Assembly: GCA_963750025.1 (NCBI GenBank)
Contig: CAVVPF010000022.1
Span: forward strand, 7,884 to 71,883
DNA from: an uncultured Chloroflexia bacterium
Lineage (GTDB): Bacteria; Chloroflexota; Limnocylindria; QHBO01
Direction: 5' to 3'
Length of the DNA: 64,000 nt
Shown here: positions 1 to 64,000 of the stretch, piece after piece
How positions within the stretch are numbered: the stretch's first letter is position 1
Layout: the number at the start of each line of letters is the position of its first letter
The notes under the pieces: model-generated
What the model was told of the DNA's origin: nothing
What the model saw: the letters and a program-made list of their open reading frames with translations, nothing else
Databases searched by the model: none
Made by a program: the position numbers and the translations under genes

Positions 1-241
1 CTGGCCTCCGGGGTATCGGCTGAGCCTCGAAGGTGGCGAGCCCGTCGTCCATGGAGGCGCGCGGGACATCGGCATGGGCGAGCTGATCCGGATGGGCGGC
101 GGGTACTACGAAGATGGATCCCCGCCACCCGGGGCCCGCGATGTCGATGATTGCTCGCCGCCCTACTTCCTTTCCACCGGGTTAACCGACTGATCGACGT
201 CGGCCCGGGGGCGAACCAGCAGGTCGGGCGTAACCTCGGTA

Positions 242-757
242 GTGACCGCCGGTCGTGCTGCTGTGCGGGCGTGGCATCTCGCGTGCATGCCGTCGCGCGG
301 GGTGCCGGACCCGGAGCATCATGCCAGCCGCGTTCTCGTCGTTGACGACGATCGGCATGTCGTCGCGCTCCTGCATGATGCGTTGGGCGTGCACGAGATC
401 GAGGTTGGCAGCGCGCGCGATGGTTCGCAGGCGCTGAGCTGGATCCGCACACACGGCGCACCGTCGGCAATTGTGACCGACCTCGACATGCCGCGAGAGG
501 ATGGGAGGCAGCTTCTGGCTGCACTCCACCGGGATCCGGCTCTGGCCGCGATCCCGGTGTTTGTCCTGACCGGCTCACCTGTGTCGTCGACCGAACTCGA
601 TAACGCTGACGGCGTTGCGGTCCTCAACAAGGCGACGCAGCTGTCGGAGTTGGTGGCGCTCGTCGTGTCAGCCGCAACCGACGGACATTCCTCCCCCGCA
701 GCGGTGGAGGTCGCGACCGCCGAAGCTGATGTGCCTAGTGCGCCGGCCGATTCGTAG
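242..757 (+). CDS. Stand-alone response-regulator receiver (CheY-like REC) protein
   Basis: ORF with 'VLVVDDD...TDLDMP...PVFVLTG' receiver-domain motifs and no output domain. The true start may be the internal Met near 287. Confidence 0.8.
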   Translation: MTAGRAAVRAWHLACMPSRGVPDPEHHASRVLVVDDDRHVVALLHDALGVHEIEVGSARDGSQALSWIRTHGAPSAIVTDLDMPREDGRQLLAALHRDPALAAIPVFVLTGSPVSSTELDNADGVAVLNKATQLSELVALVVSAATDGHSSPAAVEVATAEADVPSAPADS

Positions 758-940
758 CCGCTACCGAGTGCACAAAACCCGCCGGGGCCGACGCGCGCCC
801 CGCGACGGGCGAGGAGCCCGACCCAGACGCCGAATCCAAAGCAAGGGGCGTGACGCCCTGTAATTGGTCGCCGAGTGACGCGGCCTGGCGTGCCGAGGAC
901 GCGCCTCGATGCCAGGTTGGCGTCGGACGGCGAGCCCGAT

Positions 941-1259
941 TCACGCGCCTTCATCCTTCGCGCGCTCGATCTCCTTGTCGGACAGGACGCGGACGTCCCG
1001 TTCCGCCGTCACGTCCGCCGGCGGCGTGAAGCGCAACCCTCCCATGTACGGGGTCGGTCGCTTGCGCCGATAGTCGAGGAAGTCCTTCGCGTAGGAGTCG
1101 CGCCTGCTCGACCGTCTTCGCCCCGGTGACGATGTCATGAGTGAGGTTGAGCGCGAGGAAATTCGCCTCCTCGTCGTGGCAGTGTGATGACACCTCGATC
1201 GCGGCGTCAAGAACGCCCAACCCGCGTGCCGCACGGCTCCGGAACCTGGCCACCCACAC
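941..1259 (-). pseudogene. Frameshifted remnant of an unknown gene
   Basis: Two overlapping minus-strand ORFs (951-1259 and 941-1234) join into one reading ('...HDIVTGAKTVEQA|DSYAKDFLDYRRKRPTPYMGG...EIERAKDEGA') if one nt near 1098-1102 is removed. No family was recognised. Confidence 0.35.
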
Positions 1260-1466
1260 CGTCTACGGCATCGGTCTGTTTGGTTCGGCGCTGGCCCTCT
1301 CGATCCCTCTGGACCTGAGGATCGATCCGCTTCCGGCCCCCGGCGAACCGTCGCGTACCACCGGCCCGGAGGGCCGGCGTCGGGGAGGCGTCGGAGTTAT
1401 GTCGCCTCCGCCGTGGCGAGGTGGCGAATGCCGGTAGTGGCTCAATTTGGATTTCCGCCGAGTAGG

Positions 1467-1721
1467 ATGGCTGACGGGATGAACGAGCCAAACTGGGAGG
1501 AGGTCCGTCGCCGAGCACGACGCAGGGCCGGCGCAACGATGGCCCTCATCGTCGGTCCCATCGTTCTGTTCGTGGCAGCCATCAGGAGTCTTGAGCCGCA
1601 CGACTACCCGGCTGGGGACATGCGGAATGAACCGCTGTTCTGGATCGTTTTCGGCGTTGCGATGCTGGTCGTTATCGGCGCACTCATGGTGGGGTCCATC
1701 CGCGAGCTTAGACGGCGGTGA
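1467..1721 (+). CDS. Hypothetical small membrane protein (two hydrophobic helices)
   Basis: ORF 1413-1721. The internal ATG at 1467 follows a GTAGG SD-like element. Hydrophobic segments are 'ALIVGPIVLFVAAI' and 'LFWIVFGVAMLVVIGALMVG'. Confidence 0.45.
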   Translation: MADGMNEPNWEEVRRRARRRAGATMALIVGPIVLFVAAIRSLEPHDYPAGDMRNEPLFWIVFGVAMLVVIGALMVGSIRELRRR

Positions 1722-1769
1722 CGACTGTGATCGGTTGCCTCTCACGCATAGCCCGGCTAAACTGTCGGC

Positions 1770-2003
1770 ATGAAACGATCCCCGATGCCCCGTGATCCGA
1801 ACCAGCGCGCGAAGGCCGTTGTGGACCTCGCGACGGGTCAGCGTGCCCCGGAGTCGGAGCGGGTCAAGGACCCGGCGGCGATTGCGCGCGGGCACCTGGG
1901 CGGCGTGAAGGGCGGCAAGGCGCGGGCGGCGAAGTTGACCGCCGAGCAGCGCAGTGAGAGTGCGCGGCGGGCTGCCAAGGCCCGTTGGGCCAAGGAGCGC
2001 TAG
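1770..2003 (+). CDS. Small basic hypothetical protein (KGGKARAAKLTxEQRSExARRAAKARW motif)
   Basis: 77-aa ORF. A TAAACT (TANNNT) hexamer lies 6 nt upstream of the ATG, which suggests a leaderless transcript. Confidence 0.5.
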   Translation: MKRSPMPRDPNQRAKAVVDLATGQRAPESERVKDPAAIARGHLGGVKGGKARAAKLTAEQRSESARRAAKARWAKER

Positions 2004-2302
2004 TCGGTCCAGCCGTGCATTAGCGCGGCTAGCCGCTCCCGATACACCCTGAGCGCTGATCTTGTGACGAGAAGCGGTGTCTCGCGGGCACTGCGCGGCA
2101 CCCTGATCAGACCGCTCATCTCGTCCCAACGTTCGGGATACGACGGCTCTAGGGCTTCGCGGACCTCGGTCAACCACTGGTGGAGCCTGCCGCGGAACGT
2201 CTCGACCACGTTCTGGTCCTCCGGGTTGGGGAAGGTCGCCATCTCCTCGTCCAGTCGAGCGGCCGTCCGTTGCAGATCGGCGAGCACGTCCGAAGGCTTC
2301 AC
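2000..2302 (-). CDS. Hypothetical protein
   Basis: 100-aa ORF convergent with 1770-2003, with a 4-nt overlap of their 3' ends. No recognisable domain. Confidence 0.4.
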   Translation of the reverse strand: MKPSDVLADLQRTAARLDEEMATFPNPEDQNVVETFRGRLHQWLTEVREALEPSYPERWDEMSGLIRVPRSARETPLLVTRSALRVYRERLAALMHGWTD

Positions 2303-2360
2303 GATCCCATCCTATCCGTCGCGACACACTGTTGTCGCGACTCTTACGCATAGTGTCAAT

Positions 2361-3210
2361 ATGAATCGCCTCTCCGTCGCAGAACGAGCGCAGATCATCG
2401 CGTGCTTGGTCGAAGGGAACTCCATTCGATCTACCGCCCGCTTGACCGGCGCTGCGCGGAACACGATCACCACCCTGCTCGTCAATCTCGGCAAGGCCGT
2501 TTCCGAATACCAGGACCGAACCCTGCGGAACCTGCCCTCCACCCGTATTGAGTGCGACGAGATTTGGTCCTTCTGCTATGCCAAGGCCAAGAACGTTCCC
2601 GAGAAGTACCGGGGCGACTGGGGCTACGGCGACGTTTGGACGTGGACCGCCATTGACCCCGAGTCGAAACTGGTCGCGTCGTGGCTGGTCGGCTGGCGTG
2701 GAGAGCCGGAGGCGGTGGACTTCCTGCGCGACCTCGCCTCTCGGCTGGCAAACCGCATCCAACTGACAACGGACGGGCACGTCGCCTACCCCGCCGGAGT
2801 TGAGCGCGCGTTCGGCTCCAACGTGGACTATGCGCAGCTGATCAAGCATTACGGCGTCGAGCACAGTGAGGACGCGTCCCCCACGGCGCGGCGGTACTCG
2901 CCAAACAAGGTCACCGGGCAAGAAGTTCGCATCCTCAATGGCGACCCAAACCCGGACCTGATCTCCACGTCCTACGTTGAGCGCAACAACCTCACCATGC
3001 GCATGTCCATGCGACGCTTCACGCGACTGACCAACGCCTTCTCCAAGAAGGTCGAGAATCACGCCGCGATGGTCAGCCTGCACTTCATGGCCTACAACTT
3101 CGCGAAGCCGCACGGGGCGCTCGGCAAGAACCGGACCCCGGCGATGGCGGCTGGCGTGGCGGATCATGTTGTGGACCGTCCAAGAGATTGCGGGGCTACT
3201 CGGTTCGTAG
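2361..3210 (+). mobile_element. IS1-family transposase gene with a 1-nt indel near its 3' end
   Basis: N-terminal HTH, then 'CDEIWSF', 'TTDGHVAY' and 'VERNNLTMRMSMRRFTRLTNAFSKKVENH', matching the IS1 InsB-type layout. The expected C-terminus 'WTVQEIAGLLGS*' (stop at 3208-3210) is in the +1 frame from about 3171. Terminal inverted repeats were not identified. Confidence 0.75.
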
Positions 3211-3230
3211 GTGTAAGTACGGGAGGCACC

Positions 3231-3464
3231 ATGGCTGACTATCCAGACGTGTACGCAGACGGCATCACCATCACCGTCAATCCTCTTGGGATCGCCGTCA
3301 CCTTCACTCGCAGCGATCCGGCCACTCCTGGGGTGACTGAAACTGAGCGTCGCGAAATCGTGGCCCGCGTTCGGCTGCCCCGACAGGTGGCGGAGGGCTT
3401 GGAGACCACGCTGCAAAAGGCCCTGGCCCTTCAGGGCAAGGACACGAAGAGCATTACTCACTGA
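3231..3464 (+). CDS. DUF3467-like small protein
   Basis: The ATG at 3231 lies inside the artificially fused ORF 2064-3464. 'VYADGITITVNPLGIAVTF...IVARVRLPRQVAEGLETTLQKAL' resembles the DUF3467 pattern as I recall it. Confidence 0.45.
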   Translation: MADYPDVYADGITITVNPLGIAVTFTRSDPATPGVTETERREIVARVRLPRQVAEGLETTLQKALALQGKDTKSITH

Positions 3465-3499
3465 GGGTCCTCTCACGCATCCGGCGTAGACTCTCACGC

Positions 3500-4264
3500 A
3501 TGACGAGTGGGAAACTTTGGACGTGTCCGATCTGCGGCGTGGCAGGGAAACGGACCCAAGAACACGTCTTTGGTAACTGGCTATCTGAACTGTTCGGGAT
3601 CAGCAAGCACCCGATCGCGCTGTTCAGCACGAAGGGCGGCAGATTGTGGGCTTCGCGTGGATTCGGGACCGTGGTGGACGTTTGCGCCAGGTGCAACAAC
3701 GGATGGATGAGCGCCATTGAGGGTCGCTTCCAAACTGCCTTCTCCCGCGCCATCCTGGGGCACCCGGCAACCTTCACTGAGGCCGGCCTAGCGACGCTCG
3801 CGCACTGGTCGGCGTTAAAGGCAATCACGCTGCAGCCGCACCTTGCAGGCATGCGTGAAGAAAGCCATGTACCGATCGGTCACGTGGCTTCATTGCCCTT
3901 TGGCACTCCGGCTGGGACTCGCGTGTGGCTCGGTGCCTACACCCCGGTCACACGCTATGTCTTCTGGCAGAACGTCCCGATGGGATTGAGCCACCGGCCA
4001 CCATCCGGCGACTCCAGCTGGACCGGATACATAATGCTCATGACCGTCGGCCACCTGATGGTGGTCGTGCTCGGATTGGATGCCGAGTACGGTGACGACT
4101 TCACTGTGATCGGTCTGCCAGATGGAGTCTTCCGACCAGTCTGGCCGCTCACGGGCGGCACCTTCGAGTGGCCCCAATCCGGAGGGTTGATCCTGAATGA
4201 TCGAGGGATCGCAACCTTCTGGCCGCCGAAGGACAGGGAGTTGATCGCGTTCGGTGCGAAGTAG
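3500..4264 (+). CDS. HNH-motif protein (CxxC...EH...CxxCN), putative nuclease
   Basis: 254-aa ORF with 'CPICGVAGKRTQEHVFGNWL' and 'VCARCNNGWMSAIE', then a C-terminal domain of unknown function. A TAGACT hexamer lies 7 nt upstream of the ATG. Confidence 0.55.
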   Translation: MTSGKLWTCPICGVAGKRTQEHVFGNWLSELFGISKHPIALFSTKGGRLWASRGFGTVVDVCARCNNGWMSAIEGRFQTAFSRAILGHPATFTEAGLATLAHWSALKAITLQPHLAGMREESHVPIGHVASLPFGTPAGTRVWLGAYTPVTRYVFWQNVPMGLSHRPPSGDSSWTGYIMLMTVGHLMVVVLGLDAEYGDDFTVIGLPDGVFRPVWPLTGGTFEWPQSGGLILNDRGIATFWPPKDRELIAFGAK

Positions 4265-4554
4265 GCGGCTCTTCACGCCTCACCCCCAGGCGGGGCATAG
4301 CGCCCCCCTCCCCAAATTGAGCCACTACCCGAATGCCACCTGTGTTGACAAGCATGTGCTCACAATCGGGTAACGGCCGTACCCTTATCCGTACCCTGTA
4401 GCCGGTCGGAACGACGCGGACCCGGCCGGGTGCCACCGGGGCATTCGTGCTCAGCCGGACTCCGTCGGACCCTTTCGGCGATTCCGGTATGCGGTACCAA
4501 CCCACCACCATATCTGGTGGCTCGAAGACTCTGCCTCTACTAGATATTGTGGTC
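4265..4554 (+). repeat. Modular intergenic repeat, copy D (degenerate)
   Basis: Degenerate tandem 12-mers 'GTACCCTTATCCGTACCCTGTA' at 4379-4400, core TCCGGTATGCGGTACCA at 4483-4499, and ACTAGATATTGTGGTC at 4539-4554. It lies directly upstream of the LAL regulator. Confidence 0.6.
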
Positions 4555-4603
4555 TGCACTCTGACCGCATGAGGCTAGCGTTCCTTAGACCACGGTCGAT
4601 TAC

Positions 4604-7408
4604 GTGAGGGGCTGGACACGGCCGCGGACCAACCCGATCATGCCCCCCATGACGGGCGAGATCATCGGGCGGGAGGGCGAGCTCTCTGTAGTCCATGCTT
4701 TCCTCGATCGTCCGGCCGAGGGGCTCAGGGCGCTGGTGCTGGAGGGTGAAGCCGGGATCGGGAAGTCCACCCTCTGGCTGGCCGGGGTAGCATTCGCGCG
4801 CGAGCGGTCATTCACTGTTCTGACATCTCGTCCGGCGGAGGCCGAGCGGACGCTCCCCTACGTAGTGCTGGGCGACCTGTTCGCCGCCGCCGAGCCCGAA
4901 GCACTGGAGAATCTGCCCGCCCCGAGGCGCCGCGCATTCGAATCGGCGCTGTTGCGAGAAGAGCCTGACCTCCCGGTCGACCCTCGCGCGCTCGGCGTCG
5001 CGATCCTCACGCTTCTGCCCATGCTAGCGCCCAGTCAGCCGCTGGTGCTCGCGATCGACGACGATCAGTCGATGGACGCATCGTCGGCGGCCACGCTTCG
5101 GTTCGCGTTACGGCGGTCGATCCGCCAGCCCGTCCTTCTTTTCATCTCGAGGCGCCTCGATGGTGCGCCGGCGACAGCGCTCGAGGAGGCGATCGACCCT
5201 GCCGCGGTCACGCGGCTCCGCGTCGGTCCGATGAGTGTTGGCGCCGTCCAGCTTCTGCTACGAAGCCGGCTGGGACTCTCGTTCCCGAGGCCGACGCTAC
5301 TGCGACTCCATGAGGCGTCCGGTGGCAACCCGTTCTATGCGCTCGAGCTTGCCCGCGCCAGATCAATGGATCCGGCGCGCGACCTGACCGTGCCATTGGC
5401 GGTTCCTCCCAGACTCGAGCGGCTCGTCGCTGCACGGGTCCAGGCGCTTGACGCGCCGACTCGGCGGACGCTCCTCCTCATCGCCGCACATGGTCGCATG
5501 CCGGTCGGGCTGCTTCGCGCCCTTGAAGTAGCGCCCGAGGAACTCGAAGCGGCGCGTGCAGCGAACGTGATCGAGACCGCAGACGGCGTCGTTTCCTTCA
5601 CGCACCCGTTGCTGGCTTCCGCGCTCTACCAGGGGACGGCCAGCGAGGAGCGTCGCAGCGCCCATCGCCGGCTGGCGACGGCGCTCGACGATCCGGTCGA
5701 TCGCGGCCGGCACCTCGCGCTCGGCACGGACGAGCCAGACGACGAACTCGCCGCGACCCTCGAAACGGCAGCGAGCACAGCCCGTGATCGCGGGATGGGG
5801 ATCGCTGCCGCCGAGCTTGCGGAGCATGCCCTGCGCCTTACGCCACCCGACGCCCTCGACCACTGGCACCATCGCGCCATTGCCGCTGCTCGCGCCCACC
5901 TGGAGGCGGGCGAAGGGAGTCGCGCGCGCGCGATCGCCGCCGATGTACTGGCGCGGGCTCCAGGAGGCGCACAGCGGGCCGAAGCGCTCGTCCTCGGTTC
6001 GGAGCTGGAGGACCCGGGTCCCGCCGTGGCTCTCCTCAAGCAGGCTCTGGCCGAGGCCGCCGGGGTTCCTGCACTCGAGGCCGCTATCCACGCTGGTCTG
6101 GCCGAAGTGGGACGTGCGACAAAGGGACGCGCGTGGGCGGAGCGACACGCTCGCGACTCGCTGCGGCTCGCGGAGCGGCTCCACGACGATGCGCTACGCG
6201 CGAGGGCGCTTTCGATGCTGGGGCAAGATCGCTTCGAACGCGGTGATCCGCACGCGCTCGATCTGGTAGAGCGGGCGCACCAGCTCGCCACCTCGCTCGC
6301 CGATCCCCATCGGGTGAGCTGGGCTGATAGGTCGCTGGGTTTCGTCCTGACGTTCTCGGGAGACTACGGACGAGCGCGCGAGTGGTTGGAAGGCCAACTC
6401 GCCTACTGGCAAGTCCGCGACGAGCGGGTGCGGTCGGAGCTCCTCTGGTTTCTCGCATTGGTGGAGGTCTGGTCCGGCCGGTGGAACATCGCCAGCGAGT
6501 ACGCCGACCAGGTGCGAGAGATCAGCGTCCAGTACGGGGAGGATCCCACGGATCATCTGTCGCCGGCCCTCATCGCGCTGCACCGCGGCCAGATCGCGGT
6601 CGCGAGGGATCACTCGCAGCGCGCGTTGTCGCTGGCCAAGGGGCACCTGCTGCCCCAGCACGTCGCCATTCTGGGCGTCTGTGATCTGTGGAGCGGAAGC
6701 CCGGAGGCCGCGCTCGTGAATCTCATTAAAGCCGAGCGTACGGCCGACGTCCGCGGCTGGGATGAGCCGAACATGCGCTGGTGGCGCGCCGAGTATGCAG
6801 AGGCGCTGCTCCAGCTCGGTCGCAGAGATGACGCGGCCCAACTGGTCGCCGACTGGGAAGTGGCAGCTGTGCGACTCGGCCGTGAGCGTGTTCTGGCCCA
6901 GGTGCTGCGCTGCCGAGGGCTGATCGCGGCAGCGCGCGGCGACCTCTCGACGGGCCTGCACCTTCTCGAGGAGGCCGCGGGCCGACACGAGGCGGCTGGT
7001 GACCCGTTCAACCGCGGACGGGCACTCCTCGCGCTCGGCGTAGTCAGGCTCCGCTCGCGCCAGAAACGCACGGCCCGGGCGGCGCTGGAGGCTGCCCTAG
7101 CGGGGTTCGAAGCGCTCGGCGCCGCGGGCTGGGCCGCCACGGCCCGCGCCGAGCTCACTCGCATCGGCGGGCGCAAGCGGATCGAGGGCTTGAGCCCTTC
7201 GGAGCTGCGCGTCGCAGAACTCGCCGTCGAGGGCCGCACCAACCGCGAAATCGCATCGGCCCTGTTCCTCGGCGAACGCACCGTCGGGGGTCATCTGACC
7301 CGCATCTACGCCAAGCTCGGGGTTCGGTCCAGGACTGAGCTCGTGCGGAAGCTGCCTCCACCAGAGCCGATGTCACGCGGAGGCGCGAGCAAAGTCGAGA
7401 CGTCCTGA
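4604..7408 (+). CDS. Large ATP-binding LuxR-family (LAL) transcriptional regulator
   Basis: Walker A 'GEAGIGKS', a long helical/TPR-like middle region, and a C-terminal LuxR HTH 'LSPSELRVAELAVEGRTNREIASALFLGERTVGGHLTRIYAKLGV'. The likely start is ATG 4640 or 4649. Confidence 0.9.
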   Translation: MRGWTRPRTNPIMPPMTGEIIGREGELSVVHAFLDRPAEGLRALVLEGEAGIGKSTLWLAGVAFARERSFTVLTSRPAEAERTLPYVVLGDLFAAAEPEALENLPAPRRRAFESALLREEPDLPVDPRALGVAILTLLPMLAPSQPLVLAIDDDQSMDASSAATLRFALRRSIRQPVLLFISRRLDGAPATALEEAIDPAAVTRLRVGPMSVGAVQLLLRSRLGLSFPRPTLLRLHEASGGNPFYALELARARSMDPARDLTVPLAVPPRLERLVAARVQALDAPTRRTLLLIAAHGRMPVGLLRALEVAPEELEAARAANVIETADGVVSFTHPLLASALYQGTASEERRSAHRRLATALDDPVDRGRHLALGTDEPDDELAATLETAASTARDRGMGIAAAELAEHALRLTPPDALDHWHHRAIAAARAHLEAGEGSRARAIAADVLARAPGGAQRAEALVLGSELEDPGPAVALLKQALAEAAGVPALEAAIHAGLAEVGRATKGRAWAERHARDSLRLAERLHDDALRARALSMLGQDRFERGDPHALDLVERAHQLATSLADPHRVSWADRSLGFVLTFSGDYGRAREWLEGQLAYWQVRDERVRSELLWFLALVEVWSGRWNIASEYADQVREISVQYGEDPTDHLSPALIALHRGQIAVARDHSQRALSLAKGHLLPQHVAILGVCDLWSGSPEAALVNLIKAERTADVRGWDEPNMRWWRAEYAEALLQLGRRDDAAQLVADWEVAAVRLGRERVLAQVLRCRGLIAAARGDLSTGLHLLEEAAGRHEAAGDPFNRGRALLALGVVRLRSRQKRTARAALEAALAGFEALGAAGWAATARAELTRIGGRKRIEGLSPSELRVAELAVEGRTNREIASALFLGERTVGGHLTRIYAKLGVRSRTELVRKLPPPEPMSRGGASKVETS

Positions 7409-7447
7409 CCTTTCGTACGCAGTCGGCACGCGCCTAGCGTCTTGGCC

Positions 7448-7720
7448 ATGCCGAGCTACCTCGTCGAAACGTTCCTCGCACGCGGCGCCGCCGGCGAACG
7501 CCACGCGCGAGAGCGGCGGGCGAGCTCGGCCGCCGAGGCGCTGACGCGAGAGGGAACGCGCGTCCGCTTCGGTGGGTCCATCCACGTTCCCGAGGACGAA
7601 CTCTGCTTCTTCACCTTTGAGGCGCCGTCCGGCCGCGAGGCCGCGCTCGTCGCCCAGCGGGCCGGCCTCGAGCCGCTGCGCGTGGTGGAAGCCGTCTCGT
7701 CAATCGAAGGAGACAGGTGA
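7448..7720 (+). CDS. DUF4242-like small protein
   Basis: Starts 'MPSYLVETF...' and ends '...LEPLRVVEAV', resembling DUF4242-type proteins. The family call is from memory. Confidence 0.5.
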   Translation: MPSYLVETFLARGAAGERHARERRASSAAEALTREGTRVRFGGSIHVPEDELCFFTFEAPSGREAALVAQRAGLEPLRVVEAVSSIEGDR

Positions 7721-7721
7721 A

Positions 7722-8208
7722 ATGCGCAACCGATTCATGTTCGCACTGACCGCCGCACTGCTCGGCGTGGTGGCTATCGGCGGAATGGTGCTGGCCACGG
7801 ACCCCTCGGGGGTGACCGGCACCCCGATCGCCAAGGGACAGTTCGGCGAGATCGACGCGAAGACGCTCTTCGAGCAGCTGGCAGGCCCGAATCGACACCA
7901 AGGGCGAATCCGATCTCTACGTCTTGGAGAACAGGATCGTGCCGGGCGGGACGTTCGGCTGGCACTCGCATCCTGGGCCGAGCCTCGTGATCATCAAGAG
8001 CGGCGCCCTGACCCTCTACCGAGGAGATGATCCTACCTGCACGGCGGAGGTCTTCGAGGCAGGGTCGGGATTCGTCGATAACGGCGGCGATGTCCACCTC
8101 GTCCGTAATGAAGGCACAGTGGACGCGGTCGTGATCGTGACGTCGCTCGTTCCCAGGGGCGCCGAGCGGCGCATCGACGAGCCGAGCCCCGGTAACTGCC
8201 CCTTCTGA
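7722..8208 (+). pseudogene. Secreted cupin-domain protein, frameshifted
   Basis: GAAGGAGA RBS, then signal peptide 'MRNRFMFALTAALLGVVAIGGMVLA'. The cupin core 'GGTFGWHSHPGPSLVIIKSG...VHLVRNEG' lies in another frame. The frames join near 7885-7890 ('...FEQLAG|RIDTKGESDLYVLENRIVPGG'). Confidence 0.7.
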
Positions 8209-8232
8209 TCTTGGGGCACAGCACGCGAGATT

Positions 8233-8498
8233 CGGAGGGTGAACAGTCTGCCCACCCTCCGATTCGTCCCTCGGGCTTGCAAATCCTACCCGCGTGGATA
8301 TGTTGGCCGTTCCATGAGCCCTTATCCGAGCCCTTATTTCGGCCGTCTCAGGCGTCCCACCGCGGTCAGATTCGCCCACCAGAACCGACGTGGAACGTGT
8401 GGGTTGCTGCACCCGGAATCCGGTATGCGGTACCAAACTCCGTTTACGTTCAGCCGGGTCGAGATGCGATCCGGCTGAACCCTTATCTGAACCCTTAT
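8233..8498 (+). repeat. Modular intergenic repeat, copy A
   Basis: Hairpin CGGAGGGTG/CACCCTCCG at 8233-8261, tandem GAGCCCTTAT 12-mers at 8316-8337, core at 8419-8435, and a second tandem GAACCCTTAT pair at 8477-8498. Confidence 0.7.
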
Positions 8499-8844
8499 CT
8501 CTTCCGGGACGACAGCGGCCGGGGGAACTTCACCGATCACGAGCAAAGCCGGCCGCGTTGGATCGTCCCAATAGGGTCGCCAGACGGGCAGTCGCGTGAG
8601 GCGTTGTCAACGGCTGGGCTTCACAAGATCGACGCGTAGTATGCAACTGACGATGCGAACCCCTCCTCGGACGAAGCGATGCTGACTCTAGATGTCTGCT
8701 CGCCTGCGCCGGATCGGGCGAGGGGATTCCGCAGTACGGGAGGCTCACGATGCAGGCAGACACCGTCGACACCCCACCCGCGGCTCCCCAGGTGCCGCCG
8801 CATGCGCAGGTCATCCGGAGATGCACTAGTTCGGCGCCAGGTCG

Positions 8845-9300
8845 GGCGGCTCACCATCATCCAGGCCAACATGAACCCCGACCTTGCGATGGGAGGCGAG
8901 CTCCTGCAGAAGACTGGCGCCGCAACGTGTTCACGGTCTTCGGCGAGCCTGACATCTAGATCCGCTCAGCGGGCGGGACCGATGGCGACCGCCTCGTGGC
9001 CGAGATCCGCGGCGTCGATGTGTACGATCGGACCACCGCGGCCATCCGCTCGGACTCTCCACCGACGACATCGCCTGCTGGTTCCTCGACACCGCCTACA
9101 GCGAGGAGGCGTTCTTCGTTCGCCATGCGTACTTCGCTGGCGGCGACCGGCCGTACGAGAAGTTGGCGAAGACGCTTCGTGCGGAGATCGATGAGGCTGC
9201 CTGGGAGTCGCTGGACTCGACGGTGTCGCGCCCGTTTGAGCGGCCGTCAGCCGGCAAGATCGCAATGAGGGTGATCGGGACCCGATTCACAGGAGCCGGA
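8845..9300 (+). pseudogene. C-terminal remnant of a DNA methyltransferase (decayed)
   Basis: Reading across three frames gives '...NPDLAMGGELLQKTGAA|NVFTVFGEPDI*...EIRGVDVYDRTTAAIRSDS|TDDIACWFLDTAYSEEAFFVRHAYFAGGDRPYEKLAKTLRAEIDEAAWESLDSTVSRPFERPSAGKIAMRVI'. This is the conserved tail of a class of N6/N4 DNA methylases. There are two 1-nt deletions and an in-frame TAG at 8957-8959. The catalytic N-terminal part is absent. Confidence 0.65.
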
Positions 9301-9362
9301 CCGATGACCAGCCCGTCCGCCCGTCAACGGGTGATTGCGCCCGGACATGGGGAGAGCAGCCA

Positions 9363-9848
9363 ATGAGTGAGGCTGATCACCAGCGCTTCATGCGGATGGC
9401 CATCGCCATGGCCCGCAAGAGCGCCATCGAGGATCGGACCGGCAGTCCGTTCGGCTGCGTGATCGTCCGCGACGGAAAGGTGGTGGGGTCCGGCGTGAAC
9501 CAGGTGCTCGCCCGCCACGATCCGACCTGCCACGGCGAGATCGTGGCCATTCGCGACGCGTGCCAGCGGTTGGCCACCCACGACCTGAGCGGCTGCACCG
9601 TCTACACCAGCTGTGAGCCGTGCCCCATGTGCTACGCCGCCGCCTGGTGGGCCCGCGTCGAGGCGGTCTACTACGCCGCCGCCATCCAGGATGCCCTGGA
9701 CTACGGCGACTTCGACGACAAGCCGATCTACGACGCGATCGCCCTGGACGGCCCGGATCGCGCGGTGCCTGCCATCGAGATCCTCCGCGACGAGATGGTC
9801 GCGGTTTGGAAGGAGTTCCACGCCATCCCGGACCGGGTTCATTACTGA
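9363..9848 (+). CDS. Guanine/nucleoside deaminase (CDA fold, GuaD-like)
   Basis: Zn motifs 'CHGE' and 'CEPCPMC', plus the tail 'FDDKPIYDAI', similar to the B. subtilis GuaD-type guanine deaminase. Confidence 0.85.
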   Translation: MSEADHQRFMRMAIAMARKSAIEDRTGSPFGCVIVRDGKVVGSGVNQVLARHDPTCHGEIVAIRDACQRLATHDLSGCTVYTSCEPCPMCYAAAWWARVEAVYYAAAIQDALDYGDFDDKPIYDAIALDGPDRAVPAIEILRDEMVAVWKEFHAIPDRVHY

Positions 9849-9903
9849 CCGATCTGCCCGCGTACCATCCTCGGTCACCCGGATGACTGCGAAAGGACGA
9901 CCC

Positions 9904-10005
9904 ATGACGATCACGACCAGCCGATTCGCGGGCTTTCAGCCGGAGGCCATCCAGTTCCTGCTCGAGCTGGCGGTGAATAACGATCGGTCCTGGTTTCAAC
10001 CGCAA
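9904..10005 (+). pseudogene. 5' fragment of a DUF2461 (TIGR02453-like) gene
   Basis: 'FAGFQPEAIQFLLELAVNNDRSWFQPQ' matches the family N-terminus. Similarity stops after about 34 codons, just before repeat copy B. Confidence 0.5.
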
Positions 10006-10084
10006 CCGGCGGCCCGCGTCCGCTCCAGCAGCAGGTTCCGTTCAGGGACGTTGCGCGTCATCGCGGCGGCCCGGTAGGTGGTTA

Positions 10085-10521
10085 GCGCGTCCCCGACACC
10101 TGCCGGGGACGCCATCGGTGCGAGGCGTATCGCCCGCGCGGTGGTCGAAGGCTCGAAACCTGGAAGGGTGCACGTACACCCTCCGGTTGGAGGAGCCACG
10201 ACCTGCACGGGTGGGGTGGCTGAGCCCTTATGTGAGCCCTTATCGGCCGTGTTCCATAGGTCCCATGTCGCCCATGTTGCCATTCGCGTCGCAGGGTGGG
10301 ACGTATGGCACGGAATACCGCGCATCCGGTATGCGGTACCAGCACTCCTCGATCAGGCCGATTCGTGCTCAAAACGAGGCGAAATGGCCTCGTGCGGCGG
10401 TCATCTGAGCCCTTATCTGAACCCTTACTCGTCGGGCGCCGGTTGGTAAGGCCTCTCCAGTGCGTGATTCGGGGCTCAAGATGTGGTGCAGGGTGAGCCG
10501 GGGGCACTAGATATCGTGGTC
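10085..10521 (+). repeat. Modular intergenic repeat, copy B (most complete)
   Basis: tRNA-Arg-like minihelix at 10085-10115, hairpin at 10162-10184, tandem 12-mers at 10222-10243, core at 10325-10341, second pair at 10407-10428, and ACTAGATATCGTGGTC at 10506-10521. Confidence 0.75.
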
Positions 10522-10720
10522 GGTGCCGTCGGCACGCGTCGAGCGCTTCACCCGATCGCACATAGCTTGCGGACAGATAAGTTCCGTCATACCACGCAGC
10601 GGCAACACACGTACGCGCGCGTCCTTTCGCCATTTTAGATGGTGATCGGGTCGCCCCTGGTCGCGATAGACCGCCCTCGTTGGGCGGCCCACCGCGACGA
10701 GCCGTGCCTTCCGTTGGCGG

Positions 10721-11113
10721 TTACGGAAGAGCGGTCAGCTTGACGTAGGTGCTGAGCCCGCCCGCAGTGGAGCCAAGCGTCCAGCCCGTCGGGGCCGGCC
10801 GCGAGGCGTCCTGGGTCCGCAGCTGGATCACGACGCTGCTCGTCATGCACACCCCGGCGCGCACGACTTGGTTTGCGTTAAGGCCGTCCGGTCCAAGCAA
10901 CGCCTTGTCGGTGGCGTTCGGGCACGCGGCAGGATCCAACAGGTACTGCTCGGTGGTGACGCCGAGGATGGCCGGGAAGAACCCGATCGGCGCGTGACCC
11001 GGCTCGGCCTTTCCGTCGTGGATGTGCCAGTTGTTCGCGTTGTCGCTTGCCGCCACCGGAGTGGAGACAAAGACGGCGGTCAACACCGTCGCAAGAATGA
11101 CAAACCGACGCAT
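10721..11113 (-). CDS. Secreted hypothetical protein (Cys-pair domain 'DPAAC...GVCMT')
   Basis: Signal peptide 'MRRFVILATVLTAVFVSTPVAA'. It shares a C-x(24-25)-CMT segment with the 31669-31911 product. Confidence 0.65.
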   Translation of the reverse strand: MRRFVILATVLTAVFVSTPVAASDNANNWHIHDGKAEPGHAPIGFFPAILGVTTEQYLLDPAACPNATDKALLGPDGLNANQVVRAGVCMTSSVVIQLRTQDASRPAPTGWTLGSTAGGLSTYVKLTALP

Positions 11114-11207
11114 TTCTTACCTCTTTCACTTTCATTGACGGGACGCGCGCCGCCGCACCCTTCTGAACGGTCCCGGCGAGGCTGGCGTCCCTGTTTCCCG
11201 TCGGCGA

Positions 11208-11624
11208 CTACGAGCTGGCCGGCATGATCTGGATCGTCCCGATGAAGCGCCCGGTGTCGGGGTCGACAAGCTGGCTCTCTTCCTGGACCCGCGCGCCGGC
11301 CAGCCAGCCGCTCGTCACGCTGCCGTTCAGCACGACGCGTCCGGTGCTGAAGTTGATCTGGCCGCTGACGAGCGCAGTGAACGATCGACTCGCCGAGTTA
11401 ACCTCGACGGTGGCGCTGAAGTGCTGCGTGTTGCCGATGACGCTCTTGTCGAAGAGCGTCATCTCGATCGTGCCGCCGCCCTCCACCGTCCCGAGGTAGT
11501 AATCAGGTGCGGCCCACTGCTTCTCGAACTCGAGGACGACCGGCCGCTGTGCCGCCGCCACCGGTGTCCCAACCAGGAGGATCGTCATCAGTGACACGAC
11601 GATGCTCATTACCCTGTTCATCAC
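11208..11624 (-). CDS. Secreted hypothetical protein
   Basis: Signal peptide 'MMNRVMSIVVSLMTILLVGTPVAAA'. The start overlaps the upstream gene's stop by 4 nt. Confidence 0.65.
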   Translation of the reverse strand: MMNRVMSIVVSLMTILLVGTPVAAAQRPVVLEFEKQWAAPDYYLGTVEGGGTIEMTLFDKSVIGNTQHFSATVEVNSASRSFTALVSGQINFSTGRVVLNGSVTSGWLAGARVQEESQLVDPDTGRFIGTIQIMPASS

Positions 11625-11887
11625 CTATCTCCTTGCGATAGCGTCATCTCCATCACGGGTTGGAGCGTCCGAGCACGCCGGCTTCTGCCGGAGACGGCAG
11701 CGATGACCGCTTCGGCGGATCCGATCGGGTCGAACGCCCAGCCCTCCACGACCACCCCCAGCGATCGCTGGTCGCGGACGAGGGCTACGCTGGTCACACC
11801 CAGACGGGCGAGCGCCGAAAGCGCGTCCGAGCGAAGGCAGGCCTTCGTTCCGACCGGCATCAGCACCAGCAAGATCGCCATCGTCAC
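11621..11887 (-). CDS. Hypothetical small protein
   Basis: 88-aa ORF between the LAL regulator and the secreted-protein genes, on the same strand. Confidence 0.45.
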   Translation of the reverse strand: MTMAILLVLMPVGTKACLRSDALSALARLGVTSVALVRDQRSLGVVVEGWAFDPIGSAEAVIAAVSGRSRRARTLQPVMEMTLSQGDR

Positions 11888-11951
11888 ACCTCAACCGCAG
11901 GGGGTTCGCGGTGACGCTATGTGTGACGAGCTCTCCGGATCATCGGGGAAT

Positions 11952-14816
11952 TCATGTACGTTTCGTCCCGACCTCTGCCAGGCGCGCCGCGAGCTCGGTG
12001 CGATTCCGAACCTCGAGCTTGCGGAAGAGGTTGACGAGATGGCGCTCGACGGTTTTCGGGGAGACGAACAGAGTCGAGGCGACCTCGCGGTTCGTTGCGC
12101 CTGCGGCGACGAGGCGCGCCACTTCTTCCTCCCTCGCGGTGAGCGGCGCGCCGGCTGCGCCGCGACGCCAGGTGCGCACGCCCAGCAGGCGCAGGGACTG
12201 CTCGGCAAGGTCGCGGACCGTCTCCGCCCCGCGCTCGCGTGCCGCGACCGCGGCATGCTGGAGCACGACGACGGCTCGTTCGTCGCCGATGGCGACCAGG
12301 GCGCGCCCGAGGTCGAGCCGGATCCAGAGCGCCGCGAGCCGGTAGGGAGACGACTTGCCCGCGGCGACCGCCGCCTCGAGCGCGACGACACGCTCCTCGG
12401 GCTTGGCCGCCGCGAGCGCACCGGCGTGACCGTGCGCGAGCCGATCGAGGTCATCGAGCGGGAATTCGAGCCGATCCCTCCGTTCCACGGCCATGCGCGC
12501 GGCATTGTGCTCGCCGATGCGGCTCAACGCCTCAGCCGCCAGCAGCAGGAGCTCGCCGGTGCAACGGGGGCAACCGACGGAGGCCGCACATTCGTCGGCT
12601 GCCTCGAGCTGCGAGTGGACCGTCTCTGCCGCCTCCGTGCCGTGGAGTCGGGCCGCCCACACGGCGCGATCACCGTGCAACACGATCCGCTGGTGCTCAT
12701 TGGCCTCGTGCGCGATCTCTTGCTCCAGGAGCGTCAGCGCTTGTGCAACGTGGCCACGTTCAAGCCACACACTGGCAGCGACGCGCGCCACCCGGTGCCG
12801 AGCGCGCGGGACGTCGCCGACGCGCCGGGCGAGCTCGCTCGTCTCGCGGACGATCGCCTCAGCCTCTTCGAGCTCGCCGATCAGCGCGAGCGTCCGTCCC
12901 AGCCAGAAGCCCGCATCGACCGCAAGCCGTGGCAGCACCGCCCGTTGCGTATCGGCCCAGACACGCCGGAAGCGCGCCAAGGCCTGCCGCACTCGACCGT
13001 TCTGGCGCAGCGCCACGCCGAGGGCGAGCGCGGCTTCGAGGACCTCCTCGAGGCCGACGCCGCGGGCCGCTGTCTCGCGCTGCTCCGCCGTGCGCAGCAG
13101 CGCCTGAGGATCGCCCTGCTGCATCGCGGCTTCGTACTCGAGGCGCAGCGCATCCAGCAGGGCGCGCTGAAGCTTCGAATCGTGACGTCTTGGGCGAGCT
13201 CGCTTGCTCGCGAGCCGCCTTGCGACCGATGCCGCCTCGCGGGCAAGTGCGCGGCCCTCCGGCCCGCGCTGCTCGAGCCACAGGCAGATCGCGGCCTCAT
13301 GCGTCGTTTGCTCCAGGCTCAGCACCGCGTCATCGCGCAGAAGGTCCCGGCTTCGTGAGAGGAGCTCGCGTGCTTCGTCGGCCCTCCCGAGCGCATACGC
13401 CGCGCGGGATGCCTCCAGTGCGGCCGACGCCCGCGTTGCACGAGCTTCGGCTCGCTCTGCCACCAGCGACCACCGCGCCAATGCCTGCTTATGCTCCCCG
13501 AGCTCGTAGGAGAGCGCTGCCACGTTGGCCTGGAGAGCAACAGTTTCGGGCGCCAGCGGGTCAGCCTCGTCCGCCAGCACACCCAGCTCCTCGGCGCCGT
13601 CGGTCCCCAGGAGCCGGCGCTGGGGCGAGGTTGCGAGCCTCCCGGCGAGAGCCAGGACGGAGAGGCCGGCCGCCCGACGATGCTCCAGCGCAAGTCGCAG
13701 GAGTTGGAGATCGCCGCCTGCGTCACGCTCGAATCCTGCCGCGAGTCGACGATGGATGCGAAGGCGAACTTCCTCGGGAAGCTGTGCGGCGGCGGTGGCC
13801 CGGATCAGGTCGTGGGCTGGCTGCGCGGCGCCCCCGTGTATCTTGGCCAGTCCTCGCTCGACGAGCACGTCCAGGGCGGCCTCGACGCGTTCGGGTTGAC
13901 GGTCGAGCAGCTCGGCGGCCGCGGCGACCGAGATCGGACGTCCTGCCAGGGCGAGCGTTCCAAGCAGCGTGGCGGCGACTGGACCTGCCCCGCGCAGACG
14001 CCGCGTGAGAATCTGTTCCAGGCCGCGCCCGGCTTTGCCGTAGAGCACGAGCGCTTCGAGCCAGAAGGGGATGCCATCGGCCCGTCGCCACAGCGTGCCT
14101 GCGGCTTCTGCATCGAGCCCGGGATCGAGGGCCTGGGCCAGGGCCGTCCCGTCCTCCTGGTCCAGGGCCCCGAGATCGATGCGGTGCAGGCAAGCCTCCG
14201 GCATGCCATCGAATAGTTCCTCCCCGGGTCCGCCGGGCCGTGTCGCGGCCAGAATGGCGAGTCGCTGGTGCGACTCGGAGGCAGCACGCACCAGGTAGTG
14301 GCACAACGACAGCGAGAGATCGTCGACCCACTGCAGGTCATCGATGACGAGCAGTGCCGGCTCCACGGTGCGAAGCGCACGACGAGCAGCCTCGAAGATC
14401 CGAAGCGGCTCGAACGTGCCGGCGTCGGGTCGTGCCTCCGCGGCCGGCCCTTCAGCGACCGAGCCGAAGACCAGCGCATCCAGAGTCTCTCCGTGGCGCG
14501 GGATGGCAACCAACGCGCGGAGGAGCCCTGCCGCGGCGGCCAGCGGTACGCGGTGCTCGGACTCGAAGCCGACGACTGCGAACGATTGGATGCGCGGCGC
14601 CAGCCTGCGCGCCTCGGCGAGGAGCCGGCTCTTGCCGCAGCCGGGGACACCGGTAACCAGCGCGGTGGCCGGCCCAGCCGAAGTCGCGACGACCTCCGCC
14701 AGGGCTCGGAGCTCCATGGTTCTGCCGACGAAGGTGCTCACATCGAAGAGCCTACGCTCGCCAGCCGCACCCGGAAAGAGGCGGTCCGGACCGATCTGTG
14801 GTGGGGGAGCAGGCAA
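11952..14816 (-). CDS. Large ATP-binding LuxR-family (LAL) transcriptional regulator
   Basis: Walker A 'GVPGCGKS', a long helical repeat region, and a C-terminal LuxR HTH 'LTAREEEVARLVAAGATNREVASTLFVSPKTVERHLVNLFRKLEV'. Confidence 0.9.
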   Translation of the reverse strand: MPAPPPQIGPDRLFPGAAGERRLFDVSTFVGRTMELRALAEVVATSAGPATALVTGVPGCGKSRLLAEARRLAPRIQSFAVVGFESEHRVPLAAAAGLLRALVAIPRHGETLDALVFGSVAEGPAAEARPDAGTFEPLRIFEAARRALRTVEPALLVIDDLQWVDDLSLSLCHYLVRAASESHQRLAILAATRPGGPGEELFDGMPEACLHRIDLGALDQEDGTALAQALDPGLDAEAAGTLWRRADGIPFWLEALVLYGKAGRGLEQILTRRLRGAGPVAATLLGTLALAGRPISVAAAAELLDRQPERVEAALDVLVERGLAKIHGGAAQPAHDLIRATAAAQLPEEVRLRIHRRLAAGFERDAGGDLQLLRLALEHRRAAGLSVLALAGRLATSPQRRLLGTDGAEELGVLADEADPLAPETVALQANVAALSYELGEHKQALARWSLVAERAEARATRASAALEASRAAYALGRADEARELLSRSRDLLRDDAVLSLEQTTHEAAICLWLEQRGPEGRALAREAASVARRLASKRARPRRHDSKLQRALLDALRLEYEAAMQQGDPQALLRTAEQRETAARGVGLEEVLEAALALGVALRQNGRVRQALARFRRVWADTQRAVLPRLAVDAGFWLGRTLALIGELEEAEAIVRETSELARRVGDVPRARHRVARVAASVWLERGHVAQALTLLEQEIAHEANEHQRIVLHGDRAVWAARLHGTEAAETVHSQLEAADECAASVGCPRCTGELLLLAAEALSRIGEHNAARMAVERRDRLEFPLDDLDRLAHGHAGALAAAKPEERVVALEAAVAAGKSSPYRLAALWIRLDLGRALVAIGDERAVVVLQHAAVAARERGAETVRDLAEQSLRLLGVRTWRRGAAGAPLTAREEEVARLVAAGATNREVASTLFVSPKTVERHLVNLFRKLEVRNRTELAARLAEVGTKRT

Positions 14817-15068
14817 GAGGACAGCGCACGGACGGCGAGGCTCGCGATCAGGTGGTCGTCATGACCTTGCAGTGCCGGGCAACCCGTGACCGTATAACTG
14901 CGCACTTTCGCTCGGCCTCCCGCGCTCGTAGCACAGCGCTCAGGCGGAAATGCTTGGCATGCAAGAGGCCGCTGGTTCGAGTCCGCCGGTGACAGAACTC
15001 CGGGCGCGTTCGTGGCAACCGGACACTGACAGCGACCCGAGTCGCCCGACGATCGATGCGTTGTTAGT

Positions 15069-15279
15069 GCGGATCCTTCACCTGCCTTGGACGCCATCCG
15101 GGTCTGCGCGCGTTGCCTGCGGGTTGGTCGAGAGAAGCCACGACCTGCGCGGGGTCTCTGAGCCCTTATCCGAGCCCTTATGGATCGTGTTCCATGCGTC
15201 CCAGGTGACTCATGCCGCCCACCATGACGCTCGGTGGGACGCATGGCACGGAATACAGCGCATCGGGTATGCGGTACCA
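15069..15279 (+). repeat. Modular intergenic repeat, copy C
   Basis: Degenerate minihelix (CCTGCCTTGGACGCCAT at 15081-15097), tandem GAGCCCTTAT 12-mers at 15160-15181, and core TCGGGTATGCGGTACCA at 15263-15279. By eye it closely resembles copy B across about 170 nt. Confidence 0.7.
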
Positions 15280-15362
15280 AATCTGCCGTCTTGTGCTCGG
15301 GCAACGGCCCTAGCGCGCCAGCAGCTCGCCCAGAATCGCCCCGATCAAGTCCACCGCCAGCG

Positions 15363-16451
15363 TCAGGCCCTTGTCGGCCAGGTCAGGGCGTCGCGGCGGC
15401 AGCGGGTCACGCACAAGCCGCAGCGCGTACAGCGCTCACCGTCCAGCGCCGTGCGGCCGTCCACGACGTGGATGGCACCGTACACGCAGGAGGTCTCGCA
15501 CACGCCGCAATCGTTGCAGGCCTCCAGGTCCAGCAGCGGGACCTCCGGCCTTCCAGCCGGCCAGCCCTGGGTCAGGGCTGCTCCCACCACCTCGCGGACC
15601 GATGCGTGGCCGTGCGCATCGAGCCAGGCATCTAGCTCTCTGGCGATCTTGCCGAAGACCGATGGCCCGCGCAGGATCGCCGCGGTGCAGACCTGCACGG
15701 CAGAGGCGCCCGCCATCAGGAACTCGACCACATCGGTCCCGCGCGTGATGCCACCTACGCCGATCACCGGGAGGTCGACCGCACGGGCGATGTCGCGCAC
15801 GCAGCGCACCGCCAGGGGCTTGAGCGCCGGGCCCGACAGCCAGCCATACCCGTTCTGGCCGCCCAGTCGCGGCATCCTGGTCTCGATGTCGAGCGCCAGT
15901 ACCGGGCCAAAGGAGTTGATGGCGGCGATGCCGTCCGCCCCGGCGTCCTGGGCGAGCCGCGCCGCGCCGGCCATGTCGTGGCCATGCGGGCTGACCTTGA
16001 CGAAGACCGGCACGTCGAGCGCCCGCTTGGCGGCGCGGACCGCGCCGACCATCGGTCCCGGATCCGCGCCGATGTAGTGCGTCGACAATTCGACCGCGTC
16101 GGCGAATGGCCTGACTTTGGGCGCCAGCTCCCCGATCTCCTCCGCGGTGTAGCCCAGGCTCACGATCAGCGGCAGCCCGGCCGTGCGGGCCAGGGCGTAC
16201 TCGTGCTCGAGCCACTGCTCGGGCGGCAGCTCGGACCACAGCTCGGTGTTGACCATGCCGTGCGGGATCTCGGCCATGTTCGGCTCCGGCGGCTGAGCGG
16301 CGCGCACGGAGATGGTCTTGGCCACCAGCGCTCCCGCCCCGCCCTTGGCACAGGCCAGCATGGCCGCCCCGTCGCGCACCGGCGGGCCAGCCGCGGTCAG
16401 GATCGGGTTGCGGAACCGAAGGCCGCACACCTCCACGCTCAGGTCGGCCAT
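15363..16451 (-). CDS. PreA-like dihydropyrimidine/dihydroorotate dehydrogenase-family flavoenzyme with a C-terminal 2x[4Fe-4S] ferredoxin domain
   Basis: The class-1 DHODH/DPD fold begins 'MADLSVEVCGLRFRNPILTAAGP'. The C-terminus carries 'CNDCGVCETSC' and 'CTRCGLCVTRC'. Its start overlaps the ssnA stop (TGATG). Confidence 0.85.
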   Translation of the reverse strand: MADLSVEVCGLRFRNPILTAAGPPVRDGAAMLACAKGGAGALVAKTISVRAAQPPEPNMAEIPHGMVNTELWSELPPEQWLEHEYALARTAGLPLIVSLGYTAEEIGELAPKVRPFADAVELSTHYIGADPGPMVGAVRAAKRALDVPVFVKVSPHGHDMAGAARLAQDAGADGIAAINSFGPVLALDIETRMPRLGGQNGYGWLSGPALKPLAVRCVRDIARAVDLPVIGVGGITRGTDVVEFLMAGASAVQVCTAAILRGPSVFGKIARELDAWLDAHGHASVREVVGAALTQGWPAGRPEVPLLDLEACNDCGVCETSCVYGAIHVVDGRTALDGERCTRCGLCVTRCRRDALTWPTRA

Positions 16452-17815
16452 CACTCTCCTCCTGTGGTCGCCAGCAGCCGGGTGGGGCTGAACGGGTGCG
16501 GACCGATCCGTTCCAGCCTCCCCCACAGGCGGCGGGCCTCCTCGCGCGCCTCGAGCAACAGCTCCGCATCGTCGAGGCGCGTCAGCCTCCGGTCGCGTAC
16601 CACGACCTCGCCGCCGACGAGCACGTCACGCACCGATGCCGCCGACAGGCCGAAGATCCAGTGCGAGGCCAGCGAGGAGTCCGTCATCTGTGTCGGAGCC
16701 GCGTAGTCGAGGACCACCAGGTCCGCCGGCGCGCCCACCTCGATCCGCCCCAGGCCCGGCTCGCCGAACAGGCGCCCGGCGAGGGCGCTGCCCTCGGCCA
16801 GCGGGGCCAGCGGCCAGCCGTCGGGCGTGTCGAGCCCATCCTCTCGCAGGCGGAGGTACGCCACGCGGGACTCCTCGAACATGTCGGCGCCGATCCCATC
16901 GGTCCCGAGCGCCAGACGTGGCCCCAGCCACGCTAGCGGCGCGCGCCCCACCGCGTTGTTCATGTTCGAGCGCGGGTTGTGGGCGACCGTGACGCCCGAT
17001 GCCCGGAGAACCTCAGCCTCGGCCGGGGTCAGGTGAACCGCGTGCGCCACCAGTGAGGCATCGGTCAGTGCGCCGGCGTTGGCCAGCCGATGCGTGGCCC
17101 GATGGCCGAAGCGTGCCTCGGCATCGGCTTGATCGGCCTGGTCCTCCGCCAGGTGGACGTGGATGCCGGCCCGTGACTCGTGTGCGAGCGCGACGCAGGC
17201 GGCCAGCGTCTCGTCCGACAGGGTGAACGACGCGTGCGCACCAACCATGCCGCGGGCCAGCGGCCAGCGGCCCTCGGCGACGCGCCGCAGGAAGCCGCGG
17301 TTCTCCTCGACGCCCGCGCCGGCGCGCTCCAGGCCATCGCGGTCTGTCACCTCGTAGCACAGGACGGACCGGATGCCGACCTCCTCGAAGGCCTCGGCCA
17401 GCACGTCCAGCGAGCCGGCGATCGCGTTCGGCGAGGCGTGGTGGTCGACCAGCGTCGTGGTGCCGGCCAACAGCGCCTCGCGCGCAGCGACCAGGCCCGA
17501 GGCGCGGATTGAGGCGAGGTCGAGGGCGCGATCGAGGCGCCACCACACTCGCTGCAGGATCTCGAGGAACGAGGTCGGCGGCGGCAGGTTGTAGGGCATA
17601 CCGCGTGCCAGGGCAGAGTAGGCGTGTGTGTGAGCGCACACGTTGCCGGGCACGACCAGGCACCCGTTGCACTCAATGCGCTGTGCGCTGCCCGCCTGGT
17701 CGAGCCCCGAGCCGACGGCCACCACGTGGCCGCCTGACACGTGGACGTCGCCACGGACCACCGTGGGTGGGTGCAGCGAGCGGACGACGGTCGCCCCCGC
17801 GAGCAGCAGGTTCAT
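16451..17815 (-). CDS. ssnA: SsnA-family amidohydrolase
   Basis: Colinear similarity to E. coli SsnA, for example 'CAHTHAYSALARG', 'LWWRLDRALD', 'VDHHASP', 'HNPRSNMNNAVG' and 'LGTDGIGADMFEE'. Confidence 0.9.
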   Translation of the reverse strand: MNLLLAGATVVRSLHPPTVVRGDVHVSGGHVVAVGSGLDQAGSAQRIECNGCLVVPGNVCAHTHAYSALARGMPYNLPPPTSFLEILQRVWWRLDRALDLASIRASGLVAAREALLAGTTTLVDHHASPNAIAGSLDVLAEAFEEVGIRSVLCYEVTDRDGLERAGAGVEENRGFLRRVAEGRWPLARGMVGAHASFTLSDETLAACVALAHESRAGIHVHLAEDQADQADAEARFGHRATHRLANAGALTDASLVAHAVHLTPAEAEVLRASGVTVAHNPRSNMNNAVGRAPLAWLGPRLALGTDGIGADMFEESRVAYLRLREDGLDTPDGWPLAPLAEGSALAGRLFGEPGLGRIEVGAPADLVVLDYAAPTQMTDSSLASHWIFGLSAASVRDVLVGGEVVVRDRRLTRLDDAELLLEAREEARRLWGRLERIGPHPFSPTRLLATTGGE

Positions 17816-20457
17816 CGTGGCCCCCCCACCCGGCGCGGCTCCCCGCGCCCGCGCCGCACGACGCGTGGGACCGCCGCCCGCGCGGCCGCGGAGTCGATCA
17901 TCGGCAGGCGCCTGCGGCGAATGCCATCGAAGGCGTGGAGTGCGCCCGCCACGGCGGCTGCCGTCGGCACCAGCACGGCCTCACCGGCGCCCTTGGCGCC
18001 ATACGGCCCTTCGGCCTGCGGCTCCTCGATCAGGATGCACTCGACCGGGGGCATGCCGGCGGCCGGGATGATGTTCAGGGACTTGAGCGTATCGGTCACC
18101 GGTACGCCGCGGTCGACCACGAACTCCTCGGACAGCGCGTAGCCGAGGCCCATGTGGACGCCGCCCTCGACCTGGCCCTCCAGTGCCAGCGGGTTGATCG
18201 CGCGGCCCACGTCGTGGGCGGCCACGACCCTGGCCAGGCGCCCCTCGTCGTCAAGAATGACGACCTGGGTAGCCCAGCCGTAGGCCAGGTGGGTCATCGG
18301 TTCGGGGTCGCCTTCGCGCAGCTCGGTCGTCCAGTCGACCACGAACTCGCCGGGGAACTCCCGCCCAGCGAGCTCCTCCAGCCCCTGGTCGCCCCGCGCG
18401 AGATTCAGGCGCCGGGCAGCGTCGAGCACGGCCTGGCCACCCAGCACGGTGGCGCGGGATGCGGTCGTCTCGCCTGTGTCGAGCTCGTGCTCGGTGTCGA
18501 CCACGACCCGGATGCGGTCCACGGGGATCTGCAGCTCCTCGGCGGCGATCTGGGCCAGGGCGGTATGGATCCCCTGCCCCATCTCGGTCCAGGAGTGGAA
18601 CAGCGTCAGCGTGCCGTCTGCCTCCGGGCGCAGGATGGCGCGACCTCGTTCGGCCATGCCGTTCCCGATGCCGGTGTTCTTCGCACCGCAGGCGATTCCC
18701 GCGTAACGGGCGGACCGATAGGCGTCGCGTACCGCCAGCAGCGTCCGCCGCAGGCCTACACCGGAGGTCAGCCGCTGACCGGTTCCGAACCGATCGCCGA
18801 CCGCCATCGCGTTCCGCCAGCGGATCTCCCAGCCGTCGATACCGACGCGCTCGGCGAGGACGTCGAGCAGCCCCTCCAGCGCGAAGGTGACCTGCGGCAC
18901 GCCGAATCCGCGCATCGCCCCGGCAGGTGGGTTGTTGGTGTAGACCGCGCGCGCTTCCACGTCGACGTTCGGGACCCGGTATGCACCGCAGGCGTGGCCC
19001 GCCGCGCGCTCGAGGACCTTGGCCCCCACGCTGGCGTAAGCGCCGGTGTCACCGATGATCCGGGCGCGAACGGCCACCACGTGGCCCTCGGCATCGCAGC
19101 CCACCGTGTAGGTGAGGTTCATCGGGTGGCGCTTGGGGTGGAGGCGAAGGCTTTCCCGTCGCGACAGGGCCAGCAGCACCGGCCGCGCGCTGAGGAAGGC
19201 GAGGAGCGATGCCTGCGCCTGGACCGAGAGGTCCTCCTTACCGCCGAATGCGCCACCGGTGGCGACCTGCGAGACCCGGATCGATGCCTCGGGGAGTGCC
19301 AGGAACGCGGCGAGCTGGCGCCGGTCCTCCCAGGCGCCCTGCCCCTGTGAGAAGACGCGGAGTCGCGGGGCGTCGCCGTCGCCCGACGCCGCCTCCGGCA
19401 CGGCCAGCACCGCCTCCGGCTCCAGGAAGGCGTGCTCGATGCGCTGAGTGTAGAAGGTGTCCGATGCGACGTGTGCCGCGTTTGCCAGCGCGGCCTCCAC
19501 GTCGCCGCGCCGAACGACTGAGGTGGACAGCAGGTTGCCACCCGGGTGGATGCGCGGCGCATCGGGCTCGAGCGCCTCCTCGGGGTCGACCAGGGGGGTG
19601 AGGACCTCGTACTCGACTCGGACCAGCTCGGCGGCCTCGCGTGCCGCGGAGCGCGTCTCGGCGGCGACGGCCGCCAGCACGTCGCCTACGTAGCGGGTCT
19701 CCTCCCCCTCGGCCACGAACGGCGGCCAGTCGCGCTCGATGAGGCCACAGAATCGCTCGCCGGGCACGTCGCGCCAGGTCACCACGCGCACCACGCCCGG
19801 ATACGCCTCGGCGGTCGCGGTGTCGATGCGCAGCACGGTGGCCCGAGGATGATCCGAGAAGCGCAGGGCGCCGTGCACCATCCCGGGGACGTGCATGTCG
19901 GCCACGAACGGGTGCTCGCCGAGAACCTGCTCCCGCCCGGCGTACTTCGGGACGCGACGGCCCACCGCCCCCGGTCTCCCATCGGTTTCGGCCGGCCGTA
20001 CCCCGCGCCGGCGTGCGGCCACGTCCTCGATGGCGTCGATCACCTTGACGTAGCCAGTGCAGCGGCAGACGTTGCCGGCCAGCGCCCGGGCGATCTCGTC
20101 GCGGGACGGTTCCAGCGTGCGGGCGAGAAGTGCCTCGGCCTTCATGACGATCCCCGGCGAGCAGAAGCCGCACTGCGACGCGCCGCCTCGCACGAACGCA
20201 TCGGCCCAGTCGGCCCGGCGTTCAGCGGACAGCCCTTCCAGGGTGCGCACCTCGCGATCCTGGAAGCGCGAAGCCGGCTGGGCACAGGAGACCACCGCGC
20301 GCCCGTCGACGATGACGGTGCAGGCGCCGCAGGAGCCTTCCGGCGCGCAGCCGTCCTTCATGGAGCTGAGGCCGCACTGCTCACGGAGCAGCTGGAGCAG
20401 GCTCTCGCCCGGTCGCTCCTCGACCGTGACCCGCTCCTCGTTAATCGTCAGCTGCAT
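17812..20457 (-). CDS. Fused [2Fe-2S] + molybdopterin-binding hydroxylase (XdhD-like, xanthine dehydrogenase family)
   Basis: N-terminal '[13 protein letters not shown]' and 'QCGFCSPG...CRCTGY', then a large Mo-cofactor domain ('GGAFGGKED'). There is no FAD-binding domain or subunit nearby. ATGA overlap with ssnA. Confidence 0.9.
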
Positions 20458-20603
20458 TCGGTCGCCTCAGCCCGCCGCGGGCGGGCCATGTGGCCCTATG
20501 CCCTGCGGCCGTTCCCTCACGACTCTATGGGGGCGGCACGGAACGGGGGTGTGCCGTTCGTCCTGAGGTACAGGGCCGTCGGTCCCCATTCTGGAGAGGA
20601 TGC

Positions 20604-23505
<2,902 letters not shown>

Positions 23506-23509
<4 letters not shown>

Positions 23510-24459
23510 GGAGCTTCCTTGGTCGCGACATCCTGACGTTGAAGGACTTCAGCCGCGAGGACTTCTTCCGCGTCTTCGAGGTCGCGAACGACCTGCGACC
23601 GCACGCTCGCGATCGGCGCAACGGCGACCTGCTCAAGAACAAGACGCTGCTGACGGCGTTCTACCAGCCAAGCACCCGCACGCGCCTCTCGACCGAGGCC
23701 GCCATGCACCGCCTCGGCGGAGGCGTGCTCGGCTTCAGCGACGCGAAGATGACCCGGGCCGGCGACTTCTACCAGGAGTCTCTCAAGGACACCTTCCGCA
23801 TGCTCGAGTCATACGCGGACGTCATCGCCATCCGGCACTTCCAGGAGGGCGCGCCCGCGGAGGCGGCGAAGTGGTCATCGGTCCCGATCATCAACTGTGG
23901 TGACGGCTGGGGGCAGCACCCGACCCAGGTGCTGACCGACCTCTACACCATCCTGCTCGAGCGAGGGACACTGGACGGGCTGACGTACCTGCTCGTCGGC
24001 GACATGCGGATGCGGACGATGCACTCCATCCTGCACGCCCTGTCGCAGTTCGACGCCGAGGCGATCGTCGTCTCGCCGCCGGACATGTCGCTCCGTCCCG
24101 AGTTCAAGGCGGAGCTCGACGAGATGAGCGTGGCCTATCGCGAGGCGAAGGCGGTCGCCGACGTCATCGGTGAGGCGGACATCATCTACATGGAGCCGGT
24201 CGTGCAGGCCGACTACACGCAGTCACGCGTGGAGCGCAGCGCCGAGGTGGGGCTCACGCCGGTCGCCTACCAGGTCACCGCGGAGCTGATGCGCACGAAG
24301 GCGAAGCGGAGCTCGATCATCCTGCACTCCCTGCCACGCATGGACGAGCTGACCGCGGACGTCGACGAGACGCGCCACCAGCGCTACTGGGTCGAGGCCT
24401 CGAACGGCGTCGTGCTGCGCATGGCGCTGCTGGCCCTCGTCCTGGGCGCAGCAGAGTAG
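23506..24459 (+). CDS. Aspartate-carbamoyltransferase-like carbamoyltransferase with a non-canonical second-substrate site
   Basis: 'STRTR', 'HPTQ' and 'HSLPR' are present. The PyrB 'RxQxER' segment is replaced by 'YMEPVVQADY'. Confidence 0.85.
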
Positions 24460-24471
24460 GAGGACGGATCG

Positions 24472-25449
24472 ATGCAGACCGGGCTTCGTGGCCGCGACCT
24501 GATCAGCCTCTCCGAGTGGACGACCGAGGAGATCGACACCATCCTGGAGGTGGCGTCTCAGCTGAAGCGCGAGCGCGCGCTGGGGATCCCGCATCCCCTG
24601 CTGCGTGACCGCGTGCTGGCGATGCTCTTTTTCTTCAGCTCCACGCGCACCCGCGCCAGCTTCGAGGCCGGCATGGCGCAGCTGGGCGGGCACGCCCAGT
24701 TCATCGAGAGCCGCACGACCCAGATCGCCCACGGCGACACGGCCAGGGAGATCGGCGAGATTCTGGGCCGCTACAACGACGGGATCGCCATCCGGCACGT
24801 CGACTGGGGCGAGGGCAACCGCTACATCCGCGAGGTGGCCGAGGCGTCGCGGGTGCCGGTCCTGAACATGCAGTGCGACCTCTACCACCCCCACCAGGTC
24901 CTGGCCGACCTGATGACGATCCGCGAGAAGATCGGCAACCCACGCGGCCGGACGATCACCGTCTCGTGGGCGTACGCCGCCTCCTACCAGAAGCCGATCA
25001 GCGTGCCGCAGGACCTCATCCTGCTCGCCACCCGCTACGGCATGAACGTGCGGCTGGTCCACCCACCGGAGTTCAAGCTGATGCCCGAGATCGTCGATGC
25101 CGCGGTCGAGAACGCGCGCCGCTCGGGGGGCTCGCTCGAGCTGATGGACGACTTCGACGCGGGATTCCGCGGCTCGCACATCGTGTACGCCAAGTCCTGG
25201 GGCGCCCTGCTGACGGCCAAGGATGAGGCCGATGGCGCCGCCATCGCGAAGCGCTACACCGACTGGATCACCGATGAGCGGCGCATCTCCCTGGCCGCCG
25301 AAGACGCGATGTACATGCACCCGCTGCCGGCCGACCGGAACATCGAGGTGACCGATGCGGTGATCGATGGCCCGCACTCGGTCGTCTACGACCAGGCGGA
25401 GAACCGGCTGCACGTCCAGAAGGCCGTGATGGCCCTGACGATGGGCTGA
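24472..25449 (+). CDS. ygeW: YgeW-like carbamoyltransferase
   Basis: 'SSTRTR', 'TQIAHGDT', 'MQCDLYHPHQVLADL', 'WAYAASYQKPISVPQ' and 'YMHPLPAD' parallel E. coli YgeW rather than ArgF or PyrB. Confidence 0.85.
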   Translation: MQTGLRGRDLISLSEWTTEEIDTILEVASQLKRERALGIPHPLLRDRVLAMLFFFSSTRTRASFEAGMAQLGGHAQFIESRTTQIAHGDTAREIGEILGRYNDGIAIRHVDWGEGNRYIREVAEASRVPVLNMQCDLYHPHQVLADLMTIREKIGNPRGRTITVSWAYAASYQKPISVPQDLILLATRYGMNVRLVHPPEFKLMPEIVDAAVENARRSGGSLELMDDFDAGFRGSHIVYAKSWGALLTAKDEADGAAIAKRYTDWITDERRISLAAEDAMYMHPLPADRNIEVTDAVIDGPHSVVYDQAENRLHVQKAVMALTMG

Positions 25450-25460
25450 GGAGACGACCG

Positions 25461-26408
25461 ATGGCCAAGTCCGTGCTGGTGGTTGCCATTGGCGGCAACT
25501 CGCTGATCAAGGATCCACAGCACATGAGCGTGCCGGATCAGTATCGCGCGCTCGGCGAGACGAGCGGGCACATCGCCCGCATCATCAAGGACGGCTGGCA
25601 GGTGGCCATCGGCCACGGCAACGGCCCGCAGGTGGGCTTCATCCTGCGCCGTTCCGAGCTCGCGGCCCACGAGCTGCACGAGGTGCCGCTCGACGTGTGC
25701 GACGCCGACACCCAGGGCGCTATAGGCTATGAGCTGCAGCAGAACCTGGGGCACGACTTCCGACGGATGCGGGTCGACCGCCAGGCGGTCACCGTCGTGA
25801 CGCAGGTCGAGGTCGATCCCGACGACCCCGCGTTCCAGCACCCGAGCAAGCCGATCGGCTCGTTCATGGACGAGGCCCAGGCGCGGCAGCGGGCCGAGCG
25901 TGATGGGTGGGTCGTGCGCGAGGACGCGGGGCGCGGCTGGCGGAGGGTGGTCGCCTCTCCGCGGCCGTTGCGGATCGTCGAGGAGCGGGCTGTCAAAGCG
26001 CTGCTGCGGGACGACTTCGTGGTGATCACCGTGGGCGGCGGCGGCATCCCGGTCGTCACCGATGAGCACGGGGACCTGCGCGGAGTCGCCGCCGTGATCG
26101 ACAAGGACTTTGCCTCGGCGCTGCTGGCGGTCACCATCCGCGCCGACGTGTTCATGATCACGACCGCGATCGACCGCGTGGCGCTCGACTGGGGACGCCC
26201 GGAGCAGCGCTGGGTCGGCCGCCTAACGCTCGCCGAGGCGAAGGTCTACCTGGCCGAGGGCACCCACTTCGCGTCGGGGAGCATGGCGCCGAAGATCGAG
26301 GCCTGTATCGAGTTCCTCGAGCACGGCGGCGGCGAGGCGGTCATCACCAGCCCGGAGAACATGGAGCGAGCGTTGGCCGGCGAGGCGGGAACGCGGATCG
26401 TCGCCTGA
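25461..26408 (+). CDS. arcC: Carbamate kinase
   Basis: Contains 'VVAIGGNSL...HGNGPQVG...', 'GGGGIPV' and 'DKDFASALLA', the typical carbamate kinase (ArcC/YqeA) layout. Confidence 0.9.
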   Translation: MAKSVLVVAIGGNSLIKDPQHMSVPDQYRALGETSGHIARIIKDGWQVAIGHGNGPQVGFILRRSELAAHELHEVPLDVCDADTQGAIGYELQQNLGHDFRRMRVDRQAVTVVTQVEVDPDDPAFQHPSKPIGSFMDEAQARQRAERDGWVVREDAGRGWRRVVASPRPLRIVEERAVKALLRDDFVVITVGGGGIPVVTDEHGDLRGVAAVIDKDFASALLAVTIRADVFMITTAIDRVALDWGRPEQRWVGRLTLAEAKVYLAEGTHFASGSMAPKIEACIEFLEHGGGEAVITSPENMERALAGEAGTRIVA

Positions 26409-26409
26409 G

Positions 26410-26584
26410 TCCGGGGGCAGGGCGTCGGCGACGATGCGGGGTTGGTTGGGGTGGAGACAACGGAGGGCGAGGGTGTCGTGGTCGATGTGCCACCAGAGCA
26501 CGCCGTGACGACGAGCGCGAGGACGACGGTGAGGATGACGAGCAGCTGACGCAGGAGGTCTTGCGGCACGCGCAAGAGGTTCAT
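26410..26584 (-). pseudogene. Orphan 5' fragment of a lipoprotein gene
   Basis: 'MNLLRVPQDLLRQLLVILTVVLALVVTAC|SGGTSTTTPSPS...' has a signal peptide, lipobox and S/T/P linker. After about 58 codons the frame runs antisense into arcC. Confidence 0.4.
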
Positions 26585-26585
26585 C

Positions 26586-27113
26586 CCGAGGCTGGTTTCA
26601 CCGAGGATGCACCGCGACGCGACCTCTGCCAACGCCTTCCTAACCGATCTCGCTTCGCGTCTCCGCACACGGGTCCAGCTCACCACAGACGGTCACCGCC
26701 CCTATCTCGATGCCGTCGAGCGGGCGTTCGGTGGGGATGTGGACTTCGCGCAGCTCGTCAAGTTCTACGGAACGGAGCCGGGCGAAGAGCGCAAGTTCAG
26801 CCCGCCAGTCGTCCTCTCCGAAGAGGTCCGCGTCATTCAGGGCCAGCCCGACCCGGAGAAGATCAGCACTTCCGGCGTCGAGCGCCAGAACCTCACCATG
26901 CGGATGGGCATGCGCCGCTTCACCCGCCTGACCAACGGCTCCTCAAAGAAAGCTGAGAATCACGCGGCAGCGATCAGCCTCCACTACATGTACGTCAACT
27001 TCGCTCGGCCCCACAAGAGCCTCGCTAACCCGTACCCCCGGACCCCGGCGATGGCGGCTGGTATCGCGGATCACATCTGGACCTGCGAAGAGATCGCCGA
27101 CCTGCTCGACTGA
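26586..27113 (+). mobile_element. 5'-truncated IS1-family transposase (C-terminal half only)
   Basis: 'QLTTDGHRPY...VERQNLTMRMGMRRFTRLTNGSSKKAENH...RTPAMAAGIADHIWTCEEIADLLD*' is paralogous to 2361-3210. The HTH and the first catalytic region are missing. Confidence 0.7.
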
Positions 27114-27140
27114 CAGCCCCCTGCGGCACGATACTGGAGT

Positions 27141-27674
27141 GTGAGCCAGATGTTGCGGCCCATTGGGATTGCCTTCGCGCTCGGGTTGATCGCGGCGGGC
27201 GCCGTGGCCCAGGTGGCGACAGCTTCCCTCGTGCTTGCGCTCACACCTTCGAGCGGGCCGAGCGGAACGATGGTCCGCGGCGCGACGATCGGGAGCGGCG
27301 CGGTTCTACTCGCGAGGAACGAACGGCTGCCGCTGTTCCTCATCCCCGACGCCGCCGCGAATGACGTACACGATTCGTCCGACAGGCGCCTCATCAGTGT
27401 CGGCGAGCTGGTAGTGAACGATGCCGGCGACGGGACAGCATCATTCGCCATTCCTGACGTTTCGCCCGACGCCTACACCGTGATGGTCTATTGCGAGCCA
27501 TGCGCGCCGTCGAGCGCGGGAAGGACCATGCTCTCGGTCGGAGAGCTACGGGTAACGCCAACGCTGCCCGGTACCGATTCCGAGGCAAACTGGCGAGGCA
27601 TCCTCGTCGGACTCCTACTCGCCATCGCGGCGGCCGCGACTCTTGTGGTGGTCAAGCGGCGCTCACCAAACTGA
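27141..27674 (+). CDS. Secreted protein with a C-terminal membrane anchor
   Basis: N-terminal signal-like helix and C-terminal 'ILVGLLLAIAAAATLVVVKRR'. No known domain. Confidence 0.6.
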   Translation: MSQMLRPIGIAFALGLIAAGAVAQVATASLVLALTPSSGPSGTMVRGATIGSGAVLLARNERLPLFLIPDAAANDVHDSSDRRLISVGELVVNDAGDGTASFAIPDVSPDAYTVMVYCEPCAPSSAGRTMLSVGELRVTPTLPGTDSEANWRGILVGLLLAIAAAATLVVVKRRSPN

Positions 27675-27752
27675 AACACTACCCGACAGTCCGTCACAGC
27701 GCCCGCTCCCATTTCTGAAGAACCGATCCGCTCCGATCCTGAAAGGAACCCG

Positions 27753-30053
27753 ATGAGCCACTTCTTCACGGGCCTCGGGCAATTCTCGGTTCGCTTTCGC
27801 TTCCTGATCGTCGTCGCCTGGATCGTCGTCACGGTCCTTGCGGTCCGCTTCCTGCCGTCCCTCGCTGATGTCGCCCAGGACACCACCAGCGGCTTCCTCC
27901 CCGCGGACTCCCCCAGCATGCGGGCGGCCGCCATGGCAGCACCCTTCCAGGGCGACTCGTTCGCCGTCGCGACGCTGGTGGTGGCCCGCGACGGGGCGCT
28001 GACCGCGGAGGACAACGCCGCGGTCGACCGGCTCGAATCACGGATCGGCGGCCTCGACAAGGTCAAGCAGGTCATCGACTTCGGTATCTCGCAGGACGGC
28101 GGGGCGCGCCAGGCGCTGCTCCAGCTGACCGTGGTCGCCTTCAGCGGCGGCGCCGAGGCGCAGGGAGTGATCGACGCCATCCGATCGACCTTCGACGACC
28201 CCTCGCTGCCGACTGGCCTCGACGCGCACCTGACCGGCCAGCTGGCGGCGCAGCTCGATGCGATCAAGGCGTCGGGTTCGTCGCAGGACCAGACCCAGCA
28301 GTTCTCGCTCCTATTCATCGTCGTGCTGCTCCTGCTCGCCTTCCGAGCCCTGCTCGCGCCACTCGTGACGCTGATCCCCGCGGCCTTCGTCCTCGTCCTC
28401 TCCGGGCCGGTCATCGCCGAGTCGACGAAGATCGGCATCCCGGTCTCGTCGATCACCGAGCTCCTGCTCATCGTGCTCATCCTGGGAGCGGGCACGGACT
28501 ACGGTGTCTTCCTGGTCTTCCGGGTGCGCGAGGAGCTTCGACGCGGCCTGACGCCGCACCAAGCGGTGATTCGGTCGGTGAGCCGGGTCGGAGAGTCGAT
28601 CACTTTCTCGGCCTTCACCGTCATCGCCGCGCTGGTGAGCCTGGTCCTGGCCGAGTTTGCCTTCTACCAGAGCCTCGGACCGGCGCTGGCGATCGGTATC
28701 GCCCTGATGCTGGTGGCCGGGCTGACGCTGCTGCCGGCGTTGCTCGCCATCTTCGGTCGGGCGGTATTTTGGCCGAGCGGCACGTCACCGCGGAGCCGGG
28801 AACGGCCCGGCATCTGGGACCGGATAGGCGTGATTGCAACGAGGCGACCCGGGGTGACGCTGGTGGCCGGTCTTGTGCTCTTCGGCGGCCTGGGTGCCAC
28901 CCTGCTGACGACCAGCATCGCCGGCTTCGGCAGCGCCCCGACCAGCCCGAGCGGGACCGATTCGGCGGCCGGCACGGCGCTGATCGAGGCCCACTTCCCG
29001 TCATCCGAGACGAGCCGAAGCGCAGTTTTGCTGCAGTTCCCGTCATCGGTCTGGGACGACCCATCGGTCCTCGCTCCGGCCCAGGAGGGCCTCGCCGGCC
29101 TGACGGAATTCACCGGCCTGGGCGGACCGCTGAACCCGAATGGGGTTCCCCTGACCACCGATCAGCTGACGCAGCTCCACGCCACCCTCGGCCCGGCCCA
29201 GCAGCTCCCACCGGTGCCGACCACCACCGAGGTCCCGACCGATCTCTACAACGCCTACCGGGCGACAGGCCGGCTGATCAGCCTCGACGGCCACACGATC
29301 CAGTTCTCGGTGCAGTTCGGCACCGGCGATGCCCTGAGCCCGGCGGCGCTCGAGACCGTGCCCGCCGCGCGCGCCGACGTCGATCGCGTGGCCCAGGCGG
29401 CAGGAGCGTCGGCGAGCGGAGTCTTCGGACAGATCGCCTTCGCCTATGACGTGAGTCACATCTCCAGCACCGACCTGGCCCGGATCATCCCGATCGTGGC
29501 GGTGCTGATCGCCCTGCTGCTCGCTATCGTGCTCCGCAGCCTGGTCGCGCCGGTCTACCTGGTGGCGAGCATCGTCCTGTCGTACGTCGCGGCGCTGGGG
29601 CTGGTCGGCATCGCCTTCGTCCATCTCGGCGGGCAGGACGGGATCAATTTCATCCTGCCGTTCCTGATGTTCGTCTTCCTGATGGCCCTAGGATCCGACT
29701 ACAACATCCTGATCATGAGCCGCATCCGAGAGGAGGCCCATGAGTTGCCACTGCGCGATGCGGTGGCGCGAGCGATCGGGCGGACGGGCAGCACCATCAC
29801 CACGGCCGGCATGATCCTGGGAGGCACCTTCGCGGTGCTTGCCGTCGCGGGTGGCTCGGCGGGAGGCGGCCAGATCCAGCAGATCGGCTACGGCGTCGCG
29901 GCGGGCGTCTTGATGGATACCTTCCTCCTGCGATCGCTGCTCGTGCCGTCGCTGGTGGTCCTGCTAGGTCGCTGGAACTGGTGGCCGTCGCATCTGGCAC
30001 GGACACCCGACCACGACCCATCGGCCGCCCTAGATCCGGACGTAAGGATCTAG
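27753..30053 (+). CDS. MMPL-family (RND superfamily) membrane transporter
   Basis: 766 aa with two 6-TM bundles and two periplasmic domains. It has the typical MMPL N-terminus 'FTGLGQFSVRFRFLIVVAWIVV' and 'GTDYGVFLVFRVREE / GSDYNILIMSRIREE'. Confidence 0.9.
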   Translation: MSHFFTGLGQFSVRFRFLIVVAWIVVTVLAVRFLPSLADVAQDTTSGFLPADSPSMRAAAMAAPFQGDSFAVATLVVARDGALTAEDNAAVDRLESRIGGLDKVKQVIDFGISQDGGARQALLQLTVVAFSGGAEAQGVIDAIRSTFDDPSLPTGLDAHLTGQLAAQLDAIKASGSSQDQTQQFSLLFIVVLLLLAFRALLAPLVTLIPAAFVLVLSGPVIAESTKIGIPVSSITELLLIVLILGAGTDYGVFLVFRVREELRRGLTPHQAVIRSVSRVGESITFSAFTVIAALVSLVLAEFAFYQSLGPALAIGIALMLVAGLTLLPALLAIFGRAVFWPSGTSPRSRERPGIWDRIGVIATRRPGVTLVAGLVLFGGLGATLLTTSIAGFGSAPTSPSGTDSAAGTALIEAHFPSSETSRSAVLLQFPSSVWDDPSVLAPAQEGLAGLTEFTGLGGPLNPNGVPLTTDQLTQLHATLGPAQQLPPVPTTTEVPTDLYNAYRATGRLISLDGHTIQFSVQFGTGDALSPAALETVPAARADVDRVAQAAGASASGVFGQIAFAYDVSHISSTDLARIIPIVAVLIALLLAIVLRSLVAPVYLVASIVLSYVAALGLVGIAFVHLGGQDGINFILPFLMFVFLMALGSDYNILIMSRIREEAHELPLRDAVARAIGRTGSTITTAGMILGGTFAVLAVAGGSAGGGQIQQIGYGVAAGVLMDTFLLRSLLVPSLVVLLGRWNWWPSHLARTPDHDPSAALDPDVRI

Positions 30054-30688
30054 ACGAGGACGCGGACACGGATCAGCGTGAGGCAGGACCGGGATCGCCT
30101 GGCATAGTCACCGGACGTCGACATCGGAACCCCCACGATGACCTGCTCGTGCCCGTCGAGTGGTTGGCTCGCAACGCTTGGTGTCGCTGTGTGCAGCGGG
30201 ATACTGTTGGAGCCAGTAGTGCTCAAAAGCACCTCCTTCTGATCGGCCCGAGAGCGGGACCACGCGAAGCACGAATCGGACGGTACTCGGGGGCTGCCTT
30301 TTTGGGACGGGTCGGCGCGGGCCGGCGCCGACCGCTCGGACCTCCCGGCCAGCTCGTCGGCCCTGGAGTCTTGGGAGTCGCTGACGGACCGTCGGACAGG
30401 GTGTCCGCCCCGTCGGCCCGCCCACCTGGTAAGCCGACGGTAAGGGCCGGCCGCGCTTTGGCATGGGACAAGGGCGACGGTGAACGCTGCGAAGCGGTGG
30501 GATCTCCGGAGGAATCCGCCTTATGTCGGAGTTGCGCGACCGCGTCAAGCGCGACGCGGTAAGGCTCGGATAAGCGGCGCGGGGCTAGTCTCCCTGCTGG
30601 CCGGGTATCCGTGGCAGCGTGGCCAGCCGCGAGGGGATGGCGAGGGGGTGGCGTGGGCTGGTTGGGATGCACGGTGCGAGTCTCGGGG

Positions 30689-31141
30689 TTACTCGCCGCG
30701 TGCCCGCGAGGCAATGAAGGCGATGGCGACATCCGCCCCAAGAATCCGACCAACCTCGACCCGAACGTCCGCGTAGGGTCTGAACAGGTCGCTTATGAAG
30801 GCGCGCAGGGTGCCCTGAAGGCTGGCATCGACTGACCAGCTCTCACCAGCTGGAACCGCCAGGACCTTGTGGTCGATCTCGTCGTTTTCGATCTGCTCCA
30901 GGAGGCCCACTGGCTCGGCTCTCACGATCGTGCCGCTCCGGATCCGCTCAGCAGTCAGCACAAAGCAATCGACCGCACTTCCGTCGTCCGTAATCGTGCC
31001 CAGGATGAAGCCGTAGGGAAACGGGTAGGCAGCTGAGACCCGGCGCTCGGACCGCAGCTCCAATGTCGTCTCGTCGAAGACCCGTCGGACGTTCGAACCC
31101 GCCTCCGATTCCACGAAGACCCGCACTGTCGTATCGGTCAT
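30689..31141 (-). CDS. Family-I inorganic pyrophosphatase-like protein with a variant active site
   Basis: 'YPFPYGFILGTITDDGSAVDCFVL' compares with the canonical 'YPxNYGFIPxTxxxDGDPxDxLVL', so the second Asp is Ser. 'DHKVLAV' is retained. Confidence 0.6.
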   Translation of the reverse strand: MTDTTVRVFVESEAGSNVRRVFDETTLELRSERRVSAAYPFPYGFILGTITDDGSAVDCFVLTAERIRSGTIVRAEPVGLLEQIENDEIDHKVLAVPAGESWSVDASLQGTLRAFISDLFRPYADVRVEVGRILGADVAIAFIASRARGE

Positions 31142-31668
31142 GTCACCGTTCCCAGTGTCTCATCAACCTTCGGGCACGAGCAGGAAGTTGATGCCGTGGG
31201 AGACCGGGTCGCCCGCGTCGTGGTGCGGCCAGTACGCTTCCCAGTCCCAGGTCCGGCGCCCGACAACGTTGGTGGGACTTAGGGGCCCGTGGCGCTGGCC
31301 TCCGGTAGCGTCGCGTGGTAGCAACAAGGACGGACACCCACGGTCATCGACCATGCCGGATCGGCTACTCTGAGCGTGGCGGAGGCTTCGACGGACGTCC
31401 GCGGACGCTATGGCCGGGACTGCAAAACCGCGCCCTCGGGTGTGGATCTCAGGCGCCTAACAGCCCGGCAGCACGAAGCCAATTGTCGCGTCGGATGATC
31501 CGCACGGGCCATGAGGTCACTGGTGTTGGGGCGAGTCCAGTGTCGCCCACCATTGCTTCTTCGGAGGATTTCGACCACTAGGGCCTTCCGATCCTCAAGG
31601 CGAGGTATTGGGATGCACCCACGCTTACCAACGGCCACCAACTGACCTTCGACCAGGAGGTGGAGTGG

Positions 31669-31911
31669 TCAGTTCCCCAGGAATGCCCCCGGCATCGTCA
31701 TGCACCCGTGGGGATTAGCCTCCATGAACATCGGGACGACCCCATTCCCGGAGATCACTCGCGCCGCAAAGGTCCCTTGGTTGCACGCCGCATCGGGCAG
31801 CATCACGTGATGGGGAGCCTGCGCAAAGGCGACCCCGGCGCTGAGCAGGGCAAGACTCGCACCCAGGGCGAGTGCCGCGAGTGGCCTTCGCATAGTCTGT
31901 CCGTTACGCAT
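31669..31911 (-). CDS. Small secreted protein (Cys-pair domain 'PDAAC...GCMT')
   Basis: Signal peptide 'MRRPLAALALGASLALLSAGVAFA'. It is divergent from the LuxR gene at 32034. Confidence 0.5.
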   Translation of the reverse strand: MRNGQTMRRPLAALALGASLALLSAGVAFAQAPHHVMLPDAACNQGTFAARVISGNGVVPMFMEANPHGCMTMPGAFLGN

Positions 31912-32033
31912 TGGTTCTTCCTCTTATCCCTACACGGCAGGACGCTGCACACGGCCTCCATTGCCTTCACCCGGAGGATCCGCGCTCGTGCGCCTTGTGT
32001 CCATTCGCCGTTCGGCGTATCTTCGCGGGCGTG

Positions 32034-32819
32034 ATGCGGCTGCCACGGACCGATCTCGAGGGGATTCTGAGCTTCCTCGTCGATGTCGGCGACCTCGAGT
32101 TCGACGAGCCGTACCCCGTCGAGGTCGTCGCCCGCCTCCAGGACCTTGTCCCCTGCGATGCGCTTACGTACCAGGAGGCCGATCTTCACGCGAAGCGCTT
32201 TCTCGCGTTGGTTGGGATCGGCCCGGACGACGAGGCCGACGAGGCCGACGAGGCCGACGACGAGGAGCTGTACTGGAGAGTCGGGCCGTGCCCGATCTCC
32301 GACTACCGCGCCCGGACGGGCGACCTGTCCGCGGTCAGGATGTCTGACGTGATTGGCCAGCGGCGATACCACGAGCTGCCCATCTTTCGGGAGTACTTCC
32401 ACCCGGCAGGGCTTGACCACATGATCGACGTCGGCCTGCCCGCCGCTCCGCGGCGGCATCGCTCGTTCATCCTGTTCCGCCGAACGGGGGCGGGCGACTT
32501 CTCCGAGCGCGACCGCGCCGTCCTCGAGATGCTCCGACCGCACCTCGGCGGCCTCGAGGCGCGCGCCGCACTGCGATGGCGGCTGTCGGAGGCGCTAGGC
32601 ACGCAACACGGCGACGGCAAGTCCAGCGCCTACACCCAGCTGACTCCGCGGGAGCGCGAGATCGTCGTGCTGGTAGCCGAGGGCAAGACGAATGCGCAGA
32701 TCGCTGCGCAGCTCTGGGTCGCACCGAGCACCGTGAAGAAGCACCTGGAGCACGTGTACGAGAAGCTTGGCGTCGGCAGGCGGACGGCAGCCGCCACGCT
32801 TGTGCATGCCATCCACTAG
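32034..32819 (+). CDS. LuxR-family transcriptional regulator
   Basis: C-terminal 'LTPREREIVVLVAEGKTNAQIAAQLWVAPSTVKKHLEHVYEKLGV', with an N-terminal sensor-like domain containing a (DEA)3 repeat. Confidence 0.8.
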   Translation: MRLPRTDLEGILSFLVDVGDLEFDEPYPVEVVARLQDLVPCDALTYQEADLHAKRFLALVGIGPDDEADEADEADDEELYWRVGPCPISDYRARTGDLSAVRMSDVIGQRRYHELPIFREYFHPAGLDHMIDVGLPAAPRRHRSFILFRRTGAGDFSERDRAVLEMLRPHLGGLEARAALRWRLSEALGTQHGDGKSSAYTQLTPREREIVVLVAEGKTNAQIAAQLWVAPSTVKKHLEHVYEKLGVGRRTAAATLVHAIH

Positions 32820-33353
32820 CTGGACTGATTCCATACCTGCCAGACGCCTGATCGCGTCCGGGCCTGTCTGACATCAGCCTTGCCCGCAGAAAGTGGGAGG
32901 GGGGTCAGACCTCCTGGTTCCCGCTTCGTGTGCCCCCCCGGTCATGTCCCGCCCAGGTCGATGGCGACCTTGGGCCAGGTGTCACCTGTGGGTTGTGAAT
33001 CGGTCCGGCGGAGGCGGCCAGCGAGCGTGCCCGCCAAGAGTAGGGGGGAGTCGTGGAGCGGCGAATGGGTGGCACCGTACAAGCGAAACGTCATCGCGTA
33101 AGGGGCGTGTCGGTCTGTCAAGGTTTCCGTCCGGGGATGTTGACTTTCTAACCGAGTCGCCGGCGCATGAAGGCAAGCCACTTAGAGCCTGTGTATGAAA
33201 TTCGCCCGCAGGCTTGCCGTGTCCAGACGCATGCGCGACGATCGGCCCTGTGTCTGACCCATGGGCCTCCGCGTCCCGATCAGAACGGTCCCATCATTGA
33301 CCTGCGGCGTATTCGGCGAATGGTGGCAGGCGAGGTAACCCAAAGGCACGAGA

Positions 33354-33957
33354 ATGGAGGCACCCATGGGTCAGATCCGGCCGGCGGTTCGCGCCGCGAT
33401 GTCGTCGCTCGAGGCGCGCGACACGGTAGACCGCAGCGACGGCACGCCCCGTGCCCAGCGACTGCGCGCCATCCGGCCTGAGGTCGGCGCCTTCCTGCTG
33501 ACTCTGGCCCTCGCGAGCCGCTCAAGAACCATGGTCGAGATCGGCACCAGCGCCGGTTACTCAACCCTGTGGCTGGCTGCAGCGGCCGAGCACACCGACG
33601 GTCGGGTCATCACCTTCGAGATCGACCCCGCTAAGGTCGAGCTGGCGCGCGCCACGTTCGCCGCCGCGGAGGTCGACGATCGGGTCGAGTTGCGCGCGAC
33701 CGATGGCGGGGTCGGGCTGGTCTCCCTCGCCGGCATAGCCGACCTCGTCTTCCTTGACGCCGAGAAGGAGGACTACCTGCGCCTTCTTCGAGCCGGCCAT
33801 CGAGGCGCTGCGCCCGAGCGGCCTGCTCGTCGCCGACAACCTCATCTCGCACGAGGCCGACCTCGCCGCATTCCGCGAGCGCGCCCTGGCCGATCCACGC
33901 CTGCACGGCCTGGTGGTGCCGATCGGGCGTGGCGAGCTGGTCGCCGTCCGCGTCTGA
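33354..33957 (+). pseudogene. Class I SAM-dependent O-methyltransferase, frameshifted
   Basis: 'VEIGTSAGYSTLWLA...VFLDAEKEDYL' continues in another frame as 'FFEPAIEALRPSGLLVADNLI...'. A 1-nt insertion lies near 33776-33782. Confidence 0.7.
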
Positions 33958-34530
33958 CCTGCACCCAGGGTCGAGCTTGTGCCCCGCCACTCACCGATCA
34001 GACAGACTGGGAGGCTGTCTTCACGCGCCACCGCGACACGTTCTATGGCACGAAACGGTCTATCTCGAACGGGAGTTTTCATTCACAGGGCCTCAGTACG
34101 CCGGTGGACATGAACTTGCCATCAGGTCATTGCGGCGGCCGTGAGTCCAGTGTCGCCCACCAACCACCCCTTTCACGCTCAAATTGACGGCTTGACTGCT
34201 CCGCGGTGCCCACGACGACCCGCACGTGTGCAGTGCGCAACCAGTCGGCGACGCGTGTCGTCGCCGACGACCACGCCGAGCCGGCGGTCTGTGGTCAGGA
34301 AGACCTCGTCGCATGGCCGGACGGTGGCAGAGCCGGCGACGCCGGCTCCTGCGGGATCTCCCCGAGACGGCGGTAGTGGAAATCCCTGATTGACGGCCGG
34401 CGCGGCGGCAGCCAGCATCGGTCCAGGAGGTGAAACCGATGCAGATCCTGCGTGCCAGCCTGGTGCGGCTCCCGTTCGTGGCCCTGGCGGCGCCGGCGGC
34501 GGCGCCGTCGCTGCTCACCGGTCCCGTGCA

Positions 34531-35406
34531 GTGAGCGGCGAGCAGCAGGTCCTCGAGACGCACGCCCTGGCCAAGCGCTATGGGCGCCGGACCTGGGCAC
34601 TGACCGGGATCGACCTGACCATCCCGCGCGGCGGGATCACGGCGCTGGTGGGTCCCAACGCTGCCGGCAAATCGACCCTGATCAAGACCTGGGTCGGCTT
34701 CGAGCGGCCGACCCGCGGCGGGGTAACGGTGGCCGGCATCGACCCCTGGCGCGATCGCTCAGGCGCGCTGGCGCACCTGGGTTACGTGCCGCAGTCGCCG
34801 TCCCTCTACGACGCCCTCAGCGTGGACGATCACCTCGATCTGGCGGTGCAGTTGCGTCCCGCCTTCGACCGAACCTACGCCGCACGGCGGCTGGACGAGC
34901 TCGGCATTCCGCGGGAGCAGGGTGCGAGGTCGCTGTCCGGCGGGCAGCAGGCCCAGGTGGCGCTGGCCCTGGCCCTGGGCACGCGCGCGGAGATCCTGCT
35001 CCTTGACGAGCCGCTGGCCAGCCTGGACCCCTTGGCCCGCCGCGAGTTCCTGCACGTCCTGACCGATGCGGTCCGGGCCGACGGCGGCACGGCGCTGCTC
35101 TCCAGCCACATCGTCACCGACGTGGAGCAGGCCTGCGATCGTCTGATCGTGCTCGGCGTCGGACGGGTGCTGCTGCACGACACGGTAGCGAAGGCCCTGG
35201 CCTCGCATTGGATCGCGACCGACGGCGCGGCGACGCCCGGCGGCAAGCCGATCGCCACCTTCGCCGGCCCGGTCGGGGAGCGCCTGACGCTGGTTCGCCA
35301 GGCACAACCCGCCATGGCGGCGGAGCTGCGTCAGGCCTCACTGGAGGAGGTGGTGCTCGGCTACCTGGCCTCCAGCCGCGCGATGCCCGGCGAAGCGGCG
35401 GCGTGA
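34531..35406 (+). CDS. ABC transporter ATP-binding protein
   Basis: Walker A 'GPNAAGKST', signature 'LSGGQQ' and Walker B 'LLLDEP'. GTG start at 34531. Confidence 0.9.
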   Translation: MSGEQQVLETHALAKRYGRRTWALTGIDLTIPRGGITALVGPNAAGKSTLIKTWVGFERPTRGGVTVAGIDPWRDRSGALAHLGYVPQSPSLYDALSVDDHLDLAVQLRPAFDRTYAARRLDELGIPREQGARSLSGGQQAQVALALALGTRAEILLLDEPLASLDPLARREFLHVLTDAVRADGGTALLSSHIVTDVEQACDRLIVLGVGRVLLHDTVAKALASHWIATDGAATPGGKPIATFAGPVGERLTLVRQAQPAMAAELRQASLEEVVLGYLASSRAMPGEAAA

Positions 35407-36386
35407 ACCGGCTCGGCTCCTGGCCGGCGCTCTCGTTCCGGCTCCATCGCTGGGAGGTGCTCGCCTCGGCGGCCGGTGTGGCCGTGCTCGCCGCGGCGAT
35501 GCTGTGGTTCAGCTGGCAGCTTCGCACGCTGGCTGCTGGCGAGCCTGGCCGCCCCGACCCAGCGGCCTATGTGGCGGGCTGCGAGCAGCTCGCCCAGCGC
35601 TTCGGCGACATGAGCGGGTGGGGAACCCAGCTGCTCTACCTGAGTTGGGGCGCCCCGTTTGGGATGGGGCTGGTGCTGGGCGTCCCGCTGGTGGCCCGCG
35701 AGCTGGAGCATCGAACCGCGAGTCTCGCCTGGACGCTGAGCCGATCGCGCGCCTGGTGGCTGGCGGGTCGCGTCGCCTTCCTGGCTTTGGTCCTCATCGG
35801 CTGGCTGGTGGTGCTGGCCATTGCCAGCGAGGTCCTCGCGTCGGCCGTGCTGCCGACCCTGCACCTCGACCGCGACTTCACCTGGTATGGGCGGCGCGGC
35901 GGGTTGATCGTGCTACGCGGCCTGGCGGCGCTGGGGATCGGGGTGACCATTGGCGCCATGCTCGGCCGGTTGCTGCCGGCCATGCTGGCGGCGGCCTTCG
36001 CATCGGTCCTGCTCTTCACCGCGGTCAGCCTTGGCATGGACCGATAGATGGAGACCGATGCCATCGCCCAGCCCTACGGCCTGGATCGCGCTGGCGGCCG
36101 CTTTATCGGCCAGCGGACCGAGCTGCCGAGCGGCGAGCTGGTCACCTCGGCTGAGCTGCAGCGGCGTGGCCTCTTCTACGAGGCGATCGACCCCGACGGC
36201 GGGCTATACGCCAGCGTAGAGGATGTCGGCCAGCCGGAGAAGATCATCGGCTGGGACCGCGAGCTGATCGTCCCCGGGCGGCTCTACCCGCAGATCGTCG
36301 TGCGCGAGTCAGCGGTGGTCGGTGGCGTGGCGCTGCTGCTGGTGCTGGGGGCGGCCGGCGTCGTCGTCCGCCGGAGGCCGGGATGA
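35403..36386 (+). pseudogene. ABC-2-type permease paralog 1, split by an in-frame TAG at 36045-36047
   Basis: It has the same architecture as paralogs 2 and 3 ('VARELEHRTASLAWTLSRSR'; C-terminal 'VVRESAVV...RRRPG'). The TAG is immediately followed by ATG at 36048, so two polypeptides of 214 and 112 aa are also possible. Confidence 0.7.
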
Positions 36387-37339
36387 TGCTGCGCGCCTTC
36401 AGGCTGGCTTTCGCGATGCAGCGTTTCGAGCTGCGCCTGCTGCTGGGCGCCGCCGCCCTGCTGGTGGTGGCCGCCCTGCTGATCGCCGGGCAGACCCGCG
36501 CGGTGCGGACCGAGCAGCTGGCCTGCTACCGCGATGCCGCGCCGCCGGTCGAGGGCTCGGTCGGTTCGCCGTGTCCCCAGTTCGATCCGACGCTGAACCT
36601 GCTCGCCACTGCGGCCACCTTCGCCACGGTAGGCGCCATGGCCACGCCGTTCGTGCTCGGACTGTTTCTTGGGGTTCCGATCGTCGCCCGCGAGATCGAG
36701 GGGCGGACGGCGCCGATCGCCTGGACGCTGAGCCGCTCCCGAAGGCGCTGGCTTCTCCACCGGGCGGCGCCGGTGGTCGCGGTCGTGGTGCTGGCCGCGC
36801 TGCTCGTGGGCATCGCCGGCGAGGTGCTGACGCGCGCCGCGCCGTGGAACGAGGGGGTGGACCCGGGCTTCAACGACTACGGCGCGCGCGGGGGGCTGGT
36901 AGCGGTGCGCGCCCTGGCGGTCCTGTCGCTGGGGCTCGCCATCGGCGCCCTCGTCCCGCGCCAGCTGCCGGCGCTGCTGCTCGCGGCGGCGGTGACGCTG
37001 GCGCTGTTCGTGGGCGTGGAGTTGGTCAGGGACGATCTGATGCGACGGGAGGCGGTGCCGCTGACGTCGCAAGAGCAGCAGCAGGGAGCCTCGCAGAAGA
37101 TCTACGACTCGGCGCTCCGCGACGACGCCACCGGCGAGCTGATCTCGTACGACGACTACTATCGCGACCACCCCGGAGCGATGCAGGGCGAGTTGCCGCC
37201 CGGCGTGACCCCGGTGGTGTACACGGTTCCCGGCGCCCGTTACGGCGACTTCGTGCTGCGTGAGTCGGCGATCCTCGGTGCCGTCGCGGCGCTGGCGCTT
37301 GCCGTCACGACCGGAGTCGTCAGCCGTCGGCGTCCGTAG
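36383..37339 (+). CDS. ABC-2-type permease paralog 2
   Basis: Contains 'VAREIEGRTAPIAWTLSRSRRRW' and a C-terminal extracytoplasmic segment with a final TM 'VLRESAILGAVAALALAV...RRRP'. ATGA overlap with paralog 1. Confidence 0.75.
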   Translation: MMLRAFRLAFAMQRFELRLLLGAAALLVVAALLIAGQTRAVRTEQLACYRDAAPPVEGSVGSPCPQFDPTLNLLATAATFATVGAMATPFVLGLFLGVPIVAREIEGRTAPIAWTLSRSRRRWLLHRAAPVVAVVVLAALLVGIAGEVLTRAAPWNEGVDPGFNDYGARGGLVAVRALAVLSLGLAIGALVPRQLPALLLAAAVTLALFVGVELVRDDLMRREAVPLTSQEQQQGASQKIYDSALRDDATGELISYDDYYRDHPGAMQGELPPGVTPVVYTVPGARYGDFVLRESAILGAVAALALAVTTGVVSRRRP

Positions 37340-37345
37340 GCCGTC

Positions 37346-38290
37346 ATGCGCAGCGCATTCGTCCTTGCCTGGCGCATGCACCGATGGGAGCTCGGGGCGG
37401 TCGCTGTCGCGGCGGTCGTGCTCAGCGCGATCGCGCTGTCCATAGCCGCAGACCTTGACCGGCTGGCGGCGGCGTGTCGGGCCGCGACGGAGCTCTTTCC
37501 GCCCTGCGGCAGCCTACGGGACGCAGGCCTCGTGTATCACACCGAGAGCCAGATGATGATGTACCTGGTGCGGGACGGGATGGGCGTGCTGCCGTTCGCC
37601 GCCGGCGTGGTCCTGGGCGCACCGCTCATCGCCCGCGAGCTGGAGCACGGCACCGCCCTGCTGAGCTGGCCGCTGGCACGCTCCCGCGCCCGCTGGCTGT
37701 GGATCCGCTTCCTGCCGCTCGTCCTCCTGGGCCTGGGGCTGATGGCCATTCCGGCCATGGCCGGCGAGGTCCTCGAGCGAGCGCTCCATCCCGTGATCGA
37801 CGCAGGCGCCAGCTTCGAGGCGTACGGCATGCGCGGGCCGCTGCTGGCGCTCCGATTCCTGCCCGCGGTCGCAGCGGCAGCACTGGTCGGCGCGCTGCTC
37901 GGCCGGCAGCTGCCGGCGGTGCTCGTGGCAAGCGTGGTCGCCGCTGCCATGGCTTTCGGCCTCGGGCTGACCCCGCCGCTGTGGCTACAGCCCGAAGAAC
38001 AGCCGGAGGTCTTCCAGCCGATCGAGAGCCTGGGCAGCCTGTACGTCACGGTTCGGTACCGCGACCGCGACGGGTTCTGGATCAGCGACGAAGAGGCGTA
38101 CGCGCGGATGAGCTGGAATGGCGAAGGCGAGGAGCCGGACCCGACGCAGATGCCGCAGGAGGTGATCTTCGTGATCCCCCGCGAGCGTTACCCCGAGGTC
38201 GTGCTCCGCGAGTCGGCCGCTCTGGTTGGAGCCGGGCTGGCCCTGAGCGGCCTGCTGCTCCTCACGGTCCGGCGGCGGCGGCCGGGCTGA
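37346..38290 (+). CDS. ABC-2-type permease paralog 3
   Basis: Contains 'IARELEHGTALLSWPLARSRARW' and the C-terminal 'VLRESAALVGAGLALSGLLLL...RRRRPG'. Confidence 0.75.
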   Translation: MRSAFVLAWRMHRWELGAVAVAAVVLSAIALSIAADLDRLAAACRAATELFPPCGSLRDAGLVYHTESQMMMYLVRDGMGVLPFAAGVVLGAPLIARELEHGTALLSWPLARSRARWLWIRFLPLVLLGLGLMAIPAMAGEVLERALHPVIDAGASFEAYGMRGPLLALRFLPAVAAAALVGALLGRQLPAVLVASVVAAAMAFGLGLTPPLWLQPEEQPEVFQPIESLGSLYVTVRYRDRDGFWISDEEAYARMSWNGEGEEPDPTQMPQEVIFVIPRERYPEVVLRESAALVGAGLALSGLLLLTVRRRRPG

Positions 38291-38737
38291 GCGTGCATCC
38301 GCCTGCCATCACTGTCCGGGAGTAGACTCAGTTCACCGTGAAGCGCAGGCGCAGCCGTGAGCATGACGAAGCCGAAGCCAGAGAGCAGGCTGGGGCTCGG
38401 CGTGATGCCCTCATAGCGGAGCTGAAGGCTCGACAGGGTTTGGGGCTGCAACTGGAGCCGCCAGGCCCGGCTGACACGGCAGCGCCGCTATCGAACCCCC
38501 CCGAGACGAGTGTCGCGGAGCCTGAGCCGAGCTGACCCCAAGGCTCGGTCACGACCCAGTTCGTCGCCGCGATCGGCTCTTGGAAGGACATGTCCACCGT
38601 CCGCAGGCCGCCTCTCCACCCGGGAGGTGACCTGTGGAAACGAATGTGGATAAGTTGGTGGACAGATCCCCTTCGCATGGTGGCTCGAGGCTCGTACCAT
38701 TCGGCGCCGACGCCTATCCTTTGGTGCGCCGAGCCGA

Positions 38738-39109
38738 TTGAATCGGTCGACCAACAGCCAGCCCATCCAGTCATCGGAGGCAGCATCACCCATGCAGAGG
38801 CGGCCGACGGCGTCCTCCGCGCGACCGGGCCAACCGGATGCACTGGGCGAAGCGCCGCCCGCCGATGTCGCCGATTTCATCCGCTTCTGCCACCACCGTC
38901 GCCCGGTCGGCTGGCCAGAGCTGTACGACGAGATGTGCGCCGTGGCCGCTCGCCGCGAGTTCAACGGCTGGGATCACGACCAGTTTGCGGCCCGCGGCCT
39001 GACCTTCAGCCTCTTCGAGATGCCGCGCCTGGCTGGCTGGGTGCGATCGGTGCTGGCGACCTCGCGCGAGGTGCCTGACGCGGGGAGCATCGGGCAGACC
39101 ATCGCCTGA
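38738..39109 (+). CDS. Hypothetical protein
   Basis: ORF with 'DFIRFCHHRRPVGWPELYDEMCAVAARREFNGW'. The start is uncertain and may be the internal Met at 38792. Confidence 0.45.
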   Translation: MNRSTNSQPIQSSEAASPMQRRPTASSARPGQPDALGEAPPADVADFIRFCHHRRPVGWPELYDEMCAVAARREFNGWDHDQFAARGLTFSLFEMPRLAGWVRSVLATSREVPDAGSIGQTIA

Positions 39110-39217
39110 GCGTCTGGTGGTGGCGGTGTAGCTCCGCCCCGCGATGGGGTGACGCGACAGGCCTCCCCCGCACATCAGAACGGGCGAGTTCGTCGTGTTG
39201 CGCGGAGCCCACTCGAG

Positions 39218-39258
39218 TTATCCACACGCGGCCCTTGCGTGGGGTCGGGCTATCCACA
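39218..39258 (+). promoter_or_regulatory. Two DnaA-box-like 9-mers, 32 nt apart, in the same orientation
   Basis: TTATCCACA at 39218-39226 is a perfect E. coli-type consensus. cTATCCACA at 39250-39258 matches 8 of 9. They lie in a convergent intergenic region. Confidence 0.4.
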
Positions 39259-39291
39259 ATTCGGCCCGATTTCGTTGCTCCGCGGCAACGC

Positions 39292-39591
39292 TCAGTAAGT
39301 GTGGCGGCGCGCCATCTCCCGTTCGATCATGCGCTCCATGACCATGTACTGCTCGATCCGGCGGCGCAGCTCGTTCGCCTCGGGGATGTAGAGGTGGACG
39401 TACTGCTGTAGCTCCAGGCTGAGCTTCCGGCTGAACATCCGCGCATGGTCGAGGTTGCGCCGCAGGAGGACCTGGTCCATCCGGCGGAGGTGCTCCTCGT
39501 TGAGGAGGTCCTCGTCCCGCAGCAGCTGGAGATCGGTGTCGATCTGCCTCGGCTGCAGGGTGACGGGGGCGATGATGCGGTCATCGGTCAT
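39292..39591 (-). CDS. Hypothetical protein
   Basis: 99-aa helical, charged ORF, divergent from tRNA-Arg. Confidence 0.5.
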   Translation of the reverse strand: MTDDRIIAPVTLQPRQIDTDLQLLRDEDLLNEEHLRRMDQVLLRRNLDHARMFSRKLSLELQQYVHLYIPEANELRRRIEQYMVMERMIEREMARRHTY

Positions 39592-39641
39592 CTTGCGGCG
39601 CAGTCTAGCCGACCGTCAGCGGCTTATCCTTGGGGTGGCGC

Positions 39642-39718
39642 GTCCCCGTAGCTCAGTGGACCAGAGCGGCTGCCTTCTAAGCAGCGGGTCGCAGGTTCGA
39701 ATCCTGCCGGGGACGCCA
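39642..39718 (+). tRNA. tRNA-Arg (anticodon TCT), CCA encoded
   Basis: Manual cloverleaf: acceptor GTCCCCG/CGGGGAC, D arm GCTC-AGTGGACCA-GAGC, anticodon arm GCTGC-CTTCTAA-GCAGC, variable GGGTC, T arm GCAGG-TTCGAAT-CCTGC, discriminator G, then CCA. Confidence 0.95.
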
Positions 39719-39728
39719 TAGCAACCGA

Positions 39729-39962
39729 GACGGTCTCGGGCAGCGCGACAAGGAGATGATCGCCACGCGCGTCTCGTACGCCAACGCCTGCCGCTACTGC
39801 TCTGCGGCCCACGCCGGCCGGGCGATGCTGCTGGGCGTGCCGGAGGCGATCATGGAGGCCCTCCAGGTGGTGGCCATGTTCAGCGCCTTCAACCGGATGG
39901 CCGATGCATTCGGCGTCGAGTTCGCCGTGCCTGCGCCGGTGGCTGAGGCCGCCCGCGCCTAG
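39729..39962 (+). pseudogene. 5'-truncated carboxymuconolactone decarboxylase/AhpD-family gene
   Basis: 'LGQRDKEMIATRVSYANACRYCSAAHAGRAMLLGVPEAIMEAL' corresponds to the central-to-C-terminal CMD core (CxxC..H). The reading frame runs straight into the tRNA 3' end, so the N-terminal part is missing. Confidence 0.5.
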
Positions 39963-40970
39963 GTGAACAGGCGTCGCCCGGCCTCCTGGAGCGCCGGCAC
40001 GCCGCGGATGTCGGAATCGAGGAGCGGTACCACCGCGCGCACGTCGCCGTCGAAGGTTTCGCCGATCTCGCGCAGGTAGCCCTTCTGCATCGCAATTCGG
40101 TTGCGGACGAACTCGCCGCCCTCGCCGGTGCCCTTCGTCTGCGTGGCATCGATCACCATGTTGACGATCACGCCGCCGACCGGGATCCCGAAGTCGGTGA
40201 ACCAGCCGATGAAGCGGCGGATCACCGCGATGGGCAGCGCCTCGGGCAGCGTCACGAAGAAGAATGCCGTCTTGGCCGGGTCGGTCAGCAGCTCCCGGGC
40301 ATGCTCGATCCGCCCGCGGAAATCGACGAGGTAGGTCATCAGCGGGTCTTCCTCCTTCTTCTTCGTGAAGGAGAGGGCCTCGCGCAGGGTCTGCGCCTCC
40401 TCGCGCGACTTCAGCATCTTGCTGACCCACAGGCCGTAGACCTTGCTACATGCCCAGCAGGCGGCGGGCGTTGGCGGTGGGCGCCGTGTCGAAGACGTAG
40501 ACGTCGTACTCGCCGCGGAACATGAGGTCGACCATGTTCTCGAACATCGCCGATTCCTCGAACGCCGGGTTGGTCGTGGCCGCCTCGACAAACTCATCGG
40601 CCTTGGTTTTGATCTCGGCGAACTTGAGGAACCACTGGCAATCTTCTCGCGGATTTCCCGCTTGGAGCGTTCGATCGCCTCGCTGGTGTCGATCTCCAGC
40701 GCCCAGAGGTTCTCGACGCCGTTCACCGGGGTCTGCTTGCCGAAGACGTCCTGATCCAGCAGGCCGGAGAGCGAGTGGACTGGATTGGTGGAGGCCAGCA
40801 GCACGCGCTTGCCCCTGGCGCGCCAGCTCGACCGCCGTCATGCCGGCCATGGCCGTCTTGCCGACCCCGCCCTTGCCACCGAAGAAGACATAGCGCAGGC
40901 CTGGGTGGGCGGTCATGAAGTCGGCCATCGAAGTGCTGACCAGGCGGGTCGGATCGGTCGCGACGCTCAT
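39959..40970 (-). pseudogene. ArsA/Get3-like ATPase, copy 2, three frameshifts
   Basis: P-loop 'FFGGKGGVGKTA'. The segments 'RVLLASTNPVHSLSGLL', 'QWFLKF...FDTAPTANARRLLGM' and 'SKVYGLWV...AFFFVTLPEALPI...' lie in different frames. The joins are near 40815, 40640 and 40448. Confidence 0.8.
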
Positions 40971-41988
40971 CGTGGCACCTCTCCGTACATCAGCGTGGCG
41001 ACGCGCTCGATCATCTCCAGCCCGGTGACGTCGCGCTCCAGCTCGGGGACGTGAGCGCGCACGTCGCGCCCCAGCTCGCGCTCGATCTCGGCCAACTGGC
41101 CGCGTTGCATCTTCATCCGGTTGCGCAGGTAGGCCGGCACCCCCTCGCTGTCGAGTGACTCGGGCAGGACGCGATTGACGATGTAGCCGGCGACCGGCAC
41201 ATCGAAGCTTGGCGAACATCTCGGCTGCCTTGCGGGTGTCGATGAGGATCATCTGCTCGGGCACGACCACGAAGAAGAAGGCGGTCCGATCTCGATCGGT
41301 CAGGATGCGGGAGGCGGCGTTGATGCGCTGCCGGATGTACTGGAGCTCGGCCAGGATCTCGTCCTCGGCCACCTCCTTCTGGCGCCGCATCCGTGCAGCC
41401 ACCTCCTCGTACTCGCGCATCTCCTCACGAAGGTGGGTGATCTTGCCGATCCACTCGTCGTAGATCTTGGCCATCGACAGGTAGTAGAGGGCGTGGCCCA
41501 GCGGCACGAGGTCGTAGATGTAGTAGTCGTAGTCGCCCTCGGACAGGATGTCGACCACGGCGTCGAAGATCGCCGACTCCTCCATCGCCGGCTCGGCGCT
41601 GGCGGCGGAGATGTAGTCCTCGATCTCCTCGGGCACCTTCTCGAGCCCGTACATGTCCAGGATCTTTGGCGCGCACCTCATCCTGGTAGTCGTTGATGTG
41701 GCGGTCGGCGTCGATCTCCTGGGCCCACAGGTTGTCCATGACCTTGACCGGGCCCTTGCCGAAGATATCGGTCTGGAAGATGTCGGACAGGCTGGCCTGG
41801 GGGTCGACGCTGAAAACCAGGACGCGCTTGCCCTGCTTGGCCAGCCAGTAGCCGGTCGCCGCCGAGAAGGTCGTCTTGCCGAGCCCGCCCTTCCCCCCGA
41901 ACATGATGTAGCGGCGATCAGGGTGGGCGTTGAAGAAGTCGGCCAGCGCCGTCGTGCGGCCCTTGCCCGCCTCAGTCTGCACGGTCAT
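40967..41988 (-). pseudogene. ArsA/Get3-like ATPase, copy 1, two frameshifts
   Basis: P-loop 'MFGGKGGLGKTT'. The frames join near 41665 ('...DEVRAK|ILDMYGLEK...') and near 41208 ('...AEMFAKL|DVPVAGYIVNRVLPE...'). ATGA overlap with copy 2. Confidence 0.8.
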
Positions 41989-41990
41989 GG

Positions 41991-42281
41991 CTAGAACATC
42001 GCATCGGTCACATCCTTCTCGCGCAGCATGCTTCGCTTCCAGGTCGAGATCTGGGGCACGACGTAGGGGAGCAGGCGCAGGGAGTAGTAGGGCGGCAGGA
42101 TCGGCACCCCGACCAGGTCGCCCATGGTGATCAGGATGAAGAGGTGCTCCATGCTCGCCCGGCTGCGGAGGGCGGAGCGGGTCATGTCGTGGGCGGCCAT
42201 CCCGTAGGTGACCTCCCGGAGCTTCCAGACCAGCCCACGCAGCCCGCCCGAGCGCTCCTCGGGTTGCTCTTGGTCAGCCAT
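41991..42281 (-). CDS. Small hypothetical protein with an 'ILPPYYSLRLLPYVVPQ' motif (paralog 1)
   Basis: 96-aa ORF immediately upstream of the ArsA-like pair and paralogous to 42296-42589. Confidence 0.6.
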   Translation of the reverse strand: MADQEQPEERSGGLRGLVWKLREVTYGMAAHDMTRSALRSRASMEHLFILITMGDLVGVPILPPYYSLRLLPYVVPQISTWKRSMLREKDVTDAMF

Positions 42282-42295
42282 CGTTGCCTCCCGGC

Positions 42296-42589
42296 TCAGA
42301 CGCCATGCAGCTCATAGTCGTGCTCCTCGCTGAAGTGGCGTTCGCGCAGGACGCGGCGCTTCCAGGTGGCGACCTGCGGGACGACGAATGGCAGCAGGCG
42401 CAGTGAATAGTATGGCGGAATGATCGGCAGACCGATCATGTCGCCGACGCAGGTCACCATGAAGATCGTCTCCAGGTTGGCGCGCATGGCGACCGACTGG
42501 CGCGCGAACTCGTGCCCGGTCATGCCGTAGAGGAATTCGCGCAGCGCAGCTCGCAGCCCTCCATCTGCCGCGGCGCGCTCGTTGGTCAC
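42296..42589 (-). CDS. Small hypothetical protein with an 'IIPPYYSLRLLPFVVPQ' motif (paralog 2)
   Basis: GTG start at 42589, preceded by a GGGAGGG RBS. It aligns with paralog 1 over its whole length. The longer track ORF (to 42886) overlaps the divergent gene and is unlikely. Confidence 0.6.
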   Translation of the reverse strand: MTNERAAADGGLRAALREFLYGMTGHEFARQSVAMRANLETIFMVTCVGDMIGLPIIPPYYSLRLLPFVVPQVATWKRRVLRERHFSEEHDYELHGV

Positions 42590-42689
42590 GGGCCCTCCCG
42601 ACCAATGTGGATCGGTCCAATCTAGCACCCGCCCGCCAGAGCCGCTTGACCGATGCCCGCCATGCTCCGTACAGTCGCCTGCACTACTC

Positions 42690-43358
42690 ATGTCCGATCT
42701 CTCGGCCTTTGGCGCCTCGCTCGCGATCGCGCTGCTCGCGGTGGTCATGCTGTGGTTCGCCTTCGGCACCCAGCGCAACATCCGGCGCGGCAACGAGCTG
42801 CTCCGCTGGCTCCAGGATGGGCTCCCGCTGCTCGGCGAGCGGACGACCCTGCGCTGGCTGGGAAGCTCGGTCGTCGAGCTGCGCATCTCGCAGCCCGAGG
42901 CGCCGTTTCGCGAGGCCGAGCTCCTGGTGGTGCTCGAGCCGCGCGACCTCGGCGCGCTGTGGGCGCTCGCTCACCGCCGCGGCCGCCGCGACTTCCTCGT
43001 CTTGCGCGTGCGCCTCGTGCGGGCGCCGCGCTTCAACGCCGATCTCGCTGATCCACGGAGCTGGACAATGGGCGATGTGCGGCATCGTTGGGCGGGCGAG
43101 CGCGCGGAGTCGAGCTGGAGCGGGACGTGGGGCGGGACGCGGCTCGAGGCGCGTCACGACGCGACCGTGAAGCTCGACGAGTTGCGCGGCTGGTGGGAGC
43201 AGCTGGCCAGCGTCAGCGGAGGCGTCTGGCGGATGTCGGTCAGCCCGACCGTGCCGCACCTGGAGCTCCACCTCCTGCCGCCGGCCGACGGCGTCAGCTC
43301 GCTGCGGCTGATGGGAGCCATTCGCGAGGTGGCGCGCCAGGTCGCGCCGGGCGGATAG
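42690..43358 (+). CDS. Hypothetical membrane-anchored protein
   Basis: The ATG at 42690 gives an N-terminal TM 'FGASLAIALLAVVMLWFAF'. It is divergent from the small-protein/ArsA operon. Confidence 0.55.
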   Translation: MSDLSAFGASLAIALLAVVMLWFAFGTQRNIRRGNELLRWLQDGLPLLGERTTLRWLGSSVVELRISQPEAPFREAELLVVLEPRDLGALWALAHRRGRRDFLVLRVRLVRAPRFNADLADPRSWTMGDVRHRWAGERAESSWSGTWGGTRLEARHDATVKLDELRGWWEQLASVSGGVWRMSVSPTVPHLELHLLPPADGVSSLRLMGAIREVARQVAPGG

Positions 43359-43414
43359 CAAACGAGTGGGGCGGGCCCGGAGGCCCGCCCCACCCAAGGC
43401 GAAGCGATACAGCT

Positions 43415-45313
43415 TCAGGCGCCCGGCGCCGCCGGCGCGGGAGCCGGCTCGGCAGGCAAGGCCCGGTAGCGGCCCCAGGCCTTCCACGCGTCGAAGGCGA
43501 TGAACAGCGCCGCGACGACCAACAGGAGCGAGATCGCAATCATCGCCCAGGCGCCGATAATGGAGATCGGCGCCGAGCCCTCGCGGATCACGATCGTGAC
43601 GTAGAGGTTGTACGCCGTCACCAGGCTCGCCGCCACGGTGGTCACGTACATGAACAGCATGGGGATCCCGGCATAGGCCGGGTTGCGCCGCGTCGAGGCC
43701 AGCCACAGCGTCACCAGCAGCAAGCTGAGCGCTGCCAGCAGCTGGTTCGAGGCGCCGAAGAGCTGCCACAGGTAGACCCACGTGCCGGACAGCACCAGGG
43801 CCAGCACCAGGACCGACGAGATGATCGTCGCGATGTGCTGATTCTTGAAGCCGACCCACGTGTCGCCCAGCCACTCGCCCAGCGTCACGCGCATGACGCG
43901 AAAGACGAGCTGCACCACGGTCAGCACGATCACAACGAACGCGCCGAAGCCGAGTGCCGTCCCGAAGGCCAGCGGCACGAGGCCGAAGGTCGCCACGTTC
44001 AGCAGGTTGCCGACCCCCGCGGCGAACGCCCCTGCTCCAGCCCCGCCGGCGATCGCCACCGCCGTCAGCGACAGGAGGCCCAGCGTGTTCTCGCTGAACA
44101 TGCCGCCCGCGCCGACCGGCAGCGCATCGGTCTCGTACTGAAGCTGGCGAGCGGTGCCGACCGAGCCGATGAGCGCGTGCCAGCCGGAGATGGCGCCGCA
44201 GGCGATGGTGACGAAGAGCATGGGCCACAGCGTCTGGATGGCGCCCGTGGCGACCTTGGGGGCGAAGTCGGTGAACGCCTCGAGCTTGAAGGTGGCCACC
44301 TCCGGTTGGAAGAACGGTGCCAGGATGGCGCCCACCGCCGAGAGGCCAATGGCCAGGGCGGTGATCCAGAAGCCGATGTAGTTGACCGGCTGCGCGAAGC
44401 GCCAGATCGCCAGGTTGGTGCCCAGGTAGCTGAAGGCCAGCAGGAAGAGGCACCAGAACACGAAGCTGGGCAGGACGTTGATCTCGCCCGTGGCGGCGTT
44501 GAAGACCGCCGTTGACGGTCGCTGCTTGGTCTCGGGGTTGACCGCCGGAACGCGCGGATCGGCGTTCGTCGGGTCGACCACGGTGTAGATGGGAGTTCCA
44601 TCGCCGTTCAGCGTGGCATTGATGCCGCGCACGACACCGCTCACCGGCCCGGTCTCCCAGGTCGGTGGCTGGCCCTGCTGGAAGGTCACGCCCAGCGGAC
44701 CGAGCACCATGGCCAGCAGCGTACTGACCACGATGAGGAGGGTGACCTGGATCAGGTCAACCTTTCGGCGGTAGATGAGGTAGCCACCGAGCATCCCCAT
44801 CGCGGCCAGCACCAGGATCCCGAAGGGGACGTCGGGTCGGGCGTCCAGCACGGCCGCCATGATCCCGACGAAGGCGCCGCCGATTAGCAACAGGTAGAAG
44901 AAGATAAACACGAACAGGATCGTCCGCGTGCGCGGGCTGATGAGCCGGTAGGAGATGGCCGAGAGCGAGTTCCCATCGTTGCGCACGCTCATCATGATCG
45001 CGCTGTAGTCGCTCGCCCAGCCGATGAAGGTGACGCCGATCATCAGCCAGAGGATCGATGGCAGCCAGCCCCACAGGTTGGCGGCGGTGATGACGCCGAC
45101 GATGGGGCCGGCGGCGGCGATCGACTTGAAGTGGTAGCCGTACAGGATGAAGCGGCTGGTCGGCATGAAGTCGGCCCCGTCCATGTACATGGTGGCCGGC
45201 GTCGCGCGCTTCGGGTCCGACTGAATGACGACCCTATCGATGCGGCGGGCGTAAAAGTTGTAGGCGAGGTAGATGACCACCGCGCCGATGACCACGACCC
45301 ATAGTGAACTCAT
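43415..45313 (-). CDS. cstA: Carbon starvation protein A (CstA-family peptide/pyruvate transporter)
   Basis: 'MSSLWVVVIGAVVIYLAYNFYARRI...', 'YGYHFKSIAAAGPIVG' and a polytopic topology are typical of CstA. Confidence 0.9.
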   Translation of the reverse strand: MSSLWVVVIGAVVIYLAYNFYARRIDRVVIQSDPKRATPATMYMDGADFMPTSRFILYGYHFKSIAAAGPIVGVITAANLWGWLPSILWLMIGVTFIGWASDYSAIMMSVRNDGNSLSAISYRLISPRTRTILFVFIFFYLLLIGGAFVGIMAAVLDARPDVPFGILVLAAMGMLGGYLIYRRKVDLIQVTLLIVVSTLLAMVLGPLGVTFQQGQPPTWETGPVSGVVRGINATLNGDGTPIYTVVDPTNADPRVPAVNPETKQRPSTAVFNAATGEINVLPSFVFWCLFLLAFSYLGTNLAIWRFAQPVNYIGFWITALAIGLSAVGAILAPFFQPEVATFKLEAFTDFAPKVATGAIQTLWPMLFVTIACGAISGWHALIGSVGTARQLQYETDALPVGAGGMFSENTLGLLSLTAVAIAGGAGAGAFAAGVGNLLNVATFGLVPLAFGTALGFGAFVVIVLTVVQLVFRVMRVTLGEWLGDTWVGFKNQHIATIISSVLVLALVLSGTWVYLWQLFGASNQLLAALSLLLVTLWLASTRRNPAYAGIPMLFMYVTTVAASLVTAYNLYVTIVIREGSAPISIIGAWAMIAISLLLVVAALFIAFDAWKAWGRYRALPAEPAPAPAAPGA

Positions 45314-45420
45314 GCAACCCTCCCGTTCAAAGGAGCGCGCACAAATGGCGGGGGCAGTCACCCGGATGGTGAGCCTGCCGCGCCGTCTAGCGCGCTGGCG
45401 TCCCCATATGGATCTTCCCT

Positions 45421-45813
45421 TTAGGCCACTCCTCTCCCTCCCGAGGACGACACGTAGCGGTCGATGACGCGATCGACGGCCTCAAAATCGGTACCGATCG
45501 CCGTCTCGCGCCCAGCCACGATCGTTGCCGGGTAGCGGCGCACGCGGTGGCGCAGCGACTTCCAGACCCCCTCGATCGAGGCGGCGTCGATGACGGAGAC
45601 GGCGAGCCGGTCGGGGTGGCGTTCGAGCAGGCGATGGACCCAGTCGGACACCTCCTGGTATTCATGGGCCAGGTTGTCCGGCAGCGAGCTGGAGGCGGCC
45701 TCGCGTTGCACGGGCTGGCCGATGCCGATGCCCTCGAACACCACCTCGCAGTGCTGGCAGTGGCGGAAGACCGTCGGCGCGTAGGTGATGATCTGTACGC
45801 TCACGTGCTGCAT
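45421..45813 (-). CDS. Hypothetical CxxC protein, possibly thioredoxin-fold
   Basis: 'VQIITYAPTVFRHCQHCEVVF' and the C-terminal 'RYPATIVAG' suggest a thioredoxin-like fold. This is a weak call. Confidence 0.45.
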   Translation of the reverse strand: MQHVSVQIITYAPTVFRHCQHCEVVFEGIGIGQPVQREAASSSLPDNLAHEYQEVSDWVHRLLERHPDRLAVSVIDAASIEGVWKSLRHRVRRYPATIVAGRETAIGTDFEAVDRVIDRYVSSSGGRGVA

Positions 45814-45904
45814 CGAACTTCCCATAAGGACATCAGATCCATCGGTTCCGCGCAGGCCGCGAAGACAGGGTACACCCACCTGACAAGGGAGCTGGGGCTG
45901 CGGC

Positions 45905-46690
45905 TCAGATCCCGCGCAGCAGCCCGCCGTCGACCGGGATGAGGGCGCTCGTCACGTACGAGGCGGCATCCGAGCACAGGTAGGTAACGAGGCTCGCCAG
46001 CTCGTCCGGCCGTCCATAGCGTCCCGCGGGGATTGCCGCCTGTGCCTCGGCCTGCACCTCCTCCAGGCTGCGGCCCTCGCGCTCCGCTCGTTCCCGATCG
46101 AGCGAATCGATGCGGGCGGTATGGACCCGGCCGGTGAGCACCCCGTTGATCGTCACGCCGTCGGCGGCCACGGCCACCGCAGCGGTCTTGAGCCAGCCCG
46201 CCAAGGCGGAGCGGCCGGCGGTGGAGTAGACGAGGCTGGGGATCGGCTCGCGGACCACCGACGACATGAGCGCCACCACACGCCCATGGCGCTGCGCACG
46301 CATAGCCGGCAGCAGGGCGGTGGCGATGGCGATGGGCGTGATCGCCAGCAGCTGGAAGGCTTGGCGCCAGCCATCCGGATCGGTGGCGAGTGGGTCGACC
46401 GTGGGCGGGCCTCCCGCGTTCAGGACGCAGATGTCGATCGTGCCCAGGCGCTGGGCGGCCTCGACCACGCGGTCGGCGGCAGCCGGGTCGGCCGCGTCTG
46501 CGGCCAGCGTCTCGACCTCCGCGCCATGAGCCTGCCGCAGCCGCTGCGCGGTGGCGTTCAGTTGGTCTTCGCTGCGCGCCCAGAGCAAGAGGCGGCAGCC
46601 CTCAGCGGCGAGCGCTTCGGCGACGGCCGCGCCCAGGCCAGCTGAGGCGCCTCCGATCGCGGCGGTCCGTCCGGTGAGCCCGAGCTCCAT
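45905..46690 (-). CDS. Short-chain dehydrogenase/reductase (SDR)
   Basis: 'GRTAAIGGASAGLGAA' (TGxxxGxG-like), 'NAGG' and 'YSTAGRSALAG' (YxxxK-like, with Arg in place of Lys). Confidence 0.85.
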   Translation of the reverse strand: MELGLTGRTAAIGGASAGLGAAVAEALAAEGCRLLLWARSEDQLNATAQRLRQAHGAEVETLAADAADPAAADRVVEAAQRLGTIDICVLNAGGPPTVDPLATDPDGWRQAFQLLAITPIAIATALLPAMRAQRHGRVVALMSSVVREPIPSLVYSTAGRSALAGWLKTAAVAVAADGVTINGVLTGRVHTARIDSLDRERAEREGRSLEEVQAEAQAAIPAGRYGRPDELASLVTYLCSDAASYVTSALIPVDGGLLRGI

Positions 46691-47159
46691 GCGCCGATTA
46701 TATGACGGCTGGCGCGAGACCCCGATGCTAGCCGGTCCCGGGAACGACATGCGGTGCGCGTCTTCGCCAGCCGCGAACAGCACCGCCTCGAGCAGCAGAC
46801 CGGCCGTCCAGGCCGAGTGTGCCCATCGCCGACTGGTGGCCGACTGGCAGCCGGAACGGGCGCGGGCGCCGCAACTGGGGGCGCGCAAGCAGCGCGGCAG
46901 GATCTCCCCAACCTCCTGCGCTTCGGCTCAGCGATTCGCCCTCACCCACCTTCAGGATGCAACGCGCTGAGATAGAGACACACTCTCTGCGGATCGGCGG
47001 GCTCGAGCCGAAGATCAGCAAGCATTCGACGCTAGCACTGGCATCGGTCTTCAACTGATGTCCGCGCAGTTCACCCTCAATGAATCGGTCCATGCGCGGG
47101 ACGCCACTTTCAACTCGAGATAATTTCGCCACTCGCCGCCTGGCACCGACACAGGACGA

Positions 47160-48284
47160 TCAGACGAGCCGGCCGGGATCCTCGAGCGCTGCGATGACCT
47201 GGTCGAGGAAGGCCGCCGCGGGGACGCCATCCACGACGCGGTGGTCGAACGTCAGACTGAGCACGACCAGCGTCCTGGCAATGATCGCCCCATCGATGAC
47301 GGCCGGCCGCCGCCGAGCTCGACCGAGCCCCAGGATCGCTGCCTGGGGCGGGTTGAGGAGCGGGGTGAATGCGTCGATTCGGTAGCCTCCCAGGTTGGTC
47401 ACGGAGAAGACCGCGCCCCGCGTCTCCACCTCGGCGAGACGAGCTGAGCGCGCCCGCTCGGCGAGGTCGGCGATCTCGCGGTCAAGCTGCTCGAGGCTCT
47501 TGGCGTCGGCCTGCCGCACGACCGGAACGATGAGCCCGTCATCGAGCGCGACGGCGACGCCGATGTCAATCCGCTCCGGAAGTCGGAGGCCCTCGTCCGT
47601 CCAGGCGGCGCCGAGACGCGGGTGGTCGCGCAGCGCGAGCGCGGAGGCGCGCACGGCCGCCGCGGTGTAGGTTGCCCGCTCCTCGGAGCGGGCGCTCAAC
47701 GCGGCGAGCAAATCGGCGAGAGCGGTGACGTCGGCTTCTGCGGTAAGCGTCAGTTGGGCAGTCTCGAACAGACCGCTCCGCATCCGCTCGGCGATCGCTC
47801 GGCGCATTGGCGTGAACCCCACCAGTCCGGCTCGGGGTCGCCCCTCGCCTTCGGGCGCCCGCACGTCCGCCTCGACTATTCGCCCGCCCGGCCCCGTTCC
47901 GGTGATCGACGCGAGGTCGATGCCCAGCTCGAGCGCGAGTCGCCGCGCGGCCGGCGACGCGGCCACGGGCTGACCGACGGGTGCGACCGGGGCGACGGCC
48001 GGTGGAGCCGAGACCGGAGCATGAGCCGATGCAGCTTCGACGGGTTGCTCAATCGCCTCAAGGACCGCGATCGGATGTCCCTGGACGATCACGCCGCCCG
48101 GTTCAACGAGCAGCTCGAGCGTTCCGCTCGCGGGCGCCCGGACTTCCGCGCTGATCTTCTCCACCTGCACCTCGGCCACGAGGTCGCCTTCGCGGACCGT
48201 GGCTCCTGGCTCAACGAACCACGTGACGAGGATCCCTTCCTCGACGGACTCGGAAATCCGCGGCACGAGGATGTCCTGCCGCAT
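47160..48284 (-). CDS. acoC: Dihydrolipoamide acyltransferase (E2) of an acetoin/2-oxoacid dehydrogenase complex
   Basis: N-terminal lipoyl domain ('AEVQVEKISAEV'), an Ala/Pro linker, and a catalytic domain ending in 'DHRVVDG'. RBS AAAGGAGAG. Confidence 0.8.
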   Translation of the reverse strand: MRQDILVPRISESVEEGILVTWFVEPGATVREGDLVAEVQVEKISAEVRAPASGTLELLVEPGGVIVQGHPIAVLEAIEQPVEAASAHAPVSAPPAVAPVAPVGQPVAASPAARRLALELGIDLASITGTGPGGRIVEADVRAPEGEGRPRAGLVGFTPMRRAIAERMRSGLFETAQLTLTAEADVTALADLLAALSARSEERATYTAAAVRASALALRDHPRLGAAWTDEGLRLPERIDIGVAVALDDGLIVPVVRQADAKSLEQLDREIADLAERARSARLAEVETRGAVFSVTNLGGYRIDAFTPLLNPPQAAILGLGRARRRPAVIDGAIIARTLVVLSLTFDHRVVDGVPAAAFLDQVIAALEDPGRLV

Positions 48285-48334
48285 CGGTCTCTCCTTTCGG
48301 TCACCGCTGGTGCTAGCGCGAGCGGCGCTGCCGG

Positions 48335-48861
48335 ATGCTGAACCGGCGGCGCCGCTCGGATGGTCGACCGAGCCCCAGGCCCGCGCGGTGGGCTGGGCCT
48401 AGCACGCGATGGCCACCGCCGGGCCCGATGCGACCCGAGCTGCTTGGTGTCGAGGTGCAGCAGCTCGCCGGGCGCGGCGCGCTCGTAGCGGATGACTGGC
48501 GGCCGGGGCTCGAGCCGGTCGAGGCGTCCCAGACCGTGCCGGCGCAGGAGGGCATACACCGTCGAGCGCGGCAGGCCGGTCTGCCAGGCCAGGCGGTGCG
48601 GGCCGACCCGCAGCTCGCGGCGCAACGCGGCACAGCCGCTCACCGAGCTCGGCCGGATGGCCCGCGCCTGGCGGCGCACCACGCTGCGACGATCGACGAG
48701 GCCGATCGTTCCCTCGCGCCGGTAGCGGCTCCACCACTTCGAGCCGGTCTGGCGGCTGATGCCGGCGGCACGCGCCGCCCGGCTCACCGGCCAGCCGCCG
48801 CGATGCGCTCGACCAGGACCGCCCTGCCCCGCGGGGTGAGGCAGGCATTAGCATGTGACAC
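48335..48861 (-). mobile_element. IS481-family transposase remnant (N-terminal third, frameshifted)
   Basis: 'VSHANACLTPRGRAVLVERIAAAG|...SRAARAAGISRQTGSKWWSRYRREGTIGLVDRRS...RYERAAPGELLHLDTKQLG|RIGPGGGHRVLG' shows the IS481 HTH region plus the start of the DDE core. There are at least two indels, and the rest of the core is deleted. Confidence 0.7.
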
Positions 48862-48949
48862 GAGGGCCCCTCCTTCGACTGTGGTTTCGACGCCAACAGC
48901 CGAAGGATACGGGCCCTCAACCCGTCAACAACCTGATTGGGAACTAGAG

Positions 48950-49969
48950 CTAGCGGCCCATGAGCTGCCTTGCGGCCGCGGCGATCTTGTCGCGATTCGG
49001 CAGGCAGAATTGCTCGAGTGGTCGGCTGTAGGGGATGGGAACGTCCGGGTAGGCCAAGCGGGCGGGCGGCGCATCGAGATGGTCGAAGGCTCCCTCGATC
49101 GCCGTCGTGATGACCTCGCCGCTCATCCCGAAGCTCTGATAGTCCTCGTCGACGACGAGGAGCCGATGCGTCTTCTGGACGGAGGCGATGATCGCCTCGC
49201 GGTCGAGCGGGACGAGCGAACGCAGGTCGAGGACTTCGGCCTCGATGCCGTCCTTCGCCAGGTCCTCGGCCGCGTCGAGAGCGCGGTGGACCATGAGTGA
49301 GATCGTCACGATCGTGAGATCTCGACCCTCGCGCTTCACGTCTGCCTTGCCGATAGGGATCTCGTACGGCTCCTCGGGGACGTGTGCCGTCGCACGCGGG
49401 TTCGGGGTCATCCAGCCGAGTCCCATGATCCCCTTGTGGAACATGTAGATGACGGGGTTGTCGTCCCGGATCGCGGAGATCATCAGGCCCTTGGCGTCGT
49501 ACGGCGTTGAGGGCACGACGACCTTCATGCCGGGGAGATGGGCGAACACCCCATAGAGCGTTTGCGAGTGCTGGGCGCCGTCGCCATAGCCGCCGCCGAT
49601 CGCGGTCGTGACGACGACGGGCACCTTCACGTTTCCGCCGGACTCGTAATGGATCTTCGCCATGTGGTTGTAGATCTGGTCCATGCAGACGCCGAAGAAG
49701 TCGACGAACATCAGCTCGGCGATCGGCCGCATGCCCGAGATCGCGGCCCCGACCGCCGCCCCGATGAACGCCGTCTCCGAGATCGGCGTGTCCATCACCC
49801 GCTCGGGTCCGAACTTGGCGAGCAGGCCCTCGGTTGCCCCGAAGATCCCCCCGTACGCGCCGATGTCCTCGCCCATGACGAAGACGCTCGGATCGCGATC
49901 CATCTCCTGGGCGATCCCCTCCGAGATCGCCTTCGACGTCGTCAGCAGGCGCTTCGTTTCGATTGCCAT
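48950..49969 (-). CDS. acoB: Acetoin/pyruvate dehydrogenase E1 beta subunit
   Basis: 'VFVMGEDIGAYGGIFGATEGL...VMDTPISE' and the C-terminal transketolase-like domain. Confidence 0.9.
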   Translation of the reverse strand: MAIETKRLLTTSKAISEGIAQEMDRDPSVFVMGEDIGAYGGIFGATEGLLAKFGPERVMDTPISETAFIGAAVGAAISGMRPIAELMFVDFFGVCMDQIYNHMAKIHYESGGNVKVPVVVTTAIGGGYGDGAQHSQTLYGVFAHLPGMKVVVPSTPYDAKGLMISAIRDDNPVIYMFHKGIMGLGWMTPNPRATAHVPEEPYEIPIGKADVKREGRDLTIVTISLMVHRALDAAEDLAKDGIEAEVLDLRSLVPLDREAIIASVQKTHRLLVVDEDYQSFGMSGEVITTAIEGAFDHLDAPPARLAYPDVPIPYSRPLEQFCLPNRDKIAAAARQLMGR

Positions 49970-49988
49970 CGAGTGACCTCCTCTCTGC

Positions 49989-50972
49989 TCATGCGAAGAC
50001 GTGCTGGAGCGCCGCCGAGGGCTCCGGATATGGACTCGAGCGGGCAAACTCGATCGCGTCGTCAACCTCGGTTCGCGCCCGGTCCCAGGCGCTCAGGGCG
50101 TCCTTCGCGGTCAGGACGCCGGAATCGATCAGCCGGCGCTCGAACGCTCGGACTGCGTCCCGCTCCTGGAGGAGCGCGAGCTCCTCCTTGGTCCGGTAGA
50201 CCTGCGGGTCGCCTTCGAAGTGGCCCAGCAGGCGGTCCGTCTTGACCTCGATCAGTGATGGGCCGCCGCCGCGTCGGGCGCGGCTGACGGCCTCGCCGGC
50301 TGCCTCGTAGATCGCGACCGGGTCGTTGTCCGGGACGAGCACGCCGGGGATCCCGTAGGCGGCCGCCCGATCGCTGTTGTTGGCAATGGCCGTCGCCTTC
50401 TCCTTCGGCACGCTGATGGCCCAGGCGTTGTCCTCGCACACGAAGACCACGCCGAGGCGCCACAGTGCCGCGAGGTTCAGCGACTCATGGAAGGCTCCCT
50501 GGTTGGCGGCGCCTTCGCCGAAGAAAGAGACCGCGATGTCGTCCTTGCCCTGCTTCTTGAAGGCGAGGGCATGGCCGACGGCCGTTGGCATCCCTTCGGC
50601 GATGATCCCGCTGCAGCCGAAGTTCGTGGCCGGATCGAACAGGTGCATGTGGCCGCCCTTGCCGTGGCCGAGGCCGGTCTCCTTCCCGAAGATCTCGGCC
50701 GCGAGCTGCTTGATGTCCATGCCGTGGGCAAGGGCGATGTGATGTGGCCGGTGGGTGGCGGTGACCGCGTCGGTCGGTCGCAGGTGGGCGGCGACTCCCA
50801 CCGCGACCGGCTCCTGGCCGGCCGCCAGATGCATCTCACCCGGGACGGGCCCGGCCGCGATGTCAAAGGCCGGTGTCTTCCCCTCGAAGTAGACCTTCTG
50901 GATGGTCTCCTCGAAGAGTCGGATCCGAACCTGCTGGTAGTGCATGTTAAGCAGCGTCTCGTTGCTGGGCAT
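49989..50972 (-). CDS. acoA: Acetoin/pyruvate dehydrogenase E1 alpha subunit (TPP-binding)
   Basis: TPP motif 'GEGAANQGAFHESLNLAALWRLGVVFVCEDNAWAIS'. Confidence 0.9.
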   Translation of the reverse strand: MPSNETLLNMHYQQVRIRLFEETIQKVYFEGKTPAFDIAAGPVPGEMHLAAGQEPVAVGVAAHLRPTDAVTATHRPHHIALAHGMDIKQLAAEIFGKETGLGHGKGGHMHLFDPATNFGCSGIIAEGMPTAVGHALAFKKQGKDDIAVSFFGEGAANQGAFHESLNLAALWRLGVVFVCEDNAWAISVPKEKATAIANNSDRAAAYGIPGVLVPDNDPVAIYEAAGEAVSRARRGGGPSLIEVKTDRLLGHFEGDPQVYRTKEELALLQERDAVRAFERRLIDSGVLTAKDALSAWDRARTEVDDAIEFARSSPYPEPSAALQHVFA

Positions 50973-51029
50973 CGCTTGACCTCCGTGGTCAGGTCTGATC
51001 GATCGCTCGGTTGGGACAGTCCTCAGCGC

Positions 51030-51869
51030 TCACCTCCTCCTAGCGGGCCAGCCGGTCGCGTGCCAGGCTGGCTCCGAGTAGCGGCTCCGGAAGAGATCGG
51101 TGGCCACCGCCAGCTCGGACGCCCGGAGACCGTCGGCCTTGACTCGGCGCTCCCACGGGCCGCCGGCGGCCGCCCTGAACGCCTGGACCACGGCGTGGTC
51201 GACGAGGGCGTGGAGCGCGTGCCGGGCGGGCGGACTCCCACCGGCGGCTGCGCCCTCGTCGAGTTCGCGCGCGAGCGACGTAACCGGAACTCGTTCACTC
51301 TTCGTCAGTTCCCAGCGGCGGTTCCCGGGGTCCCCGGGTCCGGCCAAGGTTCGCTCGAGCGCCTCGAGGTCGGCGTCGACGAGCAGGGTGGCGTGGACGA
51401 GTATGCTCCGGTCGCCGACCCACGCGGCGATTCCGCAGAGCTTCCGCCCTCGCGCGAAGAGGCCGCGCCGGGCCGGCTCGGCCGCGATCCCGAGGGTCCG
51501 CACGGCCGCCGCGAGCGGCTCGATCATGGCGCCGTAGAGTCTCAGGAGGCCGCCGCCGAGACGGCCTTCGACGAGTGGATGGTCGCGCCGTGCCACGAGG
51601 CTGACGTTGAGGTTGCCGGCGTCGTGATAGACGGCCCCGCCCCCGGTGAAGCGGCGGTACACCGGGGCGCCGAGCTGCCCGGCGGCTCCCAGGTCCACTT
51701 CCGCGTCGGCCACTTGGAAGCGGCCCAGGATGACGCACCGGTCGTTGCGCCAGAGCCGGAGGATGGGCTCGGGCCCGGCCGTGCGGGCGAGAGCCTCATC
51801 GACGGCGAGGTTGCGCCTCGGCTCACGCTGGCCGTCGTCCGCGATGAACCGAAACGGCGGGGCGATCAT
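51030..51869 (-). CDS. lplA: Lipoate-protein ligase A-family protein
   Basis: 'NLAVDEAL...LRLWRNDRCVILGRFQ...RRFTGGGAVYHDAGNLN...RKLCG' is the BPL/LplA/LipB catalytic-domain pattern. Confidence 0.8.
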   Translation of the reverse strand: MIAPPFRFIADDGQREPRRNLAVDEALARTAGPEPILRLWRNDRCVILGRFQVADAEVDLGAAGQLGAPVYRRFTGGGAVYHDAGNLNVSLVARRDHPLVEGRLGGGLLRLYGAMIEPLAAAVRTLGIAAEPARRGLFARGRKLCGIAAWVGDRSILVHATLLVDADLEALERTLAGPGDPGNRRWELTKSERVPVTSLARELDEGAAAGGSPPARHALHALVDHAVVQAFRAAAGGPWERRVKADGLRASELAVATDLFRSRYSEPAWHATGWPARRR

Positions 51870-52993
51870 CGGTCTGGCCCCCGCCCGGCGAACGCGCCGC
51901 TGCGGGCCGCTGCCCGAAGCACGCCGTGCGCGTCGAGGACGCGCGGACCGCCGGCCGTCAGGCGGACGCTGGCGCTCATCCCCGGCTCGAGCACGATCTC
52001 GCGCTCGCCATCGAACGCGAGTGTCAGGCCTCGTTCGTCGTCACTCGATGGAGGATGCCCGTTCCCAAGAGCGGGTCGGCCGTCGGCCGGGGTCGGCCAG
52101 CCGCGCCTGACCGGCTCGCCGAGCGTGACCGGCTCGCCGAGCGCCAGCACCCGCCAGTCACGGATGCCGACCGGGACAAGCTGGCCCGGCCCCAGGGGCA
52201 CCGTCACTAACGAACCGCCCGGGCCGAACCGCACGTGGAGCGCATGTGGCGGCTCGGCGTCGAGCGGGCTGATCATCCCGCCGAGCCCGGCGAGGCCCGT
52301 GAGCGCAGGGTCGCTCCGAGCGACTATGGCCTCGACGAGGAGCGCCGGGTCCCAAAGCGCATGCGCGCCAACCCAGCCGCAGCGCACGAGGGCCACGTCC
52401 ACCAAGGCGATCATGGTCGCTTCGAGCTGGCCGTCGAGGCGGACCTCCAGCCTCGGTGCCTGCCATACGTGTCTCGCGAACCGCTCGGGATCGGAGGCGT
52501 AGATGCCGGCCGCCAGCCCCGCCGCCGTGGGATCGATCGGCGTGCCGAATGCGTTGTTCGTGCCGCCCGGCAGCGGCACGAGGAGGGCGGACGGCCAGCC
52601 GTGCGCGACCGCGCGATTCGTGCCGTCCCCGCCGATCGTCACGAGGCAGGCGACGCCGGCCTCGGCCATCGCTCTTGCGGCAGCCGCGGTGCCGGCCGCG
52701 TCGAGCGCCTCGGGACCGTTAGGCAGCTCCACCGCGCGGAGGCGAAGCCCGACGCGGCCGTCGAGGGAGAGACCGGCCGCGTCGAGCATGTCGACCGCCC
52801 GCTCGACGACGTGGGTGGGTTCCGACATGAACAGCACGGTCTGGACGCGCCCGCCGATCAGGCCGCGCAGGACGCGCGCGACGGCGTTCACGCGTTCGTG
52901 GACGTCGATCGTACGGGCCAGCGACGTGAGACGACGCACGTCACGCGATGCACTCGCGTTGACGATGAGTCCGACCCTCGTCCCGCGCTTCAT
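51866..52993 (-). CDS. acoX: AcoX-like protein (ATP-NAD kinase/diacylglycerol-kinase fold)
   Basis: 'VTIGGDGTNR' motif, and the first position in an aco-type operon. Contains an 18-nt tandem duplication (LGEPVT-LGEPVR). Confidence 0.65.
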   Translation of the reverse strand: MKRGTRVGLIVNASASRDVRRLTSLARTIDVHERVNAVARVLRGLIGGRVQTVLFMSEPTHVVERAVDMLDAAGLSLDGRVGLRLRAVELPNGPEALDAAGTAAAARAMAEAGVACLVTIGGDGTNRAVAHGWPSALLVPLPGGTNNAFGTPIDPTAAGLAAGIYASDPERFARHVWQAPRLEVRLDGQLEATMIALVDVALVRCGWVGAHALWDPALLVEAIVARSDPALTGLAGLGGMISPLDAEPPHALHVRFGPGGSLVTVPLGPGQLVPVGIRDWRVLALGEPVTLGEPVRRGWPTPADGRPALGNGHPPSSDDERGLTLAFDGEREIVLEPGMSASVRLTAGGPRVLDAHGVLRAAARSGAFAGRGPDR

Positions 52994-53122
52994 CCCGTCC
53001 GCACCCTGCCCCTTGCCGGTAACCCGGAATGCCCCTCTCCGCCGGCGGGATGTCCCAAGCTGCCCACCGGGGAAGAACCGCCAGTGTAATCGCGTGCACC
53101 GGGCCGGGTAAGGGCACAACGG

Positions 53123-53151
53123 CCCGTTCGCGCCCGGGCCACGCGAACGGG
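53123..53151. promoter_or_regulatory. Perfect 10-bp inverted repeat CCCGTTCGCG-N9-CGCGAACGGG upstream of acoX
   Basis: Seen directly, about 130-160 nt upstream of the acoX start on the minus strand. Confidence 0.35.
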
Positions 53152-53744
53152 AATCGGCGGGCCCGGCGGCGACGCCGGGCTTGGTCTCGACCGCGAGAAC
53201 TCCAGGATTTCGCCGACAGCGGCGACCGGCAGGGCGAGCAGCGTGAGCCGGCTGACCTCTCTCGAACAGCCCATGAGCGAAGCCGATGCGCTCGACCCGC
53301 CAAGCAGGTGGCCACAACGCTTGGCGGGGGAGACTTACGAAACAGCCGCGCTAGGCCCAACGGCAGCCGGGTGACAGAAAACCTGACATCGTAATCTGTC
53401 ACCGTAGCCGGACCGTCCGGAAGGTATCTACACCAGGTTCGACGATGGCGACCCGATCAGCCCGAGCCCACGAGTGCCGAGGCAAGGGGAGCGCCTAGCG
53501 GGAACGCGGTCCCCATGCCGGGGGCACGCCGAGCACCGCTCATCAGTCTGGCCTTCAGCGACCTGCCTTACTCCGTGATCGGAACGCTTCCGAGGTCAAT
53601 CTCGATCTGAGGCCACCCTGTGACGTAAGGTCGGCGCAAGTCCTCTTGAGCCTCCGTCCTCAGTGTCCCAGGACACGGCCCGCTCAGGCCGACCGAGGTT
53701 CTAAGTCCAACTCTCGCCGGCCGACGATCGGAATGTTTGCTAAC

Positions 53745-53772
53745 GCGGCCCCGTCACCTGCCGGGGACGCCA
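53745..53772 (+). repeat. tRNA-Arg acceptor/T-minihelix-like hairpin (solo copy)
   Basis: GCGGCCCCG-TCA-CCTGCCGGGGACGCCA. The last 16 nt are identical to tRNA-Arg positions 39703-39718 and to 10099-10114. Confidence 0.6.
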
Positions 53773-53777
53773 CTTGT

Positions 53778-54734
53778 TCAGCCCACCGGCGGGCCGACTC
53801 CGCGTGGCGTCCGCCGCGTTTCCTCGGACTTCACCCCCTCATGCGGCTCACGCACCACCAGGACCGATACCGGCGCGTGGAGCAGCACGCTGCGGGCTAC
53901 GCTGCCGAGCACCAGGCGGGGCAGCGCCGACAGGCCGCGCGATCCAACCACAATGAGGTCGGCCTGCGCCTCCTGAACGGCCTGGATCAGCTGCGCGGCG
54001 GGGTCGCCATCGCGCAGCTCGACCGAGGCGGCGAAGCCGGCCCGGGTCAGCTGCTGGCATGCCCCGGTGGCCACCTTGGCCAGCTCGTCACGAAGCGCGT
54101 CGACCGCGCTGTCGCGCAACTGCACCCAGGACGGGTAGAAGGTCGCCTCGAGCGAGATTGCCCATGCCGGCGGCGGGACCGTCACCGCGACGACGCGGGC
54201 CGGCACGGAGCGGAGGACGGGCCAGCTTGAAAGCGTCGCGACCGCCCGTTGCGCGCTCTCCGAGCCGTCCACCGCCACGACCATGCCGTGCACCGCCGGG
54301 CCGCGTGCCACCAGCACCGGGCAGGTCGCGTGATCGACCACTTCGGCCGACACCGAACCGAGCAGGATGCTGGCCAGCGGCCCATGGCCGCGGGTGCCGA
54401 TCACCAGCAGGTCCGGCCGCAGCGCGGCGGCCTCCTCCAGCAGGGCGGTCGCCGGTCGCCCGCGAACCACCTTGGTGTCCACGATCCGCGACGGCGCGCG
54501 GAGCGGTGCGGCGGCCTGGCGCAGCGAGTCCTGCAGATCGGCGACCAGCATCTCCTCGGCCTCACGAGCATCGTGCGGGGTCACCCCGAATTCGCGCACG
54601 CCGAACAGGTCGGGGCCGCGCTCCAGGGCTTCCACCAGGCTGATGGCGGTCCCCGCCGGCCACGCCAGATGCGCGACCAGGTCGCGCGCCGCCTCGGCGC
54701 CGGCGGAGCCGTCGTAGGCGAGCATCACACGCAT
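53778..54734 (-). CDS. Tandem universal stress protein (two UspA domains)
   Basis: Two repeats, each ending in 'GSVSAEVVDHATCPVLV' / 'GSVARSVLLHAPVSVLVV'. Confidence 0.85.
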   Translation of the reverse strand: MRVMLAYDGSAGAEAARDLVAHLAWPAGTAISLVEALERGPDLFGVREFGVTPHDAREAEEMLVADLQDSLRQAAAPLRAPSRIVDTKVVRGRPATALLEEAAALRPDLLVIGTRGHGPLASILLGSVSAEVVDHATCPVLVARGPAVHGMVVAVDGSESAQRAVATLSSWPVLRSVPARVVAVTVPPPAWAISLEATFYPSWVQLRDSAVDALRDELAKVATGACQQLTRAGFAASVELRDGDPAAQLIQAVQEAQADLIVVGSRGLSALPRLVLGSVARSVLLHAPVSVLVVREPHEGVKSEETRRTPRGVGPPVG

Positions 54735-54940
54735 GGTCGGTACCTCTTTCCTTTGTCAGTGGGGCCGGCGCGGGCAGGGCGTCCCGCAACCGGTGCCCGA
54801 GAGCAGGGTCTGCCATCGCGACAAGCGTCGATAGGGCCATCCGGTCGTATCGGGCGTGACCGCTGTCCCGTCGATCGGTCCGACCGGCACGTGGCACGCC
54901 CGTGCTGGCGCGCCAGCATCGGAGACGAAGGAGTCTCACC

Positions 54941-55345
54941 ATGGAAGCGGTGACGCGGCTACACCTGGAGAAAGCGTTGGCCGGAGAGGCAATGGCGTCG
55001 CTGCGCTATGCGCTCTTCGCCGATCGCGCCGAGGACGAGGGCCTCGACGATGTCGCCGAGCTCTTCGAGGAGATCGGCAAGCAGGAACGCAAAGAGCACT
55101 TCCGCGAGATTGCAGAGCTGCTCGGGCTGGTGGGCAGCACCCGGCAGAATCTCGAGGCGGCGCTGGCGGGCGAGGTCACCGAGCATCGGAGCCTCTACCC
55201 GCTGTATGCCGGTGAGGCGCATCGAGCCGGTGATGAGGCGGTCGCACAGCGGTTCATGGAGCTTGGCGGCGACGAGCATCGCCACGCCGACCGGCTGCGT
55301 GGCGCCATGGCGGCCCTCGACGCGCTGGCGGTCCCCAGTCGATAA
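54941..55345 (+). CDS. Rubrerythrin/ferritin-like di-iron protein without a rubredoxin domain
   Basis: Two ExxH motifs ('QERKEH' and 'DEHRH') in a four-helix pattern. Confidence 0.75.
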   Translation: MEAVTRLHLEKALAGEAMASLRYALFADRAEDEGLDDVAELFEEIGKQERKEHFREIAELLGLVGSTRQNLEAALAGEVTEHRSLYPLYAGEAHRAGDEAVAQRFMELGGDEHRHADRLRGAMAALDALAVPSR

Positions 55346-55611
55346 GCAGCAAACAGCCGGCGGCCATGGCGGTCATTCACCCGGCCGCCCTCGTCATCGG
55401 CAGCGTTCGGAGGGCACCCGTGACCAGCACCCCGCTCGGCCTCAGCTGGGTCGTCTGCAACGCGGAGACGCGCAGCGTCGTCCGGCGCTCGGTAGCGTGT
55501 CCGTTCCGCGGGCCGACGCCGGGGACCGTGTGCCTGGGTTGCCGCTTCCTGGTGACCAGCTCGCTTGAGCGGGCCCGAGAGAGTTGGTGCGCGGCCGTCC
55601 CGGATCTCGAG

Positions 55612-56103
55612 CTAGGCGACTCCGTGCAGCGACGCCGCCAGCTCGATGCGGATCGTCTCGCCGCCCGGCTCCAGCGGATGGCCGCTCCACGGCAGCCCGG
55701 TATGCTCGAGCAGGGCATGGATTGGGGCGTTGCCGGTCAGCATGGTCGCCTCGAGCGCGAGCACGCCGCGGCGGCGAGCCGACCGGATCGCGGCGTTGAG
55801 CAGGTCTCTCCCCAGGCCACGGCCCCGCCAGCGCTCGGCGACGGCGACCCCCACCTCCTCGACACGCCCGCCGGCGCGGTCGCTGATCGGCTCGAGGCAC
55901 AGGTGCCCGATCACCTCGCCGTCGTCGCCGATCGCCAGCAGCCCGTCGCCGGCGCGCTGCCGGGCGCGGGCGAAGCGTTCCGCCTGCAGCTCGCCGATCC
56001 CTTGGCAGGCGCCGAAGAACCGGGAGCGCCGGCTCTCTGGGCTGAGGCGCGCGTAAAAGGCGGCGATCGCCGGGCCGTCGCCCGGCCGAACGTGGCGGAT
56101 CAT
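55612..56103 (-). CDS. GNAT-family N-acetyltransferase
   Basis: 'VAVAERWRGRGLGRDLLNAAI' is the acetyl-CoA binding motif (Q/RxxGxG/A). Confidence 0.75.
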   Translation of the reverse strand: MIRHVRPGDGPAIAAFYARLSPESRRSRFFGACQGIGELQAERFARARQRAGDGLLAIGDDGEVIGHLCLEPISDRAGGRVEEVGVAVAERWRGRGLGRDLLNAAIRSARRRGVLALEATMLTGNAPIHALLEHTGLPWSGHPLEPGGETIRIELAASLHGVA

Positions 56104-56234
56104 GCACGCAGTCTGCCCCGGCGCCACCGGAACCGGCGAGTGCCGTTGGCCCCGTCGGGGCCAGCCGTTCGGTCCCTCCTGATCGTGCCGTTCGTCTCTC
56201 ACCGCTGACCCGATCACGGTCGTAGACTCCGGCC

Positions 56235-57507
56235 ATGCGCATCGTCACCGCCGCCGAGGCGGTCGCCGGGATCCGGTCAGGCCAACAGGTCTTTCTGCAC
56301 GGCGGCGCCGCCACGCCATCGGTCCTGCTCGATGCCCTGGTGGCCAGGGCGTCGGAGCTCGAATCGGTGAGCATGGTCCATTTCCACACCGAGGGACCCG
56401 GTCCGCACCTCGCCCCGGAGATGGCTCCGCACTTCCGCCACAAGGCGCTCTTCATCGGCCCGAACGCGCGGCGCGCCGTGAACGAGGGGCGCGCCGACTA
56501 TGTCCCGGTCTTCCTGTCCGACGTGCCGGACCTCTTCACCTCCGGGACGCTTCCACTCGACGCGGTGCTGCTCAACGTGACTCGGCCCGATGCGCACGGC
56601 TTCTGCTCGCTGGGTCCCAGTGTCGACGCCGCGCTGGCCGCCTCGCGTGCCGCCAAGACGGTCATCGCCCAGTTGAACGCCGCCCTGCCGCGCACCCTGG
56701 GCGACACCTTCGTCCACGTCTCGAAGATCGATTTCGGGGTCGAGGTCGACATCCCGCCCTACGAGCACATCGAGGCGCCGCCCGGACCGATCGAACGACG
56801 GATCGGCGAGCACGTCGCCGAACTGGTCAGCGACGGGGCGACCCTGCAGCTGGGGATCGGCGCCATCCCGGCCGCGACCGCGTTGGCGCTGCGGGACAAG
56901 CGCGACCTGGGAATCCATACCGAGATGTTCACCGATGCGGTCATCCCCCTGGTCGAATGCGGGGCCATCACCGGAGCCCGCAAGGAGATCAACCGGGGCA
57001 AGATCGTGTCGGCCTTCCTGATGGGCAGCCGCGACCTGTATCGGTTCGTGGATGACAACCCGATGGTCGAGCTGCGGCCGGTCGACTACACCAACGACAC
57101 CGCGGTCATCCGCCGCTTCAGCCGGATGGTGGCCATCAACTCGGCGATCGAGGTCGATGTCACTGGGCAGGTGGTGGCCGACTCGATCGGCCCACGTTTC
57201 TACTCCGGCGTCGGCGGCCAGATGGACTTCATCCGTGGCGCCGCCCTCTCGGCCGAGGGGCGCGCCATCATCGCCCTGCCGTCGACCGCCGCGGGCGGCA
57301 CCGTCTCGCGCATCGCGGCGATGCTGCAGCGAGGGAGCCGGCGTGGTGACGACGCGCGCCCATGTGCGCACCGTGGTCACCGAGTGGGGCGTGGCGGAGC
57401 TGCACGGCCGCACCGTGGCCGAGCGCGCCCGAGCGCTGATTGCCATCGCGCACCCGGACTTCCGCGACGACCTGCTGGCCCGCGCGCGGGCGGCCCACTA
57501 CTTGTAG
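56235..57507 (+). pseudogene. Acetyl-CoA hydrolase/CoA-transferase family protein, frameshifted
   Basis: 'AINSAIEVDVTGQVVADSIGPRFYSGVGGQMDF' is typical of the family. The C-terminus 'GAGVVTTRAHVRTVVTEWGVAELHG...AHPDFR' is in another frame, with a 1-nt insertion near 57331. Confidence 0.8.
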
Positions 57508-57516
57508 GGCCGGATC

Positions 57517-58536
57517 TCAGCGACGCATCGAGAGGACGACCGGCGCCTCGGAGCGCTGCGCCTCTTCGAACTCCTCGCGCGAGTGGATGCCGCGGTAGCC
57601 CTCCGACACGACCGCCTGGCCGCAGATGCCGCCCAGCGAGTTGCCCGGCCCCGGCAACACCAGCACGTCGGGCGCCTCCTCGCGGAGGGCCACTCGGAGC
57701 GAGGTGGCGAAGCGATACGGCGTCGTCACCTGCTCGCCCAGCGTGTAGTCGCGCAGCGCGGCGGGGTCGGTCGACCAGGGGGTCCAGCGCGCACCGCGCC
57801 CGTCGATCAGGGTGGCCGCCGGGGTCCGCCAGGCGAGGTCGCTCAACTGCACGCGCGCCTTGGCCGCCACGTGCGCCACCAACGGGGTGTGGTAAGGGCC
57901 GTGCAGGGCCAGGCGCAGCGGGAACTGGCGCTCGCCGAGCTTCACCGGCTTCAGCCGGGCGAGGAGGCTGGCGATCCCCTTCTCGTCGCCTGCCAGCACG
58001 GCGTAGCCGCCCAGGTCGATGCTCTCGTGGATCTGGCCTTCGCCGTTCGAGCGGCTGTCGGCCAGGACCGCGGCCACCGCGGCCTGGAGCTGGGGTTCCG
58101 GCCGCCAGGCCGCATCGGTCAGCGGATAGATCACCTGGCCGCCCGGACCTCCGGCGGGCAGCGGCTCCTGCTGCAGGATCGCCATCTCCTGCACCAGCTT
58201 GAAGGCGTCGTCAAAGTGCAGGGCACCGCTGACGCCGAGCGCGGTATACCAGCCCATCGAGTTGCCGAGCACCGCGGTGAGGCGGTGATCGCCGGCCGCC
58301 GTCTCGGCATCGAGCATCGAGACCAGGAAGATGAGCGGCGAGGCGTTGACCGGCGCCAGGTGACGCGCCGGGTCGAAGCGGCTGCTGCGGTCGAGTTCCA
58401 GCAACGGCTCGAGGCCGTAGGACGCGCGCAGCTGTTCGGCGCGCTTGACCCAGGGGTGGTCGGCCTGCAGCGAGCCGAGCGAGGCGGCAGCGTAGGAGCC
58501 GCGACCGGGGCAGACCAGCACGGCTCGGGCCGTCAT
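57517..58536 (-). CDS. Acyltransferase-domain protein (FabD/malonyl-transacylase-like, GNSMG variant)
   Basis: 'VCPGRGSY...' and 'LGNSMGWYTAL' replace the GHSxG nucleophile elbow. ATGA overlap with the upstream fused-E1 gene. Confidence 0.65.
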   Translation of the reverse strand: MTARAVLVCPGRGSYAAASLGSLQADHPWVKRAEQLRASYGLEPLLELDRSSRFDPARHLAPVNASPLIFLVSMLDAETAAGDHRLTAVLGNSMGWYTALGVSGALHFDDAFKLVQEMAILQQEPLPAGGPGGQVIYPLTDAAWRPEPQLQAAVAAVLADSRSNGEGQIHESIDLGGYAVLAGDEKGIASLLARLKPVKLGERQFPLRLALHGPYHTPLVAHVAAKARVQLSDLAWRTPAATLIDGRGARWTPWSTDPAALRDYTLGEQVTTPYRFATSLRVALREEAPDVLVLPGPGNSLGGICGQAVVSEGYRGIHSREEFEEAQRSEAPVVLSMRR

Positions 58537-60793
58537 GCCCGGGTCCGCCCGCCCACTGTGGTGAGCGCCGCGGCCACGATCTGGTCCACCCCAACCAGCA
58601 CCAAGCTGGTGGCCGTGCCCAACGGCACGAAGCTGTCAACCGCGCGGACCGAGCTCAGCCGCCGCCCGATCCCGGCCTCCGCCAGGTCCGCGATCAGCGC
58701 ATCAGCCACACCCCCGCCGGTGCGCCGGCACTCGTCGACCACCAGCACGTTGCCGATCGCCGTGGCGTGCTCGCGTACCGCCTCGAGCGGCAGTGGGTTG
58801 AGCCAGCGCAGGTCGAGCACCTCGGCGGCGATCCCGTGGTCCTCCTGCAGGCGGCGCGCCGCCTGCAGGGAGAGGCGCAGCCCGTTGGCGTAGCTGATGA
58901 TCAGCAGGTCCGGATCGGACCCGTCCCGCGGCGGGTAGATCCCCACCTCGCCGGGGAGCAGGAAGGCGGGCGGTGCCGGGTAGTCGGTCAGCCAGCCACC
59001 GTCGCCATCGGCCTCCAGGTCCTTCTCGTGGTAGAGGGCAATCGGCTCCAGGAAGACGACCACCCGCCCGTCCTCGGCGCGCCATCGCCAGCGATCCGCG
59101 CAGCATGCGGGCCGCATCATCGCCACGGGCCGGGACCGCCAGCACCAGGCCGGGAATGTCGCGCAGCGCCCCGATGCTGTTGTCGTTGTGGAAATGGCCG
59201 CCGAAGCCCTTCTGGTAGGCGAGGCCGGGGACGCGCACCAGCAGCGGGTTGCGGAACTGGCCGGAACTGAAGAACTGGAGCGAGGCCGCTTCGCCGCGGA
59301 GCTGGTCGAGGGCGTTGTGCAGGTAGGCCAGGTACTGGATCTCCGGCGATCGGGAGCAGGCCGATATGGGCAGCTCCCTGCGCGATGCCCAGGATCGAGG
59401 TCTCGTCGAGCAGCGTGTCGAAGACCCGTCCGATGCCGAAGCGCTTCTGCAGCCCGTTGGTCACGTTGTAGACGCCGCCCTTGCGGCCAACGTCCTCCCC
59501 GAACAGGAGCAGCTCCGGGCGACGTGCCAGCTCGTCGGCGAGGGCGGCGTTGAGACAGCCGGCCAGCGTGCGGGCGTTTGGCAGGGTCGCCTCTTCGGGC
59601 AGGGTCCCCCCGTGCACTTCGCGACGAGCTGCGGCCTCGAGGAGCGGAGTCGCGGCCCTGGCGGCCACCCGCTCGGGATGGTACGGGGCGAGAGGCGCGA
59701 TCACCTCCTCGGTGGTCTCCAGCCGCGGTCGACGGGCGGCCTCCTCGGCGGCGGCCATCACCCGCTCGCGGGCATCGGCCACCAGCGCGCTCAGCTGCTC
59801 GGGGGTGGCGGCGCCGGTTTCGATCAGGCGACGCGCGTTGCGCAGCAGCGGATCGCGCGCCTCGTTGGCGTTGATCTCGGCGGGGGAGTGGTAGACCTGC
59901 TCGGCGTCGCTGCCGGCATGACCCCACAGGCGCACCGTGCGCAGGTGCAGGAACGCGGGGCGGCGCGCGCCGCGCACGTAGTGCACCGCGGCCGCCACCG
60001 CGTCCCAGACCTCGTCCAGCTCACCGTCGGCCGGGTCGTAGCGCAAGTGCTCCATGCGCGAGAAGGTCTGCTCGATCCAGTCCTCCGGGGTCGGCACGCT
60101 GATGCCGGTCCCGTTGTCCTCGCAGATGAACAGGATCGGCATCGGGAGGCCGATCTGGACGGCATAGCGCGCCGTGTTGATCGCCGACAGGGCGCTGGCG
60201 TGGTTCGCGCTCGCGTCGCCGAAGGAGCAGGCCACGATCGCGTCGTCCGGCAGGTCCGAGGCCACCCTCAGCCGTCGGGCGCGGGCCAGCGAGAAGGCGA
60301 GCCCCATCGCCTTGGGCAGATGGCTGGCGATGGTCGAGGTCTGCGGCGGCACCCACAGCGGGCGGCTGCCCCACACCTTATGACGTCCCTGGGCGATCGG
60401 GTCCTCGCGGCTGGCCACGATGCCGAGCAGGGTGTCGAAGGCCGGCGTGCTGCCGGGCAGCTGCCGCGCGCGCGCCATCATCAGGGCACCGGAGCGGTAG
60501 TGCAGGAAGACGGGATCGTTGATGCGCAGCTGCGCGCCGATCACCACGTTGTTCTCATGGCCGGCTGAGCCGATGGTGTAGAAGGACCGATTCGTCTTCT
60601 TCAACTCGCGCGCGGCCACGTCCAGCTCGCGGGAGAGCACCTGGTCCTCGAACAGCTCGACTGCCTTCCGCGCGGTCAGGCCGCTCCCGGGACGCAGCGG
60701 TTCGCCACCGGCCAGGAGGACGGCCGCCGGCCAGGACTGGAGGAGGACGGCATCGAGGGCCGCCTCAACCATGGCGACGCGATCGAAGGTCAT
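58533..60793 (-). pseudogene. Fused E1 alpha-beta TPP-dependent 2-oxoacid dehydrogenase component, two frameshifts
   Basis: The alpha part contains 'SFGDASANHASA...LFICEDNGTGIS'. The beta part contains 'LFGEDVGRKGGVYNVT...'. The frames join near 59354 ('LLPI|PEIQYLAYLHNALDQLRGEA') and near 59090 ('MLRGSLAMA|AEDGRVVVFLEPIALYH'). Confidence 0.8.
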
Positions 60794-61019
60794 GCGGCTC
60801 ACGACTCGTATTGGCGGGATCGGCGGCGGAGGGCTCCGAAATGATAGCGCCGATAAGCCGGCGGTAATCGTGCGGTAAGGACTCGTGGTGTCCCCTGTCA
60901 CCCCACGGCGCCCGATCTGGTCGGCGTCGATGAGGCAGCAGGGAGATCCGGACCAATGCACAGCTTCATCGCGGCCCATCACGCCCACACCGGAGGCGGT
61001 TGGCCTTCGTAGCTCCCGG

Positions 61020-61874
61020 TCAGCCGCCCATCGAGATCAGGACGATCCCCGCCGTCGCCAGGCCAACCGCCGCCAACCCGAGCCGTGGCAACCGCTCGCC
61101 CAGCACGCCGCGGGCCAGCAGCATGGTGACCAGTGGATACATGCCGGAGAGCGCCGCCGCAACGCCGGTGGGGATCGAGGCGAATGCGATGACCACCAGA
61201 CCATTGGCGGTCACGTCGGCGGCACCCGCGGCCACGATCAGGCGGGCGTTCCGCCGCAGGCCGGTGCCCTGGCCGCGGATGAGCGCCGTGCCTCCGATCA
61301 GGACCGTGGCTGCCGCACGGCTGGCGATCAGCGCCCATAGCCGATCGTCACGCGCCGCCAGGTCGACGAAGACGAACCATCCACCGAATCCGACAGCGGC
61401 GACCGCCGCGAGCATGAGCGACCGTGCGTTGACCCCGTGCGCCATCGCCGCGCTGGCCGCCACCGCCGCGGCCACCGCGCAGGCCACCCCCGCCAGCTGG
61501 ATCGGAGCGACCACGACGCCCTGCAGGAACGCTCCCACCGACAGGGGGATGACCACGGCGCCGACGCCTGAGATGGCCGAAACGAGACCCATGTTGCCCA
61601 TCGCCAGGCCCGCGTAGAGGGCGGCCAGGCCGATCCCCCCGAACAGGCCTCCGATGGCGGCCAGCAGCAGGGTCGTTGGGAGTGGCGCTGCCGGATGGAG
61701 CACGGCGGCGAGGCCGAGCAGCACCAAGAGCCCGGCGGCCTGGGCGCCGCCGGTCACCGCCAGTGCGGTCGTGCGCCGTGCCGCGATCCCAGCCACGAAG
61801 TCGCCGGCGCCCCACGCCACGGCCGATCCCAAGCCCAGGATGACCCCGAGTCCCAGCACCGCGTCCTCCGCCAT
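61020..61874 (-). CDS. EamA/DMT-family transporter
   Basis: 285-aa protein with about ten hydrophobic helices, beginning '[26 protein letters not shown]'. The longer track ORF (to 63158) is a GC-shadow extension. Confidence 0.8.
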
Positions 61875-61958
61875 TCTCTTGACATGCAAGCAGCCCAACG
61901 GCACAGTGGGCCAACCTCCGAAGCAGCCTACCCGAGGCCGTTCTTGCCCGTCGAAACG

Positions 61959-63137
61959 ATGGCCGCATTCCAGGGCACCGCGCATACCGATGAAGCGACC
62001 GCCGGCTCGGCGCGTGCGGTGCCCGCTGTTCGCCTGGAGCGCCTCGTCAAGCGCTTCGGCGACGACCAGGTGGGTCGCCGGGTGGCCACCTTCGTGGAGC
62101 ACGACGGGACCTTCCCGGTCACCGCCGTCGACGGGATCGACCTCGACGTGCGCGACGGGGAGTTCTTCTCGATGCTCGGCCCGTCGGGCTCCGGCAAGAC
62201 CACCACCCTGCGCATGATCGCGGGCTTCGAGCTGCCGACCGAGGGTCGCATCCTGCTGCACGGTCGGGACGTCACCACGGTTCCGCCGTTTGACCGCGAC
62301 GTGAACACCGTCTTCCAGGACTACGCCCTCTTCCCGCACATGTCGGTGGGCGAGAACGTGGCCTACGGGCTGATGGTCCGCAAGGTCCCCAAGGCAGAGC
62401 GGGTGACGCGCGTGACCGAAGCGCTGCGGATGGTCCGCCTGGAGCAGTACGAACGCCGGCGCCCGGGCCAGCTCTCCGGCGGACAGCGTCAGCGCGTCGC
62501 GCTGGCCCGGGCCCTGATCAATCGGCCCAAGGTGCTGCTGCTCGACGAGCCGCTCGGCGCCCTGGACCTGAAGCTGCGCGAGGAGATGCAGATCGAGCTG
62601 AAGGCGATCCAACAGCAGGTCGGAATCACCTTCATCTACGTCACCCACGACCAGGAGGAGGCGCTCACCATGAGCGACCGCCTGGCCGTCTTCAACCACG
62701 GCCGAATCGAGCAGGTCGGCAGTCCGGCCGATGTCTACGAGCGGCCGAAGACCACCTTCGTGGCGGGGTTCGTGGGCACCTCGAACCTGCTCGCCGGCGA
62801 GACCGCACGAGCGGTGATCGGCAGCGACGGCACCTACACCGTCCGACCCGAGAAGATTCGGCTGGCGGCACCGACCGCCGAAGCCGGGCCCGATGAGCAA
62901 TCCGCGCTGGGACACGTCCGAGAAGTGGTGTACCTTGGCGCCGATACGCGCTACTTCGTGGCGCTGGACGTCGGCGGTGAGCTGGTGGTGACCCAGCAGA
63001 ACCTCGAGACGTCGTCGATGGAGGCGCTCGCCGCGCAGGGTCGGCCAGTTCGGTTGATCTGGAGACGGCAGCATGTGTTGTCCCTGGCCGGGAGCCGGGG
63101 ATCGGCGGGGGAAGGAGAGGGAGCGGAGAGCCCATGA
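61959..63137 (+). CDS. ABC importer ATPase (PotA/polyamine-type)
   Basis: 'GPSGSGKTT', '[15 protein letters not shown]', '[11 protein letters not shown]' and a C-terminal TOBE-like region. Confidence 0.85.
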
Positions 63138-64000
63138 TGAGACTGCGAATCCCGGCAATGATCGTGGCGGTTGGCATGGTCGTCAGCGCCTGCAGCCAGG
63201 GCAGTACGCTGCCCAGCGGCGCGCTCGCATCAGTTGGTCCCGGCGAGGGGGAGCTCGACCTGGTGATCTGGACCGGATATGCCGAGAGCGGCAAGAACGA
63301 TTCGGCCTATGACTGGGTGACGCCGTTCCAGGACGCAACCCAATGCATCGTCAAGACCCAGGACGGCACTGACTCGGCCAACATGGTGCAGCTGATGCAG
63401 ACCGGCCAGTACGACGGTGTCTCGGCCTCGGGCGATGCCACGCTGCGCCTGATCCGCGGCGGCGAGGTCGCGCCGGTCAACCTTGACCTGATCCCCAACT
63501 ACGCCAATGTGTTCGCCGGCCTGAAGGATCAGCCGCACAACACGGTCGACGGGGTCTCGTACGGGGTGCCGCACGGGCGCGGCGCCAACGTCCTGATCTA
63601 CAACACCGACACCTTCCCCACCGCCCCCACCAGCTGGTCGGTGGTTTGGGAGAACGACTCGCCGGCGACCGGCAAGATCAGTGCCTACAACTCGGCCATC
63701 TACATCGCCGACGCGGCGCTCTACCTGATGAAGCACAAGCCGGACCTGAAGATCACCAACCCGTACGAGCTGGACGACGCCCAGTTTGCCGCCGCGGTCG
63801 ACCTGCTCAAGCAGCAGAACAAGATCATCGGCCAGTACTGGGGCACGGCGGCCCAGCAGATCGAGAGCTTCGCGGCGGGTGACATGCTGGCTGGGACGAC
63901 CTGGCAGTACCAGGTCAACCAGCTGACCGATTCACCAGTCGCCGCCACGCTCCCCGACGAGGGGTCCACCGGCTGGTCGGATACCTGGATGATCAGCTCA
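63134..64000 (+). CDS. Lipoprotein solute-binding protein (PotD/PotF-like), 3'-truncated by the window edge
   Basis: '[20 protein letters not shown]|SQG' gives a lipobox, and the frame stays open to 64000. The start overlaps the PotA-like stop. It is absent from the ORF track because there is no stop codon in the window. Confidence 0.8.

What the first reader, a model, noticed from the sequence alone, without database searches (positions are those of the whole stretch)
39959..42589. Operon of two small 'PPYYSLRLLP' paralogs and two ArsA/Get3-like ATPases, with both ATPases heavily frameshifted
On the minus strand are two ~97-aa paralogs. Each has a polar N-terminus and then a hydrophobic 'M(G/V)D(L/M)(V/I)G(V/L)PI(L/I)PPYYSLRLLP(Y/F)VVPQ(I/V)(S/A)TWKR' segment. 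Two tandem ArsA/Get3-family P-loop ATPases follow them (ATGA-coupled to each other). A membrane-anchored unknown protein is encoded divergently.

ArsA/Get3 proteins include chaperones for hydrophobic tail-anchored clients, so small hydrophobic partner proteins are suggestive. I do not recognise the small-protein family. The two ATPase genes carry five indels in 2 kb while the small genes are intact. The system is either recently inactivated or locally mis-assembled.
Basis: partly seen in the sequence, partly recalled or inferred. Interest (0 to 1): 0.6.

Follow-up and report, generated by a model that had tools for sequence, protein, structure and literature searches.

The report
CstA-CstX-ArsA module with assembly frameshifts
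The two small proteins and the two Get3/ArsA-like ATPases are real and belong to a widespread gene cluster built around a CstA membrane transporter that was described in 2010 but never tested, and the five frameshifts in the ATPase genes are most likely consensus errors of an error-prone metagenome assembly, not gene decay.

Summary
The minus strand carries two 96-97-aa paralogues and then two ATGA-coupled ArsA/Get3-type ATPase genes. Five insertions (+1, +1, +1, +2, +1) break the ATPase genes. A membrane-anchored protein is encoded divergently.

The small proteins are not an unknown family. Their close homologues carry Pfam DUF7990, which I equate with "CstX" of Castillo & Saier 2010. In 80 of 80 related loci from four phyla, the order CstY-like | CstX | CstX | ArsA1 | ArsA2 is kept wherever the contig reaches that far. 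cstA is adjacent in 65 of the 80. The published, untested hypothesis is that the ATPases drive or gate CstA through CstX.

The frameshifts are probably artefacts:
- The assembly has about 15 frameshift-like switches per 100 kb, against 2.2 in short-read loci. About 72% are +1-type.
- They also split housekeeping genes such as purB.
- No public contig carries any of the five insertions.
- A 99.6%-identical contig lacks two other single-base insertions elsewhere in the window.
- Three of the five sites look like merged alleles.
- dN/dS of the ATPase pieces is normal.

Verdict: a known kind of module, of low interest.

The parts
45421..45813 (-). 130-aa CxxC protein ('P152'), first gene of the cassette
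   Evidence: It lies upstream of cstA in 34 of 80 related loci. A homologous domain is fused to a DUF7990 domain in P0177 and P0223. It has no Pfam or NCBIfam hit.
43415..45313 (-). CstA-family permease (carbon starvation protein A)
   Evidence: It hits PF02554 at E 4.7e-102. It is adjacent to the module in 65 of 80 loci and is unbroken in the window.
42690..43358 (+). Divergent 222-aa protein with an N-terminal membrane anchor (CstY-like, CCDC47-like fold)
   Evidence: It is conserved next to CstX in most of the 80 loci. Kyte-Doolittle hydropathy reaches 2.38 at residues 7-25. The AlphaFold2 model has pLDDT 94.2. The best Foldseek PDB hits are 7tm3_4 (E 8.3e-6, TM 0.63), 6w6l_7 and TtfA 6t84.
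42296..42589 (-). CstX-1 (DUF7990 paralogue, 97 aa)
   Evidence: The L001 orthologue carries PF25952. It gives a weak NF041419 hit.
41991..42281 (-). CstX-2 (DUF7990 paralogue, 96 aa)
   Evidence: It has 4874 homologues, and all 120 listed carry PF25952. There are 428 clusters at 50% identity. It is 72-97% identical across four phyla. The AlphaFold2 model has three helices at pLDDT 66.
40967..41988 (-). ArsA1: Get3/ArsA-type ATPase with intact catalytic signatures, broken by two +1 insertions
   Evidence: It hits PF02374 in three frames. Orthologues keep GGKGGLGKTT, VDPQASL and YDLVPLGHALYYL (74 of 74). The nearest solved structures are archaeal Get3 3UG6 and 3ZQ6 (E about 1e-60).
39959..40970 (-). 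ArsA2: Get3/ArsA-type ATPase with degenerate switch I and II, broken by three insertions (+1, +2, +1)
   Evidence: Orthologues carry STNPVHSL (Asn in place of the switch-I Asp) and FDTAPTANARRLL (66 of 73). The nearest solved structures are listed.
41665..41665 (.). Insertion 1 (+1, extra A in an AAA run) in ArsA1
   Evidence: It is absent from L001 and G045. It is absent from the contigs of X2, X4, X5 and X12 that cover the site, including a 60-nt contig with no mismatches. X1 and X3 have no contig across this site.
41209..41210 (.). Insertion 2 (+1) in ArsA1, at a codon that reads Arg in all the relatives
   Evidence: The window reads AAGC where the relatives read CGC. That it is a merger with an AAG (Lys) allele is my inference; no relative or contig with AAG was seen at this site.
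40809..40812 (.). Insertion 3 (+1) in ArsA2, at a polymorphic Gly-Lys/Arg codon pair
   Evidence: The aligner places the gap at 40809, 40810 or 40812 in different runs.
40635..40640 (.). Insertion 4 (+2) in ArsA2; the window reads GCCAG where relatives read GCC or CAG
   Evidence: L001 has GCC and G045 has CAG. In run X4 the two-letter gap is placed at two different positions, which fits both alleles being present in that sample (table 4).
40448..40448 (.). Insertion 5 (+1, extra T that creates an in-frame TAG) in ArsA2
   Evidence: It is absent from L001, G045 and every contig laid across the site.

Best explanation
Window 39959-45813 is one copy of a widespread cassette:
- a 130-aa CxxC protein
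- a CstA-family permease
- a divergently encoded, membrane-anchored CstY-like protein
- two CstX (DUF7990) paralogues
- two single-domain Get3/ArsA-type ATPases

Shown here:
- The gene set and order are conserved across Chloroflexota, Actinomycetota, Acidobacteriota and Proteobacteria.
- ArsA1 keeps the catalytic switch-I Asp and switch-II Gly-His. ArsA2 has lost both.

Inferred, about 45% likely:
- The two ATPases form an asymmetric heterodimer, comparable to the two halves of ArsA.
- The dimer docks on the membrane parts through the CstX pair and the CstY-like anchor.
- It couples ATP binding and hydrolysis to transport by CstA, or to gating of CstA. This is the Castillo-Saier hypothesis.

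The five frameshifts are, at about 80%, consensus errors of an error-prone and probably strain-mixed assembly. If so, the organism most likely has intact ATPase genes.
For: Identity of the module:
- The listed homologues carry PF25952.
- 80 of 80 loci keep CstX-CstX-ArsA1-ArsA2 as far as their contigs reach, and most also have the divergent 222-aa gene.
- cstA is adjacent in 65 of 80 loci.
- Fusions exist: CstA C-terminus + CstX (P0168), and P152 + CstX (P0177, P0223).
- The literature describes cstA-cstX-(cstY)-arsA operons.
- The active/degenerate ATPase motifs are conserved.

Frameshifts as artefacts:
- A codon-usage HMM finds 424 frameshift-like switches in the 2.73-Mb assembly, or 15.5 per 100 kb. 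The rate is 2.2 per 100 kb in 538 kb of short-read loci and 7.4 in Microflora Danica (MFD) loci.
- About 72% are +1-type, like all five events here.
- At least 12 other places have 4 or more switches within 2 kb.
- In a random sample of five sites, three were checked as one split gene. purB (Lyase_1 and ADSL_C in different frames) rests on Pfam. MutS2 and a Mur-ligase/cyanophycin-synthetase-like gene rest on one Pfam hit plus motifs read by eye on the other piece.
- An X4 contig 99.6% identical over 33300-34097 lacks single bases at 33787 and 34053. The first of these sits at an HMM-flagged switch (33779/33780).
- No public contig contains any of the five insertions, although contigs at 98% or more match on either side of most of the sites.
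- Sites 2-4 sit where the relatives differ from one another or from the window, and the window sequence looks like merged alleles.
- dN/dS of the in-frame ATPase pieces is 0.13-0.27, the same as CstA (0.13-0.16) and the CstY-like gene (0.20-0.32).
Against: - All five events fall in the 2 kb of ATPase genes. None falls in the other roughly 4 kb of the same cassette. If errors were uniform across the cassette, p is about 0.005.
- The cassette is accessory in this genus (1 of 29 genomes), so decay after acquisition is biologically plausible.
- The positive predictive value of the HMM is only about 60-80%.
- For the mechanism there is no experiment anywhere. At least six loci with 4 kb or more of flank have the CstX-ArsA core without an adjacent cstA. 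Two of the eight genomes checked showed no cstA at all, though these are possibly incomplete MAGs.
Confidence: 0.7

Rival explanations
1. Real, recent pseudogenisation. The cassette was acquired horizontally, and its two ATPase genes are being inactivated in this lineage while the other genes are kept.
For: - The five events are confined to the ATPase genes and absent from the rest of the cassette.
- The cassette occurs in only 1 of 29 genomes of the genus.
- Its flanks are unrelated to those of a 95%-identical copy in G045.
Against: - All five events are insertions, which matches the genome-wide +1 bias. Natural decay in bacteria is expected to favour deletions (established knowledge).
- dN/dS is not raised.
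- Housekeeping genes such as purB are split in the same way.
- None of the eight runs laid (seven of them soil or permafrost metagenomes) has a contig with any of the insertions.
- Three sites look like merged alleles.
Confidence: 0.17
2. Get3-like biogenesis module, an extended form of the first reader's idea. The ATPase pair would act as a chaperone or targeting factor. It would deliver or assemble hydrophobic segments (CstX hairpins or CstA helices) at a membrane receptor formed by the CCDC47-like protein. It would not power transport.
For: - The ATPases are closer to archaeal Get3 (E about 1e-60 and 1e-49) than to E. coli ArsA (E about 1e-30).
- The divergent protein's confident model best matches chains of the ER multipass-translocon structures 7TM3 and 6W6L.
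- CstX has a borderline-hydrophobic segment, with hydropathy 1.6-1.7.
- The CstX-ArsA core can sit away from cstA.
Against: - CstX occurs fused to a CstA C-terminus and to the soluble P152 domain. That is odd for a post-translationally targeted client.
- The Get3 CXXC zinc motif is absent, because both ATPases lack cysteine (read from the sequences).
- Fold similarity is not function, and the chain identity (CCDC47) is inferred.
- The sequence match to PF07946 is negligible: 1 of 53 members, E 0.14.
Confidence: 0.25
3. Programmed frameshifting or another form of recoding restores the ATPase reading frames.
For: None beyond the existence of the frameshifts.
Against: - There are five sites with no shared slippery motif.
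- None is conserved in any relative.
- One site creates an immediate stop codon.
Confidence: 0.01

Closest known systems
cstA-cstX-(cstY)-arsA-homologue operons (Castillo & Saier 2010, Int J Microbiol, PMC2963123)
   Same: - A CstA permease.
- A small protein of about 90 aa with one hydrophobic segment, sometimes duplicated.
- A single-pass protein of about 210 aa.
- One or two adjacent single-domain ArsA homologues of about 330 aa.
- No ars genes.
   Different: - In the paper CstY was seen only in five archaea. Here a CstY-like gene is present in most bacterial loci. I did not test whether the two are homologous in sequence.
- The paper states that CstX is never found without CstA. Here at least six loci lack an adjacent cstA.
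- The paper does not mention the 130-aa CxxC gene.
ArsAB arsenite pump (E. coli R773 ArsA, PDB 1F48)
   Same: - An ATPase of the same P-loop family.
- It has two non-equivalent nucleotide sites.
- It associates with a secondary carrier that can also work alone.
   Different: - Here there are two separate polypeptides rather than one fused protein.
- There are no cysteines at all, so no metalloid site.
- The carrier is CstA, not ArsB or Acr3.
- The sequence match is weaker (E about 1e-30) than the match to Get3.
Archaeal and eukaryotic Get3/TRC40 (PDB 3UG6, 3ZQ6, 5ZME)
   Same: - These are the best sequence matches (E 1e-49 to 1e-60).
- Same size, and the same P-loop and switch architecture.
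   Different: - No CXXC zinc motif.
- An obligate pair of one active and one degenerate subunit, instead of a homodimer.
- No evidence for tail-anchored clients.
PAT complex subunit CCDC47 of the ER multipass translocon (chains in PDB 7TM3 and 6W6L)
   Same: The divergent 222-aa protein is predicted with high confidence to have an N-terminal membrane helix plus an alpha/beta domain. This superposes on those chains (Foldseek E 8.3e-6, TM 0.63 on the query).
   Different: - 12% sequence identity.
- No significant hit to PF07946.
- Shorter than CCDC47.
- The chain identity was inferred, not checked.
BagA/BagB (Rv3679/Rv3680) of Mycobacterium tuberculosis (PDB 6BS3)
   Same: Two adjacent Get3-like ATPases forming a heterodimer.
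   Different: - Only a distant match (E about 1e-6).
- Scores lie far below the NCBIfam cut-offs.
- I know of no CstA or CstX partner for BagAB.

Membership tests
CstX / Pfam DUF7990 (PF25952) | Match to the family model | tested here: met
   All 120 listed homologues, 73-97% identical, carry precomputed PF25952. Both L001 orthologues are annotated PF25952:DUF7990. The local Pfam copy returned no hit, presumably because the model is newer than that copy. The evidence is therefore indirect.
CstX / Pfam DUF7990 (PF25952) | About 90 aa with one hydrophobic segment | tested here: met
   The proteins are 96 and 97 aa. The Kyte-Doolittle 19-residue maxima are 1.62 and 1.70, which is borderline for a membrane span.
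CstX / Pfam DUF7990 (PF25952) | Encoded next to an ArsA homologue and a cstA gene | tested here: met
   Both are adjacent in the window. ArsA is adjacent in all 80 loci as far as the contigs reach. cstA is adjacent in 65 of 80. At least six loci with ample flank lack it.
CstX / Pfam DUF7990 (PF25952) | Sequence identity with the CstX proteins listed in the 2010 paper | not testable with these tools
   The paper's CstX sequences could not be fetched. I infer the equivalence from size, position and gene context.
cory-CC-star protein (NF041419) | Score above the curated cut-off (80 bits) | tested here: not met
   The scores are 31.7 and 30.0 bits. This indicates a related domain, not membership.
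ArsA/Get3/TRC40 ATPase family (PF02374, TIGR00345) | Family model match and a deviant Walker A (GGKGGxGKT) | tested here: met
   See for the model matches. The P-loop is conserved in both subunits.
ArsA arsenite-pump ATPase (TIGR04291) | Two fused halves, metalloid-binding cysteines and ars gene context | tested here: not met
   - These are single-domain genes.
- The score is 64 bits against a cut-off of 650.
- The intact orthologues contain no cysteine (sequences).
- There are no ars genes nearby.
Get3 tail-anchor targeting factor | CXXC zinc-mediated homodimer | tested here: not met
   Neither ATPase contains a cysteine. Two different subunits are always paired.
Get3 tail-anchor targeting factor | A hydrophobic client-binding groove and binding of tail-anchored clients | not tested
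   No complex model or experiment was possible, because only single-chain prediction is offered.
CstY (Castillo & Saier 2010) | About 210 aa with one membrane span, encoded in cstA-cstX clusters | tested here: met
   The protein is 222 aa with an N-terminal span (hydropathy 2.38). It is conserved beside CstX. Sequence homology to the archaeal CstY was not testable.
CCDC47 (PF07946) | Sequence-family match | tested here: not met
   Only 1 of 53 orthologues hits, at E 0.14.
CCDC47 (PF07946) | Fold similarity | tested here: met
   The model has pLDDT 94.2. Foldseek gives 7tm3_4 at E 8.3e-6, probability 1.0, TM 0.63, and 6w6l_7 at E 6e-3. Both entries contain CCDC47 (for 7TM3). That these particular chains are CCDC47 is inferred.

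The most novel reading that the evidence does not exclude
The module may be a prokaryotic counterpart of eukaryotic membrane-protein biogenesis machinery. An asymmetric Get3-like ATPase pair would work with a CCDC47-fold membrane anchor and small hydrophobic CstX subunits, which recall the PAT complex of CCDC47 and Asterix. Together they would assemble or quality-control a multipass permease (CstA), rather than power transport.
Probability: 0.12. Interest if true: 0.8.

Novelty: already known. Interest (0 to 1): 0.2.

Why it matters
The module is very widespread in soil bacteria. CstX-2 is 72% or more identical across four phyla. The system couples a Get3/ArsA-type ATPase pair to a secondary carrier, and nobody has tested how it works. 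It therefore remains a good experimental target.

This particular copy adds nothing new to that question. Its one distinctive feature, the frameshifts, is most likely a warning about the quality of this assembly. Many apparent pseudogenes in this genome, including housekeeping genes, should not be read as biology.

Tried and rejected
- The local Pfam copy gave no hit for the small proteins, the divergent protein or the 130-aa protein. NCBIfam gave only a sub-threshold cory-CC-star hit.
- Paper searches for PF25952 and DUF7990 found nothing.
- The run that produced the assembly was not among those found. The best holders are a strain about 97% identical.
- I looked for att-like direct repeats around the cassette and found none convincing. 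No integrase gene was seen nearby.
- Tetranucleotide composition did not separate contig C22 from the rest of the bin. Mis-binning is therefore neither shown nor excluded.
- The AlphaFold2 model of CstX-2 alone has low confidence (pLDDT 66) and was not used for fold search.
- P0001, a tandem CstX-2/CstX-1 'fusion' on an 800-nt contig, looks like a junction at the shared LRE-x-x-YGM motif. I did not rely on it.
- Programmed frameshifting is rejected: there is no shared motif, and the sites are absent from relatives.
- In one search the ArsA2 piece b was taken in the wrong frame. It contributes about 57 mis-phased codons to the ArsA2 dN/dS value. The ArsA1 values are unaffected.
Full report
**What is there.** The minus strand of window 39959-42589 carries four genes in a row.
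- A 97-aa ORF at 42296-42589.
- A 96-aa ORF at 41991-42281.
- Two ArsA/Get3-type ATPase genes, at 40967-41988 and 39959-40970. The second starts inside the stop codon of the first (ATGA).

The two small proteins are about 47% identical and share the core GDxxGxPIxPPYYSLRLLPxVVPQxxxWKR. The ATPase genes hit PF02374 and TIGR00345, but in seven in-frame pieces. A 222-aa protein with an N-terminal membrane helix is encoded divergently at 42690-43358.

**The frameshifts.** I aligned the region to intact relatives: JGI contig L001 at 89% DNA identity and genome G045 at 95.7%. The breaks are five insertions in the window:
- +1 near 41665
- +1 near 41209
- +1 near 40810
- +2 near 40635-40640
- +1 at 40448

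Public contigs of eight runs were laid on the region. Every contig that crosses one of these sites lacks the extra letters. One is a 60-nt contig identical to the window apart from the extra A at 41665. Contigs at 98% identity or more match on either side of most of the sites and stop, or are clipped, at several of them.

**Is the assembly error-prone in general?** The genome is a 2.73-Mb, 37-contig MAG, 84.5% complete, with contigs up to 359 kb.

I trained a codon-usage model on its long ORFs and ran a seven-state Viterbi segmentation. It recovers four of the five known sites. The fifth creates an immediate stop codon and is missed by design.

- It finds 424 same-strand frame switches where the upstream frame stays open for more than 30 nt. 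That is 15.5 per 100 kb.
- The same scan gives 2.2 per 100 kb on 538 kb of loci from short-read assemblies.
- It gives 7.4 per 100 kb on 161 kb of Microflora Danica (MFD) loci. From my own knowledge these are Nanopore MAGs.
- About 72% of the switches are of the +1-insertion type.
- At least a dozen other places have four or more switches within 2 kb.

I drew a random sample of five sites from contigs other than C22 and checked them.
- purB is split: Lyase_1 sits in one frame and ADSL_C in the next. This rests on Pfam.
- MutS2 is split. One piece hits MutS_V; the other I read by eye.
- A Mur-ligase/cyanophycin-synthetase-like gene is split. One piece hits Mur_ligase_M; the other I read by eye.
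- One site is an ordinary gene boundary.
- One site is unresolved.

Elsewhere in the window, an X4 contig 99.6% identical over 33300-34097 lacks single bases at 33787 and 34053. The first lies at a switch the scan had flagged (33779/33780).

**Clues from the five sites themselves.** At site 4 the window reads GCCAG where L001 reads GCC and G045 reads CAG. In run X4 the two-letter gap is placed at two different positions, which fits both alleles being present in that sample. At sites 2 and 3 the window likewise differs from the relatives, which read Arg codons there. The window could be read as a merger with a Lys (AAG) allele, but no such allele was seen. This is what a consensus built from mixed strains would produce.

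dN/dS of the in-frame ATPase pieces against three relatives is 0.13-0.27. That is the same range as the intact neighbours: CstA 0.13-0.16 and the CstY-like gene 0.20-0.32. One ArsA2 piece was mis-phased in that call.

Taken together I put about 80% on assembly artefact. The main counter-argument is that all five events fall in the 2 kb of ATPase genes and none in the other 4 kb of the cassette.

**What the operon is.** CstX-2 has 4874 homologues at E ≤ 0.01. All 120 listed carry Pfam PF25952 (DUF7990), as do both L001 orthologues. A profile search finds 428 clusters at 50% identity.

I fetched 80 loci from species-representative genomes of Chloroflexota, Actinomycetota, Acidobacteriota and Proteobacteria. 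Every one has the order CstX-1, CstX-2, ArsA1, ArsA2 as far as the contig reaches, and most have the divergent 222-aa gene.

It is adjacent in 65 of the 80 loci. A 130-aa CxxC protein (45421-45813) precedes it in 34.

Natural fusions tie these genes together:
- P0168 joins a CstA C-terminus to a DUF7990 domain.
- P0177 and P0223 join the 130-aa domain to a DUF7990 domain.

**Literature.** Castillo & Saier 2010 (PMC2963123) described these clusters from genome context. Their description includes:
- cstA with cstX, a protein of about 90 aa with one membrane span, sometimes duplicated;
- in archaea, cstY, a protein of about 210 aa with one membrane span;
- one or two adjacent single-domain ArsA homologues of about 330 aa.

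They proposed that the ATPase energises CstA through CstX. No later paper on this CstX turned up. Earlier agents of this scan reached the same identification in other genomes. I treat that only as a lead.

I infer the equivalence of DUF7990 with CstX from size, position and context.

One refinement to the paper: at least six loci with ample flanks have the CstX-ArsA core without an adjacent cstA. Six of eight such genomes have cstA elsewhere, and two MAGs show none.

**Anatomy and likely mechanism.** Across orthologues the two ATPases differ in a consistent way.
- ArsA1 keeps GGKGGLGKTT, a switch-I Asp (VDPQASL) and a switch-II Gly-His (YDLVPLGHALYYL, 74 of 74).
- ArsA2 keeps the P-loop. It has Asn in place of the switch-I Asp (STNPVHSL) and Ala-Asn in switch II (FDTAPTANARRLL, 66 of 73).

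In Get3 the corresponding Asp-to-Asn change blocks hydrolysis (established knowledge). I therefore read the pair as one active and one nucleotide-binding subunit. This is comparable to the non-equivalent halves of ArsA.

Neither protein contains a cysteine. That excludes both an ArsA-type metalloid site and the Get3 CXXC zinc clasp. The nearest solved structures are archaeal Get3 (3UG6, 3ZQ6; E 1e-49 to 1e-60), ahead of E. coli ArsA (E about 1e-30) and far ahead of BagAB (E about 1e-6).

CstX-2 alone models as three helices around the PPYY turn, at low confidence (pLDDT 66). Its hydrophobic stretch is borderline for a membrane span.

The divergent protein models very confidently (pLDDT 94.2). 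Its best PDB matches are chains of the ER multipass-translocon structures 7TM3 and 6W6L (E 8.3e-6, TM 0.63), followed by the mycobacterial transporter accessory factor TtfA. I infer that these chains are CCDC47. Sequence support for that is negligible.

The best-supported working model, at about 45%, is an ATPase dimer docked through CstX and the anchor protein onto CstA, to drive or gate transport. A Get3/PAT-like assembly role is the main rival, at about 25%.

**Context.** The cassette (window about 39893-45881) is 94-96% identical to a stretch of G045. The flanks on both sides are unrelated there. Only 1 of 29 genomes of the window's genus has CstX. The cassette is therefore accessory and probably moves horizontally. 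A tRNA-Arg lies about 240 nt beyond ArsA2, but I found no att-like repeats.

**Verdict.** The small-protein/ATPase linkage is real and strong. However, the system is already described, although experimentally untested, and its distinctive feature here is most likely an assembly artefact.

Noticed in passing
window 39893-45881: The roughly 6-kb cassette (P152 through ArsA2) is 94-96% identical in DNA to G045:C33, but similarity stops at both ends. L001 and G047 also have different flanks. Only 1 of 29 genomes of the window's genus has CstX. This looks like a horizontally moving accessory cassette.
   Followed up: partly
whole assembly G000 (e.g. C20:71,600-78,000; C4:700-4,200; C25:47,200-49,600): There are about 424 frameshift-like frame switches genome-wide, mostly of the +1 type and often clustered. 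They include splits in purB (C9:267949) and MutS2 (C20:70553). Apparent pseudogenes in this assembly should be distrusted.
   Followed up: partly
window 33787 and 34053: A soil-metagenome contig 99.6% identical over 33300-34097 lacks one base at each of these two places. The first is at a frame switch in a gene unrelated to the finding.
   Followed up: yes
window 45421-45813 (-): A 130-aa protein with a CxxC motif and no family assignment precedes cstA in Chloroflexota and Actinomycetota loci. It occurs fused to a DUF7990 domain in P0177 and P0223. It is probably a further subunit of the module.
   Followed up: partly
L023, L041, L048, L055, L068, L088: The CstX-CstX-ArsA-ArsA core occurs without an adjacent cstA. 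Neighbours include topoisomerase I, histidine kinases and others. cstA is elsewhere in most of these genomes and was not found in two MAGs. This is contrary to the 2010 statement that cstX never occurs without cstA.
   Followed up: partly
window 39642-39718 (+): A tRNA-Arg(TCT) lies about 240 nt beyond the end of ArsA2, close to the cassette boundary. No flanking direct repeats were found and no integrase gene was seen nearby.
   Followed up: partly
My scan also flags three frame switches here (57329, 59078, 59342). I did not look at what the stretch encodes.
   Followed up: no
L064, L071, L085, L087, L090 (MFD MAGs): Several Microflora Danica MAG copies of the same module also show split ATPase or CstY-like genes in tblastn. 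This fits a technology-linked frameshift problem rather than biology.
   Followed up: partly
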